Source of the DNA: Bacteroides uniformis
GTDB taxonomy: Bacteria; Bacillota; Clostridia; Oscillospirales; Ruminococcaceae
Assembly (NCBI GenBank): GCA_963615155.1
Contig: CAVEGP010000001.1
Location: 17,437-81,436, forward strand
Reading direction: 5' to 3'
DNA: 64,000 bases
In this document: positions 1 through 64,000 of the stretch, one piece after another
Layout: each line of letters begins with the position of its first letter
Numbering within the stretch: the stretch's first letter is position 1
The notes under the pieces: generated by a model
Told to the model about the DNA's origin: nothing
The model's input: only the letters and a program-made list of their open reading frames with translations
Databases searched by the model: none
Made by a program: the position numbers and the translations under genes

Positions 1-210
1 GCCGGTGGCTTCTGCCAGCAGGATCGACGCTTCACGGGCATTGTACACGCTGTTGTCCAGAACCTTGACCTTGATCAGCTCGCGGGCTTCGAGACAGTCC
101 TTCACGCCCTGGATCATAGTCTCGTCGATCTCACCCTTGCCCACCTGAAAAACGGGGTCCATGGTGTTTGCCTTGCCGCGCAGGATCGCGCGCTGTTTGC
201 TCGTCAGCAT
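1..210 (-). CDS. yhbY: RNA-binding protein YhbY-like (CRM domain), N-terminal part; gene runs off the window start
   Basis: Not in ORF track (truncated). Reverse translation from ATG 210-208 (AGGAG 8 nt upstream) gives MLTSKQRAILRGKANTMDPVFQVGKGEIDETMIQGVKDCLEARELIKVKVLDNS..., the YhbY pattern (KQ..LR..A....PV.Q.GK.G.......I...L...ELIKVK). Confidence 0.6.
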   Translation of the reverse strand, partial: MLTSKQRAILRGKANTMDPVFQVGKGEIDETMIQGVKDCLEARELIKVKVLDNSVYNAREASILLAEATG

Positions 211-260
211 AATTGTTCTCCTAACTTAACTTGTTCTACTATGTTTACTTGCTCTTGTCC

Positions 261-375
261 AACCTCTCCGTCAATGCTTGCGCATTGCCACCTCTCCTTG
301 TAGGAGAAGCTTTTTCGCTCTGCCAAAGGCTCCTCTGATAGGGGAGCTGTCGAGCGGATGCGAGACTGAGAGGTT
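261..375. repeat. Composite two-unit intergenic repeat (inverted pair, tails outward)
   Basis: AACCTCTCCGTCAATGCTTGCGCATTGCCACCTCTCC-TTGTA-GGAGAAGC ... TGCCAAAGGCTCCTCTGATAGGGGAGCTGTCGAGCGGATGCGAGACTGAGAGGTT; about 90 percent identical to 2085-2199; last bases overlap the rdgB stop codon. Confidence 0.9.
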
Positions 376-1012
376 AATGTTTCTTCAAAAACTCCGGCAG
401 TTCCTTTTCCAGCTCTGCCAGAGCATTTCCACGGTGACTGATGGCGTCCTTTTCATCGGGCGTCATTTGCGCATAGCTGCGTTCCTCGGTGTTGGGACGT
501 TTTTCATGCCTGCCAACACCGCAATCCCTCGGGATAAAGAGCGGGTCATAGCCGAAGCCGTAGTCACCGTTCAGACGCTCGAACGCAACCTTGCCCGGGC
601 ACTCGCCCATACAGGTCAGGCTTTTGCCATCCGGCAGAACAAAGCAGATCGCCGAAACGAATTTCGCGCTCCGCTTGTCCGACGGAACATCTTTCATAGC
701 ATCCAGAAGCTTGTCGTTGTTGGCTTCATCATCCCCGTGATGTCCGCAGTAGCGGGCACTGTACACACCGGGCGCACCGTCCAACGCATCAACACACAAG
801 CCGGAATCATCCGCGATGGTCGGCAGCCCGCTCTCTTTGCAGATGGTCTCCGCCTTGATTTTTGCGTTTTCCGCAAAGGTCGTGCCGGTCTCATCCGGTT
901 CTGTCGTGATGCCCAGCTCTTTCTGGCTCACGACCTCGTGACCCTGCGCTTCCAAAATGCGGCGTAGCTCCCTGAGCTTGCCCGCATTGCCGGTAGCCGC
1001 ACATATTTTCAT
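374..1012 (-). CDS. rdgB: Non-canonical purine NTP pyrophosphatase (RdgB/HAM1 family)
   Basis: 212-aa ORF; MKICAATGNAGKLRE..., DDSGL.VDAL.G.PGVYSARY, FGYDPLF motifs typical of RdgB/HAM1. Confidence 0.9.
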   Translation of the reverse strand: MKICAATGNAGKLRELRRILEAQGHEVVSQKELGITTEPDETGTTFAENAKIKAETICKESGLPTIADDSGLCVDALDGAPGVYSARYCGHHGDDEANNDKLLDAMKDVPSDKRSAKFVSAICFVLPDGKSLTCMGECPGKVAFERLNGDYGFGYDPLFIPRDCGVGRHEKRPNTEERSYAQMTPDEKDAISHRGNALAELEKELPEFLKKH

Positions 1013-1101
1013 GCGATCCTATCCCCTTTCCAATTTGCTCAAGCATTCTCGCTTTTATCAAACGAAATCTCTTTGCCAATAGCTTTGACTGAGAGGGCTT
1101 C

Positions 1102-2043
1102 TCAGTGCTTCCAGTTCGTGCGGGGGATCAGTTCTTCCACAAAGCCCTCCGGCGTAAAGGGGATCAGATCATCAATCCCCTCGCCTACGCCGATAAAGCG
1201 GACCGGCAGTCCCAGACGCTGTTTGACCGCCACAACGCAGCCGCCCTTTGCCGTGCCGTCCAGCTTTGTCAGGATGATGCCCGTTGCATTCGCCGCCTTG
1301 CAGAATTCCTTTGCCTGACTGATGGCGTTCTGTCCGGTGATCGCGTCCAATACCAGAAGCGTTTCCAAGCTCGCTTCCGGAGAAGCCTTCTTGACGCTAC
1401 GGCTGATCTTGGACAGCTCATTCATCAGATTCGCCTTGTTGTGTAGACGACCTGCGGTGTCCGCAATGACCATATCATAGCCTCGTGCCGTCGCCGACTT
1501 GACGGTATCGAAGATGACCGCCGCCGGATCCGCGCCCTCGCCTGCCTTGACGAGCGGAACGCCCGCACGACCCGCCCAGATCTCCAACTGCTCGCTGGCT
1601 GCCGCACGGAAGGTATCACCTGCCGCCAGCATGACTTTCCGCCCCTGACGGGTGTAGTAGTCTGCCAGCTTCGCGATGCTGGTGGTCTTGCCGACACCGT
1701 TGACTCCGATCACAAGAATGACCGCCGGATGCCCCTCCAGATTCATCTCGGCATCCGGGCGCATCTCGTCCGCGATGATGTCACGAAGAGCGTCCGCTGC
1801 CTGCTCACCCGTTTTCAGTCCCTTTTCGTTCACACGGTCACGGAGAGCGTCCACCAGCCGGATGGCAACCTCGCCGCCAACATCGGCAAGGATGAGCTGC
1901 TCTTCCAGACTGTCATACAAGTCGTCATCGATCTTGCTGCCCGTCAGTGTGTTCAGGATGTTGCCCCAGAAGCCCGTGCGGGTCTTTTCCAGACCATCCT
2001 TCATCTTGTCTTTTTCTTTTTTGCCAAATCCAAAGAGTCCCAT
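1102..2043 (-). CDS. ftsY: Signal recognition particle receptor FtsY
   Basis: 313-aa ORF; GVNGVGKTT P-loop, DTAGRL, LTKLDGTAKGG SRP-GTPase motifs; downstream of smc as in Bacillus. Confidence 0.95.
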   Translation of the reverse strand: MGLFGFGKKEKDKMKDGLEKTRTGFWGNILNTLTGSKIDDDLYDSLEEQLILADVGGEVAIRLVDALRDRVNEKGLKTGEQAADALRDIIADEMRPDAEMNLEGHPAVILVIGVNGVGKTTSIAKLADYYTRQGRKVMLAAGDTFRAAASEQLEIWAGRAGVPLVKAGEGADPAAVIFDTVKSATARGYDMVIADTAGRLHNKANLMNELSKISRSVKKASPEASLETLLVLDAITGQNAISQAKEFCKAANATGIILTKLDGTAKGGCVVAVKQRLGLPVRFIGVGEGIDDLIPFTPEGFVEELIPRTNWKH

Positions 2044-2084
2044 TGTGGCCTCCCTTTTGCTTTTTTCGTAATTTGCTCTTATCC

Positions 2085-2199
2085 AACCTCTCCGTCAATG
2101 CTTACGCATTGCCCCCTCTCCTTGTAGGAGAGGCTTTTCCTCTTTGCCAAAGGCTCTCCTATCAGGAGAGCTGTCGAGCGACTGCGAGACTGAGAGGTT
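2085..2199. repeat. Composite two-unit intergenic repeat (same architecture as 261-375)
   Basis: 115 nt between smc stop and ftsY start; near-identical to 261-375. Confidence 0.9.
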
Positions 2200-2218
2200 T
2201 TTCCATATTTCATTATAC

Positions 2219-5200
2219 CTACGAAACCAGTGTTGCGTCAACCTGTTCGAGGTCAAGTTTCAGCAGCCTGGACACACCATCCTCCTGCATGGTGACGCCA
2301 TACAGGATATTGGCAGCCTCCATCGTGCCTCTGCGGTGGGTAATGACAATAAACTGGGTCTTATCGCTCACCCGACGGAGGTACTGCGCAAATCGACCGA
2401 CATTGGAGTCATCCAGCGCAGCCTCGATCTCATCCAGGATACAGAACGGCGCAGGATTGACCGCCAGAATCGCAAAATAAATGCTGATCGCTACCAATGC
2501 CTGCTCACCGCCCGAAAGAGCTTCCAGATTCTTGATGACCTTTCCCGGCGGCGCGACTCGGATCCCGATGCCGCAGCTCAGAACCTCCGTTTCATCCTCC
2601 AGCACAAGGCTGGCTTCGCCGCCGCCGAACAGCTCACGGAATACCCTGCCAAAGTTTTCGTTGATGGCACGGAAGCTATCTGAGAAGATCTCCCGCATCT
2701 GGCGGCTCAGTCCGGCGATCATGCGGGTCAACTCATTCCTGCTCTCCTCAACGTCTGTGACCTGCGTCTGCAGATCATCATAACGCACCCTGACTTCCCT
2801 GTACTCCTCGATCGCTCCCACATTGACATTTCCGAGAACACGGATCTTATTCCGCAGGTCAGCCACCTGTGCCCGAAGCGCAGGCAGGCTTTCAAAGTCC
2901 ACGCTGGCGTCCTCCGCCTGACTGACGGTCATCTGATACTCATCCCAGAGCTTTGCCGTCATCTGGTCGTATTCCGCCTCTGCCGCCGCTTTCCGTTCGG
3001 ACAGACGCGCCATCTCTCGGCTCATCTCCTCACGACCATCGGCGGCAGTGCGTGACTTCGCCAGTGTTTCCGTTTCCATCTGCTGATAATGCAGACGCTT
3101 TTCGGTCGCTGCCTTGATCTCCTCTTCCTTCTGGCGGATCTTTCCCGCGCTGTCAGTCTTTGCTTCCTGAATCGCGGTGATCTCCGCACGGCAGGCGTCG
3201 CTTCGTTCCGCAAGCGCAGAGATGCTTTCTTCCAGAGCTTCCCTCCGGCTTCGGGCATCTCTTGCCCGCTGTTCCAGCGCTTCGATCTGCGCCTGTGCCA
3301 GCTCCGCATCCTTCTGACGTGTCAACTGCTCCAGGCGTTTCGCGCTCAGCTGATCGGACAATTCCTTCTGCTGTGCCAGAAAGGTGTCTCCACCTTCCGC
3401 CAGACGGTCGATCTCCTGTGTACGCTGCTCGATCTCCGCCGTCAGCTCAGCTTCTTTCTTTTCCGCCTGCGCCGCTTTTTCACGGCTTGCTTCCATCTGG
3501 GCGTGCAGAGCTTCCAGTTCTGCCATACGGGCGTTCCGGACGGCTTCAGTCTGTTCCAGTGCCGCTTCCAGACGCTTCCGTTCCGCTTCGGCACGAACAC
3601 GGTCATTTGCGGCTGTAATCTGCTCACTATTGGTCGCAGTCAGCTCTGCCGAAAGCGCATCCACCTGCTCCTTGCACTGGTCGGTCTTTTCCTGCGCAGC
3701 GATACAGTCCTTCTGAAGCTTTGCCGCTTTGATGCGAAGCTCCTCCATCTCCTGCTTTCGGGTGAAAAGCCCCGCCGAACGTTGGACGCTGCCGCCTGTG
3801 AAGCTGCCGCCCGCATTGATGACCTGCCCGTCGAGGGTGACGACCTTATTGTGATAGCCCAGCTCCCGAGCGACGTGAGACGCTTCGTTGATCTCATCGA
3901 CGATGACGATCCGTCCCAGCAGATTTAAGACGATGTTCTCATAGCGTTTGTCCGCTTTGACAAGGCTGGATGCGAGACGTGCCGAGCCGGAAAGCCGTCC
4001 TCGGAACACAGCCGGCTGAACCGTGTCCAGCGGAAGAAAGGTCGCACGACCCGCCTTCTCACTTTTCAGCAGAGAGATGGCGGCTTTGGCGGCGGCTTCG
4101 TTTTCCACAACGATATTCTGAAGCGCACCGCCCAACGCGGTCTCGATGGCGGTTTCCATGCCCTGCCCGACTGTCAGGAGCGTGGACACCGGACCGATCA
4201 CGCCCCTCAGGCGGTGTGCCGACGCCGCCCGCATGACCGTCTTGACCGAATTCTGGTAGCCGTCCATATTCTTTTCCAGCTCTTTCAGAACCGACAGTCT
4301 CTGCCGTGCGGCGTCCAGCTCCCGCCCAAGCTTCTGCTCCGTCTCGTCCGCTTCATCAAGGGCAGCACGGCGGCGGCTGAGCTTGAGTTCCAGACCCGAA
4401 CGGATGTTTTCCAGCTGCTTTTCGTTATCAGTCAGCGTCTTCTGATATCTGACCGTATCCGCAAGGTCGCTCTTTGTCTCGTCATACTGGGCGTTCAGGT
4501 CGGTCATGATCTGCTCCAGTTCGGGCAGACGCTCCTGTGCCGACTGTCCGGCGGCTTCGGCAGAAGCCCTCGCCACCTGCGTCTCGGTATGTTGCGCATT
4601 CAACGCAGCTACCTCTTTGCGCAGGACATCCTGACGCGCACCACTGGCGTTGTTCTCGCTCGTCATCCGGACAAGCTCCTCGCTCAACGACGCGATTTCC
4701 TCAGCCAACTGACGACCCGCCTGCTCCATCGACTTTGCCACAGACCGATGCCGTTCCAGCGCGGCGGCAGCTTCGGTGCTGTCCTGTTCGCCTGCGGCAA
4801 TTTCGTCCCGCAGGCTTGCCGTGCTTTCCTCATTGCGCCGGATGTCGTTTTCGAGGACGGCGATCCGGCTCTCACTGCCGCTGATCTGTTCGGTGATGCT
4901 GCGGATATCCCCATTCAGGCGTTCGACGGCAACCGTCAGTCTCTGCGCCTGCATCCGGATTTCCTCAGCCTCCTCTTCCGCGTTTCTGGTCTGTCGGTCA
5001 AAGCGTTCATAAGCCGCCTGTGCCGTCTCATAATCCCGTACCTGCTGCCGAACGGATTCCCGCGCGCGGTGTACGCCGTCTGTCCAGAGGGTGATCTCCA
5101 GCGTCCTGCGCTGACCGCTCAGGATCAGAAACTTCTGTGCCTTTTCGCTTTCCTGACGCAGTGGTCCGACCCGGCTTTCCAACTCCCCGAGGATGTCCCG

Positions 5201-5776
5201 CAGACGCTCGAGATTCTCCGATGCCGCCAGCAGCCGCCGTTCCGCTTCATTCTTACGGTAGCGGTACTTTGCGATGCCGCAGGCTTCCTCAAAGATCTCA
5301 CGCCGTTCGCTGCTTTTGGCTGCAACGATCTCTGAGATGCGACCCTGTCCAATGACCGAATAGCCGTCTCTGCCGATGCCCGTATCCAGCAGCAGCTCAT
5401 AGATATCCTTCAGTCGGCAGACCTGACCGTTGATGCTGTATTCACTCTCACCGGAGCGGTAATACTTCCGGCCAATGACCGCCTCGTCCGCGTCCAGATC
5501 GAGCGTATGCCCGCTGTTGTCCAGCGTCAGGCGCACCATCGCAAAGCCCATCGCTCCCCGTCGGCGTGTGCCGCCGAAGATCACGTCCTCCATCTTGCCT
5601 GCCGCGCGGAGCTGTCGGGTGCTCGTTTCTCCCAGCACCCAGCGCACCGCATCCGACAGGTTCGATTTGCCCGAGCCGTTCGGTCCGACAACGGCAGTCA
5701 CGCCCTCATCGAAACGGATCCTGACTTTATCCGGAAAGCTCTTGAACCCATGGATCTCCAGTTCCTTCAAAACCAT
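2219..5776 (-). CDS. smc: Chromosome segregation protein SMC
   Basis: 1185-aa ORF; N-terminal GPNGSGKSN Walker A, long coiled coils, hinge, C-terminal LSGGE signature and ILDEIEAALD Walker B. Confidence 0.97.
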   Translation of the reverse strand: MVLKELEIHGFKSFPDKVRIRFDEGVTAVVGPNGSGKSNLSDAVRWVLGETSTRQLRAAGKMEDVIFGGTRRRGAMGFAMVRLTLDNSGHTLDLDADEAVIGRKYYRSGESEYSINGQVCRLKDIYELLLDTGIGRDGYSVIGQGRISEIVAAKSSERREIFEEACGIAKYRYRKNEAERRLLAASENLERLRDILGELESRVGPLRQESEKAQKFLILSGQRRTLEITLWTDGVHRARESVRQQVRDYETAQAAYERFDRQTRNAEEEAEEIRMQAQRLTVAVERLNGDIRSITEQISGSESRIAVLENDIRRNEESTASLRDEIAAGEQDSTEAAAALERHRSVAKSMEQAGRQLAEEIASLSEELVRMTSENNASGARQDVLRKEVAALNAQHTETQVARASAEAAGQSAQERLPELEQIMTDLNAQYDETKSDLADTVRYQKTLTDNEKQLENIRSGLELKLSRRRAALDEADETEQKLGRELDAARQRLSVLKELEKNMDGYQNSVKTVMRAASAHRLRGVIGPVSTLLTVGQGMETAIETALGGALQNIVVENEAAAKAAISLLKSEKAGRATFLPLDTVQPAVFRGRLSGSARLASSLVKADKRYENIVLNLLGRIVIVDEINEASHVARELGYHNKVVTLDGQVINAGGSFTGGSVQRSAGLFTRKQEMEELRIKAAKLQKDCIAAQEKTDQCKEQVDALSAELTATNSEQITAANDRVRAEAERKRLEAALEQTEAVRNARMAELEALHAQMEASREKAAQAEKKEAELTAEIEQRTQEIDRLAEGGDTFLAQQKELSDQLSAKRLEQLTRQKDAELAQAQIEALEQRARDARSRREALEESISALAERSDACRAEITAIQEAKTDSAGKIRQKEEEIKAATEKRLHYQQMETETLAKSRTAADGREEMSREMARLSERKAAAEAEYDQMTAKLWDEYQMTVSQAEDASVDFESLPALRAQVADLRNKIRVLGNVNVGAIEEYREVRVRYDDLQTQVTDVEESRNELTRMIAGLSRQMREIFSDSFRAINENFGRVFRELFGGGEASLVLEDETEVLSCGIGIRVAPPGKVIKNLEALSGGEQALVAISIYFAILAVNPAPFCILDEIEAALDDSNVGRFAQYLRRVSDKTQFIVITHRRGTMEAANILYGVTMQEDGVSRLLKLDLEQVDATLVS

Positions 5777-5780
5777 CGGC

Positions 5781-6455
5781 TTACTTTTCCTTGATCACAC
5801 CCAGCAGCTTCAAAGCCTCACGCGCCGCATGCTGCTCCGCCAGCTTCTTGCTCCTGCCCTCGCCCCGTGCGACCTTGTCCGAGTTGAACCGGACCGCTAC
5901 GACAAAATGCTTGTCGTGATCCGGACCGGATTCTTTCTCGACCACGTAGCTCAGTTTTTCCTCAGGGTTCTGCTGTACGATCTCCTGCAGGCGGGTCTTG
6001 TAATCCGCCTCGGCGTGCTTGCCCTCGGTGATGAAGGGCAGGATAAAATTCCGCGCGACCTCCATGCCTCCGTCCAGATAGAGGGCGGCAATGACCGCCT
6101 CGAACGCATCCGAGACGACGCTGGGACGGCTGCGCCCGCCGCAGCGTTCTTCTCCACGACCGAGACGCAGATACTCGCCCAGATTGATCTCCTGCGCGAA
6201 CTGAAAGAGCGCGCCCTCGCTGACAAGGCTTGCGCGGGTGCGGGTCAGATCGCCCTCCGGACGATCCGCATAAGCATGGAAGAGATAATCCGCCGAGACG
6301 ATCTGAAGCACACTGTCGCCGAGGAATTCCAGACGCTCGTTGTGCTTGACCGGAACTTTGCTCTCATTGGCATAGCTGGTATGGGTCAGAGCTGTCTGGA
6401 GCAGCTCCGGATTCTTGAACTTATACCCAATAATGGTTTCCAGTTGATGACTCAT
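5781..6455 (-). CDS. rnc: Ribonuclease III
   Basis: 224-aa ORF; ERLEFLGDSVL RNase III signature plus C-terminal dsRBD; rnc-smc-ftsY synteny. Confidence 0.95.
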   Translation of the reverse strand: MSHQLETIIGYKFKNPELLQTALTHTSYANESKVPVKHNERLEFLGDSVLQIVSADYLFHAYADRPEGDLTRTRASLVSEGALFQFAQEINLGEYLRLGRGEERCGGRSRPSVVSDAFEAVIAALYLDGGMEVARNFILPFITEGKHAEADYKTRLQEIVQQNPEEKLSYVVEKESGPDHDKHFVVAVRFNSDKVARGEGRSKKLAEQHAAREALKLLGVIKEK

Positions 6456-6479
6456 TGTCTTGCTCCCCTTTTGAAAGGT

Positions 6480-7490
6480 TTACTCCGCGGACACTGCATT
6501 CAGCTCGTCCAGGGCTGTCTGCATCGTACCGCACAGGTCGTTTTCAACACAAACTTTTGCCTGACGGATGGCATTCTTGATCCCCTTCGCCTTGGACGAG
6601 CCATGCGCCTTAATGACCGGCTGCCTTGCGCCGAGGAAGGGCGCGCCGCCGTATTCCTCGCTGTCCATCTGGTGCTTGAGGTCGGACACTCCGCTCTTGA
6701 GCAGAAGATACGCCAGCTTTCCGCCAAGATTTTTCAGGAACATCTCTTTCAGCATGCCCAGCAGCATCTTTGCCACGCCCTCGGTCAGCTTCAGGATCAC
6801 ATTGCCCGTAAAGCCGTCGCAGACCACTACATCGACCTCGCCGTTCGGCACGTCGCGCGGCTCGATATTGCCCACGAACCGGATGCCAGGCGTGCTCTTG
6901 AGAAGCTGGTGCGCTTCCTTGAGCATCGGCGTGCCCTTGGATTCCTCTGCGCCGTTGTTCGCCAGTGCGACCGACGGCGAGGTGCGCCCCTCGACCTTGT
7001 TGATATAACAGCTTCCCATAACGGCAAAGGCAGCCAGCATCTCAGGACGGCACTCGACATTCGCGCCGCAGTCCAACAGCAGGTAGGCTTTCTTTTTGGC
7101 TGGGATCATGGTCGCCAGAGCCGGACGCTTGATGCCCCGCAGTGTACGGACAATGAGACTTGCGCCCACATGAAGCGCACCCGTCGAGCCTGCCGAAACA
7201 AAAGCATCGCCCTTGCCCTCCCGGAGCAGGTTCAGACCCACCACGATGGAGGAATCCTTCTTGGCACGAATGGCACGGGCAGGCTCGTCACACATCTCAA
7301 TAACCTCGGTGCAGTTCACCAGCTCGATGCCGTCCAGCGGGATGTTATGCTCTTCCGCCGTCCTGCGCACCAGTGCTTCATCGCCCACGCCGATCAACTG
7401 CACACCGTATTCTTTGACTGCTGCCGCCGCACCTTCCAGCACCGCCAGAGGTGCATTGTCGCCGCCCATCATATCCACGATAATCTTCAT
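6480..7490 (-). CDS. plsX: Phosphate acyltransferase PlsX
   Basis: 336-aa ORF; MKIIVDMMGGDNAP start and GFTGNV motif typical of PlsX. Confidence 0.93.
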   Translation of the reverse strand: MKIIVDMMGGDNAPLAVLEGAAAAVKEYGVQLIGVGDEALVRRTAEEHNIPLDGIELVNCTEVIEMCDEPARAIRAKKDSSIVVGLNLLREGKGDAFVSAGSTGALHVGASLIVRTLRGIKRPALATMIPAKKKAYLLLDCGANVECRPEMLAAFAVMGSCYINKVEGRTSPSVALANNGAEESKGTPMLKEAHQLLKSTPGIRFVGNIEPRDVPNGEVDVVVCDGFTGNVILKLTEGVAKMLLGMLKEMFLKNLGGKLAYLLLKSGVSDLKHQMDSEEYGGAPFLGARQPVIKAHGSSKAKGIKNAIRQAKVCVENDLCGTMQTALDELNAVSAE

Positions 7491-7505
7491 AGCGCAGTCT
7501 CCTTT

Positions 7506-8879
7506 TTACAGTTCATTTTCGTCCAGCCATTGCTGAAAGCTGGACACGGCACGTTCCGCCACAGCCATGTAGCGGAGCCGCTTGTCACGCGGGCGGCTCT
7601 CGGCAGGCAGCGGAGGCAGGATGCCCATATTCGCACCCATCGGCTGGAAATGCTTGTTCTCTGTTGTCAGATACTGGATCAGCGCACCGCACATCGTATC
7701 GTTCGGCGGCGGCGAAAGCTGCTTTCCGGTCAGGCGGGCATAAATGTTTCGTGCCGCCAGCAGACCGCAGGCCGCGCTTTCCATATAGCCCTCAAACCCT
7801 GTGATCTGTCCGGCGAAGAACACGTTCGGGTGCTCGTTCAGGTACAGCCCGGCGTTCAGCACACGGGGCGCGTCGAGGAAGGTGTTCCGATGCATCACGC
7901 CGTACCGGACAAACTCGGCGTTTTCCAGACCCGGAATCATGGAAAAGACCCGCTTCTGCTCTCCCCATTTGAGGTTCGTCTGAAAGCCGACGATGTTGTA
8001 CAGTGTCCGTTCCTTGTTCTCGGCACGGAGCTGGACGTTTGCCCACGGGCGGTGTCCGGTATGCGGATCGACCAGACCCACCGGACGAAGCGGACCGAAC
8101 CGCATGGTATCCGCACCGCGCGCCGCCATGATCTCAATAGGCATACAGCCCTCATAGACGGTCACGGTATCGGCTTTTTTGCCGTGTGCGTCCGGGTCGG
8201 GCTGAGCAGATTGTTCTGCGCCTTTGTCGAACTCATGGAGCGGCGCACGCTCTGCCGAAGCAAGAGCCGCATGGAACGTCTCATACTCCGCCTTATTGAA
8301 GGGACAGTTCAGATAATCCGCCTCGCCCCGATCGTAACGGGAAGCCGCAAATACACGGTCATAGTCGAGACTTTCCGCCGTGACGATGGGAGCGACAGCA
8401 TCATAGAAATGCAGACGCTCATCACCGGTCAGCTGGCCGATCTCATCCGCCAGTTTGCCGTCAGTCAAAGGGCCGGTTGCGACCAAAACGGGTACGCTCT
8501 CGTCGATCTGTTCCACCCTCTCCCGATGGATCGTGATATTTTCACATTCCTCCACCATTCGGGTCACTTCAGCACTGAAAGCGTCCCGATCGACCGCCAG
8601 CGCACCGCCTGCGGCAACCCGAGCGGTTTCGGCGGCGTTGAGAAGCCGACTTCCCATCCGGCGCATTTCCTCTTTCAGAAGACCGGACGCCGAGTCCAGA
8701 CGCTCCGCCTTCAGGCTGTTGGAGCAGATCAGCTCTGCAAAGCCCTCGCTCTTGTGGGCTGGGGAAAAGTGGGTCGGCTTCTGCTCATACAGATCGACCC
8801 TGACGCCCTTTCCCGCCAGCCAGAGCGCAGCCTCACAGCCCGCCAGACCTGCGCCTAAAATCGTAACATGATAGCTCAT
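7506..8879 (-). CDS. trmFO: Methylenetetrahydrofolate--tRNA-(uracil-5-)-methyltransferase TrmFO
   Basis: 457-aa ORF; N-terminal FAD fold ILGAGLAGCEAA, AELICSNSLK; topA-trmFO synteny as in Bacillus. Confidence 0.92.
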   Translation of the reverse strand: MSYHVTILGAGLAGCEAALWLAGKGVRVDLYEQKPTHFSPAHKSEGFAELICSNSLKAERLDSASGLLKEEMRRMGSRLLNAAETARVAAGGALAVDRDAFSAEVTRMVEECENITIHRERVEQIDESVPVLVATGPLTDGKLADEIGQLTGDERLHFYDAVAPIVTAESLDYDRVFAASRYDRGEADYLNCPFNKAEYETFHAALASAERAPLHEFDKGAEQSAQPDPDAHGKKADTVTVYEGCMPIEIMAARGADTMRFGPLRPVGLVDPHTGHRPWANVQLRAENKERTLYNIVGFQTNLKWGEQKRVFSMIPGLENAEFVRYGVMHRNTFLDAPRVLNAGLYLNEHPNVFFAGQITGFEGYMESAACGLLAARNIYARLTGKQLSPPPNDTMCGALIQYLTTENKHFQPMGANMGILPPLPAESRPRDKRLRYMAVAERAVSSFQQWLDENEL

Positions 8880-8908
8880 ATGTCTTATCCTTTAGAATCC
8901 TTGCCCTC

Positions 8909-10993
8909 TCAGTCCTTCTTCGGCACGGGCATCTCAAAACCACAGCCCTCTTTCGCGCAATACAGCTTTGAGCCCTTGCGGAAGAGGGTCGAGCCGCACT
9001 TCTCGCACTTGGTCGCCACCGGAGTGTCCCAGATCATGAAATCACAATCTGGATACCGCTCACAGCCATAGTAAATGCGCCCCTTCGCGCTTTTGCGCTC
9101 AAGCATACGCCCCTTGCCGCACTTGGGGCAGATGCCGCCGGTGTCCTTGACCAGACGCTTCGTGCCATGGCACTCCGGAAAGCCCGAGCAGGCGAGGAAC
9201 TTGCCATATTTTCCGACTTTGATGACCATCGGACGACCGCAGAGGTCGCAGATCTCGCTGGACGGCTCATCCGGTACCTTGACCTTCTTGCCCTCCATGT
9301 TCTTCTCTGCCTGCTCCAGACTGGCGGCAAAGCCCTTGTAGAAGTCATCGACTGTCTTATGCCAGTCCGCTTTTCCACTTTCGACCTTATCGAGGTTCTT
9401 TTCCATCTCAGCGGAGAAATCCACATCAACGATGTGTGGGAACTGTTCCAGCATCAGACCATCCACAGCACGACCCAGCAGAGTGGGCTTCAACTTCTTC
9501 TGTTCCCGCTCGACGTAGCCACGGTCAATGATAGTCGTAATGATAGGCGCATAGGTGGACGGACGACCAATGCCGTTCTCCTCCAGTGCCTTGATCAGCG
9601 TCGCTTCGGTGTAGCGTGCAGGAGGCTGCGTGAACTTCTGCTCGCTCTTCAGCTCCTTCAGCTTGAGCACCTGACCCTGCTCCAGCGGCGGCAGACTGGT
9701 CTCTTTCTTTTCCTTTTCGTCCGTGGCTTCCTCGTACAGAGCGGTAAAGCCGTCGAAGGTCACGGTATAGCCGCTGGACTTGAAGCGGTAATCACCCGCA
9801 TAGATTGTAACGGACACCGTATCCTGCTGGCAGTCCGCCATCTGGCTCGCCATGAAACGGCTCCAGATCATTCGGTAGAGCTTGGCGGTATCGCCGCTGA
9901 TGCTCTTATCAACCTCATCTGGCGTCAGGGACGGGACAGAAGGACGGATCGCTTCATGCGCGTCCTGCGCGGCGGTCGCGCTTCTGGTCTTCCAGACGCG
10001 CTTATAAGGACAGATATACTGCTTGCCATAAGCACCCGCGATATACTCCTTTGCGGCAGCGACCGCCTCATCGGAAATCCGGAGGCTATCAGTACGCATG
10101 TAGGTGATCAGACCCATCATGCCGTGTCCAGCGATATCTACACCTTCATACAGGGTCTGCGCCGCACGCATGGTACGGGTGGCTGTGAAGCCGAGACGGC
10201 GGGAAGCCTCCTGCTGCAGGGTACTGGTGATGAATGCCGGCGTAGGCTGCTTGGCGCGCTTGCCCTTTTTCAGCTCGCCAACGGTATAGTCAACACCCTC
10301 CAGACCCTTTTCGATGGCACGGGCTTCTTCCTCGTTCTTGGGCAGAAGCTTCTTGCCATCCGCATCGGCAGCCAGACGTGCTGTAAAGCTCTTATGTCCT
10401 GCGCCGAGGGTTGCGTCAATGTTCCAGTACTCTTCCGGCTTGAAGTTCTCGATCTCCTTTTCCCGGTCGTCGATAAGTCGGACCGCCACACTCTGGACAC
10501 GACCAGCCGACAGACCACGGCGAACCTTTCGCCAGAGGAACGGGCTGAGCTTATATCCCACCAGACGATCCAGGATCCGCCGTGCCTGCTGTGCGTTGAA
10601 CAGATCCTCGTCGATGGCACGGGGGTGAGCCATTCCCTCCTGCACGCCCTTCTTGGTGATCTCGTCAAAGGTCACACGGTTTGGCTCGTGCGGGTCAAGC
10701 CCAAGGATATTCGCCAGATGCCAGCTGATGGCTTCTCCCTCACGGTCCGGGTCGGTCGCAAGGAGAATGCCGTCCGAGTGCTTTGCCTTGCTTTTCAGCT
10801 CTTTGATAAGCTTTTCCTTGCCCTTGATGCTGATATACTGCGGCGCGTAATCATGCTCGACATCAATTCCCAGCTGAGATGCAGGCAGGTCACGGATGTG
10901 CCCCATGCTGGCTGTCACCTCGTAGTCCTTGCCCAGATATTTTCCAATGGTTTTCGCCTTTGCGGGCGACTCCACGATCACCAGTTTCGACAT
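8909..10993 (-). CDS. topA: DNA topoisomerase I
   Basis: 694-aa ORF; Toprim start LVIVESPAKAKTI, ITYMRTDS active-site Tyr region, C-terminal Zn-ribbon Cys repeats. Confidence 0.97.
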   Translation of the reverse strand: MSKLVIVESPAKAKTIGKYLGKDYEVTASMGHIRDLPASQLGIDVEHDYAPQYISIKGKEKLIKELKSKAKHSDGILLATDPDREGEAISWHLANILGLDPHEPNRVTFDEITKKGVQEGMAHPRAIDEDLFNAQQARRILDRLVGYKLSPFLWRKVRRGLSAGRVQSVAVRLIDDREKEIENFKPEEYWNIDATLGAGHKSFTARLAADADGKKLLPKNEEEARAIEKGLEGVDYTVGELKKGKRAKQPTPAFITSTLQQEASRRLGFTATRTMRAAQTLYEGVDIAGHGMMGLITYMRTDSLRISDEAVAAAKEYIAGAYGKQYICPYKRVWKTRSATAAQDAHEAIRPSVPSLTPDEVDKSISGDTAKLYRMIWSRFMASQMADCQQDTVSVTIYAGDYRFKSSGYTVTFDGFTALYEEATDEKEKKETSLPPLEQGQVLKLKELKSEQKFTQPPARYTEATLIKALEENGIGRPSTYAPIITTIIDRGYVEREQKKLKPTLLGRAVDGLMLEQFPHIVDVDFSAEMEKNLDKVESGKADWHKTVDDFYKGFAASLEQAEKNMEGKKVKVPDEPSSEICDLCGRPMVIKVGKYGKFLACSGFPECHGTKRLVKDTGGICPKCGKGRMLERKSAKGRIYYGCERYPDCDFMIWDTPVATKCEKCGSTLFRKGSKLYCAKEGCGFEMPVPKKD

Positions 10994-11022
10994 AGTTATC
11001 TCCCTTTTATATAGAAAAGTTC

Positions 11023-11156
11023 AACCTCTCAGTCTCGCATCCGCTCGACAGCTCCCCTACCGAGGGGAGCCTTTGGCAAATAGAGACAGCTTGAATCGAC
11101 TACCAATGCCTCTCCTATCAGGAGAGGTGGCAATGCGAAGCATTGACGGAGAGGTT
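11023..11156. repeat. Composite two-unit intergenic repeat (opposite orientation to 261-375, longer spacer)
   Basis: AACCTCTCAGTCTCGCATCCGCTCGACAGCTCCCC...GGGGAGCCTTTGGCAAA - spacer - GCCTCTCCTATCAGGAGAGGTGGCAATGCGAAGCATTGACGGAGAGGTT. Confidence 0.9.
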
Positions 11157-11187
11157 CACCTTGAAATCTCTCTTCATCTTGCGCAGC

Positions 11188-12336
11188 TCAGCGCAGAATA
11201 TACCGTTTGCCGGGCTGACAGATCACCCTGCCTGAAAGCTCGAGTTTCATCAATACGCCCAGCAATACCGACGTCGGCAGACCGCTCAGCGCGCTCAGCT
11301 CCTCAATGCCGCGCGGCTGCGCGCTGATGCAGGCGAGAGCTTTGCGCTCCCTGTCATCCATCGGCGCAGGCTCTTTGTGCGGAGCAGGCGTTGCCGCCGG
11401 ATTCCGGTGCAGACCCAGCGTTTCAAACAGCTCCTCCGCGGAACAGACCGCACGCGCCCGACTCTCCCGAAGCAGTCTGTTCGTTCCGTTGGAATTCGGC
11501 GAAAAGATACTGCCCGGCACAGCGAACACCGGCTTTCCATAGCGTTCGGCGTGGGCGACGGTTGACATTGTGCCGCTCTTTTCCTGCGCTTCCACCACGA
11601 TCAATACCGTCGAAAGTGCTGCGATCAAACGGTTCCGCTGCAAAAAATTCATTCGTCCAACGCTTGCCGCATCCGGCGGATATTCGCTGATGACGCATCC
11701 GTTTTGCTCCATCCTCCAGCGAAGCTCTCTGTTTGACGCAGGGTAAGTCCGATCGATGGGAACCCCCATCACACCGATGGTCGGGCGGTTCGCTTTCACT
11801 GCGGCACGATGTCCCGCACTGTCCAGCCCATCCGCCAGTCCGCTGACAATGATCGCGCCGTTTTCCGCCAGCTCTCCGCCCAGTGTTGCCGCCGCCTGCA
11901 GCCCGTACTCGGTCGGCTTGCGGCTTCCGACCATCCCGACCGTGCCCGGCTCATTCAGCCAACGAGGATCGCCTGTGCAGTAAAGCACCAGCGGCATATC
12001 CGGAATGCGGGAAAGTGCCAGCGGATAGTTAGGGTCATCGTAGGTCAGAATGGAGATGCCCTTGGCTTCACAACTCCGCACCCGCGCGCGGTAACGCTCC
12101 GGCGTATTGTTGAGCAGATTTGCCCGCTGCGCAGCCGAAGCACCTGCCGTCTGCCGAAACACGTCGGTGTCCCGGGCTTCCCACGCTTCCTGCGCACCGC
12201 CGAAGGTATCCAGCACACGCCCTGCATGAGAATTTGCCGCACCCAATGTATCCGCCAGCCAGAGCCAGCACAGCAGCGGGTCGGGCGCAGAGCCGGACGG
12301 GAACAGGCTGGTCTGACCCAGCCCGGGGCTGCTCAC
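11188..12336 (-). CDS. dprA: DNA processing protein DprA (Smf)
   Basis: 382-aa ORF; GSRKPT.YG......L...LA..G..IVSGLA.G.D...H DprA Rossmann motif; upstream of topA. Confidence 0.9.
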   Translation of the reverse strand: MSSPGLGQTSLFPSGSAPDPLLCWLWLADTLGAANSHAGRVLDTFGGAQEAWEARDTDVFRQTAGASAAQRANLLNNTPERYRARVRSCEAKGISILTYDDPNYPLALSRIPDMPLVLYCTGDPRWLNEPGTVGMVGSRKPTEYGLQAAATLGGELAENGAIIVSGLADGLDSAGHRAAVKANRPTIGVMGVPIDRTYPASNRELRWRMEQNGCVISEYPPDAASVGRMNFLQRNRLIAALSTVLIVVEAQEKSGTMSTVAHAERYGKPVFAVPGSIFSPNSNGTNRLLRESRARAVCSAEELFETLGLHRNPAATPAPHKEPAPMDDRERKALACISAQPRGIEELSALSGLPTSVLLGVLMKLELSGRVICQPGKRYILR

Positions 12337-13112
12337 AGGCTTTCCTCCCGAAAATGCCAGAGCAGGATGCTGCCCGCAATGCCTGCGTTCAGGCTCTCCA
12401 CACGGTCGGTCATCGGGATGCGGACCGCGGCGTCGCAGGCTTCGATCGTCCGGTCGGTCAAGCCCTGTCCCTCGCTGCCGATGACAATGCAGACGCCGTC
12501 CGGATAAGCCGATGAGACCGAACTCAGCGGCCTGGAATGATACAATGCCGCCGCAAGGCAGGTGATTTTTTTCGCCTGCATCGCTTTTATCGTCTCCGGC
12601 ATCGCGCCCGTCTCAATGACCGGAATCCGGACAACCGCCCCCATCGAAGCACGGAGGGTCTTGGGCGCAAAGGGCGATGCACAGCCATCGCTGAGGATAA
12701 CAGCGTCAAAGCCGAACGCCGCAGCTGAACGCAGGAGCGTGCCGACATTGCCGGGATCCTGTACCCGTTCAAGGGCAAGGTAGCGTCCACCTGCCGTCAC
12801 CTCCTCAAGGGTGTGCACCGGAGTTCTGAACACCCCGAACACCCCCTGATGCGTGCCGACGTCAGCCAGCTTGTCCGCCACATGCTCCTCGACGAGGCAG
12901 TGCTCGCCGGAAAGCTCCGCCAGCTCCGGACATTTTTCCAATGCCTCCTCGGTGCAAAACAGTGTCTCCAACTTCGCGCCCCGCGCCAGCTCGGGGCAGA
13001 GCTTCCGTCCCTCCGCCAGAAAGCGACCCTCGCTGCGGCGAAACGCCGCACTGGACAACAAACGGCAGGCATATTTGATCTTCGCGTTTTCGCGGCTGGT
13101 TATCTTCTCCAT
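12333..13112 (-). CDS. TrmH/SpoU-family RNA 2'-O-methyltransferase
   Basis: ORF track 12333..13247; I prefer the internal ATG at 13112 (MEKITSRENAKIK...). C-terminal SpoU motifs DPGNVGTLLRSA, IGSEGQGL, ESLNAGIAGSI; 4-nt overlap with dprA. Confidence 0.85.
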   Translation of the reverse strand: MEKITSRENAKIKYACRLLSSAAFRRSEGRFLAEGRKLCPELARGAKLETLFCTEEALEKCPELAELSGEHCLVEEHVADKLADVGTHQGVFGVFRTPVHTLEEVTAGGRYLALERVQDPGNVGTLLRSAAAFGFDAVILSDGCASPFAPKTLRASMGAVVRIPVIETGAMPETIKAMQAKKITCLAAALYHSRPLSSVSSAYPDGVCIVIGSEGQGLTDRTIEACDAAVRIPMTDRVESLNAGIAGSILLWHFREESL

Positions 13113-13259
13113 AAAAACCCCAAAAAAGGCCGCGTCTGCCACACAAGATTTCTTCGCGGCAGGGCGCGGCCCTGAATTTAATTTTGCCCGCCGCGAAAAG
13201 CTCCGGATACAAAATGGACGCCCGCGTATTATGCGCGAGCGTCTCACTTTTCAATCCAA

Positions 13260-13610
13260 TCAGGCGTTCTTCACGGTCTCGACCAGAGCTGCAAAGCTCT
13301 TCGGATCGTTGATAGCCATCTCGCTGAGCATCTTGCGGTTCAGCTCAATGCCAGCCTTCTTCAGACCAGCCATAAAGGTGGAGTAGTTCATGCCCAGAGG
13401 ACGAACCGCATTGTTGATGCGGCAGATCCACAGGTTGCGGAACTGACGCTTCTTCATGCGGCGACCGGCCAGAGCGTAGTTGCCGCTCTTCATGACCTGC
13501 TGCTTCGCCATCTTAAAGTGCTTGCTCTTGCAGCCGTAGAAGCCCTTCGCAAGCTTCAGCATCTTCTTGCGACGTTTGTGAGTCATCGTTGCGCCTTTGA
13601 TACGTGCCAT
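13260..13610 (-). CDS. rplT: 50S ribosomal protein L20
   Basis: 116-aa [19 protein letters not shown]...; typical L20. Confidence 0.97.
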
Positions 13611-13670
13611 TGTTTTCTATCTCCTTTAAGTCTCGGTAAATGTCTTGGATGTCAGAGTGCGGCTCGCTTA

Positions 13671-13874
13671 TCAGGCGTAGGGCAGCATGCTCTTGATGGT
13701 AGCTGCGTTGGTCTTATCAACGTAGCTGGGCTGACGGTAGCCACGGGTCAGCTTGGTGGTCTTCTTGGTCAGGATGTGGCTGCGGAATGCGTGACCGCGC
13801 TTGATCTTGCCGTTCTTGGTCAGCTTAAAGCGTTTCTTTGCGCCGGAATGCGTCTTCAATTTCATCTTAGCCAT
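13671..13874 (-). CDS. rpmI: 50S ribosomal protein L35
   Basis: 67-aa [29 protein letters not shown]...; typical L35. Confidence 0.97.
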
Positions 13875-13892
13875 TTGAGTTTCCTCCTAAAA

Positions 13893-14426
13893 TTAGTCCT
13901 TATTGGGTTTCGGGATCAGCAGAATGGACATCGTGCGACCCTCAAGCACCGGTGCTTTATCCATCGTTGCCTGCGGCAGAGCCTCAGCAAAGCGTTTCAG
14001 CACGTCAGCACCCAGAGCACTGTGCGCCATTTCGCGGCCACGGAAACGGATCGAAGCTTTGACCTTGTGACCGGCAGCCAGGAATTTGGCAGTCTGGTTC
14101 ACCTTGGTATTGAAGTCATTGGTGTCAATGTTGAGCGAAAGGCGGGTCTCCTTAACTTCGACCACCTTCTGGTTCTTCTTGGCTTCCTTTGCCTTCTTCT
14201 GCTGCTCGAAACGGTACTTATTGTAGTTCAGCACCTTGCATACAGGCGGTACAGCCTGCGGTGCGATCTTGACCAGATCGAGTCCGGCCTCATCAGCAGC
14301 GCGCATGGCCACCTGAATGCTGACCACGCCCATCTGCTCGCCGTTTGCTCCGATCAGTCGAACCTCACGATCCCGAATCTGACCGTTGATCTCCAGTTCC
14401 TTCGACTTTCCTGCGGTAGCGATAAT
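13893..14426 (-). CDS. infC: Translation initiation factor IF-3, probable ATT start
   Basis: ORF track gives ATG 14471, which has no SD and sits directly on the leader terminator U-tract. In-frame ATT at 14426-14424 lies 6 nt after GGAGGT (14438-14433). The product then begins I-IATAGKSKELEINGQIRDREVRLIG, normal IF-3 N-terminal spacing. Confidence 0.85.
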   Translation of the reverse strand: MIATAGKSKELEINGQIRDREVRLIGANGEQMGVVSIQVAMRAADEAGLDLVKIAPQAVPPVCKVLNYNKYRFEQQKKAKEAKKNQKVVEVKETRLSLNIDTNDFNTKVNQTAKFLAAGHKVKASIRFRGREMAHSALGADVLKRFAEALPQATMDKAPVLEGRTMSILLIPKPNKD

Positions 14427-14657
14427 GAATGCACCTCCAAACAATGATCCATAATGTTGCTGTTTTGGCATAGAAAACGCGGCCGCCCATTTTCAGGACA
14501 GCCGCGCAAAATTCACACATATCCGCACTTAGCTCAAAGAGATAACTGCGTTCTGAGTATAGCCCGGAGGAGCTTTACCCTCTCAAGGCGAGCGCGGCAC
14601 AGGCCGTAGCTGCTTTCTTTACTCGGTTATTTTACCACGTCCCGAAGGATGTGTCAA
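14427..14657 (-). promoter_or_regulatory. infC operon promoter plus leader with intrinsic terminator (L20-leader-type attenuator)
   Basis: TTGACA (14657-14652) - 17 nt - TAAAAT (14634-14629); about 195-nt leader ending in hairpin CGCGGCTGTCC/GGGCGGCCGCG (14507-14478) followed by UUUUC. Confidence 0.55.
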
Positions 14658-14761
14658 GCACTTTTTTCACGAAAAGTCTGATTTTTCAGCAGGCTCGCAC
14701 TCTCCGTCATTGCGGACAGGCCTGAGCGTCTGACGGCAAAACGCAAGCCCTGTTCTCTATC

Positions 14762-17700
14762 TTATGCTTCAATAAGCTTGTTTAATGCAAAAGAGTAGAT
14801 CCCCTTATAGGTGATCTGTTTGGGGGCGAAGCGTTTGTTGATGGCGAGAGCGTACAGCTCAAGCTGGGCGCGGTAGGCATGGATGAAGTCCTCTTCCGTC
14901 TTATGGCGATCAGTCTTGTAATCCAGAAGCTCCAGATGGTCGGGATAGACCAGCACCAGATCCGCAATGCCCTGCACCAGCACCTGCGCGTTCTCCACAA
15001 CGCTGTCCGTTCCCTCGGTCTCAGGTTCTTCCCCCTGCGCCGCCAGCACATCCGCCGCCGGAAGTGCCGTGATGAAGTCCAGCTCCCGCAAGACCCGTTC
15101 GGCGCGGCAGATGCGGGAAAACGCCTCACTCTCGACAAAAAGCCGTATCTTTCCGACGTCCAGCTTTTCGGCGATCTCGGGCGGGGTAAGCTGTGCGTCC
15201 ACCTGACGCTGACGTTCCGTCAGGATCGCCGCGCAGAGGGCGTTCTCTCCGCTCTGCTTCGCCGTTTCCAGTGCCGCAAAGTCGGCGTGCTCGAGGAAAG
15301 CGTGAAGTGCCGTTCCCATCTCGGCGGCGGTCAGACCGTCTTTGGAAAGGAACGCCGGACGTTCCAGCGTCGTCTGCTCCGCCCGATGCACGATGCTCGT
15401 CACGCTGACCTTGGCCGGGACATCTGCCAGCCTTGCCGCCGGATATTGCCAGCGGAAATTTTCCCGCAGCTTTTCCACCAGATCTGGGTCGGCAGCGGCT
15501 TTTTCCAGAGAAAGCTCTTCCTGTTCCGCAGCTTCTCCGTCCACGCCGTCTGTTTCGTCTGGCAGGGTGATCTCGATGACGCTTTTACTGTTCACAAAGG
15601 GAAGCTCAAGATTTTCCGCCAGCCGTCGGAGAAGCTTTCCGTCCGGATGGACGAGCAACGCCGTCCTCAGCCAATCCGCAAAGCTGTTGGCACGCTGGTT
15701 CAACGTTTCTCCCGCTCCTGCCGCAAGAAATGCCGCGGCACGGGCGAAGGGGTTACTCGTCTTGGTGACGCCAAGCGGGATCGTCAGGATCAATTGATCC
15801 TGCGCACGGGTAAGGGCAACATAGAGCAGCCGCATTTGTTCACTCCGCATTTCCTGCGCATGAACATTGGATAACGCCGTATAAGCCGCCGTCTTATATG
15901 CTCCCTCGCCCGTCTCCGGACGAAGGCGCAGACCTGCGCCGTAGTTCCGATGGAGCAGGACCGGCTGGCGGGTGTCCATTGCGTTAAATCGTCGGGCTGT
16001 GTCCGCCACGAACACCACCGGAAACTGCAAGCCCTTGGAGCGGTGGATCGTCATAATGCTGACACAGCCCGGATGCACACCGCCGGACGCTGTATCCTGT
16101 CCGGTCGTTCCAGCCAGTGCCGCTGCGTCAATGGCTCGCACCAAGGCTGAGATGCCGCCGCTTCCGGCACTGGCACAGAAGGCGGCAAAACGGCGGGCAT
16201 CCTCCCTGCGGCGCGTACCATTTTCCATCACGCCCAGCGCGGCAAGATATCCACTCGACGCAAAGATCTCCTCGATCAGTTGTTCCACCGGCACGCTTTG
16301 TGCCATCCGCCTCAGCTCCGTCAGGCGGACATAGAAGTCCTTCACCTTCTCGGTAAATGCATCCTTTTCATCGCTGTTGACGGTCAGTAAAAGCGCTCCG
16401 TACAGGCTCATCTTCCGTTTGGACTTCTTCGCCTGTTCTTCCTGCTGCGCTTCCTCCTGCTTCCGCATTTCTTCCGCCATTCTCGCGCTCTGGGCACGGA
16501 GACGCACCAGATCATCATCGGTAAAGCCGAACATCGGTCCAAGCATCGCCGCCGCAAGATAAATATCCTGAGCCGGATTGTCGATCACCCGCAGCAGCGC
16601 AATGAGCGGTCGGATGTGGGGCGCATCCAGCAGATTTTCCCGCGCATCCGCATAGACCGGAATGCCCGCCTGGGTCAGTGCTTCGGTATAGGCTGGGAAA
16701 TCGCCGCGCGCCGCCAGCAGAATACAGCAGTCCTCGTACCGCACCGGACGAGTCGCACTGCCCTCACGCACCGGCGTCTCGGAGCGCACCATGTTCAGGA
16801 TCTTCCGGGCGATCCACTCTGCGTCCGTCTCAGCCTCATCGTCCGGAAGAAAATGCGCCTCGACACCGCCCATATATTCACCGGGCGCACCACAGACCAA
16901 CCGCTGTCCGTCCCCATAGGCGGTATCGCCAAGCCGTGGCGTCATGAGCTGCTCAAACAGGAAGTTGATGCCCTCGACCACCTGCGGCGCAGAGCGGAAG
17001 TTTGCGTCCAGTGCCAGCAACGCATCTTTGCCGGACGTTCCTTCTTCCGGAAAAGGACGTGCTGTTTCATCAGGCAAAAGCGACCAGCGATCCAGCTTCT
17101 CCCGAAAAATGCTGGGGTCTGCCTGCCGGAAACGATAAATACTCTGTTTCAGATCGCCGACGAGAAACAGATCATCCCCCGACGGCGTTGCCAGGCAGCG
17201 ATACAGTGCGTCCTGCAAGGCGTTAGTGTCCTGATACTCGTCCACCATAACGGCAGCATAATTCTGACGGATCGTCTCACAGAGAGGGGTGGGCGTGCCG
17301 TCGGCATCCCGCAGAAGCTTCAGCGCGAAATGCTCGAAGTCGCTGAATTCCAGCAGCTTCCGTTCCTTCTTTTTCGCCGAGAAGCGGGCATCGAAATCCC
17401 TCACCGCCGCAAACAGAGCACTGAGTCTCGACAGAGCGGTCTTGCGGTCGGCTTCCGCCTCTTCCTCACTGCACGAGATCAGCTCCAAAATTTCCTCAAA
17501 GAGAGATGCGGCTTCATCGGCACGGATCTTGACGGCTGCCTTGTGTTCACCCGTCAACCGCTTTTTCAGATTTTTCAGACCGGGCATCTGCTCCATCCCG
17601 AGAACATAAGGCGTCAGGCAGTCGTAAAGCGGTGTCCACTCGCCCGCCCTTGCCAAGCGTTCCACCTCGCCCAGCAGGGCGGCGGAATCTTCCAAACGTT

Positions 17701-18514
17701 CCAGCGGTTCGGCAAATTTTTCGTTGACGGAAGCCACTGCCTTCGCCTTAGCCGCCGCCGTCTTTTTGCTGTCCTCGGCATCCGCCCTCGCCAGGATGAG
17801 ATCCTCCTTGCAGTCCGCCAGTGCTGCCGTCAGCAGCTCTCGGGCAGCTTTGGCGGAACGAGCAGCCTCGGTCAAAAGCAGGTCATGCCAGCAGGTATTC
17901 ACAAAACCGTTTTCCGCTTCCCACGGTGCCAGCCACTCGTCCAGCTTTTTGTCATAATCCGGGAGGGCACGGAGGAAATCGTAGACCTGCAAAATCGTCT
18001 CTCCGGCGGCACGGTCGGTACGCCCTTTGCCGTACAGATCCGCAAAAGCGCAGAAGTCCGAGTCACGATACGCATTTTCCAGTGTCTCGGTCAATGCCGC
18101 ACTCCGCAGGATCTCCACGCTTCCGGGGTCGGCTGGTGAAAAATCCGGCGGGATGTCCAACGCCTGAAAATGCTTCCGGAGCAGGTCCAGACAGAACGCG
18201 TCAATCGTACAGATGGGCGCACGCTGCAGCAGCATCCTCTGGCGACGGAGCGCAGTGTTGAATGGTTCCTGCTGGCTTCGCCGCAGAAGTGCCTGTCCAA
18301 TACGGGCACGAAGCTCCGCCGCCGCCGCATTCGTGAAGGTCACGATCAGCAGATGGTCAGCGTCCACCGGATGCTCCGGATCGGTGATGAGCCGGACTGC
18401 CCTCTCGGTCAGAACGGCGGTCTTGCCGCTTCCGGCCGCCGCGCTCACCAGCAGTGCGCCGCCACGGTCGTCGATGGCGGCACACTGGGCTTTTGTCCAT
18501 TTGGGTTCGCTCAC
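14762..18514 (-). CDS. addA: ATP-dependent helicase/nuclease subunit A (AddA)
   Basis: 1250-aa ORF; UvrD-type helicase motifs (AAAGSGKT, VDEYQDTN) plus C-terminal RecB-type nuclease (GIADLV...LLDYKTD). Confidence 0.93.
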   Translation of the reverse strand: MSEPKWTKAQCAAIDDRGGALLVSAAAGSGKTAVLTERAVRLITDPEHPVDADHLLIVTFTNAAAAELRARIGQALLRRSQQEPFNTALRRQRMLLQRAPICTIDAFCLDLLRKHFQALDIPPDFSPADPGSVEILRSAALTETLENAYRDSDFCAFADLYGKGRTDRAAGETILQVYDFLRALPDYDKKLDEWLAPWEAENGFVNTCWHDLLLTEAARSAKAARELLTAALADCKEDLILARADAEDSKKTAAAKAKAVASVNEKFAEPLERLEDSAALLGEVERLARAGEWTPLYDCLTPYVLGMEQMPGLKNLKKRLTGEHKAAVKIRADEAASLFEEILELISCSEEEAEADRKTALSRLSALFAAVRDFDARFSAKKKERKLLEFSDFEHFALKLLRDADGTPTPLCETIRQNYAAVMVDEYQDTNALQDALYRCLATPSGDDLFLVGDLKQSIYRFRQADPSIFREKLDRWSLLPDETARPFPEEGTSGKDALLALDANFRSAPQVVEGINFLFEQLMTPRLGDTAYGDGQRLVCGAPGEYMGGVEAHFLPDDEAETDAEWIARKILNMVRSETPVREGSATRPVRYEDCCILLAARGDFPAYTEALTQAGIPVYADARENLLDAPHIRPLIALLRVIDNPAQDIYLAAAMLGPMFGFTDDDLVRLRAQSARMAEEMRKQEEAQQEEQAKKSKRKMSLYGALLLTVNSDEKDAFTEKVKDFYVRLTELRRMAQSVPVEQLIEEIFASSGYLAALGVMENGTRRREDARRFAAFCASAGSGGISALVRAIDAAALAGTTGQDTASGGVHPGCVSIMTIHRSKGLQFPVVFVADTARRFNAMDTRQPVLLHRNYGAGLRLRPETGEGAYKTAAYTALSNVHAQEMRSEQMRLLYVALTRAQDQLILTIPLGVTKTSNPFARAAAFLAAGAGETLNQRANSFADWLRTALLVHPDGKLLRRLAENLELPFVNSKSVIEITLPDETDGVDGEAAEQEELSLEKAAADPDLVEKLRENFRWQYPAARLADVPAKVSVTSIVHRAEQTTLERPAFLSKDGLTAAEMGTALHAFLEHADFAALETAKQSGENALCAAILTERQRQVDAQLTPPEIAEKLDVGKIRLFVESEAFSRICRAERVLRELDFITALPAADVLAAQGEEPETEGTDSVVENAQVLVQGIADLVLVYPDHLELLDYKTDRHKTEEDFIHAYRAQLELYALAINKRFAPKQITYKGIYSFALNKLIEA

Positions 18515-21500
18515 AGCTCTTCCTCCTTTTCCTCTTCAGCTTCGAAGGGCTTTGCGGGGGCTTCCAAGACTCTCTCTCCGATGCCTGTTTCGTGGCAGCA
18601 GATGAATCCGTAATCGCACCACTGACACGGGCTTCGCCCTGTCACCAGCGGCTCGGCGGCGATCTGCCCGTCATAAAGCTGCTCCCCCATCCGGGTCACG
18701 AGATCATCCAGATGCAGTTCAATACGGTTCAGCTTGGCGATGTCGGCACGCTTGTCCTTCTGGTAGGGGCTGGGCACACCGTTCCGGAACGAGAAGGGCA
18801 GATATTTCCCCGTCTCATTCGCGTCCATTGCGTCGAACACCCTCGGCTCGTCCACCACCAGACCGTCTATCTTATATTCTACGCTTCGCGCAGCCTTGTC
18901 ACGGCTCGTCGTTTCGGGAGCGGGATCTGCCAGAAGATAGAGCACACCCGCCGGCTCCGCCCCTGTGAAGCGTCCGCTCTTGTCCCGGGTCAGGCTGAAC
19001 AGATACAGGAGCATCTGACAGTCCAGACCGCAGTAGACCTCTTTCAAATCGAGCTTCTTGGAGCCGGTCTTATAGTCCACGACACGCACCCACCTTGTGC
19101 CGTTCTCTTCTACCCATTCGTCCGCACGGTCAACCGTTCCGATGAGCTGGACGGTTCGTCCATCCGACAGACGATAGATCTGCGACGGCACTGCGTCCTC
19201 TCCGCCGCCGATCTTCAGCTCACAGGCGACCGGGCGGAAGCTGCTCTGCCGTTGTTCGTCCCGCAAGTAACGTAGCAGGCTCGTCATGCTCTTTTTCAGG
19301 CGGGAGAGCAGATACGCGAATCGGGCGGTATCCTCGGGCAGGTATTGCCGGGCGTAGGCATCCACCAGCATCGACGCCAGCGTCGCAATAGCATCGTCGT
19401 CCAGCTCCGTGAAAGGCCGCATCATCTGAGCGCAGGGATTTTCCCCGCTGGGGTTTGGGTCGAGTGCCATCTGAAGCACCCAGTGCATCAGCGTGCCGCT
19501 CTGGTCAGCACTCAGCTCGGCGCGGCGGCGGGGCTTCAGCCCCAGCACATACTGTAAGAAATACCCATACCGGCAAGTATAATATTTTTCCATCTGGCTG
19601 GGCGAAATGCGAAGCCGCCGCCCCAGCAGGCTTTCCAGAGCGTCCAGATCGCTGATCCTCTTCGGCGGGTTCTCTGCCATCCGGCGTAAGAGCTTCAAGC
19701 CCTCCGGCTCTCCTCCGTCGGGCGTGCGCAGCGCCTCTGTCAGGCTGGCACGCTCGGTTCCGGTCAGATCCCAGCCGCCACCCAGACAATCCAGACCGTC
19801 TGCGGGAGTCGCCGCAAGATCGGTCAATTCCAGCTCCGGCGGCTGAGGGTCCAATGCGTCCACGATCGGTTCCAGAGCCGCACAGAGGGTCAGTCCCTCT
19901 CCCTTCGGCCAGCTCATCCACAATTCTTTTGCGGGCACAGTCAGTGCCTTATAGAAGCTGACCTGCTCCCGAACAACACGGTTCTCAAAGCAGTCGGGCA
20001 GATCGACCTCGTTCGCCATCAGCGCGTCACGGTCGGCATGGGTCAGCAAACCGCTCTCGCCCGGTGCGGTCGGGAACTCGCCCTCCGCCAGACCCAGCAC
20101 GAACACATAGTCCGGCTCATCCAGACGCATGTTGCCCGCACCGGCAAGAACGACCGCATCCAGGGTCTGCGGGATGTGTCCGAGGTCGGACGAGCGCAGA
20201 AGCAGACCGAACAGATCCTCATATTCGCTCACCGTCACAGTCTGATTTCCCAGAAGCCGCGCCATCTCGTTGAGCAGTTCCATCACAACATTCCACTCAC
20301 GGGCAGCTTCCTCCGCCGCCGGGATCCCCCGCCCGGAACGGATCTTCTCCACCTGCACATTCTGCTGCTCCTCCGCACCCAGCTTCTTCAGACAGAAATA
20401 GATCGCGCGGCTGATCTGCTCCGCATTCGCATTCCGGAGTTTTCCCCGCATTTCGTCCACAGCGTCGATCAGAAGCTTTCGGGCTTTTTCCGCCGCTTCC
20501 TGATTTTTCAGATCCTCTTCCGTCAGCTCCTGTCCGCCGAATCCCTTCGGGCTTTTCTTGAATTCCTCCCGCCATCCGGAGGCTGTCGGCGACCATGTGA
20601 ACGCATAGTTTTCAAGTGCGCAGACCTCCAACTCTTCCAGTTGACAGAGTCCCGTTTTTGCCAGAGCTGTCAATTGCTCCGTCATCTCCGCACCGCGCGC
20701 CAGCGCAAGCAGCGCGCGGACAGCGGCGGCAGGCGCGCTGAATTCCGGCGTAGTCGGCTCATCGCAGTAAAGAGGGATCTCCGCCATCCGGAATTCATAC
20801 CGCACCGCCGCGCGATACTTTGCGATGTCACGGCAGACCACCGCGATTTTTCCGCACCGGACGCCCTGCCGCATCAGGCGGCGGATCGTACCAGCGGCGG
20901 CACGGGCTTCCTCTTCCCTGCTGGGCGCGGCAAAGAGATGGATTTCAGAAGCGGGTGTATCCAACAGCTCGCAGCGTCCTGTTTCCAGAATTTCCGTCAA
21001 CGCCGCAAGTCCGGGGGCGTCCTTGTGCCGGATATCCCTGCGGAGAAGGACAGGCGCAGCGACCTCCGCGCCGTTTTTCCGCGCCAACTGACGAAGCTGT
21101 GCCGCCACCTGCTTTGCGCCGGAAAAGAGGCTCAGATCGCCTGGGATCATCGGCGTGCCGTCGTCGCAGAGCGCGACTGTGACCGTCGGCAGTGCCGCCA
21201 GCATCACGCCCATCAGCCGCTTTTTCGGGGCGTTGAAGGTATCGAACTCGTCGATAAAAACAGCCCGATCCTTCAGGAACGCAGGCAGCTCCCCCCGTGC
21301 GAACGCGTCCTCAAGACGAACCGCCGCCAGCTCAAGACGATCCGCCGGATCCATTCCGGTCTGCGCCAATAAGGTCTCGTAGCCTTTGAAGATCAACGCC
21401 AGCTCCGAAAGCTTGCCGCTCTCCGTGCCGCAGTTCCGGGCAAGCACGGCAAGCTGATCTCCGGACAAGCCTGCGCTTTTCAGTTCGTCGATGGTCTCGG

Positions 21501-21858
21501 ACGCCATCTGGCAGAAAGCCGTGCTCCGGCGGTGGCGGTAGTAGTAATGCACATTGTCCTGCAATTCTTCCAATGCCCGCCGCACCAGAACCGCACGACC
21601 CGCATCGGTCAGGGTCTGGACAGCCTCGCCCCCCTCCGTCGAGAGGATCTTTTCTGCCAGACTCGTGAACGAAAAGCTCTCGACCATTCCCGACAAAGCG
21701 TCGCCCAGTTCACGGTAGATCCGTGCCTCTGTCGCCGAAGTGAACTGCTCCGGCACAAGCAGAATGCTGCGCTGTCCCGCTTCCGCGCGCGCTTTGAGCT
21801 GAGCATACAGCAGAGTCGTCTTGCCGCTGCCGGAGCCTCCTAAAACCAGTTTGAGCAT
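18511..21858 (-). CDS. addB: ATP-dependent helicase/nuclease subunit B (AddB)
   Basis: ORF track start 21906; preferred ATG 21858 preceded by GGGAGGAAGG (MLKLVLGGSGSGKTT...). C-terminal nuclease VVDYKTG and Fe-S Cys cluster C..C.....CC; 4-nt overlap with addA. Confidence 0.9.
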   Translation of the reverse strand: MLKLVLGGSGSGKTTLLYAQLKARAEAGQRSILLVPEQFTSATEARIYRELGDALSGMVESFSFTSLAEKILSTEGGEAVQTLTDAGRAVLVRRALEELQDNVHYYYRHRRSTAFCQMASETIDELKSAGLSGDQLAVLARNCGTESGKLSELALIFKGYETLLAQTGMDPADRLELAAVRLEDAFARGELPAFLKDRAVFIDEFDTFNAPKKRLMGVMLAALPTVTVALCDDGTPMIPGDLSLFSGAKQVAAQLRQLARKNGAEVAAPVLLRRDIRHKDAPGLAALTEILETGRCELLDTPASEIHLFAAPSREEEARAAAGTIRRLMRQGVRCGKIAVVCRDIAKYRAAVRYEFRMAEIPLYCDEPTTPEFSAPAAAVRALLALARGAEMTEQLTALAKTGLCQLEELEVCALENYAFTWSPTASGWREEFKKSPKGFGGQELTEEDLKNQEAAEKARKLLIDAVDEMRGKLRNANAEQISRAIYFCLKKLGAEEQQNVQVEKIRSGRGIPAAEEAAREWNVVMELLNEMARLLGNQTVTVSEYEDLFGLLLRSSDLGHIPQTLDAVVLAGAGNMRLDEPDYVFVLGLAEGEFPTAPGESGLLTHADRDALMANEVDLPDCFENRVVREQVSFYKALTVPAKELWMSWPKGEGLTLCAALEPIVDALDPQPPELELTDLAATPADGLDCLGGGWDLTGTERASLTEALRTPDGGEPEGLKLLRRMAENPPKRISDLDALESLLGRRLRISPSQMEKYYTCRYGYFLQYVLGLKPRRRAELSADQSGTLMHWVLQMALDPNPSGENPCAQMMRPFTELDDDAIATLASMLVDAYARQYLPEDTARFAYLLSRLKKSMTSLLRYLRDEQRQSSFRPVACELKIGGGEDAVPSQIYRLSDGRTVQLIGTVDRADEWVEENGTRWVRVVDYKTGSKKLDLKEVYCGLDCQMLLYLFSLTRDKSGRFTGAEPAGVLYLLADPAPETTSRDKAARSVEYKIDGLVVDEPRVFDAMDANETGKYLPFSFRNGVPSPYQKDKRADIAKLNRIELHLDDLVTRMGEQLYDGQIAAEPLVTGRSPCQWCDYGFICCHETGIGERVLEAPAKPFEAEEEKEEEL

Positions 21859-21961
21859 AGCCTTCCTCCCACAAAAAGATAGCTTTATTGTATCACAAAA
21901 TTGCAAGAAGTTCTATTCTGTGGTAGACTGGGAAAAAACACCCGCACAGAAAGGACATTTC

Positions 21962-22393
21962 ATGAGAATTTTAGCAGTCGATTACGGCGACAGCCGCACA
22001 GGACTTGCCATCTGCGACGACAACGAGACGCTTGCAAGCCCCATCAAGCCCCAGATCACCGAAAAGGTCATGCGGAAGGTCGCCGCGAAAGTCTGCGAAG
22101 CTGCCGTCGAGCACAAAGCGGAGCTTATCGTCGTCGGTCTCCCGCTGAACATGGACGATACCGAAGGAGTCCGTGCCCAGAAAAGCCGGAAGCTGGGCGG
22201 TATTCTCGAGCATTGGAGCAAGCTCCCCGTCCGGATGTGGGATGAGAGGCAGACCACATGCTCTGCCTCTGACCTTCTGGACGAGAGCGGCACCTACGGC
22301 TGGCGGCGGAAGGAGATCCTCGACTCAATGAGCGCGACCGTCCTTCTCGAGGATTATCTCGCATGGCGGCGGGAGCATCCCGGCGAGCTTTAA
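21962..22393 (+). CDS. ruvX: Putative pre-16S rRNA nuclease / Holliday junction resolvase-like RuvX (YqgF)
   Basis: Internal ATG of ORF 21821..22393; MRILAVDYGDSRTGLAICD..., VVGLPLNMDDTEG, DERQTT are YqgF motifs. Confidence 0.9.
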   Translation: MRILAVDYGDSRTGLAICDDNETLASPIKPQITEKVMRKVAAKVCEAAVEHKAELIVVGLPLNMDDTEGVRAQKSRKLGGILEHWSKLPVRMWDERQTTCSASDLLDESGTYGWRRKEILDSMSATVLLEDYLAWRREHPGEL

Positions 22394-22409
22394 GCCGCCT
22401 CCACACAGC

Positions 22410-22446
22410 AAAAAACGAGCGGTTTCATCAAAGCCGCTCGTTTTTT
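22410..22446. terminator. Bidirectional intrinsic terminator between ruvX and the PPIase gene
   Basis: AAAAAA-CGAGCGG-loop-CCGCTCG-TTTTTT. Confidence 0.85.
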
Positions 22447-22451
22447 GCTGT

Positions 22452-23189
22452 TTACTGGTAGGTCGATATCGTCACGCTGTTGATGGTGATGGATTCGACC
22501 GGTTTCTGGTTTTCATCCACCCCCGCCTGTCCGATGGCGTCCACGATCTCCATTCCCTCATAGACCTGACCAAACACAGTATCCGTATAATCGAGGTAGG
22601 GTGCGCCGCCGGCGGTCTGATACGCACTGACGACCTCCGCGCGGTAGGACGCCGCATTCATCTGATCGACCAGTTCCTGTGTGACAGAATCGCCGCCCGG
22701 CAGAGTTTCCATCACATAAAAGACGCTCGCCATCTGTCCGGAAGCATCCGGTGCGGCGCAGAGCGCGCCGGAATAGTGGTGGAGCTTGTCGGTGGCTTCC
22801 ACAGGGTAGCGGTTTCCGTTCCAGATGGTCGTCGCCTTGCCGTCCGTACCCTGCCCCGCTTCGATCAGAAAACCCTTTTCGACCCGTGTCACCGTCAGAC
22901 CATTGTAATACCCCGCCTGCGCCAATCCGATAAAATTATCGCACGCCTGTGGGGCTTCACTTGGGAAAAGCACCGCCTTGAACACACCTGCCGAGGTGTC
23001 GAACACCGCAATGGTGTCCCCTGCTGTCGGGTGAGTGAATTGCAGTTCAGCAGATTCCACCGCCGGACGGGAAACGGACTTTGTCGGCTTACTGACCTTG
23101 CTCGTGAAGAGACTGCATCCCGTCAGCATCGCAAAGCAGCCTGCCGCCAGCAGCATGGCGACTGTCCCGCGAAAAATTTTGTTTGGCAT
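22452..23189 (-). CDS. Cyclophilin-type peptidyl-prolyl cis-trans isomerase, lipoprotein
   Basis: Preferred ATG 23189 after GGGGGAAGG; signal peptide with lipobox LTGC; FDTS.G.F...LF...AP....NF..L...GYYNG cyclophilin motifs. Confidence 0.85.
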   Translation of the reverse strand: MPNKIFRGTVAMLLAAGCFAMLTGCSLFTSKVSKPTKSVSRPAVESAELQFTHPTAGDTIAVFDTSAGVFKAVLFPSEAPQACDNFIGLAQAGYYNGLTVTRVEKGFLIEAGQGTDGKATTIWNGNRYPVEATDKLHHYSGALCAAPDASGQMASVFYVMETLPGGDSVTQELVDQMNAASYRAEVVSAYQTAGGAPYLDYTDTVFGQVYEGMEIVDAIGQAGVDENQKPVESITINSVTISTYQ

Positions 23190-23332
23190 GATCCTTCCCC
23201 CTTGTTCATATCCTGATACTGTCAGACAGTTTCTCAGGTCGGTATACAAAGTTTATTATAGCATATCCCACGCTTCTGTGCGAGAGGAAAATACGTGAAA
23301 AATTATTGTCTCTTTTCTGGCGAAAAAGCATC

Positions 23333-23361
23333 TTGACGAGCGGGCAAAAAAACGCTACACT
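23333..23361 (+). promoter_or_regulatory. Candidate sigma-70 type promoter for the DUF1292 gene
   Basis: TTGACG (23333-23338) - 17 nt - TACACT (23356-23361). Confidence 0.4.
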
Positions 23362-23443
23362 ATAAGCACATCAAGCGGCAGACAAAACCGTCTGGTGCAT
23401 TGAATCGCTATTCTTATTCAAATAAATCAGGAGAACGAGCTTT

Positions 23444-23758
23444 ATGGCTGAAGATATCAAGAATCCGAACACCGAAGAGGAGTATCAGCCCGATTTGATG
23501 ACCCTCGAGGATGAAGATGGCAACGAGGTCACTTTTGAGGTGATCGACGCTCTCGACCATAAGGGTGTGCATTATCTGGCTGTCGTTGAATACGCTGAAA
23601 ATGAGGAGGATCTGGACGAGGACGCCCAGTTGGTCATCCTGAGTGTCGGTGAGGACGATGAGGGCGAGTATCTGGATGTCGTGGAGGACGATGAGACTCT
23701 GCTGGAAGTCAGCAAGCTGTTTGAGAATCGTCTGAGCGATCAGTTCGAGATCGAGTAA
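23444..23758 (+). CDS. DUF1292 (UPF0473) family acidic protein
   Basis: 104-aa ORF, very acidic; L.DEDGNE..FEV.D......HYL......E...D....V.IL pattern; classically linked to ruvX/yrrK. Confidence 0.8.
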   Translation: MAEDIKNPNTEEEYQPDLMTLEDEDGNEVTFEVIDALDHKGVHYLAVVEYAENEEDLDEDAQLVILSVGEDDEGEYLDVVEDDETLLEVSKLFENRLSDQFEIE

Positions 23759-23834
23759 CGCTCGGTCTTCCAAACAAATTACCCGGCAAAACTTCCTGCC
23801 CGGCTCGATTTGTTGCGGTTTATATGATCCTACT

Positions 23835-24049
23835 AATCATTCAACGGGAGTCCGGCGTTCGCCGGTCGATTGCAGACCTCCCCGCCGTGGGCTCGACCCC
23901 GGAGGTTCGATGAGGAAGCGTGAATCCGGAGACAGGACACCCACCTGTCCGTAAGGGTAGGTTTGATTGACCGCAGACGACCGGGCGGGATTTTTATGAA
24001 ATTGCATCCACCGCCGTCCTCTGCAAAGAGGCAGTGTGTGGATTTTTTT
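23835..24049 (+). promoter_or_regulatory. Unclassified structured leader RNA with terminator/antiterminator alternatives (riboswitch-like)
   Basis: GC-rich non-coding tract with multiple hairpins, ending in a terminator (24007-24042 plus T7 at 24043-24049) about 30 nt before the ATG at 24079; mutually exclusive pairings CCCGCC(23881)/GGCGGG(23984)/ATCCACCGCC(24006). Confidence 0.45.
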
Positions 24050-24078
24050 ATATCTTTTGGAAGGATGTGTATTGCGGC

Positions 24079-24696
24079 ATGAAATCCGAACATCTGGTCG
24101 GGACTTCGATCCCGCGCTTCACCTATGACACCCCCACCACACCGGGAAATGATTTCTATGCCTTATGTGAAGGGGAGCGTCCGCTCTGCATGATATTCCT
24201 GCCCGGGTTCGACCACCCTGTGAGTCGGGAATATATCACCCGGTACCTGAAAACATTGCCCTCTCTGCGGGGTGTCCGGCTCGCCTGTGTCGTTCATTCA
24301 TCGGCGCAGAGCGTCGCCGCCGCTACCCATGGGTCGGAATTTCCCTTCCCGCTCATCTGCGACGAGCAGGGCGTCCTGTACAGCTATCTCGGTGTCGAGC
24401 AGAGCAAGGGACTTCTGAACTGGAGTTTTGCCGCCCAGAAGATTTATAAGGCCGCCAAGGACGCAGGCTATCAGTATGACCGCACCGCGCCGCAGATCCT
24501 GCCTTTGACCCTGATCGTCGGCTCGGAGGGAAAGATCCTGTTCACCCACTCCGGTCGCAGTCAGACCGATCTGCCCGAGGATTGCAGCTCCATCTGCGAG
24601 GTTGTCCGTGAAGTGGAAAAGGCTTCCTCCGGTAATTCCTCCGACCCGCATTGCTCCGACGAGACGCTCACTCTGCCCGATCTGGTGGATTGGTAA
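24079..24696 (+). CDS. Thioredoxin-fold, AhpC/TSA (peroxiredoxin)-like protein lacking the peroxidatic Cys
   Basis: Internal ATG of ORF 24034..24696. Layout P.F........F..L..G.P....FLPGFDHPVSREY...L......G....V..S......FPFPL..D..G..Y..LGV resembles AhpC/TSA, but the usual Cys position reads HPVS. Confidence 0.6.
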   Translation: MKSEHLVGTSIPRFTYDTPTTPGNDFYALCEGERPLCMIFLPGFDHPVSREYITRYLKTLPSLRGVRLACVVHSSAQSVAAATHGSEFPFPLICDEQGVLYSYLGVEQSKGLLNWSFAAQKIYKAAKDAGYQYDRTAPQILPLTLIVGSEGKILFTHSGRSQTDLPEDCSSICEVVREVEKASSGNSSDPHCSDETLTLPDLVDW

Positions 24697-24945
24697 CCCT
24701 CTCAGTCTGCTTCGCAGCCAGCTCCCCAAAAAAGGGGGAGCCATTGGCAAGCCGGTCAAGTCTATATACCAAATAAAAAAGTTGCCGGGCCTTGCGGTCT
24801 GGATTTACGGCATCGAACCAGTGAATCCGGACAACAGGGCTCGGCATTTTGTATTACCGAGTGCTTTGCTCAATTGCACAAGCATCTCCGATCTGCCAAA
24901 GGCTCTCCCTCTGGGAGAGCTGGCGCATATGCGCCTGAGAGGGCT
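24695..24945. repeat. Long MITE-like version of the repeat: two inverted units flanking a cargo with a bidirectional terminator
   Basis: Left unit 24695-24748, right unit 24893-24945; 9-bp perfect terminal inverted repeat CCCTCTCAG/CTGAGAGGG. Cargo hairpin GCCGGGCCT...AGGGCTCGGC (24784-24845) has U-rich runs on both strands. Contains the stop codons of both flanking genes. Confidence 0.85.
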
Positions 24946-25141
24946 ACTCCTCGTCGGCAAACAGTCCCGGGATGCCGCAGACCGCCGCCACACCCACCAG
25001 CGTAAAGACGACGCGTGACCAGATGGAGCTGCTGCCGCCCAGAAGCCAGCCGACAAAATCGAACTGAAACAGACCGACCAGCCCCCAGTTGATGCCTCCC
25101 ACGATCATCAAAACCAAGCAAATTTTATAAAAGGTCTGCAC
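24944..25141 (-). CDS. DUF378 family small membrane protein
   Basis: 65-aa ORF; LMIVGGINWGLVGLFQFDFV is the DUF378 signature; two TM helices. Confidence 0.8.
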   Translation of the reverse strand: MQTFYKICLVLMIVGGINWGLVGLFQFDFVGWLLGGSSSIWSRVVFTLVGVAAVCGIPGLFADEE

Positions 25142-25198
25142 AAAAGACCCTCCTTCCTTTGGGGATAGTCTGTCCCATCGGAAGGAGGGTTATTCACA

Positions 25199-26086
25199 TC
25201 AGAGCATTCTGGAGGAAACGACCCGCGCGCCGCCCTTGTCGGGCTGTGCCAGATAGACTTGCGACCACTTCGCTTTCACGGCATCGGCGGCAGAACGCGC
25301 GGACGCTTCATCGGTGAAGATGCCGAACACCGCCGCACCGCTGCCGGTCATCAGAGCGGTGATGGCTCCGTACTCTTTCAGTGCAGTCTTGATGGCTTCA
25401 TTGTCCCGCGCGCCGCTGCACTCTTCCAGCGCATTTCCGGCAGCAGCGCAGATGTCCGTCAACGACTCGGCACGGATCGCTTTTTCCTGCGCCTCACAGT
25501 CCGGATGGACGGAGCTGCCGACCTTATCATAGGCCGCAAACGCCTCCGGAGTCGAAACACCATAATCCGGCATGACGATCGTGAACCAGCAGTCGGGCAT
25601 GGGAGGCAGAGCCTTCATGACATCTCCCACACCCTGCACCCGACAGGTACCTCCCATCAGGGCAAAGGGAACATCCGCCCCGATCTTCGCCCCCAGCGCG
25701 CAAAGCTCACTCATGGACAGCTTCGCGCCGTAGAGCGCGTTCAGACCGACGAGGACTGCGGCGGCATCCGCACTGCCGCCTGCCATCCCCGCACGCACCG
25801 GAACATTCTTATAAATCGTGATATCCACGCCTGCCAGCAGTCCGGTATACTGAAAAAACGCGATCGCCGCTTTGATGGCGGTGTTGCTGTCGTTGGCGGC
25901 GACCGGACTTCCGGGCAGGGTCAGACTCAGACCGCTGCTTCGGCTCAGGATAACTCGCTCATACAGTGAGATTGCCTGCATCGTCATATCAAGGTTGTGA
26001 TAACCGTTCGGAAGCAGTCCGACCACATCCAGCGCAAGGTTCAGCTTGGCCGGAGCAAGGACCGTCACGCGATTCAGTTTTGCCAT
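25199..26086 (-). CDS. ispE: 4-diphosphocytidyl-2-C-methyl-D-erythritol kinase
   Basis: Preferred ATG 26086 after GAGGAGGAG; APAKLNLALDV, GMAGGSADAAA GHMP-kinase motifs. Confidence 0.9.
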   Translation of the reverse strand: MAKLNRVTVLAPAKLNLALDVVGLLPNGYHNLDMTMQAISLYERVILSRSSGLSLTLPGSPVAANDSNTAIKAAIAFFQYTGLLAGVDITIYKNVPVRAGMAGGSADAAAVLVGLNALYGAKLSMSELCALGAKIGADVPFALMGGTCRVQGVGDVMKALPPMPDCWFTIVMPDYGVSTPEAFAAYDKVGSSVHPDCEAQEKAIRAESLTDICAAAGNALEECSGARDNEAIKTALKEYGAITALMTGSGAAVFGIFTDEASARSAADAVKAKWSQVYLAQPDKGGARVVSSRML

Positions 26087-26112
26087 CGGGAAGTCTCCTC
26101 CTCTTTTCGCCC

Positions 26113-27300
26113 TCATTGTTCGCCGCTGTTGACGCCGATCTGCTTCAGGAACTCACGAATGCGCTTCAACGCCTCGGTCAGGTGCTCTACTGAATAGGCG
26201 TAGGACACCCGGCAATAGCCCTCTCCAGACGCGCCAAAGGCATCGCCCGGGATGATGGCGACATGCTTTGCTTCCAACAGCTTCGTACAGAATTCCTGAC
26301 TCGTCATTCCGGTTGATTTGATGCACGGGAAGGCATAGAACGCACCTCTCGGCTCAAAGCAGGTCAGTCCCATCTCGTTGAAGCTCCGCACCACCAGACG
26401 ACGGCGCATATTGTACTCGTCCCGCATCCGTTCGATCTCGCCATCGCAGTCCTTGAGGGCTGTGATCGCCGCGTACTGGCTGGTGGTAGGCGCGCTCATA
26501 ATGGCACTCTGGTGGATCTTTGTCATGATCTTGATGATTGGTGCCGGACCGCAGGCATAGCCCAGCCGCCAGCCTGTCATGGCATAGGTCTTAGAGAAGC
26601 CGTTGACGACGATGGTGCGCTCTGCCATGCCGGGCAGAGACGCGATCGACACATGCGGGCGCAGACCATAGTTCAGCTCCGCGTAGATCTCATCCGACAG
26701 CACCATAATGTTCGTGCCGCGCAGAACATCGGCAATCGCCTCAAGATCCTCCTGCTCCATGACCGCACCCGTCGGGTTATTCGGGAAGGGCATGATGAGC
26801 AGCTTCGTTTTGGGCGTGATCGCCGCCTTCAACGCCTCCGCACGAAGACGGAACTCATCCTCCTGACGGCAGGGCACATGCACCGGTACACCGCCGGACA
26901 GGGTGGTGATCGGCTCATAGCAGACAAAGCAGGGTTCGGGGATGATGACTTCATCGCCCGGCTCGACCAGTGTGCGGATGCACATATCAATGGCTTCACT
27001 GCCGCCGACCGTCACCAGAATCTGACCGTTCGGGTCGTATTTCAGACCCAGACGGCGGTTGAGATACTTTGCGATTTCCGCACGCAGCTCTTTCAGACCC
27101 GCATTCGAGGTGTAGCGGGTACGACCATGCTCAAGGCTTTCGATTCCCGCTTCCCGAACAGCCCACGGCGTTTTAAAGTCTGGCTCGCCGACGCCGAGGC
27201 TGATGCACTCGGGCATTTCAGCGGCAAGATCAAAGAATTTGCGGATGCCGGATGGCCGCATTTCTTTTGCAGCAGGTGCGATCAGTTTATCGTAGTCCAT
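26113..27300 (-). CDS. Class I/II PLP-dependent aminotransferase
   Basis: ORF track start 27315; ATG at 27300 overlaps the TAA of the upstream AsnC gene (TAATG). PSGIRKFFDL, NPTG, SKTYAMTGWRLGY (PLP Lys) motifs. Confidence 0.88.
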   Translation of the reverse strand: MDYDKLIAPAAKEMRPSGIRKFFDLAAEMPECISLGVGEPDFKTPWAVREAGIESLEHGRTRYTSNAGLKELRAEIAKYLNRRLGLKYDPNGQILVTVGGSEAIDMCIRTLVEPGDEVIIPEPCFVCYEPITTLSGGVPVHVPCRQEDEFRLRAEALKAAITPKTKLLIMPFPNNPTGAVMEQEDLEAIADVLRGTNIMVLSDEIYAELNYGLRPHVSIASLPGMAERTIVVNGFSKTYAMTGWRLGYACGPAPIIKIMTKIHQSAIMSAPTTSQYAAITALKDCDGEIERMRDEYNMRRRLVVRSFNEMGLTCFEPRGAFYAFPCIKSTGMTSQEFCTKLLEAKHVAIIPGDAFGASGEGYCRVSYAYSVEHLTEALKRIREFLKQIGVNSGEQ

Positions 27301-27779
27301 TACAGTACCGTACACTCTCTTTCGTCGATTTCTTCATCCTGATACAAACGTCCCTCTTTCTTGTAGGTACGCAGCACAAAATGAGTAGCTGTGGACAGAA
27401 CATCGTCCAGCGGGCTGAGCCGCTTTGCCACGAACAGCGCGATCTCCTGAAAGGTCTTGCCCTTGATGATGAGCTGCAGGTCATAGCCGCCGCTCATCAG
27501 CAGAACGCTCTCCACCTCTTCAAACGAAGCGATAGTCGCCGCGATCTCATCAAAGCCGCGGCTCTTCTTGGGGCTGACATTCAGCTCAATGACAGCCTCA
27601 ACATGGTTGATGCCCGCCTTCTCCCAGTCAACGAGGGTCTTGTATCCCTTGATAATGCCCTGCGCGCGGGCAAGATCGATCATTGCGGCAACTTCCGTGG
27701 GTGATTTATTCAGCATCGTGGCAATATCCTCAATGGGAAGCCGCGCGTTGTTTTCCAGAATCTTCAAAAGCTGTTCCAT
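27300..27779 (-). CDS. Lrp/AsnC family transcriptional regulator
   Basis: 159-aa ORF; N-terminal HTH (ILENNARLPIEDIATMLNKS) and C-terminal RAM/AsnC domain. Confidence 0.88.
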   Translation of the reverse strand: MEQLLKILENNARLPIEDIATMLNKSPTEVAAMIDLARAQGIIKGYKTLVDWEKAGINHVEAVIELNVSPKKSRGFDEIAATIASFEEVESVLLMSGGYDLQLIIKGKTFQEIALFVAKRLSPLDDVLSTATHFVLRTYKKEGRLYQDEEIDERECTVL

Positions 27780-28039
27780 ACGTTTGTTACTCCTTACGTT
27801 TTAATGGCTCAGAAATTATAGATAAGTATAGCACAGTCTGCGCAGGATTGCACCCGCTTTTTGAGATAGAATGTCTTTTTCCGCTTGAAACTGCTCTTTT
27901 TTCCAAAAAGTATATTCAAATTTCAGCAAATCTGCTATACTGAATTTGTAGCACTGCGGTTTTGCCGCGTCGTTCGCACAGGTTGCTGTCCTCAAATGAA
28001 TGCGGACAGCCGGAAAAGAAAACGAGGGGTCAGGAAATT

Positions 28040-28309
28040 ATGAAAGCTTTTATCACTGTTATCGGAAAAGACACCGTCGGTGTCGTTGCAAAGGTCTCGA
28101 CCCTTTGCAGCGAGCTGAACATCAATATCGAGGACGTCACCCAGAGCATTCTGCAGGGGATGTTCGCAATGATCATGCTGGTGGATATCTCCAACTGCAA
28201 TGTCAGTCACGAGGAGCTGCACAAGCGTACCGATGCCCTCGCAAAGGAGATGGGGATGCAGATCAATGTGACCCGTCAGGAAGTTTTTGACGCAATGCAC
28301 ACGATTTAA
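28040..28309 (+). CDS. ACT domain protein (UPF0237 family)
   Basis: Internal ATG of ORF 27962..28309; [20 protein letters not shown]...[13 protein letters not shown]; always paired with UPF0210. Confidence 0.85.
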
Positions 28310-28322
28310 CGAGGTTTTTACT

Positions 28323-29690
28323 ATGAGCATGTTTAACACCGGAGACATCCTCGAGACCATCGAGATGTTTACGCAGGATAATCTGGACGTGCGCACGGTC
28401 ACCATGGGCATCAGCCTGCTGGACTGCATCGATCCGGATCCCAAAAAAGCCTGCGAGAAGATCTACAACAAGATCACTACCAAAGCCGCAAACCTTGTTC
28501 CCGCCGTTGAGCATATCAGTGCGGAATACGGCATCCCCATCATCAACAAACGCATCAGTGTCACTCCCATTGCCATGCTGCTGGGCGCATGTCCGGACGC
28601 TGACCCTGTGGAGTTTGCCAAAACACTGGACGCCGCAGGCAAAAAAGTCGGCGTCAACTTCATCGGCGGCTATACTGCCCTTGTCCATAAGGGTTTCTCT
28701 GCTGGCGATCTTCGTCTCATCGAGTCCATCCCCCGCGCGCTGGCTGAGACGGACATCGTGTGCAGCTCGGTGAACATCGGCGCGACCAAAGCCGGCCTGA
28801 ATATGGATGCTATCAAGCTGATGGGCGAGGCGGTCAAAAAGGCTTCCGAGCTGACCGCCGACCGTCAGTGCATCGGTGCGGCAAAGCTGGTCGTGTTCTG
28901 CAACGCCCCCGAGGACAATCCCTTCATGGCAGGCGCATTCCACGGTCCCGGCGAGCCGGACTGTGAGATCCATGTCGGCGTTTCCGGTCCGGGTGCTGTC
29001 CGTGCGGCTCTGGCACGTCTGCCGAAGGATGCCCCCATCGACGCAGTTGCCGAGCTTGTCAAGCGCACCGCCTTCAAGATCACCCGTGTGGGACAGTTGG
29101 TCGCAAATCTCGCCTCGGACGCTCTGGGCGTTCCGGCAGGCATCATTGACCTCTCCCTTGCCCCGACTCCAGCCATCGGCGACAGCGTTGCCAACATCCT
29201 TGAGGAGATGGGTCTGGAGACCTGCGGCTGCTGCGGAACAACTGCCTGCCTTGCCCTTCTGAATGACGCTGTCAAGAAAGGCGGCGTCATGGCCTCCAAC
29301 CATGTCGGCGGTCTGTCTGGCGCATTCATTCCGGTCAGTGAGGACGACGGCATGATCCACGCCGCCGAGTCCGGCTGCCTGACGATCGAAAAGCTGGAAG
29401 CCATGACCGCTGTCTGCTCGGTCGGCATTGATATGGTCATCATCCCGGGCGACACGACCTCCTCCGTCATCAGCGCGCTGATCGCAGATGAGGCCGCCAT
29501 CGGCATGGTGAATAGCAAGACCACCGCCGTCCGTGTCATCCCCGCCATCGGTCGCAAGGCGGGCGAGATCTTGGACTTCGGCGGTCTGCTGGGCTACGGT
29601 CCTATTATGCCCGTCAACCAGCACGATCCCTCGGTGTTCATCAACCGTGGCGGTCGTCTGCCCGCTCCCATGCAGTCGCTCAAGAACTAA
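28323..29690 (+). CDS. UPF0210 (DUF711) family protein
   Basis: Internal ATG of ORF 28287..29690; ILETIEMF...[16 protein letters not shown] and ...[13 protein letters not shown] typical of UPF0210. Confidence 0.85.
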
Positions 29691-29740
29691 CCCCTCAGTC
29701 ACTTCGTGACAGCTCTCCTAGTAGGCGAGTCTTTGGCAAA
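29689..29740. repeat. Single unit of the two-hairpin repeat
   Basis: AACCCCTCAGTCACTTCGTGACAGCTCTCCTAGTAGGCGAGTCTTTGGCAAA; starts inside the TAA stop of the UPF0210 gene. Confidence 0.85.
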
Positions 29741-29837
29741 ATGGGAAAGTTTTTTCGTTTTGCCTGAAAGCTTTTGAATAGTTGTTTTGAAACAGACCTA
29801 TCCTCTGGTTATCATTTCCAGAGGAGGATCTGTTTTT

Positions 29838-30485
29838 ATGTGGAATGGTTTGGTTCGGCGGATGTCACGGCGTGAAATGGCTGTACTGTGTCTGGGGCTT
29901 TCGATCTTCTTTCTGACTTGCGGTTTCATGCAAATTTTGAGCTGGGGACAAATGCAACTCCATACCGGGGAGCTGCTTTGTTCCGATACCCTGCGCTTTC
30001 ACATTCGGGCGGACAGCAATTCCCTGCTCGACCAGAGCGTAAAGCTTTACATTCGGGACGCCATTCTTGCCTACACTGACCGCTTCTGTACTGCAACGGA
30101 CAAGCCCACCGCGCTCCATTGGGCGGCACAAAATCTCCCCCAGCTTCAATTGATTGCGCAGCAGACGCTCGCCGAACTGGGGCTTCACACTCCGGTACGG
30201 GTGCGGCTCGTCAATATGTATTTCGATACGACCCGATATCGAACCTCCCTCCTTCCCGCCGGACAGTACGATGCCGTCCGTATCGAGCTGGGCGATGAGA
30301 ACCACTATGGAAAAAACTGGTGGTGCGTCCTCTATCCCGGGCTTTGCCGTTCTGTTTGCGGCGGCTACGCTCTACCCGAAGAAAACGACCTCGTCTGCGG
30401 AGAATACATCGTCCGGTTCAAGCTTGTGGAATTGTGGCAGCGCGTGACGGCGGATAGAAAAGACACGGTGCTGGTAGCGGGCTGA
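29838..30485 (+). CDS. spoIIR: Stage II sporulation protein R
   Basis: ATG 29838 9 nt after GAGGAGGA; LRFHIRADSNS..DQ..K..IRD..., LPAGQYDAVRIELG...G.NWWCVLYPGLC match SpoIIR. Confidence 0.85.
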   Translation: MWNGLVRRMSRREMAVLCLGLSIFFLTCGFMQILSWGQMQLHTGELLCSDTLRFHIRADSNSLLDQSVKLYIRDAILAYTDRFCTATDKPTALHWAAQNLPQLQLIAQQTLAELGLHTPVRVRLVNMYFDTTRYRTSLLPAGQYDAVRIELGDENHYGKNWWCVLYPGLCRSVCGGYALPEENDLVCGEYIVRFKLVELWQRVTADRKDTVLVAG

Positions 30486-30542
30486 GTTCACACCTTCTTC
30501 CCTTCTGTCATACACTGAACTCGGAAGGAGTGTGTTGCAGCA

Positions 30543-31013
30543 ATGGCAATCCCTGCATATTATTCTCTCATTCAAAACGGCTCGAACGGACCGGACGTGG
30601 CACTGGCGCAGACCTGGCTGAACGGCATCCGCGACCAATGCACCTGGCATGATATCCTGACGGTGGACGGAAGCTTCGGCTCCGGCTCAGAAAAGGCTGT
30701 GATGGAGTTTCAGCTCCGGAATAAGCTGAACGCTGACGGCAAGGTCGGTCAGATCACATGGAATCTCCTGTACAACAAATATACCGCAAAACACGGTCTC
30801 GGCACGCCCTACCCGGGCATTGCCCTGCGCACCGGCACGGCAGGCGGAACGGTACGTCTGCTCCAGCAAAAGCTGAATACCCTCGGTGAGACGCTGAACG
30901 CGGACGGAAAATTCGGCTCGGCGACCGCAGCGGCTGTCCGACGTTTTCAGGCACGGAACAATTTGACCGCGGACGGCGTTGTGGGCGCGTCAACCTGGGA
31001 TAAGCTGTTCTGA
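30543..31013 (+). CDS. Protein with two peptidoglycan-binding (PG_binding_1) repeats
   Basis: 156-aa ORF; two copies of G..V..LQ..LN......L..DG.FG..T..AV..FQ....L..DG.VG..TW..L; no obvious signal peptide or catalytic domain. Confidence 0.8.
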   Translation: MAIPAYYSLIQNGSNGPDVALAQTWLNGIRDQCTWHDILTVDGSFGSGSEKAVMEFQLRNKLNADGKVGQITWNLLYNKYTAKHGLGTPYPGIALRTGTAGGTVRLLQQKLNTLGETLNADGKFGSATAAAVRRFQARNNLTADGVVGASTWDKLF

Positions 31014-31024
31014 GGATGTAAATT

Positions 31025-31059
31025 GGCTCCTGCCAGAATTTCTGGCGGGAGCTTTTTTT
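31025..31059 (+). terminator. Intrinsic terminator after the PG-binding gene
   Basis: GGCTCCTGCCAGAA-TT-TCTGGCGGGAGC followed by T7. Confidence 0.85.
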
Positions 31060-31075
31060 GCTTTGCTGCCGCTCT

Positions 31076-31103
31076 TTGAAATTCGACCCGCTTTTGATAT
31101 AAT
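31076..31103 (+). promoter_or_regulatory. Candidate promoter of the yhaO-yhaN-like operon
   Basis: TTGAAA (31076-31081) - 16 nt - TATAAT (31098-31103) with TG at 31095-31096 (extended -10). Confidence 0.5.
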
Positions 31104-31172
31104 ACAATTACAATCAGCATTTCAGCATTATTTTATAAAATCCGTTTCGATACGAAAGTGAGTTGATTCCGT

Positions 31173-32246
31173 ATGAAAATTCTACACTGCGCGGATCTGC
31201 ACATGGATTCCCCCATGGAAACACACATGACCCGCGAACAGGCTGCGATCCGGAACGCTGAAATTTTAAAGTCTTTTCAGCGAATGACGGAATATGCGGA
31301 GCAGGAGAAGATTCGGTTGGTTTTGATTGCGGGCGACCTTTTTGATGGAGAGCGCGTGACAAGACGCACCATAGAGGGTGTGCTGGATGCCGTGCGCCGC
31401 ACGCCGCAGATCGACTATTTATATGTCAGCGGCAATCACGATGACCAGACGAACGCATTTGCCGATCAGGATGTTCCGGAAAACTTCAAGCGTTTCACCG
31501 ATCAATGGGGTACGTTTGAATACGGAGATGTCGCGATCTCCGGAATCGAGATCACCAAATCCAATGCCGGCACGCTCTATGGACAGCTTCCGGCTCAGAA
31601 AAGCCGCGTGAACATCGTGATGCTTCACGGACAGATCTCGACGGCTTGCGAAACCGATCAGGTGAATTTGAATCTGCTGAAAGAAAAAAATATCCATTAC
31701 CTTGCATTGGGTCATATCCATACCTATTCCTGTGAGCCATTCGACCGAGACGGCATATACTGTTACCCCGGCTGTCTGGAGGGACGCGGTTTTGACGAAT
31801 GCGGAGAAAAAGGCTTCGTTGTTCTGGACACCGACGCACGGAAGCTTGCTCCCGTGTTCGTGCCCTTTTCCTCAAGAAAGCTTCATCGGGTAACGGTCGA
31901 TATTACCGGAGCAGTAACCAACAGCGCAGTCTATCAATCCATGAAAGCAGCCTCACAGGGCATCTCCAAAAACGACATGGTAGAGTTTCTCCTGACCGGA
32001 GCGGCAGATCCCTCCGCCCGCATCGCCAAAAAATATCTGTATCATCTTTCGGCAAACGATTTCTTCTTTGTGAAGATAAAAGATGAAACCAGGCTCACGC
32101 TCGACCCGAAGGATTATGAGAATGACGTCTCTTTAAAGGGCGAATTTATCCGTCTGGTGATGGCAAGCGGGGAAAGTGAGGAGAACAAGATCAAGATCAT
32201 CCGCACAGGACTGGAAGCGTTGACCGGAGAGGAGATCACAATATGA
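31173..32246 (+). CDS. yhaO: SbcD/Mre11-like metallophosphoesterase DNA exonuclease (YhaO type)
   Basis: 357-aa ORF; MKILHCADLHMD, IAGDLFD, GNHD, LHG, GHIH calcineurin-like phosphoesterase motifs. Confidence 0.85.
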   Translation: MKILHCADLHMDSPMETHMTREQAAIRNAEILKSFQRMTEYAEQEKIRLVLIAGDLFDGERVTRRTIEGVLDAVRRTPQIDYLYVSGNHDDQTNAFADQDVPENFKRFTDQWGTFEYGDVAISGIEITKSNAGTLYGQLPAQKSRVNIVMLHGQISTACETDQVNLNLLKEKNIHYLALGHIHTYSCEPFDRDGIYCYPGCLEGRGFDECGEKGFVVLDTDARKLAPVFVPFSSRKLHRVTVDITGAVTNSAVYQSMKAASQGISKNDMVEFLLTGAADPSARIAKKYLYHLSANDFFFVKIKDETRLTLDPKDYENDVSLKGEFIRLVMASGESEENKIKIIRTGLEALTGEEITI

Positions 32247-35200
32247 AACTTCTGGAATGTCATGTGGACAATTTTGGCAAGCTGTCAGACTTTGATTATC
32301 AGTTCTCGGATGGTCTGACCGTCATTCAGGAGCCGAATGGCTTTGGCAAAAGTACCTTCGCCGCATTCATCAAGGCAATGCTGTACGGTTTTCCGAGAAC
32401 GAGCGGTCGAAGCATTGCCAGCAACGAGCGAAAAAAATATCTTCCGTGGCAGGGCGGAACCTATGGCGGAAGTCTGGATTTTGAGTTTGAAGGCATTCGC
32501 TACCGTGTATGGCGGACCTTTGGAAAAACAGCCGCGAAGGATCATTTTTCCCTCCGTGACGTAACGAATCGCAGCGACAGCACACGTTTTACCGAAAAGC
32601 TGGGAGAAGAATTATTCCAGTTGGACGCCGAGTCGTTTATGCGCAGCGTCTATCTGTCCCAGACACAAAGTCAGGACACCGCCGTGACTACCTCCATTCA
32701 GGCAAAGCTGAGTGATCTGGTGGATAACACAGACGATCTGAACAATTACGATTCCGCGATGGAACACCTGCGGACGGCACGGTCGGAATATCGGAAATTC
32801 CGAGGAGGAGGCGGTCGTATCGACGACATCCAAGCACAGATCGAGGAACTGGAACATCGCCTTGCGGATTCGGAAGCAAAAAAAGCCCCCTTAGCGGAAG
32901 CCACGAGCAACGTTGAGAAATGGAACACGGAAAAAATCCAGCAGGAAGAGGCCCTCTCCGCGCTCCGTGAAAAAATCACAAAGGCATCCGCACAGCAGGC
33001 AAGCCGGACACTGCGGGAGCAATTCACAGGTCTGGAAAAAAATCTTCATACGACAGAGCGTGATCTTCAACTGCTGGATGAAGCTTACCCGAACGGATAT
33101 CCCTCCAAAGACGAAGTCCATCTGCGGAGCAGTCGGCTTGCGGCTGTTCAGCAGGCACAAAATGCGTTGAACGGTCTTGTTCTGAGCGAAGAAGATCTCC
33201 GGTGTGAAGCGCAGGGACGGCTCCTCTTTTTCGATGCGGCAAAGACCGATGCGGAGATCCAGCAGTGTCAGAGAGACTGCAATGAACTGTCCAAAGTAAC
33301 CGCTCAGGCATCGGTACAAATGAGCCAGGAAGAGCTGAACCAGCGAAAAGCGCTCAAAGCACATTTTCCGGAAGGCGCGCCGAGCGCAGAGGAGCTCCAG
33401 AGATACAAAGAGACCGCCAACGCCCTGACATCAAAACAGGGCGCGCTCAATGCCCAGCAGCTGACAGAAGCGGAATCGAGCCGATTGACGGAGCTGTCCG
33501 CATTTTTTGCCGAAAAGAAGGTTGCGGAAGAAGAGCTTTCCCACTGTGAAGAGAGCCAGCGACAGATAAAAGAGGATCAATTCAAACTCAGTAGAAGCAT
33601 CCTGTCAGACGCAGAAGAGAATGAGTGGCATCGACTGAATCATATTTTTTCCATTGAAATTCCCGAGGATACTTCCATTCATCAAAAACAGAAGGACTGC
33701 CGCCGGATCGATGAGCTGAACAGCAAGAAAGAAACCAAAACGACCGTGCTGCAATCGGTTCAGAAGCCGGAGGCAACGAAGTCCAACCACCCAACGGCAT
33801 GGATTGCGATCGGTGCTGTGCTGATCGCAGCAGGCGTTGTCTGCTTTGTCCTATCCAAAATTGCGGTCGGTGCAATTCTTTCCGTGATCGGTTTTGCGGC
33901 ACTTCTGGGAGCTTTCTGGACCCATACCAAGCAGCTGGTTCATCAGGGCACCGAACAAATTGCGGTCGAAAGCAGTGCCATCAGCGAAGCCGAGCTGCAG
34001 GAGCTGTATGCTTTGCAGAAAAATCTGACCGAGTTCCTTCTGAAATTCTACGAGGATGCGTCCGAGCCAGATGCCAAGCTGATCGATCTGCTGCTCAACA
34101 AAAAAGCCTACTCACAGCTACAGGAGCGCAAGAATGAGCTGGAATGTGAGAAGGCTTCCCTTCATGCTGAGATCGACGCCCAACAGGAATATATACAGGA
34201 ACTCTTCCATCGCTATTATCCGGACCAGCCCTATCAGGAGCAATTCACAGCCGATCTGAGAACCCGCTGGAACGAATATGGAAATCTGCAAAGCCGGCAA
34301 ACGGACATCTGGCAAAAGCGAGAAAGGTTGAACTCTGAGATCGGGGAGCTTGAAGAAAACCTGCGAGCAGCCCTTGCAAACTACCAGCTCCCTGACGAGA
34401 CAGGCGATCTCTCAGCACAGCTTCAAAAGCTGGACAACGACGCAAAAGAACTGTCGAGACTGGATCTCAAATGGGAAGAGACAAAGGCAGCACGGGAAGC
34501 CGCCGAATGTCAGAAAGAAAAGCTGACAGACGCAATTGAAGCGATTTTGAAAAAATACCATGTGTACACAGAGAAACAGCTGTATGAAGATTCTCTTGAC
34601 GCTCTTCGGATCAATTTCAGCGCATACAGAACGGCAGCCAAAAACGCAGCGGATCATCACGCCAGCAAAGTCAAATTTGAAACGCAGAAAGCAACGGCGG
34701 AAAAAGAGATTGAGCAGTTTGCCCGCAAATATGGTTTTCCATTACCTCTGAACGAAAAAGCGCTTTCTCAAATTTTAGATGACATAGCGACTCACAATCT
34801 AAAAGTAAGTCAGAAAGCAAAAATTTCACAAGATATTGCAGACTTCAAAAAACAGCATCCAGAATTCAAAGATGGTCTGCCGGAGGAAAAGCAGGAGCCG
34901 GAAGAGCTTCCCGCTGTTGACACGCTGATCCAGGCAGAGGATATCGCAAAAAGAAAGCTGACGGAATTAGACGATACGCTTCAGGCCGCACGGGGCGAGC
35001 GTAAAAAACTTTTGCAGACGGTTGAACAGATCCCTGAAATGGAGGATCAGTGGGAGCGTCTGACGGAGCATCGCAAAGAAGCGGAACAGAGCTGTACTAT
35101 CCTGGATACGACCTTAAAGCTGTTGGAGACCGCCAAGACCAATCTTTCCAATCAGTATGTCGGCGGCGTCGAGCAGAGCTTTGCGTCGTATGTACACGAA

Positions 35201-35500
35201 TTGCTGGGCAGCAGCTTCAGCAAGGCACTTGTGGATCACGACTTGACGATCCATATGGATGAAAAGGGAGAAGCACGAGAGATCGACTATTTCAGTGCAG
35301 GAACGGTTGACAGCGTTATGCTCTGCATGAGGCTTGCGCTGATCGATGCCCTTTTCAAACAGGAAAAGCCGTTTATCCTTCTGGATGATCCCTTTGTCAA
35401 TCTGGATGACGCGCACACACAGCGTGCGTTAACGATGCTGAAGGAGATCGCCCAAAGCAGGCAGGTGGTGTATCTGGTCTGCAACAGCAGCCGCTGCTGA
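32243..35500 (+). CDS. yhaN: SbcC/Rad50-like AAA ATPase with central transmembrane hairpin (YhaN type)
   Basis: 1085-aa ORF, 4-nt overlap with yhaO; Walker A EPNGFGKST, long coiled coils, FSAGTVDS signature, ILLDDPFVNLD Walker B; two hydrophobic helices about 33790-33920. Confidence 0.85.
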   Translation: MKLLECHVDNFGKLSDFDYQFSDGLTVIQEPNGFGKSTFAAFIKAMLYGFPRTSGRSIASNERKKYLPWQGGTYGGSLDFEFEGIRYRVWRTFGKTAAKDHFSLRDVTNRSDSTRFTEKLGEELFQLDAESFMRSVYLSQTQSQDTAVTTSIQAKLSDLVDNTDDLNNYDSAMEHLRTARSEYRKFRGGGGRIDDIQAQIEELEHRLADSEAKKAPLAEATSNVEKWNTEKIQQEEALSALREKITKASAQQASRTLREQFTGLEKNLHTTERDLQLLDEAYPNGYPSKDEVHLRSSRLAAVQQAQNALNGLVLSEEDLRCEAQGRLLFFDAAKTDAEIQQCQRDCNELSKVTAQASVQMSQEELNQRKALKAHFPEGAPSAEELQRYKETANALTSKQGALNAQQLTEAESSRLTELSAFFAEKKVAEEELSHCEESQRQIKEDQFKLSRSILSDAEENEWHRLNHIFSIEIPEDTSIHQKQKDCRRIDELNSKKETKTTVLQSVQKPEATKSNHPTAWIAIGAVLIAAGVVCFVLSKIAVGAILSVIGFAALLGAFWTHTKQLVHQGTEQIAVESSAISEAELQELYALQKNLTEFLLKFYEDASEPDAKLIDLLLNKKAYSQLQERKNELECEKASLHAEIDAQQEYIQELFHRYYPDQPYQEQFTADLRTRWNEYGNLQSRQTDIWQKRERLNSEIGELEENLRAALANYQLPDETGDLSAQLQKLDNDAKELSRLDLKWEETKAAREAAECQKEKLTDAIEAILKKYHVYTEKQLYEDSLDALRINFSAYRTAAKNAADHHASKVKFETQKATAEKEIEQFARKYGFPLPLNEKALSQILDDIATHNLKVSQKAKISQDIADFKKQHPEFKDGLPEEKQEPEELPAVDTLIQAEDIAKRKLTELDDTLQAARGERKKLLQTVEQIPEMEDQWERLTEHRKEAEQSCTILDTTLKLLETAKTNLSNQYVGGVEQSFASYVHELLGSSFSKALVDHDLTIHMDEKGEAREIDYFSAGTVDSVMLCMRLALIDALFKQEKPFILLDDPFVNLDDAHTQRALTMLKEIAQSRQVVYLVCNSSRC

Positions 35501-35568
35501 ACGTCTCCCGCTCCTTTTCAGGTATATGCCGCACATTCTCGGGCATCCTAACTCCGGAGGTGTTACCA

Positions 35569-35931
35569 ATGGATTCTTTGACGCCCTTTGTCCGGCACGA
35601 ACTGGAGCTGCCGGACGCTTCCTTTCAGCCGCCGTCCCAGCCGGATGACCCGAATGTTCAGATCCCGCCGCCGGACTTCTCCTTGCGGGTCGAACCTGAT
35701 CCAGACGAGCCGATCCCCATGACCGACGGCACACCTGTCGCCTGCCGCCAGAAAAATGCCGAAGAGTTTCTGGACGGAACTGTCTCCGGTGTGATGGCGC
35801 AGTACGGCGAGCAGCTATTCGGCACAGAGCAGAACACCGACTCGGCGCATCCTGCCCCCGAAGAGCCTGATCCTGCCAAAAGCGGCGTATTGGAGCTGGT
35901 CAACTGGCGGGAAGACGCCCCATACGGCTAA
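35569..35931 (+). CDS. Hypothetical acidic, Pro-rich protein
   Basis: ATG 35569 6 nt after GGAGGTG; GC3-rich codons like neighbours; no recognisable domain. Confidence 0.5.
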   Translation: MDSLTPFVRHELELPDASFQPPSQPDDPNVQIPPPDFSLRVEPDPDEPIPMTDGTPVACRQKNAEEFLDGTVSGVMAQYGEQLFGTEQNTDSAHPAPEEPDPAKSGVLELVNWREDAPYG

Positions 35932-36031
35932 GAAAGCAGATAATTTTCAAAATATTTTTAATTTACCTGTTGAAATCTTTGTCCGCTTCTTTTATTATGG
36001 TAGCAAACAAAGCAAAGGCAGGTAATACACT

Positions 36032-36253
36032 ATGGCAGAAATCAAATACGAAGTGGTACAGAAGATTGCCGTCCTCTCTCAGCGTCCGCGCGGCTGGGAA
36101 CGTCAGTTGAACCTCATCAGCTGGAACGATGGCGAGCCCAAGTATGACATCCGTGACTGGTCTCCGGACGGCACCCGCATGGGCAAAGGGCTTTCCCTGA
36201 CGCACGACGAGCTTGCCATTCTAAAGGGCATTCTCGACGATATGGAGCTGTAA
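36032..36253 (+). CDS. ydbC: YdbC-like PC4-fold single-stranded DNA-binding protein
   Basis: 73-aa ORF; KGWRKELN.VSWN...PKYDIR.WSPD...MGKG..L pattern recalled from Lactococcus YdbC (here RGWERQLNLISWNDGEPKYDIRDWSPDGTRMGKGLSL). Confidence 0.75.
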   Translation: MAEIKYEVVQKIAVLSQRPRGWERQLNLISWNDGEPKYDIRDWSPDGTRMGKGLSLTHDELAILKGILDDMEL

Positions 36254-36254
36254 G

Positions 36255-36836
36255 ATGGGCGACCGTGAAGAGTTTATCCAGATCTTTCAGCAGCACATCA
36301 CCCGCCCGGGCAGTGAAAAGCTTTTGGACTGGATGGATAAAAAGACGGATTTCTTCTCGGCTCCGGCTTCCACCCGTTTCCATGGCGCATGTGAGGGCGG
36401 ACTGTGTATGCACAGCCTGAACGTTTATCACGCACTTCACGACAGCTTCTTCACCGAAGGGGAAAGCGAAGAGAGCTTCGCCATCTGCGCATTGCTGCAC
36501 GATCTGTGCAAAGCCAACTATTACAAGCTTGGTACGCGCAATGTCAAGAACGAAGTTACCGGACAGTGGGAAAAAGTGCCTTCTTACAGTGTTGATGACT
36601 TGTTCCCCTACGGTCACGGCGAAAAAAGTGTTTTCCTTATCGAGCGGTTCATGAAGCTGAAAGTCGAAGAAGCCGTCGCCATCCGCTGGCATATGGGCGG
36701 CTTCGACGATGCCGCCAAGGGCGGCTGTTTCGCCATCTCAGAGGCATACGACAAATACCCTCTGGCGATCAAGCTCCACATCGCCGATCTGGAAGCCACC
36801 TATCTGATGGAGCACCGGACAAGTTCTGTCCGATAA
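36255..36836 (+). CDS. HD-domain phosphohydrolase, YhaM-HD-like
   Basis: 193-aa ORF starting 1 nt after the ydbC stop; FHGACEGGLCMHSL, LLHDLCKA, GHGEKS, IRWHMG = H...HD...H...H HD-superfamily metal ligands, in the order seen in the YhaM C-terminal half. Confidence 0.75.
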   Translation: MGDREEFIQIFQQHITRPGSEKLLDWMDKKTDFFSAPASTRFHGACEGGLCMHSLNVYHALHDSFFTEGESEESFAICALLHDLCKANYYKLGTRNVKNEVTGQWEKVPSYSVDDLFPYGHGEKSVFLIERFMKLKVEEAVAIRWHMGGFDDAAKGGCFAISEAYDKYPLAIKLHIADLEATYLMEHRTSSVR

Positions 36837-36854
36837 AGCATTTCCTGAATACGC

Positions 36855-36891
36855 AAAAAGCTGACGCACAAACCTTATGCGTCAGCTTTTT
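36855..36891. terminator. Bidirectional intrinsic terminator
   Basis: AAAAAGCTGACGCA-loop-TGCGTCAGCTTTTT between convergent genes. Confidence 0.85.
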
Positions 36892-36897
36892 GTTTCG

Positions 36898-37512
36898 TTA
36901 TGTACCCTGGCTCATCATCCGGTCGAACTGGGTCAATAGTTGAACCGTGAGATGCTCCAGCGGTGTTTTCGGCTCTTGAAAAGGCTTCGGGCGGGGCGGA
37001 CGCCCTTCATCAAAGAAGGGGATTGCCTCCACGCTCAACTGCTCTGCCTGTTCTCCGCCATCGGGCGTGAACCGGACGACGAGCAGCCCGGGCTTATCCA
37101 GCACCGACTCCTGCGGCTGTGGCTCTGGCGGAAGCGTTTCTCCCCGCCGAGCCTGCTTACACAGGGCAGTCAGCTCCGCATTTTCCTGCCGAAGCGCATA
37201 AATTGTCCGTTCACAGGCAAAGACCCGCGTCTCATAGCGGCGAAGCTCCCGATTGGCAGCCGCCAGTTTTTGATTCAGCGCATCCAACTGCGCAATGATC
37301 TGTTCTGAAAGCCGATTCGTTTCCGCTTCATCAGATGGAACCCGATCCAGCGGACGGACATCCGCTGCGGTTTCCCGCTTCATCGTTTCCTCTGCCCCTT
37401 TCAGCGCATGCTGAGCCTGACTGCGTTCCATGGCATTTTGGGCGCAAAGACGCTCGATGCAGCGCAAGACGCTGTTTCCCAGACCATTGTCTTTCGCATC
37501 CTGTCGTCCCAT
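36898..37512 (-). CDS. Hypothetical coiled-coil protein encoded immediately downstream of ftsZ
   Basis: 204-aa ORF; strong SD GGGAGGAGG 6 nt before the ATG; central heptad-like region (LSEQIIAQLDALNQKLAAANRELRRYE...LRQENAELTAL), Pro-rich tail; no domain recognised. Confidence 0.6.
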   Translation of the reverse strand: MGRQDAKDNGLGNSVLRCIERLCAQNAMERSQAQHALKGAEETMKRETAADVRPLDRVPSDEAETNRLSEQIIAQLDALNQKLAAANRELRRYETRVFACERTIYALRQENAELTALCKQARRGETLPPEPQPQESVLDKPGLLVVRFTPDGGEQAEQLSVEAIPFFDEGRPPRPKPFQEPKTPLEHLTVQLLTQFDRMMSQGT

Positions 37513-37557
37513 GGTCTGCCTCCTCCCAGAGACATGCCCCTCTCGGGCGTTTGCTTT

Positions 37558-38727
37558 TTACTTACGCTTGTTCAGAATTGCCAGCAGCTCGTCATAGTAA
37601 CGGTTATCGCTGCTCTCTTCTTCCACAGGCTTCGCCGCTGCCGGAGCTGCGGTCGCTGCCTTTGCGGCGGCTGCCGTTGCTGCAACATCTGCGCTGAATA
37701 CAGCCGACGGAGTGGACGAAACACTACCTGTTGCATTATTCAGGCTGCTGCGCAAACCTTCGGCAGTCTTGTTATCAAAACCGGTCGCAACAACGGTGAC
37801 ACGCATCTCATCCGACAGATTCTCATCGAACGCAGTACCCCAGATGATGTTCGCATCCGGATGCGCACTCTGGGTGATCAGTCCGGCTGCCGTCTCGACA
37901 TCCTCCAGACCGATATCAGGGCTGGATGTGATGTTGATGATAACGCCGTGCGCGCCCGCAATGCTGGTCTCGAGCAGCGGAGAGGAAATTGCCGCCTTGG
38001 CCGCATTTTCCGCTTTGCCCGCACCCTTTGCGCTGCCGACACCCATATGTGCATAGCCCGCATCCTTCATGATGGAACGGACGTCCGCGAAGTCAAGGTT
38101 GATGAATGCGGGAACATTGATCAGCGCGGAGATCGACTCAACGCCCTGACGCAGAACATTATCTGCCGCCTGGAAGGCGTTCATCAGGGTAATTTTTTCC
38201 TGACTGATCATCTTCAGACGCTCGTTGGGAATGACGATCAGGCTGTCAACGTGCATCAGCAGGTTTGCGATACCCTGCTCTGCCAGACCCATCTTGCGCT
38301 TGCCCTCAAAGGAGAAGGGCTTGGTGACGATGCCGACGGTCAGGATGCCAAGGTCATGCGCGACCTCCGCAACCACCGGAGCGGCTCCCGTACCAGTGCC
38401 GCCGCCCATACCAGCGGTGATAAAGACCATCTGAGAGCCCTTGAGCGCGTTTGCGATCTCGTCCTTGCTCTCCTCCGCAGCGCGCTGACCGATCTCGGGG
38501 TCTGCGCCTGCGCCGCGTCCCTTTGTCAGCTTTGAACCAAGCTGAACCTTGGTAGCCGCATGGTTCTTTGCCAAAGCCTGCTGGTCGGTGTTCATTGCAA
38601 TGAACTCCACGCCCTGCAAGCCGTCACTCACCATTCGGTTGACAGCGTTTCCGCCGCCGCCGCCCACGCCGATCACCTTGATCGTCGTAACGTTTTCGTC
38701 CATTTCTTCGTCGAGCATCAATGCCAT
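37558..38727 (-). CDS. ftsZ: Cell division protein FtsZ
   Basis: Preferred ATG 38727 (GGAGGA 7 nt upstream; ORF track start 38811); IKVIGVGGGGGNAVNRM, GGGTGTGAAPV tubulin signature. Confidence 0.95.
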   Translation of the reverse strand: MALMLDEEMDENVTTIKVIGVGGGGGNAVNRMVSDGLQGVEFIAMNTDQQALAKNHAATKVQLGSKLTKGRGAGADPEIGQRAAEESKDEIANALKGSQMVFITAGMGGGTGTGAAPVVAEVAHDLGILTVGIVTKPFSFEGKRKMGLAEQGIANLLMHVDSLIVIPNERLKMISQEKITLMNAFQAADNVLRQGVESISALINVPAFINLDFADVRSIMKDAGYAHMGVGSAKGAGKAENAAKAAISSPLLETSIAGAHGVIINITSSPDIGLEDVETAAGLITQSAHPDANIIWGTAFDENLSDEMRVTVVATGFDNKTAEGLRSSLNNATGSVSSTPSAVFSADVAATAAAAKAATAAPAAAKPVEEESSDNRYYDELLAILNKRK

Positions 38728-38859
38728 AATTTTTTCCTCCATCGGATGATATGGTGAACCTGCGCCTTTACGGTTTTCAGCACAGAGGATTGTCATAGTA
38801 CAAATATACAACTATATCGTATCATCTTTTGGCTTGGATTGCAAGACAATTTTGCTATT

Positions 38860-40173
38860 TTAAACGTGTTTTTTCTCATGCGGAACTTTCAGGCGGGTTT
38901 CTTTGCAAATTCGTGCCCCAAGACCCGCTAAAATCTCTGTAAAATCCGCATAGCCCCTGTCGATGTACTCTGTCTGCCCAATCTCGCTCTCGCCCTGTGC
39001 CGCAAGAGCCGCAAGCACCAGTGCCGCCCCGCCCCGCAGATCGGGTGCGTCCAGACGCGCGCCGTGAAGCCGCCCCCTGCCCTGAGCCGGCGGGCGGACG
39101 ATGAGTGTCCTTCCCTCCACTTTGACATTTCCGTCCATTCGTAAAAAACCGTCGGCACAGCCGAATCGACGCTCGAAGATGATGTCCTCGATGCTGCTTT
39201 CTCCCTCTGCGCAGAGCATCGCCGCCGCCAGCAGCGGGGCGGCGTCCGTTGCCAGCCCCGGATACACCCCCGTGAAGACCCGCCCCACCCCATGCAGACG
39301 ACCAAAGCAGGCGATCTGAACCGCTTCTGAGGCGTTTTCGACCCTGCATCCCATTTGTCCCAGAATTTCCAGCACAGGAGCATAGAGAGAGGGGCTGCAT
39401 CCGGTCAACTCCACCCGTCCTCCGGCGGCAGCGGCAGCACAAGCCAGCGTCGAGGCGAAAATGCGATCCGGAAGCGGTGAAAAGACACAGCCCGACAGTC
39501 CTCGTTTACCCTCGATCCGGATGATCGGGCTTCCCGCACCCTTCACCTGCCCGCCACACTGATTGAGAAATTCCGCAAGATCAACGATCTCCGGCTCACG
39601 TGCCGCGCCGCGCAGGATCGTCGTACCTCGGGCACAGACTGCGGCCAGCAGAATCGTTTCGGTCGCGCCGACGCTCGGAAATCGCAGTGTGATTTCTGCC
39701 CCGTGCAGTCCGAACGGCGCAGTCAGCACCAGCTTATCCGCTCCGGCATCCAACTCCCGAACACCCATTTTCGCCAGACCCGAGAGATGAAGGTCAATGG
39801 GTCTTGCACCAATTCTGCATCCGCCGGGCAGAACCGTCTCTGCCCGTCCCAGCCGTGCCAGAAGCGGTGCGCAGAACAGAATGGATGCCCGCATTTGTGC
39901 CGCTGTTTGGGCTGGAAGCGTACTGTTTTTCGGGGTTCCCGTCACCAGTACGTCGCTGTTCTGCCAGCGGGGAGTCATCCCAACACCCCGCAGAAGGGAC
40001 AGACAGCATTCCACATCCGATAAGTGTGGTATCGCCCGCAGGCAGACGGAAGTCCGGCAGAGCATCGACGATGCAAAAATCGGAAGTACGCTGTTTTTTG
40101 CCGATGGGATCCGAACCGTCCCATTCAGTGGGCTTCCTCCTGTCACTCGGATCACACTCGTGTTTTCTGCCAT
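38860..40173 (-). CDS. murA: UDP-N-acetylglucosamine 1-carboxyvinyltransferase
   Basis: 437-aa ORF; V.G...L.G.V.I..AKNS.LP, GGCRIGARPIDLH (active-site Cys loop). Confidence 0.88.
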   Translation of the reverse strand: MAENTSVIRVTGGSPLNGTVRIPSAKNSVLPIFASSMLCRTSVCLRAIPHLSDVECCLSLLRGVGMTPRWQNSDVLVTGTPKNSTLPAQTAAQMRASILFCAPLLARLGRAETVLPGGCRIGARPIDLHLSGLAKMGVRELDAGADKLVLTAPFGLHGAEITLRFPSVGATETILLAAVCARGTTILRGAAREPEIVDLAEFLNQCGGQVKGAGSPIIRIEGKRGLSGCVFSPLPDRIFASTLACAAAAAGGRVELTGCSPSLYAPVLEILGQMGCRVENASEAVQIACFGRLHGVGRVFTGVYPGLATDAAPLLAAAMLCAEGESSIEDIIFERRFGCADGFLRMDGNVKVEGRTLIVRPPAQGRGRLHGARLDAPDLRGGAALVLAALAAQGESEIGQTEYIDRGYADFTEILAGLGARICKETRLKVPHEKKHV

Positions 40174-40271
40174 ATCCGCCGCCCCCGTTTCGCAAAAGAT
40201 ACCTCAACCTATGCAAAGCCGGTGCGAAATGTCCCTCTGGACAAGCAAAACTGAATTAGTCCGTTTATTTC

Positions 40272-41420
40272 TCAGCTCTCCTTGCGTGAAATCGCCAGCA
40301 CGACCCCCATTTCCCCCAGCAGCATCATAAGACTCGTGCCGCCCGAGGAGAAAAACGGCAGGCTGATCCCAGTGTTCGGGATGGTATTGGTAACGACGGC
40401 GACGTTCAGGACCGCCTGCAACGCCACCTGTACCGTGAACCCCACCACCAGCAGCGCACCGAAGCGGTCCGGTGCTTGCGCCGCCAGAGTGATCCCACGC
40501 CAGAGCAGCAGGACAAACAGCAGGACGACCGTACACGCCCCCACAAAGCCCAGCTCTTCGCAGACAATCGAGAAAATGAAGTCGTTCTGCGGCTCAGGCA
40601 CAAACAAATGCTTCTGGCGGCTGTTGCCAAGCCCCAACCCGGTCGCGCCGCCCGAACCGATGGCATACAGGCTCTGGATGGTCTGATGTCCGTCGCCCAG
40701 TGGGTCGGCAAATGGGTCGATCCACGAATTCAGACGATCGGCAGCGTAAGGCACAAGGTCAGGCATGATGACGACAGCCGCGCCGATCGCCGTAATGCCG
40801 CCAACACCCGCCAGCACGAACCAGCGCAAACCCGTTCCTCCCACGAACATCAGCACCGCGCCGATCCCCAGGATCAGAAGTGTGCCGGACAGATGCGGCT
40901 CGAGCAGCATCAGGGATGCCACGATCCCCAGAACCAGCGCGAATGGCAGCACGCCTACCGCAAATCCGCCCATCTGATCATGATTCAGGGAGATGATATG
41001 CGAAAACACCAGCACGACCGCAAATTTTGCGATCTCGCTGGGCTGGAGCGTCCCCAGCCCGGGCAGGACGAGCCAGCGTTTGCAGCCGTTGTACTCGGGC
41101 ATAAAGAGCACCGCTGTCAGCAGGATCAGCGAAAGTGCCAGCAGCGGCCATGCCAGTTTGTGGAAGATATGATAATCGATCCGGCTCGCCAGCCACATTC
41201 CGGTCAGCCCCAGTGCAGCATAGAGAAGCTGCGGTCGGAGATAGGCGAAGGCGTCTCCCCGTCGGTACAGAGCCGCCGCATTGGACGCACTGTACAGCAT
41301 CACCAGCCCGAAGCCGACGAGAGTCAGCACCAACACCAGAAACGGCAGATCCATCGCAGGCAGGCGACGGACAAGTGGACGGCGTTTCGTATACCGTTCC
41401 CGAAGAATCGCATGTTCCAT
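40272..41420 (-). CDS. ftsW: FtsW/RodA/SpoVE family peptidoglycan glycosyltransferase
   Basis: 382-aa polytopic membrane ORF; SHAPE-family motifs (LQPSEIAK, TDFIFS-like NDFIFSIVCEELG, PFFSSGGTS). Confidence 0.88.
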   Translation of the reverse strand: MEHAILRERYTKRRPLVRRLPAMDLPFLVLVLTLVGFGLVMLYSASNAAALYRRGDAFAYLRPQLLYAALGLTGMWLASRIDYHIFHKLAWPLLALSLILLTAVLFMPEYNGCKRWLVLPGLGTLQPSEIAKFAVVLVFSHIISLNHDQMGGFAVGVLPFALVLGIVASLMLLEPHLSGTLLILGIGAVLMFVGGTGLRWFVLAGVGGITAIGAAVVIMPDLVPYAADRLNSWIDPFADPLGDGHQTIQSLYAIGSGGATGLGLGNSRQKHLFVPEPQNDFIFSIVCEELGFVGACTVVLLFVLLLWRGITLAAQAPDRFGALLVVGFTVQVALQAVLNVAVVTNTIPNTGISLPFFSSGGTSLMMLLGEMGVVLAISRKES

Positions 41421-41515
41421 GGCTATTCCTCCCGCTCCTTATTGTACGCCGCCGGACATTCTTCTAGTCATTTTTGCATCCCGCCGCACATAAAAATGTT
41501 CGGGGAGGTGGTATC

Positions 41516-43381
41516 ATGTCAGAGCCTCGCACGCTGCCGGAGCAGGGCTTTCGCCGTCGGGCGCGAATCATTGCCGCAGTGTTCTGCGTGATCGCCTTCG
41601 GGTTGGCGGTAAGGCTTTTCTTCCTGCAATTGCGCAGTGAGGGCTGGTACACCGACCGCGCCCTTGGTCAGCAGCTTCGTGATACGGTCGTTCCTGCCGA
41701 CCGAGGTAAAATTTACAGTGCGGATGGGGTTCTTCTTGCCGCAAACAGCAGTTGTTGGACGATTCGTGCCTCTCCGCGCGAGATGCTCGAGGAGAAGCTT
41801 GCCCTCGCCGCCCATGGACTTGCTGAGATTTTAGAACTGGACGAGGATTCCATTTTCAAAAAATTCAGCGACCGCCGTTCCAACGACTGCCTTCTCCGCT
41901 ACCGGGTCGAGCGAGAGATGGCTGACCGGGTGCGGGACTTCTGCGAGGAAAATGGCATCACGGGCATCCGCATCAATCAGGATTCCAAACGCTGGTATCC
42001 TCAAGGGGAATTTCTTGCGTCCGTCCTCGGGTTCACCAATGTGGACAACGTAGGCGTATCCGGATTAGAGCTGCGCTATGACGACCTTCTGACCGGAGAA
42101 AACGGAATCGTCCTGACTGCGGTGAACGCATGGGGCTATACGCTTGATCAAAGCTATGAGACCGAACGCTTTCCCACCGAGGGGGACGGTCTCCGGCTGA
42201 CGATCGACGCAAACATTCAACATTATCTGGAAAATGCGTTGAATTACGCCGTCAAAGAGCATCATGTCGCAGCGCGGGCGGTCGGCATCGTGATGGATGT
42301 CAATACCGGCGCAGTTCTGGCGATGTCCACCACCCCCGCCTATGACCCCAACCAATCCCGTGTGATCTACGATAAAACCACTCGGGAACAGGTTGATGCG
42401 CTTTCCGGAGAAGAGCGAACCGCCGCACTGCAGCTTGCTCAGCAGACCCAGTGGCGGAACAAAGCCGTCAGTGACCTGTACGAGCCGGGCAGCGTGTTTA
42501 AACTCATCACCTGCGCCGCCGCGCTGGATGCCGGAGTGATCCGGAAAAGCTCCGGCTTCTACTGCGGCGAATCCCTTTCGGTGGCGGGCACACGCTTTCA
42601 CTGCGCCAACCACAAGAAGCACGGGGCGCAGACGCTCACACAGGCTCTCGAAAATTCCTGCAACCAGAGCTTTATCCAAATCGGCGCGCGTCTCGGGAAG
42701 GAAGTCTTCTGCGACTATTTCGCCGCATTTGGTCTGTGCGAGCCTACGGGAATTGATCTGCCCGCCGAACCGAAAAAGAGCCTTTATTACACCGCCGACC
42801 GGATGGGTCCGGTGGAACTGGCCTCCTGCGCATTCGGGCAGAGCAGCAAAATTTCTTACCTCGAGATGGCTGCGGCAGTCTGTGCGGTCGTCAACGGCGG
42901 AAACCTCATGAAGCCCTATGTCGTGTCGGACATCCTCGCGCCGGACGGTGAGGTCATTGATCACATCGAGCCGACCTGCACCCGACGGGTGTTGAATGAG
43001 GAAACGAGCCGGACCATGTTGGAAATGATGGAGTCCGTTGTCCTGAACGGTGGCGGTCGGAACGCTCAAATCGCAGGCTATCGGGTGGGCGGCAAGAGCG
43101 GAACGAGCCAGAAGCTGGACAGCGAGGATGAAAAAGCCCGCATCGCCAGTTTTGTAGCGGTCGCACCCATCGACGACCCGCAATTTCTTTGTCTCGTCTG
43201 TCTCGATGAGCCGCATAGCTGGACGACCGCAGGCGGCAGTCTGTCTGCTCCGGTCTGTGCCGAAGTCCTCGAACAAACCCTTGTTTACCGCGGCGTTCCC
43301 CGCACCGCCGCCGAACAGTCCGCTTCTTCCGAGATTTCCGCCGATCTCCCTGAGGATGGCGACAGCTTTGACGGGGCATAG
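41516..43381 (+). CDS. Class B penicillin-binding protein (FtsI/SpoVD-type transpeptidase)
   Basis: ATG 41516 after GGGGAGGTGG (ORF track TTG 41474); PBP dimer domain then SVFK (SxxK), SCN (SxN), KSGT (KTG-like) motifs; divergent from ftsW. Confidence 0.9.
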   Translation: MSEPRTLPEQGFRRRARIIAAVFCVIAFGLAVRLFFLQLRSEGWYTDRALGQQLRDTVVPADRGKIYSADGVLLAANSSCWTIRASPREMLEEKLALAAHGLAEILELDEDSIFKKFSDRRSNDCLLRYRVEREMADRVRDFCEENGITGIRINQDSKRWYPQGEFLASVLGFTNVDNVGVSGLELRYDDLLTGENGIVLTAVNAWGYTLDQSYETERFPTEGDGLRLTIDANIQHYLENALNYAVKEHHVAARAVGIVMDVNTGAVLAMSTTPAYDPNQSRVIYDKTTREQVDALSGEERTAALQLAQQTQWRNKAVSDLYEPGSVFKLITCAAALDAGVIRKSSGFYCGESLSVAGTRFHCANHKKHGAQTLTQALENSCNQSFIQIGARLGKEVFCDYFAAFGLCEPTGIDLPAEPKKSLYYTADRMGPVELASCAFGQSSKISYLEMAAAVCAVVNGGNLMKPYVVSDILAPDGEVIDHIEPTCTRRVLNEETSRTMLEMMESVVLNGGGRNAQIAGYRVGGKSGTSQKLDSEDEKARIASFVAVAPIDDPQFLCLVCLDEPHSWTTAGGSLSAPVCAEVLEQTLVYRGVPRTAAEQSASSEISADLPEDGDSFDGA

Positions 43382-43417
43382 AAAAAAGAGCAAAACCCAA
43401 CGGTCTTGCTCCTTTTA
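43382..43417. terminator. Weak hairpin between convergent PBP and xpt genes
   Basis: GAGCAA-12 nt-TTGCTC flanked by A- and T-runs. Confidence 0.35.
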
Positions 43418-43425
43418 AAGAATCT

Positions 43426-44019
43426 TTAGTTCTGCTGCGGCTGCTCACGGAATTTGATCTCGCCGGTGGTGCTGTCCATCGACTCGACGATGGCGAGACT
43501 TTCCAACTGATAGCCCTTGCTGCGGATCAGCTCGCCGCCCTGCTGGAAGCCTTTTTCGACGGCGATGCCGATGCCCTCGACCGTTGCGCCGGCTTCATCC
43601 GCCAATTCCAGCAGACCCATCAGGGCACAGCCGTTGGCAAGGAAATCGTCGATGATGAGGACGTGATCCTCTGGGGTCAGGAATTTTTTGGAAACAATGA
43701 CATTATAGATCTTCTTGTGGGTGAAGGACTCGATCTTCGTCTCGTAATTATTGTAGTCGAGGTTGATGCTCATGGACTTTTTTGCGAAAACCACCGGAAC
43801 ATTGAACTCGCTGGCTACCACCGCGGCAATGCCGATGCCGCTGGCTTCGATGGTCAGCACCTTGTTGATGGGCTTGCCCGCAAACAGGCGTTTCCACTCC
43901 TTTGCCATCTCACGGAACAGGGCGATGTCCATCTGGTGATTGATGAAGCTGTCCACCTTCAACACATTGCCCTCGCGGACGATACCATCTTTTCGGATCC
44001 GTTCTTCCAGCAGTTTCAT
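43426..44019 (-). CDS. xpt: Xanthine phosphoribosyltransferase
   Basis: 197-aa ORF; [10 protein letters not shown]......[25 protein letters not shown]-binding motif. Confidence 0.92.
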
Positions 44020-44064
44020 AATGTTATGTCTCCTCCCAGTCTCATTTCCTCTTTTGTTTCAATT

Positions 44065-44093
44065 AGTATACCGAATCCCGCCTGCTTTGGCAA
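44065..44093 (-). promoter_or_regulatory. Candidate xpt promoter
   Basis: TTGCCA (44093-44088) - 17 nt - TATACT (44070-44065); leaves only about a 45-nt 5' UTR. Confidence 0.45.
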
Positions 44094-44333
44094 GGTTTTT
44101 GCCGCCGAAATCCGACAAAAAATTCTCCACGATTTTACGCATTTCTTTTAAAAGTCCGACTCTTGCGGTAATTTCAAAAAGTCCCTTGTCCGGACGAAAA
44201 TGATTTGGCTGTTTCTCTCTTGTTTTCTAAAAAAATTCGAGTATACTGTAAGAAAGCGGGGCGGAACGCTCTGTAAGGGTAATGCGCAGCCACTGCTGTG
44301 GGCGGCTGTGCGTCAGAAGAAGGAGTTACCATT

Positions 44334-45203
44334 ATGAAGACCGGATTGATCCTGGAAGGCGGCGCAATGCGAGGGATGTTCACCGCCGGTGTTCTGGATG
44401 TATTGATGGAGCACGGCATCGTGGTTGACGGCGCGATCGGCGTTTCGGCAGGTGCGGTGTTCGGCTGCAACTACAAATCCCATCAGATCGGACGCACCAT
44501 CCGTTATAACACGGAATACTGCAAAGACAAGCGGTATGCCAGCTTCAAAAATCTGGTGCGCACCGGAAACCTGTACAGTGAGCAGTTCTGTTATCACGAT
44601 GTGCCGGAAAAACTCGATCCGTTCGACACCGAGACGTTCCGGAACTCGCCGATGGACTTTTTTGTCGTCTGCACCGACGTCAAAACAGGCGACCCTGTCT
44701 ATCACAAGTGCCGCACCGGTGACGCTGAGGACATCCAATGGATGGAAGCCTCTGCTTCCATGCCGCTGGCAGCAAAGATCGTCAGGATCGGTCACTATTC
44801 CCTGCTGGACGGAGGCGTTGCCGACTCCATCCCTATCCGTTTCTTCGAGTCCATCGGCTACAAGCGAAACCTCATCGTCCTGACACAGCCCAAGGGATTC
44901 GTCAAGAAAAAGAATTCCATGCTGCCCGCCATCCGTGCCCGCTATCTGCGGTATCCGGCTTTTGTGGAAGCGGTCGCCGACCGTCACGAGCGGTACAACG
45001 AGACGCTTTCCTATGTTTCAATGCTAGAGCAATCCGGTAAGGATTACGTCATCCGCCCACCTATCCCGCTGGAGATTGGCGCAATGGAGCGTGACCCCGC
45101 CCAGCTTCGCCGTGTCTACGACACCGGACGTGCCGTGGCAGAGATCCAGATCGACAAGATCAAGGCGTTCCTTGAGCAGGTCAAAGCCGCGCCGGAAGCC
45201 TGA
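44334..45203 (+). CDS. Patatin-like phospholipase
   Basis: ATG 44334 after AAGGAG; LEGGAMRG oxyanion motif, GVSAG nucleophile elbow, D-G-G catalytic Asp (LLDGGVAD). Confidence 0.88.
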   Translation: MKTGLILEGGAMRGMFTAGVLDVLMEHGIVVDGAIGVSAGAVFGCNYKSHQIGRTIRYNTEYCKDKRYASFKNLVRTGNLYSEQFCYHDVPEKLDPFDTETFRNSPMDFFVVCTDVKTGDPVYHKCRTGDAEDIQWMEASASMPLAAKIVRIGHYSLLDGGVADSIPIRFFESIGYKRNLIVLTQPKGFVKKKNSMLPAIRARYLRYPAFVEAVADRHERYNETLSYVSMLEQSGKDYVIRPPIPLEIGAMERDPAQLRRVYDTGRAVAEIQIDKIKAFLEQVKAAPEA

Positions 45204-45222
45204 TCTTCTGCTCCCAAACATC

Positions 45223-45288
45223 AAAAAAGCTGCTGCAAAACCTTTTCTGTCATCTCTCAATGGCAGTGTGTTTTGCAGCAGCTTTTTT
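45223..45288. terminator. Long bidirectional terminator hairpin
   Basis: AAAAAAGCTGCTGCAAAAC (45223-45241) pairs with GTTTTGCAGCAGCTTTTTT (45270-45288); an inner 6-bp stem lies in the loop. Confidence 0.85.
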
Positions 45289-47139
45289 ATGATTCTTCCC
45301 AACTATCGGGGGGGGGGGAACATCATAGACCTTTAGATAGATCCGTTTGCGTCTCTCATCGAGATGTGCTTTCAGATTGCTGGTAAATCCTGGATCATCG
45401 AACAACGCAACAACATAAGGCGCGTATCGTGTTCCCTTCTGAGCACGGAACTCGCTTACCAGATCGTCAACCGATTTTGCCATTGTGTAGCAGCGTCCAA
45501 TATTGTCCGTTGCGGCATCCAGCGAGTCCGCAACGTTCAGAACATCCACGATTGCCTTCATCTCGGCGTTGCAGTTTCCGTATCCCTTCGGGTAACCGCC
45601 CGTCTCATCGTAGAAGCGGTGGTGGAACAGTGCCGCCTGCCCCAGATCGTCTCCACGACCGATCTGAGACAGCGTTTCATAGCCCACCGCCGGATGGCAC
45701 TGGATACATTCAAACTCCTCATCCAACAGTCGGCGGGCGTTCATGCCGATATACATGATGACCGCGCTTTTCCCAAGATCGTGGTACAGACCGCACTTGT
45801 ATGCCATCTCTGTAATCTCGTCCGCATGTGCCCGCAATTCTTCGGTCGTCTGATATCCCATCAGCCCGATCAGGCTCTCCGGATTCTTTTTGATCAGTTG
45901 ACCGATGAAATGCTTTGCCAGCAGAGCGACCATCAGAGAGTGGACATAAGTCGGTCGATGTGCTGCCAGAATGTAGTCCAGCATTCCACGGATGCCGGAG
46001 CTTTCCACCATCGGGAGCGTCTCTACCAGGTCCTGCAGCACCCTGTTCAACACCCGCGGATAACGGGTCGGCGGCAGCTTGTTCAGATATTCCAGACAGC
46101 ACCGCTTGCTGCGCTGGATGCGATTTTCCAGCTTTTCCCTGTCCTTGGAGTCGAGGAAGCCGACATAGCGGTACATATAAGTCGTCAGTCCCAGATTGTT
46201 GTTGATCCCTGTCGATGTAAAGTCCTCGTGATCGACCCGCTCGACCGCATCCAGTGCGCTTTCAACAAGGCTGCGAGCTGTCCCGCGTCCGGCGTGATAC
46301 TTTGCCGCCGCATAGAAAAAGTTCACCCGCCAGTTCTGGAGACGGGCTTCCTCGCCCTGATTTTCCCCGCACTTCTCATAGACATACTTTGCCGATCGAT
46401 AAACCTTTTCGGCGATCTCCGGATCATCATTTTCACGCAGATATGCTAAGATTACAAACCGATCGATGTGTATCCCATAAATAAGGTTGCCCCACGGAAT
46501 TTCCGGATTCAGGTTCTGATAATACGGGTCGGTCATGACTGCCAGAGCGCGTTCAGAAAGTCTCATATAAACACGGCAGGCATCATGGGAGCGTCTTGAA
46601 AGAGCCATCTTGCTGTTTCCAAGACAGCGGATGATGCAATCCCGCGTCTTTGTGTCAAATTCCTCATAGCGGCTGATATAGTCTGCGCCCTCTTGAAAAT
46701 AGGCACGGACACGCGCCCCGAACGTGTTGACGCCCATCCGGTCACTCTTGAGATTCAGGTAGTAGAGCGTCACGCCGCAGTTGTACAGCTCCCGTATGAT
46801 AAACGGTGCGTCTCCACGCAGTCTGGCTGCTTCCAGCAGCAGACAGTGGACCTTATACGCAATGCCGTCGTCCTCGCTGTTCATATAAGCAAACAGCTTT
46901 CCGGCAAATTCGTACAAGGCTTCGATGTCTTCGTCTGTCAACTCCGCAGCCTTTCGGGAAAAGACCCGTTCGTTCAGGATCCGGTTGTTCTCCTTCATCA
47001 CCAAAAACGATTCCGTGGCATTCTTCTGGATGGTATCCAGGATCGTCTGTGCGTCTGTTCCCTGTTCAAATTCCGGTTTTGAGAGTGCGCGAACTTTCCG
47101 CAAATTTTCAATATATCGCTCGCACTGCAAATCTTTCAT
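45250..47139 (-). CDS. HD-GYP domain protein with long uncharacterised N-terminal domain
   Basis: 629-aa ORF; C-terminal HD (LYHDLGK) and HHRFYDETGGYPKG (HHE..DGSGYP-like); the last 22 codons run into the terminator hairpin after a C11 tract, so the 3' end as called is doubtful. Confidence 0.8.
   Translation of the reverse strand: MKDLQCERYIENLRKVRALSKPEFEQGTDAQTILDTIQKNATESFLVMKENNRILNERVFSRKAAELTDEDIEALYEFAGKLFAYMNSEDDGIAYKVHCLLLEAARLRGDAPFIIRELYNCGVTLYYLNLKSDRMGVNTFGARVRAYFQEGADYISRYEEFDTKTRDCIIRCLGNSKMALSRRSHDACRVYMRLSERALAVMTDPYYQNLNPEIPWGNLIYGIHIDRFVILAYLRENDDPEIAEKVYRSAKYVYEKCGENQGEEARLQNWRVNFFYAAAKYHAGRGTARSLVESALDAVERVDHEDFTSTGINNNLGLTTYMYRYVGFLDSKDREKLENRIQRSKRCCLEYLNKLPPTRYPRVLNRVLQDLVETLPMVESSGIRGMLDYILAAHRPTYVHSLMVALLAKHFIGQLIKKNPESLIGLMGYQTTEELRAHADEITEMAYKCGLYHDLGKSAVIMYIGMNARRLLDEEFECIQCHPAVGYETLSQIGRGDDLGQAALFHHRFYDETGGYPKGYGNCNAEMKAIVDVLNVADSLDAATDNIGRCYTMAKSVDDLVSEFRAQKGTRYAPYVVALFDDPGFTSNLKAHLDERRKRIYLKVYDVPPPPIVGKNHKKAAAKHTAIER
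45308..45318. repeat. G11 (C11 on coding strand) homopolymer near the 3' end of the HD-GYP gene
   Basis: aactatc-ggggggggggg-aacatc read directly. Confidence 0.95.
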
Positions 47140-47264
47140 TCATCAGTATCTCCTCAAACCAGCGATTTTTATCTCTGCTGTCTATTATTATACTATCTTC
47201 TCCGTTTCTGTCAACCATTGCGCCGACGCATTTCGGCGCATTCCATTCTTTGATCCCGCAACGA

Positions 47265-47308
47265 ACAAATATCAAAAGCCACCGCAGGCGTTCTCCTGCG
47301 ATGGCTTT
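47265..47308 (-). terminator. Intrinsic terminator after gpmI
   Basis: AAAGCCATCGCAGG-AGAACG-CCTGCGGTGGCTTT followed by TGATATTT on the minus strand. Confidence 0.8.
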
Positions 47309-47342
47309 AAAAAAATCAGATATTCTGCAAAATTCCGTAAAA

Positions 47343-48869
47343 TTACTCCACGATGATGCTCTTGCCGGTCATTTCTGCCGGAACAGGCAGACCGATATAG
47401 GGCAGCATGGTGGGAGCAATATCTGCCAGACAGCCACCCTCACGGAGCTTGACGTCGCCGCAGCCGATCGCCACAAAGGGAACGACATTGGTGGTGTGTG
47501 CCGTGAACGGGGTGCCGTCCGGATTCTTCATCTTCTCTGCGTTGCCGTGGTCAGCAGTCAGGAAGGCGCAACCGCCTGCATTCAGGACAGCGGTGACGAC
47601 TTCTTCAACAGCCTTATCAACGGCCTCAACTGCCTTGACAGCAGCCTCGAACACGCCGGTGTGACCGACCATGTCGCAGTTTGCGAAATTCAGGATGATA
47701 ACATCGTACTTGCCGCTCTCGATGCGAGCCTTGCACTCAGCGGCGACCTCGGGCGCGCTCATCTCGGGCTTGAGGTCATAGGTGGCGACCTTCGGGCTGG
47801 GGATAACGCAGCGATCCTCGCCCTCATAGGGAGCTTCCACGCCGCCATTGAAAAAGAAGGTGACGTGCGCATACTTCTCGGTCTCAGCGATGCGGAGCTG
47901 CGTCTTGCCATTCTCAGACAGATACTGACCCAGAACATTCTTCAGTTCGACCGGAGGATACGCGACCTCACAGTTCGGCATGGTAGCATCGTATTCCGCC
48001 ATACAGACATAATTGACCTGCTTGCGTCCACCGCGACGCTCGAAGCCGGTGAAGGCGTCATCGCAGAAAATGCGGGTCATCTGACGGGCACGGTCAGGGC
48101 GGAAGTTCATGAAGATAACAGTGTCGCCATCCTGCACACGACCGCCCTCGCAGGTGACGCAGGGCAGAACGAACTCGTCAGTCTTGTCGTCCGCATAAGA
48201 AGCCTCGATCGCCTCCTGTGCGTTTGCGGCGTGGTTGCCCTCGCCGTAGACGAAAGCTGCATACGCCTTCTCCTCGCGATCCCAGTTGTTATCGCGATCC
48301 ATTGCGTAGTAACGACCGCTGACGCTGGCGATCTTGCCGACACCCAGCTCATCCAGCTTGGACTGCAGATCGGCGAGGAAGCCCTTGCCGGCGTGCGGAT
48401 CGGTATCACGACCGTCGGTGATGCAGTGCAGATAGACTTCGGATGCGCCCATCTGCTTTGCCATTTCCAGCACGCCGAACCAGTGATCCGCATGGCTGTG
48501 AACGCCGCCTGTGCCGACCAGACCCATCAGGTGGATCGCCTTGCCTGCGTCGATGGCAGCCTCCATGTTCTTGACGAGGACAGGGTTCTTGAGTATCTCA
48601 CCGTCACGGATGGACTTGGTGATGAGGGTAAGCTGCTGGTAAACGATGCGGCCTGCGCCCATGTTGGTGTGACCAACCTCAGAATTACCCATCTGGCCAT
48701 CCGGCAGACCGACTGCCATACCGGAAGCGTCGATGGTCGTCATGGGATATTTTTCCATCAGCGAATCAATGAAAGGCTTTTTTGCGGCAGCCACCGCATT
48801 GCCGTAGGTTTCATTCGGCGTCCAGCCGAAGCCATCCATGATGCACAGAAGAACAGGTTTCTTGGACAT
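47343..48869 (-). CDS. gpmI: 2,3-bisphosphoglycerate-independent phosphoglycerate mutase
   Basis: 508-aa ORF; MSKKPVLLCIMDGFG, GNSEVGH, ADHGNAE iPGM motifs. Confidence 0.95.
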   Translation of the reverse strand: MSKKPVLLCIMDGFGWTPNETYGNAVAAAKKPFIDSLMEKYPMTTIDASGMAVGLPDGQMGNSEVGHTNMGAGRIVYQQLTLITKSIRDGEILKNPVLVKNMEAAIDAGKAIHLMGLVGTGGVHSHADHWFGVLEMAKQMGASEVYLHCITDGRDTDPHAGKGFLADLQSKLDELGVGKIASVSGRYYAMDRDNNWDREEKAYAAFVYGEGNHAANAQEAIEASYADDKTDEFVLPCVTCEGGRVQDGDTVIFMNFRPDRARQMTRIFCDDAFTGFERRGGRKQVNYVCMAEYDATMPNCEVAYPPVELKNVLGQYLSENGKTQLRIAETEKYAHVTFFFNGGVEAPYEGEDRCVIPSPKVATYDLKPEMSAPEVAAECKARIESGKYDVIILNFANCDMVGHTGVFEAAVKAVEAVDKAVEEVVTAVLNAGGCAFLTADHGNAEKMKNPDGTPFTAHTTNVVPFVAIGCGDVKLREGGCLADIAPTMLPYIGLPVPAEMTGKSIIVE

Positions 48870-48897
48870 ATTGGTATTTACTCCTTAAATTTTAAGC

Positions 48898-49668
48898 TTA
48901 GCCCTTGGTTGCAGCGTTGACGATGACCGCGAAATCCGGAGCCTTCAGGGATGCGCCGCCGATCAGACCGCCGTCAACGTCCTTCTTGCTCAGCAGCTCC
49001 TCGCAGTTCTTGGCGTTCATGCTGCCGCCGTACTGAACCGTGGTAGCCTCTGCGACTGCCTCGCCGTAGACCTCGCCGATGACCTTGCGGATCTGAGCGC
49101 AGACTTCCTCAGCCTGCTCTGCGGTCGCGGTTTTGCCCGTACCGATCGCCCAGATGGGCTCGTAAGCGATGACAACATTTGCCATCTGCTCCGCCGTAAC
49201 GTCACGCAGAGCGATCTTGGTCTGCATCCGCACCAGCTCCTCGGTGACGCCCTCTTCACGCTGCTGCAGGCTCTCACCCACGCAGATGATGACCTTCAGA
49301 CCAGCATTCAGCGCAGCCAGAGCACGCTTGTTGACGGTCTGGTCAGTCTCCGCAAAGTACTGACGACGCTCGGAGTGACCGACGATAACATACTCAACGC
49401 CCAGATCGACCAGCATATCTGCGCTGATCTCGCCGGTGAACGCGCCGGACTTCTCGAAATGGACGTTCTCAGCACCGACGTGGATGTTGGTACCCTTGGT
49501 CTTCCCGACAGCGGTCACCAAGTCGGTGTACGGGGTGCAGATAACGACCTCACAGCCTGCGTCCTTGACGGCAGGGATCAGCTCATCGACCAGCTTTGCA
49601 GCCTCGGTCGCGGTCTTGTTCATTTTCCAGTTGCCAGCAATAATGGCCTTGCGCTTTGCCTTATCCAT
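48898..49668 (-). CDS. tpiA: Triosephosphate isomerase
   Basis: 256-aa ORF; [26 protein letters not shown] motifs. Confidence 0.96.
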
Positions 49669-49721
49669 TGTAGTGTTCTCCTTTTACTTTTTTAATATCT
49701 ACGCTTCACCGTCAGCAAGCT

Positions 49722-49819
49722 CGCCCTCTCCGTCATCGCTGCGCGATGCCACCTCCCCCAAAGTGGGAGGCTTGGCTCTCCCTCTGGGAGAGCTGTAACC
49801 GAAGTTGACTGAGAGGGCG
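49722..49819. repeat. Compact two-unit version of the repeat between pgk and tpiA
   Basis: CGCCCTCTCCGTCATCGCTGCGCGATGCCACCTCCC-CCAAA-GTGGGAGGC TTG GCTCTCCCTCTGGGAGAGCTGTAACCGAAGTTGACTGAGAGGGCG; 9-bp perfect terminal inverted repeat. Confidence 0.88.
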
Positions 49820-49835
49820 AAGAAGCTAACGGCAA

Positions 49836-49870
49836 CAATAAAAAGTGCGGCGGCGAAACTGCCGCCGCAC
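49836..49870 (-). terminator. Strong intrinsic terminator directly after pgk
   Basis: Minus strand GTGCGGCGGC-AGTTTC-GCCGCCGCAC followed by TTTTTATTGTT. Confidence 0.85.
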
Positions 49871-49893
49871 CTGTCAGGATGCTACTTGAAACC

Positions 49894-51102
49894 TTATGCG
49901 TTCTGGATCACTGCGATGCCGGGCAGCTCCTTGCCCTCCAGATACTCCAGAGATGCGCCGCCGCCGGTGGAAATATGGGTCATCTTGTCGCCCAGACCCA
50001 TCTGCTGAACAGCTGCCGCGCTGTCGCCGCCGCCGATCACGGTGGTAGCGTCGCTCTCAGCCATAGCCTTCGCAACAGCCAGCGTGCCGGCTGCCAGAGT
50101 CGGGTTCTCGAACACGCCCATCGGTCCGTTCCAGACAACGGTCTTGGAAGCCTTGACAGCGTCTGCGAAGAGCTTCATGGTCTCAGGACCGATGTCGCAG
50201 CCTTCCATATCAGCCGGAATCGCGGTGACCGGAACAATGGTAGTCTCGACGGGAGCGTCGATGGGATCGGGGAAGTTTGCCACACAAGCGGTATCAACGG
50301 GCAGGAGCAGCTTGACGCCCTTCTCCTGAGCCTTCGCCATCATCTCCTTGCAGTAGTCCAGCTTGGAGTCGTCGCACAGACTCTTGCCGACCTCATAGCC
50401 CTGTGCCTTGATGAAGGTATAAGCCATGCCGCCGCCGATGATGAGGGTATCGACCTTCTCCAGCAGGTTGGAGATAACGTTCAGCTTGTCCGCAACCTTT
50501 GCGCCGCCTAGAATTGCGGTGAAGGGACGGACAGGATCGTTGACTGCGTTGCCCAGATACTTGATCTCCTTCTCCATCAGGTAGCCGACAGCGGTATCCT
50601 TGACGTAGTCGGTGACGCCTGCGGTGGAGCAGTGCGCACGGTGGCAGCTTCCGAATGCGTCATCAACATACGCATCCGCCAGAGAAGCAAGATCCTGAGA
50701 GAACTCAGGCATATTCTTGGTCTCTTCCTTGCGGAAACGGGTGTTCTGCAGCAGGACAACATCGCCGTTGTTCATAGCGGCAACAGCAGCCTTTGCGTTC
50801 TCGCCGACAACATTATCATCGTCTGCAAAGACAACGGTCTTGCCGAGCTTCGCGCTCAGGGCAACCGCAACAGGTGCGAGGCTGAACTTTGCCTCAGGAC
50901 CATTCTTGGGTTTGCCCAGATGGCTGCACAGGATGACCTTTGCGCCGTCGTTGACAAGCTTCTGGATGGTGGGCAGAGCCGCATTGATGCGGTTCTCATT
51001 GGTGATGACGCCGTCCTTCATCGGGACGTTGAAATCGCAGCGGACAAGCACCTTCTTGCCGCAGTAATTCTGATCGTCGATCGTCTTCTTACCTAAACCC
51101 AT
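49894..51102 (-). CDS. pgk: Phosphoglycerate kinase
   Basis: 402-aa ORF; [23 protein letters not shown] motifs. Confidence 0.96.
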
Positions 51103-51178
51103 GGTAATTATCTCCTCTCAATTCTTTTCTCGGAATCGAATTTCGCTCACTCTCGGGGCTTTGCGCTCCTATATTCTT

Positions 51179-51207
51179 ATTATAAACAAAAACCATGTGT
51201 ATTGCAA
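51179..51207 (-). promoter_or_regulatory. Candidate pgk promoter
   Basis: TTGCAA (51207-51202) - 17 nt - TATAAT (51184-51179). Confidence 0.55.
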
Positions 51208-51309
51208 GGACAAGGGATAGATAATTTATTAACAAACATTTCCTGTACTTGCACGGAAAAGTGTCTATTTTGACAGGTTTGCAGAATATGGCTTAAATTT
51301 TGCATCCTC

Positions 51310-51608
51310 GCCCTCTCAGTCTCGCGTTGCTCGACAGCTCTCCCAAAGGGAGAGCCACTGGCGTGCCGGGCAAGTCTGAGCAAATCGAAAAGAAACCATT
51401 TCACGCAAAAGCGATGGCCTTGCTGTTCCCACCAGCAACTATATAACCAAAACAGCCCTGCGGACTGGATTCAGAAGTATCTGAACCGAGACAACAGGGC
51501 TATCTTCTTTTATCTTTTGTAGAAACTTCGTGCGTCTTTTGTAGACTGCACCAATTTGCCAAGGGCTCTCCCTTTGGGAGAGCTGTCACCGCAGGTGACT
51601 GAGAGGGC
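51310..51608. repeat. Long MITE-like version of the repeat, homologous to 24695-24945
   Basis: Left unit 51310-51362, right unit 51556-51608; 12-bp perfect terminal inverted repeat GCCCTCTCAGTC/GACTGAGAGGGC. Cargo hairpin AGCCCTG...CAGGGCT (51454-51501) shares TGCGG.CTGGATT and GACAACAGGGCT with the 24784-24845 hairpin. Confidence 0.85.
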
Positions 51609-51610
51609 TA

Positions 51611-51811
51611 TTATTTGATATCCAGTTCCGGCGGCACGTCGATCTGGTCGGAGACATATTTGCCGTTCTTCTTCCGCTGACGGACACACTCGGTGAGGAG
51701 ATACTCGATCTGACCGTTCACCGAACGGAAGTCATCCTCTGCCCAGGCAGCAATGGCATCGTAGAGCTTCGCGTTCAGACGGAGCGGAACCTGTTTTTTT
51801 TGCTCTGCCAT
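51611..51811 (-). CDS. Ribbon-helix-helix (Arc/MetJ-like) DNA-binding protein
   Basis: 66-aa ORF; VPLRLNAKLYDAIAAWAEDDFRSVNGQIEYLL = beta strand plus two helices of the RHH fold; ATG overlaps the SPFH stop (TGATG). Confidence 0.7.
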   Translation of the reverse strand: MAEQKKQVPLRLNAKLYDAIAAWAEDDFRSVNGQIEYLLTECVRQRKKNGKYVSDQIDVPPELDIK

Positions 51812-52842
51812 CAGTAGAGACTGCCGCTGTTCACGATGGGCTGTGCGTCACGGTTGCCGCACAGCACCACCAGAAGATTCGAGACCATTGCTGCCTTGCG
51901 TTCGTCATCCAACTCGACCACCTTATTTTCGCTGAGACGATCCAGAGCCATTTCCACCATGCCGACTGCACCATCGACGATCATCTTGCGTGCGTCGATG
52001 ATGGCACTTGCCTGTTGACGCTGGAGCATGACCGCTGCAATTTCGGGAGCGTATGCCAAATAGGTAATGCGTGCTTCGACGATCTCAATGCCAGCATCGG
52101 CGACCTTTTTCTGAATTTCATCTTGGATACGCTTTGCCACGATTTCCGAAGAGCCGCGCAGGCTTCCCTCATCTGCCACGCCGTCGCCGGTGGTATCCAC
52201 ATTGGGAGCCACATCATAGGGATAGATGCGGACGACATTGCGGAGTGCGCTGTCGCACTGCAAGGAGAGATATTCTTTGTAGTTATCCACATTGAAGACG
52301 GCCTTTGCAGTATCAGTTACACGCCAGATGACCGCGATGCCAATTTCAACCGGGTTGCCGAGGCAGTCGTTGATCTTCTGACGAGAGTTGTTCAGGGTCA
52401 TCATCTTGAGGGAAATTTTCTTGCTGGTGGTTTCCAGCGCAGCCTGTGTGTTCTGAGTGTTGCTGCCCTTGAACATCGCCGTCATTGCGTTTTCGCCGCT
52501 GTTGACGTCGCCGCTCTGGCTCAGCTTGGTGCCTGCGGCTGGGTTGACGGCAGTGCAGAACGGGTTGACCCAGTAGAAACCCTGACCTTTCAGGGTGCCG
52601 ATGTAGTCACCGAACAGGGTAAGTACCAGTGCTTCCTGCGGCTTCAGGACTTTCAGTCCGCAGAGCAGGATCACACCAACGATCGTGTAAACGATCGCTA
52701 CAACGATCAAAGCATGTCCCAGCACAGTACTGTCCTGCACAATGCCGTAAACAAACGCAGCAATTGCGGCAGCATAACCCAGCAGGATCAGCAACAGCAT
52801 CACCATGCCGTTCTTTTTGGTTTGCAGAATCTTCTCTTCCAT
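51811..52842 (-). CDS. SPFH/Band 7 (stomatin/flotillin-like) membrane protein
   Basis: 343-aa ORF; two N-terminal TM helices followed by an SPFH-like core (...[21 protein letters not shown]). Confidence 0.75.
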
Positions 52843-52878
52843 GATAATCCCTCCTTAACGGGTCGGAAGTGTTCCTTT

Positions 52879-52918
52879 GTGATATCAGAATCATATCACT
52901 TTGTCTTTGATTTGTCAA
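52879..52918 (-). promoter_or_regulatory. Promoter of the SPFH-RHH operon with palindrome overlapping the -10 box (candidate RHH operator)
   Basis: TTGACA (52918-52913) - 17 nt - TATGAT (52895-52890); inverted repeat GTGATAT-N7-ATATCAC at 52879-52899. Confidence 0.5.
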
Positions 52919-53000
52919 GCATTCCCGCAAACTCCTTTTGATCCCACAACAGAAGCCCCCGATGCCTTTTTCGCACCGAGGGCTTTGTATTTATATGCTC

Positions 53001-53756
53001 TTATACACTCGTTTCTTTGTCTACGACCTGAATCTTGCCCTTCTTCCACAAAACGTAAGAAGTAAGGATCCCGATCGGGAGCATCACGATGATAAAGATA
53101 CCCACAAGACCGCCCAATATCGAACCATAGCCTGCCACACGAGCCACGATGGACAGCACCGTCATAATGATCAGCACCGGAAGAACCCCCTTGATTCCGC
53201 CCTTGACGACCTTGCTGCCACTGGAAGAGCTTGCAAACAGTCCCAGTGCCATCGAACCAAACAAGGCAGGGAGCAGATAACCGGACGCCGTTTTGACAGC
53301 AGGAAGCTCAAACACCGGACTGATAAAGGAAGCACACACCGCCGCCAGGGTCAAGATCGCCACGGTCATTAAAGAAGAAACCGCTACCGCCACCGATGCA
53401 ACCGCCTCGCCTTCCGGCGTGTTGGGCTGCTTTTTGGTCAGGTTCATGGCATTGGCCGCCACCGGAAGCTTCAGGTTCATAATATTTCCGGTGATAAAAG
53501 CCAGATATGCCGAGCATCCCAGAATAGGGGTATAGCTCAACGCCTCCGAAAATCCGACCGGAATATAAACCAGCAGAACGCTGAATGTTGTAACATTGAA
53601 TACCTCACCAAAGGAAGGAACGCTGTCGTAGGCTGCCAGCACGATGAACGGGAGAACGATCATATAGATCAATGCGATCAACGTTCCCACACGTCCCCAG
53701 CGATGCGCCCAGCTCTGAAAGGAGTCTGTCTTGATTTCATTTTTATCGGCTTTCAT
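53001..53756 (-). CDS. Uncharacterised polytopic membrane protein
   Basis: 251-aa ORF, about 6 hydrophobic helices, GC3-biased codons; no motif I can name. Confidence 0.65.
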   Translation of the reverse strand: MKADKNEIKTDSFQSWAHRWGRVGTLIALIYMIVLPFIVLAAYDSVPSFGEVFNVTTFSVLLVYIPVGFSEALSYTPILGCSAYLAFITGNIMNLKLPVAANAMNLTKKQPNTPEGEAVASVAVAVSSLMTVAILTLAAVCASFISPVFELPAVKTASGYLLPALFGSMALGLFASSSSGSKVVKGGIKGVLPVLIIMTVLSIVARVAGYGSILGGLVGIFIIVMLPIGILTSYVLWKKGKIQVVDKETSV

Positions 53757-53771
53757 GTCAATGTCCTCCTG

Positions 53772-54500
53772 TTATCCGAAAATCTTCACCCATGCAAGAG
53801 AGGAAAGAAGTCCGCCCAGCATCGAGAACGCCATAACGAAATTGTTCAGCCATCCAAGCCCCTGCTTTCTCGCAAGCATACTTACCGCCAACGCAATGAC
53901 AAGACCGGTCAGCATGACCGCTGCCTGTACATTATCGGTAAACAGCAGGATGGGGATATATACTGAGAACATCACCAGCATAAAAACGCCCGACAGAACA
54001 TTTTTCCAAGTGCTTCCGCCGTTATCCGCCGCCGAACGATCGACACTGCGGCAAATCTTCTTGCCAAACGGAAGAAGGATCAAAAAACCGCTGAGCATAC
54101 CCACGCTCATCAGGATCATCACCACGCCAAACTGACGTCCGGTTGCGCTTTCCAGCATTTCTGCGGAGGAAGCGTATCCCAACACCTGTGCAATGGAGCT
54201 TGAGATCATCGTCTCATACGAGAGAGAGCCGATGACCGACAGACGCCACCAGGCCCACACGCTGCCCAGCACTGCGATCAGTACAAATAATCCGACCACA
54301 ATCGACAGACTGGGAACGACCGAAAATACAAGGCTGGACTTTATCACATTGCGCAGCTCCTGCTTTGTAATGCCCAGCTCCAGACAATGGTCATAAGCCT
54401 TTTTCAGATAGACCAGTGAGAAGCCCGCGATATAAACCAGACCGCCGATCACCAGTGCCAGCAGCAACGGACTCTGGATGATATCTTTCATCGTCGCCAT
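53772..54500 (-). CDS. Uncharacterised polytopic membrane protein
   Basis: Preferred ATG 54500 after GAGGGAGGAAG (ORF track start 54641); about 6 hydrophobic helices; 15 nt upstream of the next membrane gene. Confidence 0.65.
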   Translation of the reverse strand: MATMKDIIQSPLLLALVIGGLVYIAGFSLVYLKKAYDHCLELGITKQELRNVIKSSLVFSVVPSLSIVVGLFVLIAVLGSVWAWWRLSVIGSLSYETMISSSIAQVLGYASSAEMLESATGRQFGVVMILMSVGMLSGFLILLPFGKKICRSVDRSAADNGGSTWKNVLSGVFMLVMFSVYIPILLFTDNVQAAVMLTGLVIALAVSMLARKQGLGWLNNFVMAFSMLGGLLSSLAWVKIFG

Positions 54501-54523
54501 AAAACTTCCTCCCTCAAATCGTA

Positions 54524-54605
54524 TAGAAATAAAAAACGGCAGGTATTTTTCAGCCCGCCGTCTTTGCGTTGTACACATGTTATCGAAGATTTTCGGGAAT
54601 GTCAA
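54524..54605 (-). promoter_or_regulatory. Promoter followed within about 10 nt by an intrinsic terminator, upstream of the membrane-protein operon
   Basis: TTGACA (54605-54600) - 17 nt - TAACAT (54582-54577); hairpin ACGGCGGG-loop-CCTGCCGT (54561-54536) then TTTTTTATTT. Confidence 0.45.
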
Positions 54606-54802
54606 ATGAGTATGACTAAAACTTGAGCCCAAAAAACGCAACCGGAAAAGAAGATTAAAAAACGTCTATTCTTTATCACTTTAAAATATTAAAGCTCTAT
54701 TTGCAAACGCCTTGTTTTCGTTGAAAGTTGCCTAAAATTATGAGAACTTTTTCAGCAATCTGCCAACGTCTGTTGCAGAAAATCCGTCACGGATATTTCC
54801 AT

Positions 54803-54841
54803 GAAACACAAAAGACACCCCCGCCTTTCGACGGGAGTGTC
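54803..54841 (-). terminator. Intrinsic terminator after rplL
   Basis: Minus strand GACACTCCCGTC-GAAA-GGCGGGGGTGTC followed by TTTTGTGTTT. Confidence 0.88.
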
Positions 54842-54889
54842 TCTGTTTCAAGAATCAGAATTCAAGAAAGAACGTTCAGGGGGATCAAA

Positions 54890-55264
54890 TTACTTGATCT
54901 CGACCTTTGCGCCAGCCTCTTCCAGCTTCTTCTTGATGTCCTCAGCCTCAGCCTTGGAAGCCTTCTCCTTGACAGCCTTGGGTGCGCCGTCAACGATAGC
55001 CTTAGCTTCCTTCAGGCCCAGGCCGGTGATCTCCTTGACCAGCTTGATGACCTGCATCTTGGTTGCGCCAGCCTCAGCGAGGATGACGTCGAACTCGGTC
55101 TTCTCTTCCTCAGCGGGAGCAGCAGCACCAGCAGCAGCGGGAGCAGCAGCAGCAACAGCGGAAACGCCGAACTCTTCGCAGTAGGTGTCGATCAGCTCTT
55201 TCAGCTCCAGAACGGTCAGGCCCTTAACGGACTCGATGATGGCAGTAATCTTCTCAGAAGCCAT
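54890..55264 (-). CDS. rplL: 50S ribosomal protein L7/L12
   Basis: 124-aa ORF; Ala-rich hinge and C-terminal [16 protein letters not shown]. Confidence 0.97.
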
Positions 55265-55332
55265 GGTAATAACCCTCCAATATCAATGGTTTTGTGTTTG
55301 TTTCAGTGTTTTAAGCAGCGGTCACGCAGCCA

Positions 55333-55848
55333 TCAGGCAGCGGGCTCCTCCTGCTTGTCGGCATAAGCCTGCATTGCGACAGCCAGACCAGACAGAGTGC
55401 TGGTAAGAGCACCTGCGAACATGGACAGCATGCCTTCGCGGTTGGGCAGCTTTGCGATAGCGTTGGTCTCAGCAGCGTTCATGACCTTGCCTTCCATGAA
55501 GCCAGCCTTAACGACGAACTTCTTGGACTTATCGCCCTCCTGATACTTGCACAGGATGCGGGCAGCGGACATGGGATCTGCCTCGTGAGCAAAAGCGATA
55601 GCGGTATCGCCCTTGAAGTTCTCAGCCAGACCCTCCAGAGAAGTGCCCTTGACAGCCAGACGCAGCATGGTGTTCTTCACGACCATATAATCAACGCCTG
55701 CCTCACGCAGCTCCTTACGGAGCTTGGTGTCGTTCTCGACGTTGATGCCGCCGTAAGCGACGACGCAGCCGGAAACCGCACTCTCAAACTTTGCCTTCAG
55801 ATCAGCGACATAAGCCTGCTTTTCAGAAAGAATCTTTGCACTGGGCAT
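55333..55848 (-). CDS. rplJ: 50S ribosomal protein L10
   Basis: 171-aa ORF upstream of rplL; typical L10 (...G..V....LR..LR..G....V.KNT). Confidence 0.95.
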   Translation of the reverse strand: MPSAKILSEKQAYVADLKAKFESAVSGCVVAYGGINVENDTKLRKELREAGVDYMVVKNTMLRLAVKGTSLEGLAENFKGDTAIAFAHEADPMSAARILCKYQEGDKSKKFVVKAGFMEGKVMNAAETNAIAKLPNREGMLSMFAGALTSTLSGLAVAMQAYADKQEEPAA

Positions 55849-56053
55849 TCGGTTTCACCTCGTTTCAAAAAACTTGTATCGAAAACCGGAGTCGGCATGA
55901 AAAAAGCCTCTTTCCCGCACTTGGACGAGAAAGAGGCATAAAACAACTTTTACGCACGTTTCTCGGCAGGCGGCATAGCCTTACGCTGGACTCCAGCACC
56001 TGCTGTCTCAAAAACAGCATGGTTATTTTACCGCAAACGTGCGGAGTTGTCAA
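55849..56053 (-). promoter_or_regulatory. rplJL promoter and L10-leader-type attenuator
   Basis: TTGACA (56053-56048) - 17 nt - TAAAAT (56030-56025); about 170-nt leader with terminator GCCTCTTTC...GAAAGAGGC plus T6 (55937-55899). Confidence 0.55.
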
Positions 56054-56084
56054 TAGGTTTTCTGAATTTTTTCAAAATTCCTCT

Positions 56085-56138
56085 GTCAGGCTTCCTTAAT
56101 AGGGGAGCCGACTGTGCCAAAGCACAGACTAAGAGGTT
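56085..56138. repeat. Degenerate single unit of the two-hairpin repeat
   Basis: GGCTTCC-TTAATA-GGGGAGCCGACTGTGCCAAAGCACAGACTAAGAGGTT. Confidence 0.55.
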
Positions 56139-56154
56139 TTTCTCAAATCAGAAA

Positions 56155-56847
56155 TCAGACACCGTACTTCAGGGTGTTGAGACGGATGCCAGGACCCATT
56201 GTGGTGGCGATGGTTGCGCTCTTGAAGTAAGTGCCCTTCGCAGCAGCGGGCTTTGCCTTAGCGATCGCGCTCATGACAGTGTCCAGGTTGGTGTACAGCT
56301 TCTCAGCACCGAAGGATGCCTTGCCGACAGGAACATGGATGATGTTCTGCTTGTCCAGACGATACTCGATCTTACCAGCCTTAGCCTCGGAGACAGCCTT
56401 GCCCAGATCCGGAGCAACGGTGCCTGCCTTGGGGTTCGGCATCAGTCCACGGGGACCGAGAACCTTACCAAGACGACCAACGCGACCCATCATGTCGGGG
56501 GTGGTAACAACGACGTCGAAGTCCATGAAACCGCCAGCGATGCGTGCGATCAGCTCGTCATCACCAACGATGTCTGCGCCAGCAGCCTCAGCAGCAGCGG
56601 CTGCTGCGCCCTTAGCGATCGCGCAGACGCGGACAGTCTTACCAGTGCCGTTGGGCAGGACAACTGCGCCACGAACCTGCTGGTCAGCGTGACGACCATC
56701 AACGCCCAGACGGACGTGCAGCTCAACGGTCTCGTCGAACTTAGCGGAAGCGGTCTTGCAAGCCAGCTCCAGAGCCTCGTTCATATCATACAGCTTAGAA
56801 AAATCGACCTGCTTCGCAGCATCGACATAGTGCTTGCCATGTTTCAT
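56155..56847 (-). CDS. rplA: 50S ribosomal protein L1
   Basis: 230-aa ORF; typical L1 (...[14 protein letters not shown]...DQ.VRG). Confidence 0.96.
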
Positions 56848-56904
56848 TGTATATCCTCCTAAGTGGTCATGCGGGCAGTGTTATGCCCTCCCACGATTTA
56901 TGTC

Positions 56905-57330
56905 TCAGCCCTCGACGACGACGCCCATGCTGCGGCAGGTGCCACGAACCATGCTGCATGCAGCTTCCAGAGAAGCAGCGTTCAGGTCGGGCATCTTGGT
57001 CTTAGCGATCTCCTCGACCTGAGCAGCGGTCAGAGTAGCGACCTTTTCCTTGTTGGGCTTGCCGGAAGCGGTGTTGATGCCAGCGGCCTTCTTGATCAGA
57101 ACGGCTGCCGGAGGAGTCTTGGTGATGAAGCTGAAGGAGCGGTCAGCGTAAACAGTGATGACGACGGGGATGACATAACCCATCTGGTTCTTGGTACGCT
57201 CGTTGAACTCCTTGGTGAACGCCATGATGTTGACGCCCTTCTGACCCAGAGCAGGGCCAACAGGGGGGGCCGGAGTTGCCTTGCCAGCCTCGATCTGCAG
57301 CTTAATGTAGCCAGTAACTTTCTGTGCCAT
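56905..57330 (-). CDS. rplK: 50S ribosomal protein L11
   Basis: Preferred ATG 57330 after GGAGGTG (ORF track start 57411); [24 protein letters not shown]. Confidence 0.96.
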
Positions 57331-57464
57331 GATAAATGCACCTCCAAAAATCTGTGGTGAGTTGCGGCGTGGTGTCTCCACGCCTCCCACGAGCATGCGC
57401 CCGATGCGCACGCTCTATAAGAACCGCGCTGCGGTCTTACCTTGGTAAACGATTTGCCGGTTGG

Positions 57465-57995
57465 TTACGGCAGCTCGACCTGACCGATGTCCACCTCTGC
57501 GGGCGTTTCGCGGCCGAACATGTTGACCTTGAGCTTGACTTTGAAGCTCTCGGTGTCGATGCCCTCGACAAGACCCATAAAGCCTTCCAGAGGACCTGCG
57601 GTGATCTGCACGGTGTCGCCGACCTTGAAATCCACGGTCAGCGGAGCCGCCTTTTCAACACCCATCTTTTCCACTTCTTCAGCAGTAAGAGGAACCGGCT
57701 TGGATGCAGGACCGACGAAACCGGTGCAGCCGCGCGTGTTGCGCACCACATACCAGGTATCGTCGTTCATGACCATCTTGACCAGAACGTAGCCGGGGAA
57801 CAGCTTGTGCTCCACCATACGTTCCTTACCGTCCTTGATCTCCGGAACCATCTCGGTCGGAACCTTGATATCGCAGATCAGGTCTTGCAGGCGGCGGTTC
57901 TCCACCATGGTCTGCAAGTCCGTCGCTACCTTGTTCTCGTAGCCGGAATAGGTATGCACAACATACCAAAGAGCCTCATTGGACTGTTCTTCCAT
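57465..57995 (-). CDS. nusG: Transcription termination/antitermination protein NusG
   Basis: 176-aa ORF; WYVVHTYSGYE NGN domain and C-terminal KOW (GD.V.I..GP..G). Confidence 0.95.
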   Translation of the reverse strand: MEEQSNEALWYVVHTYSGYENKVATDLQTMVENRRLQDLICDIKVPTEMVPEIKDGKERMVEHKLFPGYVLVKMVMNDDTWYVVRNTRGCTGFVGPASKPVPLTAEEVEKMGVEKAAPLTVDFKVGDTVQITAGPLEGFMGLVEGIDTESFKVKLKVNMFGRETPAEVDIGQVELP

Positions 57996-58022
57996 TTTGG
58001 TTGACCCTCCGTTTCAAGATGA

Positions 58023-58274
58023 TTACGCGCCGATGATCAGGCCGAGAATGCCGCCGAAGATGGCGTCCAGCGCGATCATCACGACCGCGGCGATCGCCAC
58101 AGTGACGAGCACGACGATGGTATTGGTCTTGACGTCCTCCTTCGAGGGCCAGACGACCTTCTTCAGCTCGCTCTTCGAGTCGCGGAAGAACTTAGAAACA
58201 CTGCTTCCGAAGTTCTTCACAGCGGCCTTCATTCTGGCCACAAAGCCCGGCTTTTTCTCGGTTTTGTCCGCCAT
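58023..58274 (-). CDS. secE: Preprotein translocase subunit SecE
   Basis: 83-aa ORF; SELKKVVWPSKED followed by a single TM helix; secE-nusG synteny. Confidence 0.9.
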   Translation of the reverse strand: MADKTEKKPGFVARMKAAVKNFGSSVSKFFRDSKSELKKVVWPSKEDVKTNTIVVLVTVAIAAVVMIALDAIFGGILGLIIGA

Positions 58275-58290
58275 AATGCGTCCGCCTTTC

Positions 58291-58440
58291 TTACTTGGTT
58301 TCGCGATGAACGGTGTGCTTCTTGCAGAAACGGCAGTACTTCTTCATCTCGAGACGATCGGGGTTGTTCTTCTTGTTCTTCGTGGTGTTGTAGTTGCGCT
58401 GCTTGCACTCGGTGCAGGCCAGAGTGATTTTAACGGTCAT
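58291..58440 (-). CDS. rpmG: 50S ribosomal protein L33
   Basis: Below the ORF-track size cutoff; hand translation [49 protein letters not shown]; SD GGAGGTG upstream. Confidence 0.9.
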
Positions 58441-58643
58441 TTGTTGACACCTCCATTATAACGGTCGTTTTGAACCTCCCTCGGCTTGCGGGAGCGCCCG
58501 TAAAAAAACAGGCGCACTTAATAATCCCGCAAAAGAGGTGTTATCATTGTATCACGCCTTTTTCCATTCGTCAAGCGTGTTTTTTGCGATTTTTCAACTT
58601 TTTTGTTTTTTCTTTGCTTTCGTGCTCATCGTCGGCATTTTGC

Positions 58644-58672
58644 TTGCATCACGGGCATAGATATTGTATAAT
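58644..58672 (+). promoter_or_regulatory. Candidate ddl promoter
   Basis: TTGCAT (58644-58649) - 17 nt - TATAAT (58667-58672). Confidence 0.45.
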
Positions 58673-58756
58673 AATGCGTGTTTATCATGATTCTGAGCAA
58701 AATCAAAAATCCGGCGGCGCAGCCATGCGCTGCCATCCAGTCAGGAGAGATCTACG

Positions 58757-59851
58757 ATGCAGTCTGAAGATAAAATGACCGTTGTCCTTCTGTTCGGCGG
58801 TATGTCCAGCGAGCATGAGGTCAGCCGCGTATCCGTGGGTACATTCGTCACGAATATCGACCGTTCCAAATATGAAGTCATGACCATCGGCATCACCAAA
58901 GAGGGTCGCTGGCTCTACACCGAAGCCACCGCAGCGCAGATGGCAGACGGCAGCTGGGAAGAGCTGGCAGGCAACATGCCCTGTGTGCTCAGCCCCGACC
59001 GTGCCGAGCACGGCATGATCCTGTTCACGCCGACCGGACAGGTCGAAAAGATCCATGTGGACGTCGTTATCCCCGTTCTCCACGGTCTATGGGGCGAGGA
59101 CGGCACGCTGCAGGGGCTTATGGAGCTGGCAGGCATCCCCTATGTCGGCTGCGGCGTTCTGGCAAGTGCCGTCTGCATGGACAAGGCAGTTGCGAACGCC
59201 CTGTTCGACGCAAACGGCATCCCTCATACCAAATGGCTTGCCGCCACCCGCTGGGAGATCGAGACGGACATCGAGGGTGTTTGTGACGGTGCGATCGCAA
59301 AGCTGGGCTGGCCCATCTTTGTCAAGCCCGCCAATGCCGGTTCAAGCGTCGGCATCACCAAGGCGACCGGTCGTGATCAGTTGAAGGAAGCCATTGCGCT
59401 GGCTCTCGAGAATGACCGTAAGGTCGTCTTTGAGGCATTTGTGGATGGTCAGGAGGTCGAGTGCGCTGTCATCGGTTCTGAGCCGGCGGTCTCCACCCGC
59501 CCGGGCGAGATCCTTGCCGGCGCAGAGTTCTATACCTACGATGATAAGTATAAGAATGGCGTCAGCCAGACGGTCATCCCTGCGCATCTGCCCGAGGAGA
59601 AGCTGGACGAAGTGAAAACCTATGCAGCGATGGCGTATACCGCTCTCAACTGCGAGGGTCTGGCACGGTGCGACTTCTTTGTGGAAAGGGGCACCGGCAA
59701 GGTCATGATCAACGAAATCAACACCCTGCCCGGCTTTACCTCCATCAGCATGTATCCCAAGCTGATGGAGAACGAGGGCGTTCCCGTGCCCGCTCTCATT
59801 GACCAACTGATCGCGCTTGCTCTCGAAAGGACGGATCGACGCCATGGATAA
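58757..59851 (+). CDS. ddl: D-alanine--D-alanine ligase
   Basis: 364-aa ORF; LLFGG.S.EHEVS, ATP-grasp motifs, EINTLPGFT. Confidence 0.95.
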   Translation: MQSEDKMTVVLLFGGMSSEHEVSRVSVGTFVTNIDRSKYEVMTIGITKEGRWLYTEATAAQMADGSWEELAGNMPCVLSPDRAEHGMILFTPTGQVEKIHVDVVIPVLHGLWGEDGTLQGLMELAGIPYVGCGVLASAVCMDKAVANALFDANGIPHTKWLAATRWEIETDIEGVCDGAIAKLGWPIFVKPANAGSSVGITKATGRDQLKEAIALALENDRKVVFEAFVDGQEVECAVIGSEPAVSTRPGEILAGAEFYTYDDKYKNGVSQTVIPAHLPEEKLDEVKTYAAMAYTALNCEGLARCDFFVERGTGKVMINEINTLPGFTSISMYPKLMENEGVPVPALIDQLIALALERTDRRHG

Positions 59852-60668
59852 TCGCCCCATCGGTGTATTTGATAGTGGACTGGGCGGCTTGACAGGCGTT
59901 CGGGAGCTTCGCAAGCGTCTTCCCAATGAAAACATCGTCTATTTCGGCGATACGGCGCGTGTGCCGTATGGCAGCCGAAGCCCGGAAAGTATCCTCCAAT
60001 ACGCCCGACAGGACATTGCGTTTCTGCTGTCCAAGGACGTCAAGTGCATCATGGCTGCCTGCGGCACGGTGTCCAGCACCTATCCGGCTTCTGAAGCCGC
60101 AAAGCTTCCCGTCCCTTACATGGGCGTGGTAGACGCTGCCGCTCGAGAAGCTGCCTTCGTGACCCGAAACCGGAAGATCGGCATCATCGGCACCGCCGCG
60201 ACCATCCGCTCCCACAGCTATGAGGCACTTCTCCGCAAGCTTGTGCCGGGCGTTGAGATCATCGCCCGTGCCTGCCCGCTTTTTGTTCCGCTGGTGGAGT
60301 CCGGCTATGTTGATCACAGTGCTGCGGATAAGCAGCAGGTCACAAAGCTCGTCATCGCCCAGTATCTGACCGAAGTGCGGGATGCAGGTGTTGACACCCT
60401 CATTCTCGGCTGCACCCATTATCCGCTGCTCAAGACCATGATCGGCGAGTTCATGGGACGGGAGGTCACTCTCGTTGACCCCGCAAAGACGGCGGCGCAT
60501 CATCTCGAGCGTCTGCTCAGTGAGCGCGGTCTGCGTGCCGACCACCCTGCGGGACAGGCGCATTTCTATGTCAGCGATGTGCCGGACAGCTTTTCTCAGA
60601 CCGCCGACCTTTTCCTCGGCGAATATAAGGGTGGACCGATCGACCAGATCGCCATCGAAAAATATTGA
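59844..60668 (+). CDS. murI: Glutamate racemase
   Basis: ATG 59844 overlapping the ddl end by 8 nt; PIGVFDSGLGGLT, ACGT and GCTHYP catalytic Cys motifs. Confidence 0.93.
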   Translation: MDNRPIGVFDSGLGGLTGVRELRKRLPNENIVYFGDTARVPYGSRSPESILQYARQDIAFLLSKDVKCIMAACGTVSSTYPASEAAKLPVPYMGVVDAAAREAAFVTRNRKIGIIGTAATIRSHSYEALLRKLVPGVEIIARACPLFVPLVESGYVDHSAADKQQVTKLVIAQYLTEVRDAGVDTLILGCTHYPLLKTMIGEFMGREVTLVDPAKTAAHHLERLLSERGLRADHPAGQAHFYVSDVPDSFSQTADLFLGEYKGGPIDQIAIEKY

Positions 60669-60684
60669 TAAGGATTCAAAAATC

Positions 60685-61152
60685 GTGAGCAAATCACTGA
60701 ACGAAGATTATATCATCCGGATCAAAAGCTCCGTCGAGCAGTTCGAGCACTCCGGCACGATCTCCGAAGAGGAAGCCGACCGCATCGAGCTGATGACCCG
60801 CGGAAGCCTCGTCAAAAAAGGCAGCAGCTTCTATATTTCTTATAAGGAAACGCAGACCATCGGTTTCGAGGGCTGCACCACGACCATCAAGATCGCCGAG
60901 GATGGAAGCAGGGTCGCCCTGCTCCGCTTCGGTCGTGCGAACGCGCAGTTGATGATCGAGCGGGGACGGCGGAATCTTTGCCATTACGAAACAGATGTCG
61001 GCTCTCTGACGCTGGGCGTCACGGGAGACGGCATTGAGTGCGGTCTGACCGAAAAGGGCGGGCACGCAAAGTTCAGCTATCTGCTGGATACCGACAACGC
61101 CAGCATGATCAGCCGGAATACGCTGGAAATGAGCGTACAGCATGTAAATTAA
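60685..61152 (+). CDS. DUF1934 (YwiB-like) beta-barrel protein
   Basis: C-terminal part of ORF 60475..61152; only plausible start is GTG 60685 (AAGGA 10 nt upstream); directly upstream of argS as in other Firmicutes. Confidence 0.6.
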   Translation: MSKSLNEDYIIRIKSSVEQFEHSGTISEEEADRIELMTRGSLVKKGSSFYISYKETQTIGFEGCTTTIKIAEDGSRVALLRFGRANAQLMIERGRRNLCHYETDVGSLTLGVTGDGIECGLTEKGGHAKFSYLLDTDNASMISRNTLEMSVQHVN

Positions 61153-61159
61153 AACGTCT

Positions 61160-61227
61160 CGCCCTCTCAGGCGTTGCATCTGCCCCGCCAGCTCTCCCAA
61201 GAGCCAGGCGAGGCTGCCGGAGAGAGC
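61160..61227. repeat. Single unit of the two-hairpin repeat (enlarged first loop)
   Basis: CGCCCTCTCAGGCGTTGCATCTGCCCCGCCAGCTCTCCC...GGAGAGAGC between DUF1934 and argS. Confidence 0.75.
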
Positions 61228-61250
61228 AGTTTTGTGAAAGGATAATATCA

Positions 61251-63065
61251 ATGACTGATTTTGAAAAGACCTACCAGAATTACAACCCTCGGCAGGCTGC
61301 TCTGAACGAAGCGCGCGCTCTGCTGAGCGAGGCCGCAAAGGCAGCAATGTCCGACGGCACACTGCCCGAGGCAGAACTGCCCGCCTTCATCGTGGAAATT
61401 CCGGCTGACGTCAAAAACGGTGACATCGCTTCCAACCTTGCGATGGCTGGCGCGCGCACCTGGCACAAAGCCCCCAAGATGATCGCCGACGCGCTGCTGG
61501 CACATCTGCCCTCCCTCGAGAACAGCGTATTCTCCAAGGTAGAAGTTGCCGGACCGGGCTTCATCAACCTGTTCCTCGCTCCGTCCTTCTGGGCCGGCGT
61601 GGTGCTGGGCGCATGTGCCAACACCGAGTATGGACGCACCGATTACGGCAAGGGTGCGAAGTACAACGTCGAGTTCGTTTCCGCCAACCCAACCGGTCCG
61701 ATGCATATGGGCAACGCGCGCGGCGGCGCACTGGGCGACTGCCTTGCCGCTGTCCTTGACTGGGCCGGTCATGATGTGACCCGTGAGTTCTACATCAACG
61801 ACGCAGGCAACCAGATCCAGAAGTTCGGTAAGAGCCTCGCCGTCCGTTATCTCCAGCAGTTCTGCGGCGAAGAGGCTTATCCCCTGCCCAGGGAGTGCTA
61901 TCAGGGCGGTGACATCAAGGTTCTTGCGGGCGAGTTTGCCGAGATCCACGGCGATGAATATGTTGCGTCCTGTCAGGGAATGGACGAAGAGACGCTGTTC
62001 GAGAGCGACGCTTTTGCCACTCTGAAGGACGCTCTGGTCTCCTACGCTCTCCCCAAAAACATCGCCGCCTTGAAGCGTGACCTTGGCAAGTACCGCATTG
62101 ATTACGACGTCTGGTTCCACGAGAGCACCCTGCACGAGTCCGGTGCGGTTCTGGCGGTCGTGGACAAGCTGCTCGAGCTGGGCGCATGCTACAAGACAGA
62201 AGATGGTGCTGTCATGTACCGCAGCGCACAGTATGCCGCTAAGTACGGCACGGTCAACAAAAAGAAGACCGACGACGGCTCCGAAGAGGAAGCCAAGGAC
62301 GAAGTCCTCGTTCGCGCAAACGGCATCCCGACCTACTTTGCCGCCGACATCGCTTACCATTATGATAAGCTGGCGACCCGTGGCTTCGTGAAGGCCATCG
62401 ACGTCTGGGGCGCAGACCACCACGGCCACGTTGCCCGTATGAAGGGCGCGATGGACGCCATCGGTCTGGACGGCAATCAGCTGGACGTCGTGCTGATGCA
62501 GATGGTCAACCTGATGCGTGACGGCCAGCCCGTCCGCATGTCCAAGCGTACCGGCAACGCCATCACCCTGACGGACCTGTTGGAGGAAGTGCCCATCGAC
62601 AGCGCACGTTTCCTCTTCAACATGCACGACGCAGGCAGCGGCATTGACTTTGACCTTGATCAGGCAGTCAAGACCGACAACGACAACCCTGTCTACTACG
62701 TCCAGTATGCGCACGCTCGTATCTGCTCCATCCTCAAAAAGATGGAGAGCGAGGGCGTTCGTTTTGCCGGTGCGGAGAAGGTCGATGCTTCCCTACTGAC
62801 CGAGCCGTCCGAGATGGATCTCATCCGGATGCTGGCAGCCTTCCCGCAGGAGATCGTCATGGCGGCAGAGAAATACGACCCCAGCCGTATCAATCGCTTC
62901 GTCATCGACCTTGCAAGTGCATTCCACCGCTTCTACGGCAACTGCCGCATTCAGGGCGCAGACCCCGCTGTTCAGCAGGCACGTCTGGCTCTCTGCATCG
63001 GTGTGAAGAACGTCATCTTCAACGTCCTGACTATGTTCAAGATCAACGTCCCCGAGAAGATGTAA
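61251..63065 (+). CDS. argS: Arginine--tRNA ligase
   Basis: ATG 61251 within ORF 61038..63065; SANPTGPMHMGNARG (HIGH), MSKRTG (KMSK) class I motifs. Confidence 0.96.
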   Translation: MTDFEKTYQNYNPRQAALNEARALLSEAAKAAMSDGTLPEAELPAFIVEIPADVKNGDIASNLAMAGARTWHKAPKMIADALLAHLPSLENSVFSKVEVAGPGFINLFLAPSFWAGVVLGACANTEYGRTDYGKGAKYNVEFVSANPTGPMHMGNARGGALGDCLAAVLDWAGHDVTREFYINDAGNQIQKFGKSLAVRYLQQFCGEEAYPLPRECYQGGDIKVLAGEFAEIHGDEYVASCQGMDEETLFESDAFATLKDALVSYALPKNIAALKRDLGKYRIDYDVWFHESTLHESGAVLAVVDKLLELGACYKTEDGAVMYRSAQYAAKYGTVNKKKTDDGSEEEAKDEVLVRANGIPTYFAADIAYHYDKLATRGFVKAIDVWGADHHGHVARMKGAMDAIGLDGNQLDVVLMQMVNLMRDGQPVRMSKRTGNAITLTDLLEEVPIDSARFLFNMHDAGSGIDFDLDQAVKTDNDNPVYYVQYAHARICSILKKMESEGVRFAGAEKVDASLLTEPSEMDLIRMLAAFPQEIVMAAEKYDPSRINRFVIDLASAFHRFYGNCRIQGADPAVQQARLALCIGVKNVIFNVLTMFKINVPEKM

Positions 63066-63113
63066 GCATAAAAACAAGGAGCTGTGCCTTGGCACAGCTC
63101 CTTGTTTTTATGC
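63066..63113. terminator. Bidirectional terminator between argS and the ABC ATPase gene
   Basis: GCATAAAAACAAGGAGCTGTGCC-TTGG-CACAGCTCCTTGTTTTTATGC perfect long hairpin. Confidence 0.9.
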
Positions 63114-63116
63114 TTT

Positions 63117-63935
63117 TTACTGTTCCACTTTACTCAGCAGGATACGGTCATTATCAAGCTGCTTTCCGGCATTTTCACGGAACTTTTCCAGCAGATCATC
63201 GACTGTCATCTTACTGCGCTCCTCACCCTTGACGTCAAAAACAATGCGTCCGGCGTCCATCATGAGGGTGCGGTTACCAAGCTCAAGGGCCTGATGCATG
63301 TTATGCGTCACCATCAGACAGGTGATCTTCTTCTCGGCAACGATGCTCTTTGTCAGTTCAAGAACCTTTTCTGCCGTCGCCGGATCGAGGGCGGCGGTGT
63401 GTTCATCCAGAAGAAGAAGCTTCGGCGTAACAAGAGTCGCCATCAGCAGAGTCAATGCCTGCCGCTGACCGCCCGAAAGCAATCCGACCGGCTGCTTCAT
63501 CCGATCCTCCAAGCCCATATTCAGTAGCGCAAGCCTTTCCCGGAACAACTCTTTATCCTTTTTGGAGATGCGGGAAAAGATGGCGTGCGGCGCAGTGCCT
63601 GCACGGAGATACGCCAGCGCAAGATTTTCTTCAATCGACATATTCGGGGCTGTGCCCTTGAGCGGGTCCTGAAACAGATGTCCGATGACCTTGCTGCGCC
63701 GGAACTCCGGCGAAAAGGTGATATCCTCTCCGCCCAAAATGATGCTACCCTTATCGGCGATAAAGCCGCCCGTGATGGCATTGAACATTGTGGACTTTCC
63801 TGCGCCGTTCGAGCCGACGATGGTTGCAAAATCGCCCGCTTCCATATGGAGACTCACACCGTTCAGGGCGACCTTTTCGTTGACGGTGCCGGGGTTGAAG
63901 GTCTTGTGGAGGTTATTCAGTGTCAGCATTTCCAT
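63117..63935 (-). CDS. ABC transporter ATP-binding protein
   Basis: 272-aa ORF; GSNGAGKST Walker A, LSGGQRQ signature, LLLDEHTAALD Walker B. Confidence 0.9.
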   Translation of the reverse strand: MEMLTLNNLHKTFNPGTVNEKVALNGVSLHMEAGDFATIVGSNGAGKSTMFNAITGGFIADKGSIILGGEDITFSPEFRRSKVIGHLFQDPLKGTAPNMSIEENLALAYLRAGTAPHAIFSRISKKDKELFRERLALLNMGLEDRMKQPVGLLSGGQRQALTLLMATLVTPKLLLLDEHTAALDPATAEKVLELTKSIVAEKKITCLMVTHNMHQALELGNRTLMMDAGRIVFDVKGEERSKMTVDDLLEKFRENAGKQLDNDRILLSKVEQ

Positions 63936-63936
63936 C

Positions 63937-64000
63937 TCAGGCAGCCTCCTTTCTCTGGGCGGTGCGCTTCCGCTTCTCGAACGCGACCTTTGCCTGAATC
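63937..64000 (-). CDS. C-terminal end of an upstream gene (probably the ABC permease), truncated by the window end
   Basis: Open frame ...IQAKVAFEKRKRTAQRKEAA-stop (TGA 63939-63937) 1 nt before the ATPase ATG. Confidence 0.4.
   Translation of the reverse strand, partial: IQAKVAFEKRKRTAQRKEAA

Follow-up and report, generated by a model that had tools for sequence, protein, structure and literature searches.

What are the short repeats that stand between so many genes of a Faecalibacterium-like gut bacterium, and how did they get there? We analyzed a stretch of 64 kb (referred to below, at its full length, as the window) in which two-hairpin repeat units of about 50 nt, mostly in inverted pairs, recur. 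The elements that they form belong with REP/BIME repeats, being short, non-coding and non-autonomous. The explanation that we favor as a whole, and hold to be moderately probable, is a mobile, horizontally spread, non-autonomous REP/BIME-like family which is copied in trans and punctuates transcripts.

Repeat units and their two types

Every unit begins with a head, GCCAAGG or CCCTTGG, followed by hairpin 1, a TG linker, hairpin 2 and a purine tail. Hairpin 1, CTCTCC-loop-GGAGAG, is nearly invariant. Hairpin 2 has a stem of 5-9 bp which is free in sequence and mostly closed by a GNA triloop, and the tail reads C-(T/G)-GAGAGG-(G/T)(C/T). The pattern proposed in a preliminary description of this DNA, GGAGAGCTG-N10-25-GAGAGG, was matched 6 times where 0.03 matches were expected; a stricter pattern to which hairpin 1 had been added was matched 7 times against an expectation of 0.00.

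A covariance model (R1) was trained on 14 units of the window and used with filters off. It recovered the set of the preliminary description, 15 units at nine intergenic loci, with E-values from 7e-20 to 8e-7, and matches below these were either hairpin-1 self-matches or had E >= 0.09. Both hairpins are backed by covariation: 86% of cells were paired, compared with 38-51% for slid partners, and double-sided (compensatory) changes were seen at seven base pairs. Among the matches listed, 406 units contained 252 distinct sequences of hairpin 2, which was fully paired in 52% of them against 1.5% after shuffling; its loop was GAA, GCA, GTA or GGA in 132 of 212. Wobble-pair counts (G*T versus A*C) in these matches were 42 to 25 for hairpin 1 and 81 to 98 for hairpin 2.

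The units fall into two types, GAG-G-TG ... C-G-GAGAGG (type A) and GAG-C-TG ... C-T-GAGAGG (type B). They are split by a coupled triple of bases, which among the matches listed was (G,C,T) in 266 cases, (C,G,G) in 137 and anything else in only 7 of 410. This triple is the sole difference between A and B in those matches, all remaining polymorphisms being shared. At the foot of hairpin 2 type A has GTGG, and type B, which makes up about two thirds of the units among the matches listed, has CTGT or CTGG.

Inverted pairs lying no more than 60 nt apart joined an A to a B unit in 46 of 53 cases among the matches listed (about 41% expected at random), and did so in both tails-out and tails-in polarity. 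This alternation of unit types in inverted pairs is a BIME-like trait that lay beyond the view of the preliminary description. Elements are typically inverted A+B doublets, 95-135 nt in length, and a longer composite form holds a conserved cargo of 145-195 nt between its units; the lengths of the spacers between paired units peak near 22 nt and near 162 nt among the matches listed. Doublets and composites are bounded by inverted units, that is, by terminal inverted repeats such as TCGCCCTCTC...GAGAGGGCGA. The AACC...GGTT ends originally attributed to all elements are present in some, whereas several end in TCGCCCTCTC...GAGAGGGCGA or in ...GAGAGGGCTA. The statement that paired units always have their tails outward holds for all six pairs of the window but not for the wider family, where 26 pairs were tails-in and 43 tails-out (pairs within 100 nt among the matches listed).

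Elements of the window

One A+B doublet, with heads inward, occupies 261-375 (R1 scores of 58.6 and 67.7 bits). Its type A unit (261-317, minus strand; GTG..CGGAGAGG) and type B unit (321-375, plus strand; CTG..CTGAGAGG) have as neighbors the stop of a Ham1-family gene (374-376) and a yhbY-like start (210). A copy of this doublet at 2085-2199 (57 and 70 bits; direct-repeat family D1) lies between smc and ftsY and consists of A at 2085-2141 (minus) and B at 2145-2199 (plus). The two copies are identical in 103 of 116 aligned columns (88.8%), close to the 90% estimated initially. Alignment also confirmed that the element at 11023-11156 (66.6 and 69.4 bits), between dprA and topA, is the doublet of 261-375 reversed, with a spacer about 20 nt longer; it is made up of B at 11023-11078 (minus) and A at 11101-11156 (plus) and contains inverted repeats I1 and I5 at 92-93%. 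One doublet is thus present in three copies within 11 kb, with 77-89% identity over the whole length and a nearly identical B unit. A compact A+B doublet at 49723-49818 (55.4 and 43.6 bits), with A at 49723-49777 (minus) and B at 49769-49818 (plus), has the terminator hairpin of pgk on one side and the ribosome-binding site of tpi on the other.

Two composites were found, each with a B unit on either side of its cargo. The composite at 24696-24944 (59.5 and 63.4 bits) consists of B at 24696-24749 (minus), a 144-nt cargo at 24750-24893 and B at 24894-24944 (plus). It fills a convergent spacer, its tails abutting the stops of an AhpC-like gene (24694-24696) and a DUF378 gene (24944-24946), and folds into a long single-stranded DNA hairpin (z = -7.4). 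The second, at 51310-51608 (60.6 and 65.6 bits; inverted repeat I11, 93%), has B at 51310-51363 (minus), a 193-nt cargo at 51364-51556 and B at 51557-51608 (plus); its neighbors are pgk and a small gene of the ribbon-helix-helix type (stop 51611). Units do flank cargo of the lengths first given, and the two cargos are homologous to one another; that of 24696-24944 is also homologous to locus L093.

The remaining loci hold single units. A type B unit at 29689-29738 (minus; 58.4 bits) is antisense to its plus-strand neighbors, with its tail overlapping the stop of a DUF711 gene (29688-29690) and spoIIR downstream. Another type B unit, with a degenerate hairpin 1, at 61161-61212 (minus; 28.6 bits, E = 8e-7), is antisense to a DUF1934 gene and argS, both on the plus strand. 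The degenerate unit at 56082-56138 (plus; CCG..CTAAGAGG; 45 bits) is antisense to rplA and rplJ and is located between the rplA stop and the L10 leader (55891-56030).

All 15 units are intergenic, in agreement with the preliminary description, and four of them reach 1-2 nt into a stop codon. With a coding fraction of 0.909, the units alone account for about 14% of the intergenic DNA of the window (811 of 5804 nt), a share that is higher when cargo and spacers are counted. Eight loci are in co-directional spacers, one is in a convergent spacer, and none of the five divergent spacers contains a unit. Among the matches listed, single units were antisense to genes in 66 cases and sense in 17, and a reverse-complement stop triplet was found 1 nt past the tail in 13%, against a background of 3-4%. 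Flank logos of these matches show only two bases after the tail and a weak (T/A)N(A/G)(C/A) adjoining it, with no fixed target tetranucleotide.

Distribution among hosts, phages and plasmids

The motif extends well beyond the window, units being contained in at least 119 genome stretches and at least 120 viral stretches. On the Bacillota side they were found in Faecalibacterium, Oscillospiraceae, Faecousia, Acutalibacteraceae, Ruminococcus, Christensenellales, Lachnospiraceae and Negativicutes, and the family occurs across the Oscillospirales. Units are also present in many gut phage contigs, in Caulobacter, where the copies are A+B pairs of about 135 nt, and on Sphingomonas plasmids; some units of the window and of Sphingomonas share an identical hairpin 2. 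A plasmid of Haliovirga abyssi (Fusobacteriota) carries a single doublet of 55% GC within DNA of 25% GC. The elements are exchanged among hosts, phages and plasmids, across phylum boundaries.

Gain and loss of elements

Orthologous intergenic sites have gained and lost elements, and copying also takes place within a genome. The comparison of strains for presence/absence polymorphism, suggested at the outset, found orthologous sites in related strains to be empty or independently filled. The pgk-tpi spacer was compared in 81 related metagenome loci and could be measured in 79, in most of which it was unit-free and 81-107 nt long; it has been filled independently in the lineage of the window, in L264 and in L279-L282. 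Conversely, L206 has three units at a site where the spacer of the window is empty (44 nt). Exact-protein matches to the genes of the window came from the same strain only and were uninformative on polymorphism.

Phage contigs provided many filled/empty pairs with flanks 96-100% identical. In the 18 filled/empty pairs among the matches listed whose flanks agreed at 96% of positions or more, a 6-bp repeat was seen once, no repeat once, and a replacement in all others. The clean insertion c245 is flanked by the 6-bp direct repeat GAAGGG, and the clean insertion c288 has no target duplication. An automated filled/empty comparison across all loci listed gave no rule for a target duplication of fixed length. 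Most comparisons look like one stretch swapped for another rather than a clean insertion (c130, c78, c81, c156), so homologous recombination rather than transposition could account for part of the polymorphism.

Candidates for the mobilizing enzyme

As already noted in the preliminary description, the window has no transposase: a Pfam search detected no such domain in 59 ORF translations (58 predicted genes and one overlapping antisense ORF), and tblastn with approximate Y1 transposase queries detected none there either. Tails-out pairs spaced 300-5000 nt apart, of which there were nine among the matches listed, enclosed phage or housekeeping genes and no transposase. When 2283 ORFs from the 119 genome loci listed were clustered, no transposase recurred near the units, only ABC/MATE transporter paralogues.

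The tblastn search did reveal two RAYT-like genes, and the units might be canonical REPs moved by a host-encoded RAYT-like Y1 transposase (class 2, YIxNNP-type). Contigs L229 and L148 contain units together with Y1 genes which have DHIH and YI(E/Q)NNP motifs and score 53-63 bits against NCBIfam REP_Tyr_transpos; a homologue is called RayT in one source. The GTGG foot of hairpin 2 in type A and the inverted pairing, which resembles REPINs, point the same way, canonical REPs having a conserved 5' GT[AG]G at the hairpin foot (PMC6006769). However, RAYT-like genes of unit-bearing taxa carry a different, canonical GTAG repeat: they are bordered by GTAGGGG..CCCC(CTAC) 'double-foot' REPs of their own, which also interrupt them in frame. 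This fits tnpA-REP subclass 2.4, in which each gene has its own cognate REP family (PMC6006769). None of 18 RAYT-like loci had a two-hairpin unit within 2-3 kb, several of the genes sit in ruvC-ruvA-ruvB without a spacer, the window has 15 units and no GTAGGGG REP, and type B units have CTG(T/G) in place of GT[AG]G. The lead to a RAYT given in the preliminary description therefore did not hold up, these Y1 genes were dropped as the mobilizer, and we regard this origin of the units as highly improbable.

Nature of the elements

In the favored explanation, the elements would be copied by a trans-acting enzyme that recognizes the folded single strand, and not by a cut-and-paste DDE transposase. 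Such copying is suggested by the existence of single units, tails-in pairs and tails-out pairs alike, by junctions without regular target duplication, and by the loops of hairpin 2, which are of the type found in very stable DNA mini-hairpins. Resident elements, placed directly past stop codons and mostly in co-directional gene strings, would be co-transcribed and may serve as structural punctuation of transcripts, as REPs do. By the same analogy they could block 3' exonucleases or stall termination of translation at the upstream gene, and they may be recombination hot spots.

The parallel to REP/BIME or MITE elements drawn in the preliminary description stands as regards the family, its restriction to intergenic DNA and the lack of a transposase in the window; a plain MITE is weakened by inconsistent target duplications. 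If the elements were ordinary MITEs, doublets and composites would be internally deleted IS copies with the units as their ends, moved by DDE cut-and-paste. The composites of 250-300 nt, with unit-length terminal inverted repeats and conserved cargo, do fold into one long hairpin, c245 has its 6-bp direct repeat on both sides, and the family is found in phages, as are reported MITEs (PMC11602168). Like Correia/NEMIS, RUP and ERIC elements, those described here are non-autonomous, intergenic, 100-300 nt long and capable of folding into long hairpins. Against this, no parent IS was found among the loci examined: transposases were lacking in the nine long tails-out pairs listed, in the window and as a recurrent neighbor of the units. 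Half-elements are found by themselves as well as in pairs of either polarity, and neither single units nor tails-in pairs are rare; c288 was inserted without duplication and junctions are mostly irregular; and most doublets join two unit types, not two copies of one end. We consider an origin as ordinary MITEs distinctly improbable. It is less probable still that the units are non-mobile recombination or boundary modules, spread solely by homologous exchange of whole intergenic regions. The predominance of replacement, or of unit-for-unit swaps at one site (c130, c78, c81, c156), in filled/empty comparisons is what such exchange would leave. It does not account for three doublet copies between unrelated genes within 11 kb, for a lone GC-rich doublet in AT-rich Fusobacteriota DNA, or for the identical hairpin 2 in units of the window and of Sphingomonas, as these copies have no flanking homology usable for recombination.

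The elements could also be primarily a structured RNA, either a small RNA or an mRNA element acting in cis, akin to whalefall-1 (RF01762); their spread would then reflect selection for an RNA function, with mobility secondary. No Rfam family reached threshold on the units when the whole window was scanned in gathering and in E-value mode. Whalefall-1 was the sole family with repeated matches to units, which came up in small scans, in L081, L033, L163, L172 and the window at 11106-11156; the best scores were 20.5, 19.8, 18.8, 17.3 and 14.3 bits. Its layout is the same, a CUCUCC/GGAGAG hairpin being followed by a short linker, a variable second hairpin and a 3' purine tail (Weinberg et al. 2010, PMC2864571), and its authors rated it as certainly an RNA (PMC2864571). 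The orientation skew of units relative to genes (66 to 17 among the matches listed), the abutment on stop codons and the covarying hairpins agree with an RNA. Orientation bias in the window tracks transcription and not replication (three units only), which points to selection at the RNA level; it is not predicted by the argument from DNA hairpins and counts against the favored explanation. Yet all the matches are well under the 37-bit cut-off of the family, whose tail is GGUGAGGAC where that of the units is GAGAGG, and whalefall-1 is known from a whale-fall metagenome alone, described as a stand-alone small RNA and not a dispersed, paired mobile repeat (PMC2864571). Single units are mostly antisense, so that the mRNA usually carries the strand opposite to whalefall-1, while doublets put both strands into every transcript. 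The GNA triloops of hairpin 2 are not the RNA-typical GNRA or UUCG, and presence/absence differences between close strains, together with the occurrence in phages and an AT-rich plasmid, are more in keeping with a selfish element than with a conserved regulator. An RNA module is therefore, in our judgement, unlikely.

A possible triple helix

Reading the sequences of the units suggests a structure which we put forward with considerable doubt, namely that a unit, as single-stranded DNA, may fold into an intramolecular triple helix of the purine motif. In this fold the tail would lie as a third strand in the groove of hairpin 1, led back there by hairpin 2 as a linker, and types A and B would represent two ways of making the same base triple. 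The tail mirrors the purine arm of hairpin 1 (GGGAGAG/GAGAGGG and GGGGGAG/GAGGGGG; GGGGAGG/GGAGGGG in Sphingomonas). Among the matches listed, mirror matches averaged 6.51 of 7 compared with 6.19 for permuted tails, and none of 2000 permutations reached the observed value. The polarity and register of the mirror are those that G*G-C and A*A-T triplets require. G*G-C and T*C-G triplets recognize a GC pair and an inverted CG pair, respectively, and the coupled triple, (C,G,G) or (G,C,T), could be read as G*G-C or T*C-G. On the unit strand, G*A mismatches exceeded C*T by 345 to 56 among the matches listed, which was counted in favor of a triplex; against it, A is opposite the G-C pair of the central triplet in 92 of 243 distinct units among the matches listed. 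Shared descent could also have produced the mirror pattern. Watson-Crick pairing of the tail with arm 1, which predicts a direct repeat of arm 2, was rejected: in the two main consensus classes it fits 5 of 7 positions and the mirror 7 of 7.

Relation to known systems

Full-text literature searches found no name for the unit family. Integron attC sites were dismissed, as the ends are AACCTCTC...GAGAGGTT plus variable bases instead of RYYYAAC/GTTRRRY cores and the flanks are core housekeeping genes. The ends of dif sites and group II introns were ruled out on sequence.

The elements share with REP/BIME of Enterobacteria (PU types Y, Z1 and Z2; REPINs) short GC-rich imperfect palindromes restricted to intergenic DNA, a position just past stop codons inside operons, two inverted alternating subtypes arranged head-to-head and tail-to-tail, the doublet as the copied unit, and a comparable density, one locus per 7 kb here. 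In BIMEs, specific motifs of the linkers are bound by IHF or gyrase. In contrast to REPs, the units have two hairpins and a conserved purine tail. Three further differences count against the best explanation: one unit consensus is conserved across several phyla and phages, whereas REPs are species-specific; type B is devoid of the GT[AG]G foot of canonical REPs (PMC6006769); and no enzyme was tied to the units, RAYT-like Y1 genes bearing another repeat and no REPtron being found at the 18 RAYT-like loci.

Palindrome-associated elements derived from IS200/IS605 (HUH Y1) resemble those described here in their recognition, presumed for the present elements, by hairpins rather than inverted ends, in having no regular target duplication and in the covariation of hairpin-foot nucleotides with a distal position. 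In IS608 such foot-distal coupling, in work ascribed to Barabas et al. in 2008, reportedly encodes the choice of cleavage site. The present elements differ in that no tnpA/tnpB partner was found, their ends are inverted copies of each other, and a fixed target tetranucleotide is replaced by the weak preference next to the tail. The CIR elements of Caulobacter (Chen & Shapiro 2003, as summarized in PMC2229807) are intergenic, about 110 nt long, conserved in alphaproteobacteria and marked by GANTC in a loop. By this summary, they are alike in having two arms joined by a linker and in being intergenic (PMC2229807), but GANTC is absent from the Caulobacter copies displayed.

Faecalibacterium and its relatives rank among the most abundant human gut bacteria, and in the window the family forms a sizeable part of the intergenic DNA. 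Repeats of this kind break metagenome assemblies, give rise to spurious small ORFs and can mimic signals of horizontal transfer; the differences between strains could make the elements useful for strain typing. The family combines a BIME grammar with a range of several phyla, phages and plasmids, and no cognate transposase was found at the loci examined. Since canonical REP/RAYT pairs are lineage-specific, it points to a different way of copying short structured DNA. The likeness to whalefall-1 suggests that at least one orphan metagenomic "small RNA" motif may be a dispersed DNA repeat.

A dense repeat family in the window

The repeat family is real, dense, mobile, horizontally spread and REP/BIME-like. 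A covariance model built from 14 window units (R1; alignment A2), run with filters off, returned the 15 units that the preliminary description had placed at 9 loci, with E values from 7e-20 to 8e-7, and this search detected no further credible unit in the window. The pattern proposed there for counting copies gave 6 matches against 0.03 expected, and a stricter pattern including hairpin 1 gave 7 against 0 expected. Paired cells amounted to 86% in the alignment of 14 units, compared with 38-51% when the partners were slid, and in 7 base pairs both sides had changed. Reading of the sequence bore out the description of 261-375 and 2085-2199, two copies that proved to be 88.8% identical, and 11023-11156 is indeed a doublet (an inverted pair of units) of the 261-375 type, reversed and with a longer spacer. 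It had further been claimed that every copy is intergenic and that no transposase is present: all 15 units lie between genes, and no transposase domain was found in the window genes.

The window is 56% GC and 91% coding. It carries yhbY, a Ham1-family gene, ftsY, smc, rnc, plsX, topA, dprA, rplT, infC and addAB, together with spoIIR, ftsZ, ftsW, a penicillin-binding protein gene, gpmI, tpi and pgk, as well as rplL, rplJ, rplA, rplK, nusG, secE, ddl and argS, all of them core genes. It is syntenic with L206, a metagenome-assembled Faecalibacterium genome, at 76-85% nucleotide identity. The PGK protein shares 94-99% identity with those of human-gut contigs, and the TPI protein has an identical entry in two NCBI assemblies. 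Eight of the unit loci are in co-directional spacers and one is in a convergent spacer, while none of the five divergent spacers is occupied. At five loci the tail adjoins the upstream gene's stop codon, and the junction reads TAA or TAG and then CC(C)TCTC.

Unit structure and the two unit types

Each unit consists of a head (GCCAAGG or CCCTTGG), hairpin 1 (CTCTCC, loop, GGAGAG), TG, hairpin 2 and C-(T/G)-GAGAGG-(G/T)(C/T); no conservation was found outside these limits, from the head to the post-tail bases. Among the matches listed, hairpin 2 is hypervariable (252 sequences in 406 units), and 52% of units have it perfectly paired, compared with 1.5% when the sequences are shuffled. GNA triloops account for 132 of 212 hairpin-2 loops in the same set, in which GNRA loops are rare and UUCG loops absent. 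GNA triloops belong to the class of loop seen in DNA hairpins of unusual stability, such as the d(GCGAAGC) mini-hairpin.

Type B units read GAG-C-TG..C-T-GAGAGG and type A units GAG-G-TG..C-G-GAGAGG, and the arm-1 base paired with the base at the foot of hairpin 1 varies along with the type. The resulting triples were (G,C,T) in 266 units, (C,G,G) in 137 and other combinations in 7 (n=410, among the matches listed). Variants of head, arm 2, tail and post-tail were found in both types, so A and B are alternative states of a single coupled site rather than deep lineages. Among the pairs listed, 46 of 53 inverted pairs spaced by no more than 60 nt combine A with B, in either polarity.

Spacer lengths in the listed pairs fall into two groups, at about 22 nt and about 162 nt. 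Elements of the longer class are a recurring composite whose cargo is conserved, and a second cargo type is common to both window composites and the comparison stretch L093. The whole composite element has a single long hairpin fold (z = -7.4). In two phage lineages (L043:982-1033 and L105:9529-9581) a unit is enclosed, with similar spacers, by the inverted repeat GG(G)CGCA(C/T)...(G/A)TGCGCC(C); this composite, the third kind seen, measures about 100-110 nt.

Among the matches listed, single units between co-directional genes lie antisense to those genes in 66 cases and sense in 17, as judged with a crude gene caller. The three window singles fit this bias, with both orientations represented among them. 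GC skew is negative throughout the window, which suggests that it is one replichore; in this small sample of three, unit orientation bias tracks transcription. The frequency of reverse-complement stop triplets is highest 1 nt past the tail (13% versus 3-4%). G*A mismatches predominate on the unit strand, but arise at few conserved positions.

Because the tail mirrors the purine arm of hairpin 1, and the A/B triple is compatible with G*G-C and T*C-G triplets, folding of the unit into an intramolecular purine-motif triplex is conceivable from its sequence, if improbable.

Distribution among hosts, phages and plasmids

Scans of genome and virus collections yielded at least 239 stretches, 216 of which were supported by an independent profile. 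The remainder, mostly from GC-rich Proteobacteria and Actinobacteria among the matches listed, were taken as chance matches. Confirmed hosts among the matches listed comprise Faecalibacterium, Oscillospiraceae, Faecousia, Acutalibacteraceae, Ruminococcus, Christensenellales and Lachnospiraceae, the Negativicutes Veillonellaceae, Phascolarctobacterium and Selenomonadales, and Caulobacter, the last with A+B pairs. The doublet is present in 34 GenBank "Bacteriophage sp." records from human faeces. Units also occur on Sphingomonas and Novosphingobium plasmids, one of them with the same hairpin 2 as window unit 49723-49777. On plasmid pHIC of Haliovirga abyssi (NZ_AP027060.1, Fusobacteriota) a lone A+B doublet lies between thiH and the thiazole synthase gene thiG (L330:14999-15092). 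Since this doublet has 55% GC in surroundings of 25% GC, it must have arrived horizontally, and it is a clear example of a bare doublet acquired across phyla.

Gain and loss at sites

Of 81 pgk loci from related strains, 79 had a measurable pgk-tpi spacer, which is mostly 81-107 nt long and without a unit; independent fillings of this spacer occurred in L264, in L279-L282 and in the lineage of the window. Three units are present at L206:5257-5440, and the same convergent spacer in the window (43382-43425), flanked in the same gene order by penicillin-binding protein and phosphoribosyltransferase genes, is an empty 44 nt. Phage contigs provided 18 filled/empty pairs with flanks 96-100% identical. 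One of these shows a 6-bp duplication and another lacks any; the rest are replacements, partial units or unit-for-unit swaps. Comparison of L034:11730-12107 with L085:6748-7012 revealed an extra 113-nt insertion of unrelated sequence within arm 1 of hairpin 1, and units can therefore serve as targets of another small element.

Search for a mobilising enzyme

No junction rule of the DDE-transposase type was found among the 18 phage-contig pairs, and no transposase-like genes were found between long unit pairs or recurring near units. RAYT-like Y1 genes, candidate REP transposases, were detected in L229 and L148 by tblastn with Y1 query sequences, and belong to a family of 2309 homologues. In Oscillospiraceae these genes are flanked by a canonical "double-foot" REP, GTAGGGG..CCCC(CTAC) (L229:5540-5565; L148:1754-1786; L322-L339), which also occurs in frame inside the gene (L336:1475-2365), where it is translated as GTSRAPSPT. 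Such an arrangement of REPs around and in a tnpA-REP gene has been described for subclass 2.4 (PMC6006769). The RAYT-like Y1 enzyme is not a likely mobiliser of the two-hairpin units, because it has a repeat of its own, no two-hairpin units lie near the genes examined, and GTAGGGG..CCCC(CTAC) REPs are missing from the window. We infer that the units would be copied via a folded single strand by an enzyme acting in trans, and that resident units may exert REP-like effects on operon mRNAs.

In several gut contigs (L324-L329, L332-L334) a RAYT-like Y1 gene is embedded in the Holliday-junction operon, where it follows ruvC and ruvA and precedes ruvB, with only a few bases between the genes. It looks like a single-strand DNA nuclease that has been domesticated within a recombination operon.

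Comparison with known families

REP/BIME is the nearest kind: like it, the family consists of palindromes located between genes and next to stop codons on their downstream side, has two subtypes that alternate in inverted pairs, and is copied as doublets. Unlike canonical REPs, type B lacks the GT[AG]G foot, no REPtron (a tnpA-REP gene flanked by its own REPs) was found, and the family is not species-specific; unlike MITEs, there is no fixed target duplication. The sole named sequence family with the layout of the unit is whalefall-1 (Rfam RF01762), which was described from a whale-fall metagenome as an orphan small RNA (PMC2864571) and repeatedly matched units at 14-20 bits, under the cut-off of 37. 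No published name for the two-hairpin family was found in full-text literature searches. The structure, A/B pairing rule, polymorphism, taxonomic range and absence of an associated transposase are direct observations. The family is marked by an unusual two-hairpin-plus-tail unit and by its strict A/B code.

Other features of the window

A 6S (SsrS) RNA gene was identified at 23790-23995 on the plus strand (65.8 bits, cut-off 46.4), in the divergent spacer upstream of an AhpC-like gene. On the minus strand there are an L10 leader at 55891-56030 (42.7 bits, slightly below the cut-off of 44) and a weak L20 leader at 14465-14621 (32 bits); the degenerate unit 56082-56138 is located between the rplA stop codon and the L10 leader. 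Between argS and an ABC ATPase gene, which converge, lies a perfect inverted repeat of 25 nt with a 2-nt loop (63064-63115); it has the look of a bidirectional terminator and has no relation to the two-hairpin family. Short CAGCAG-type direct repeats within rplL (55111-55168) correspond on the coding strand to the Ala-rich hinge and are ordinary.
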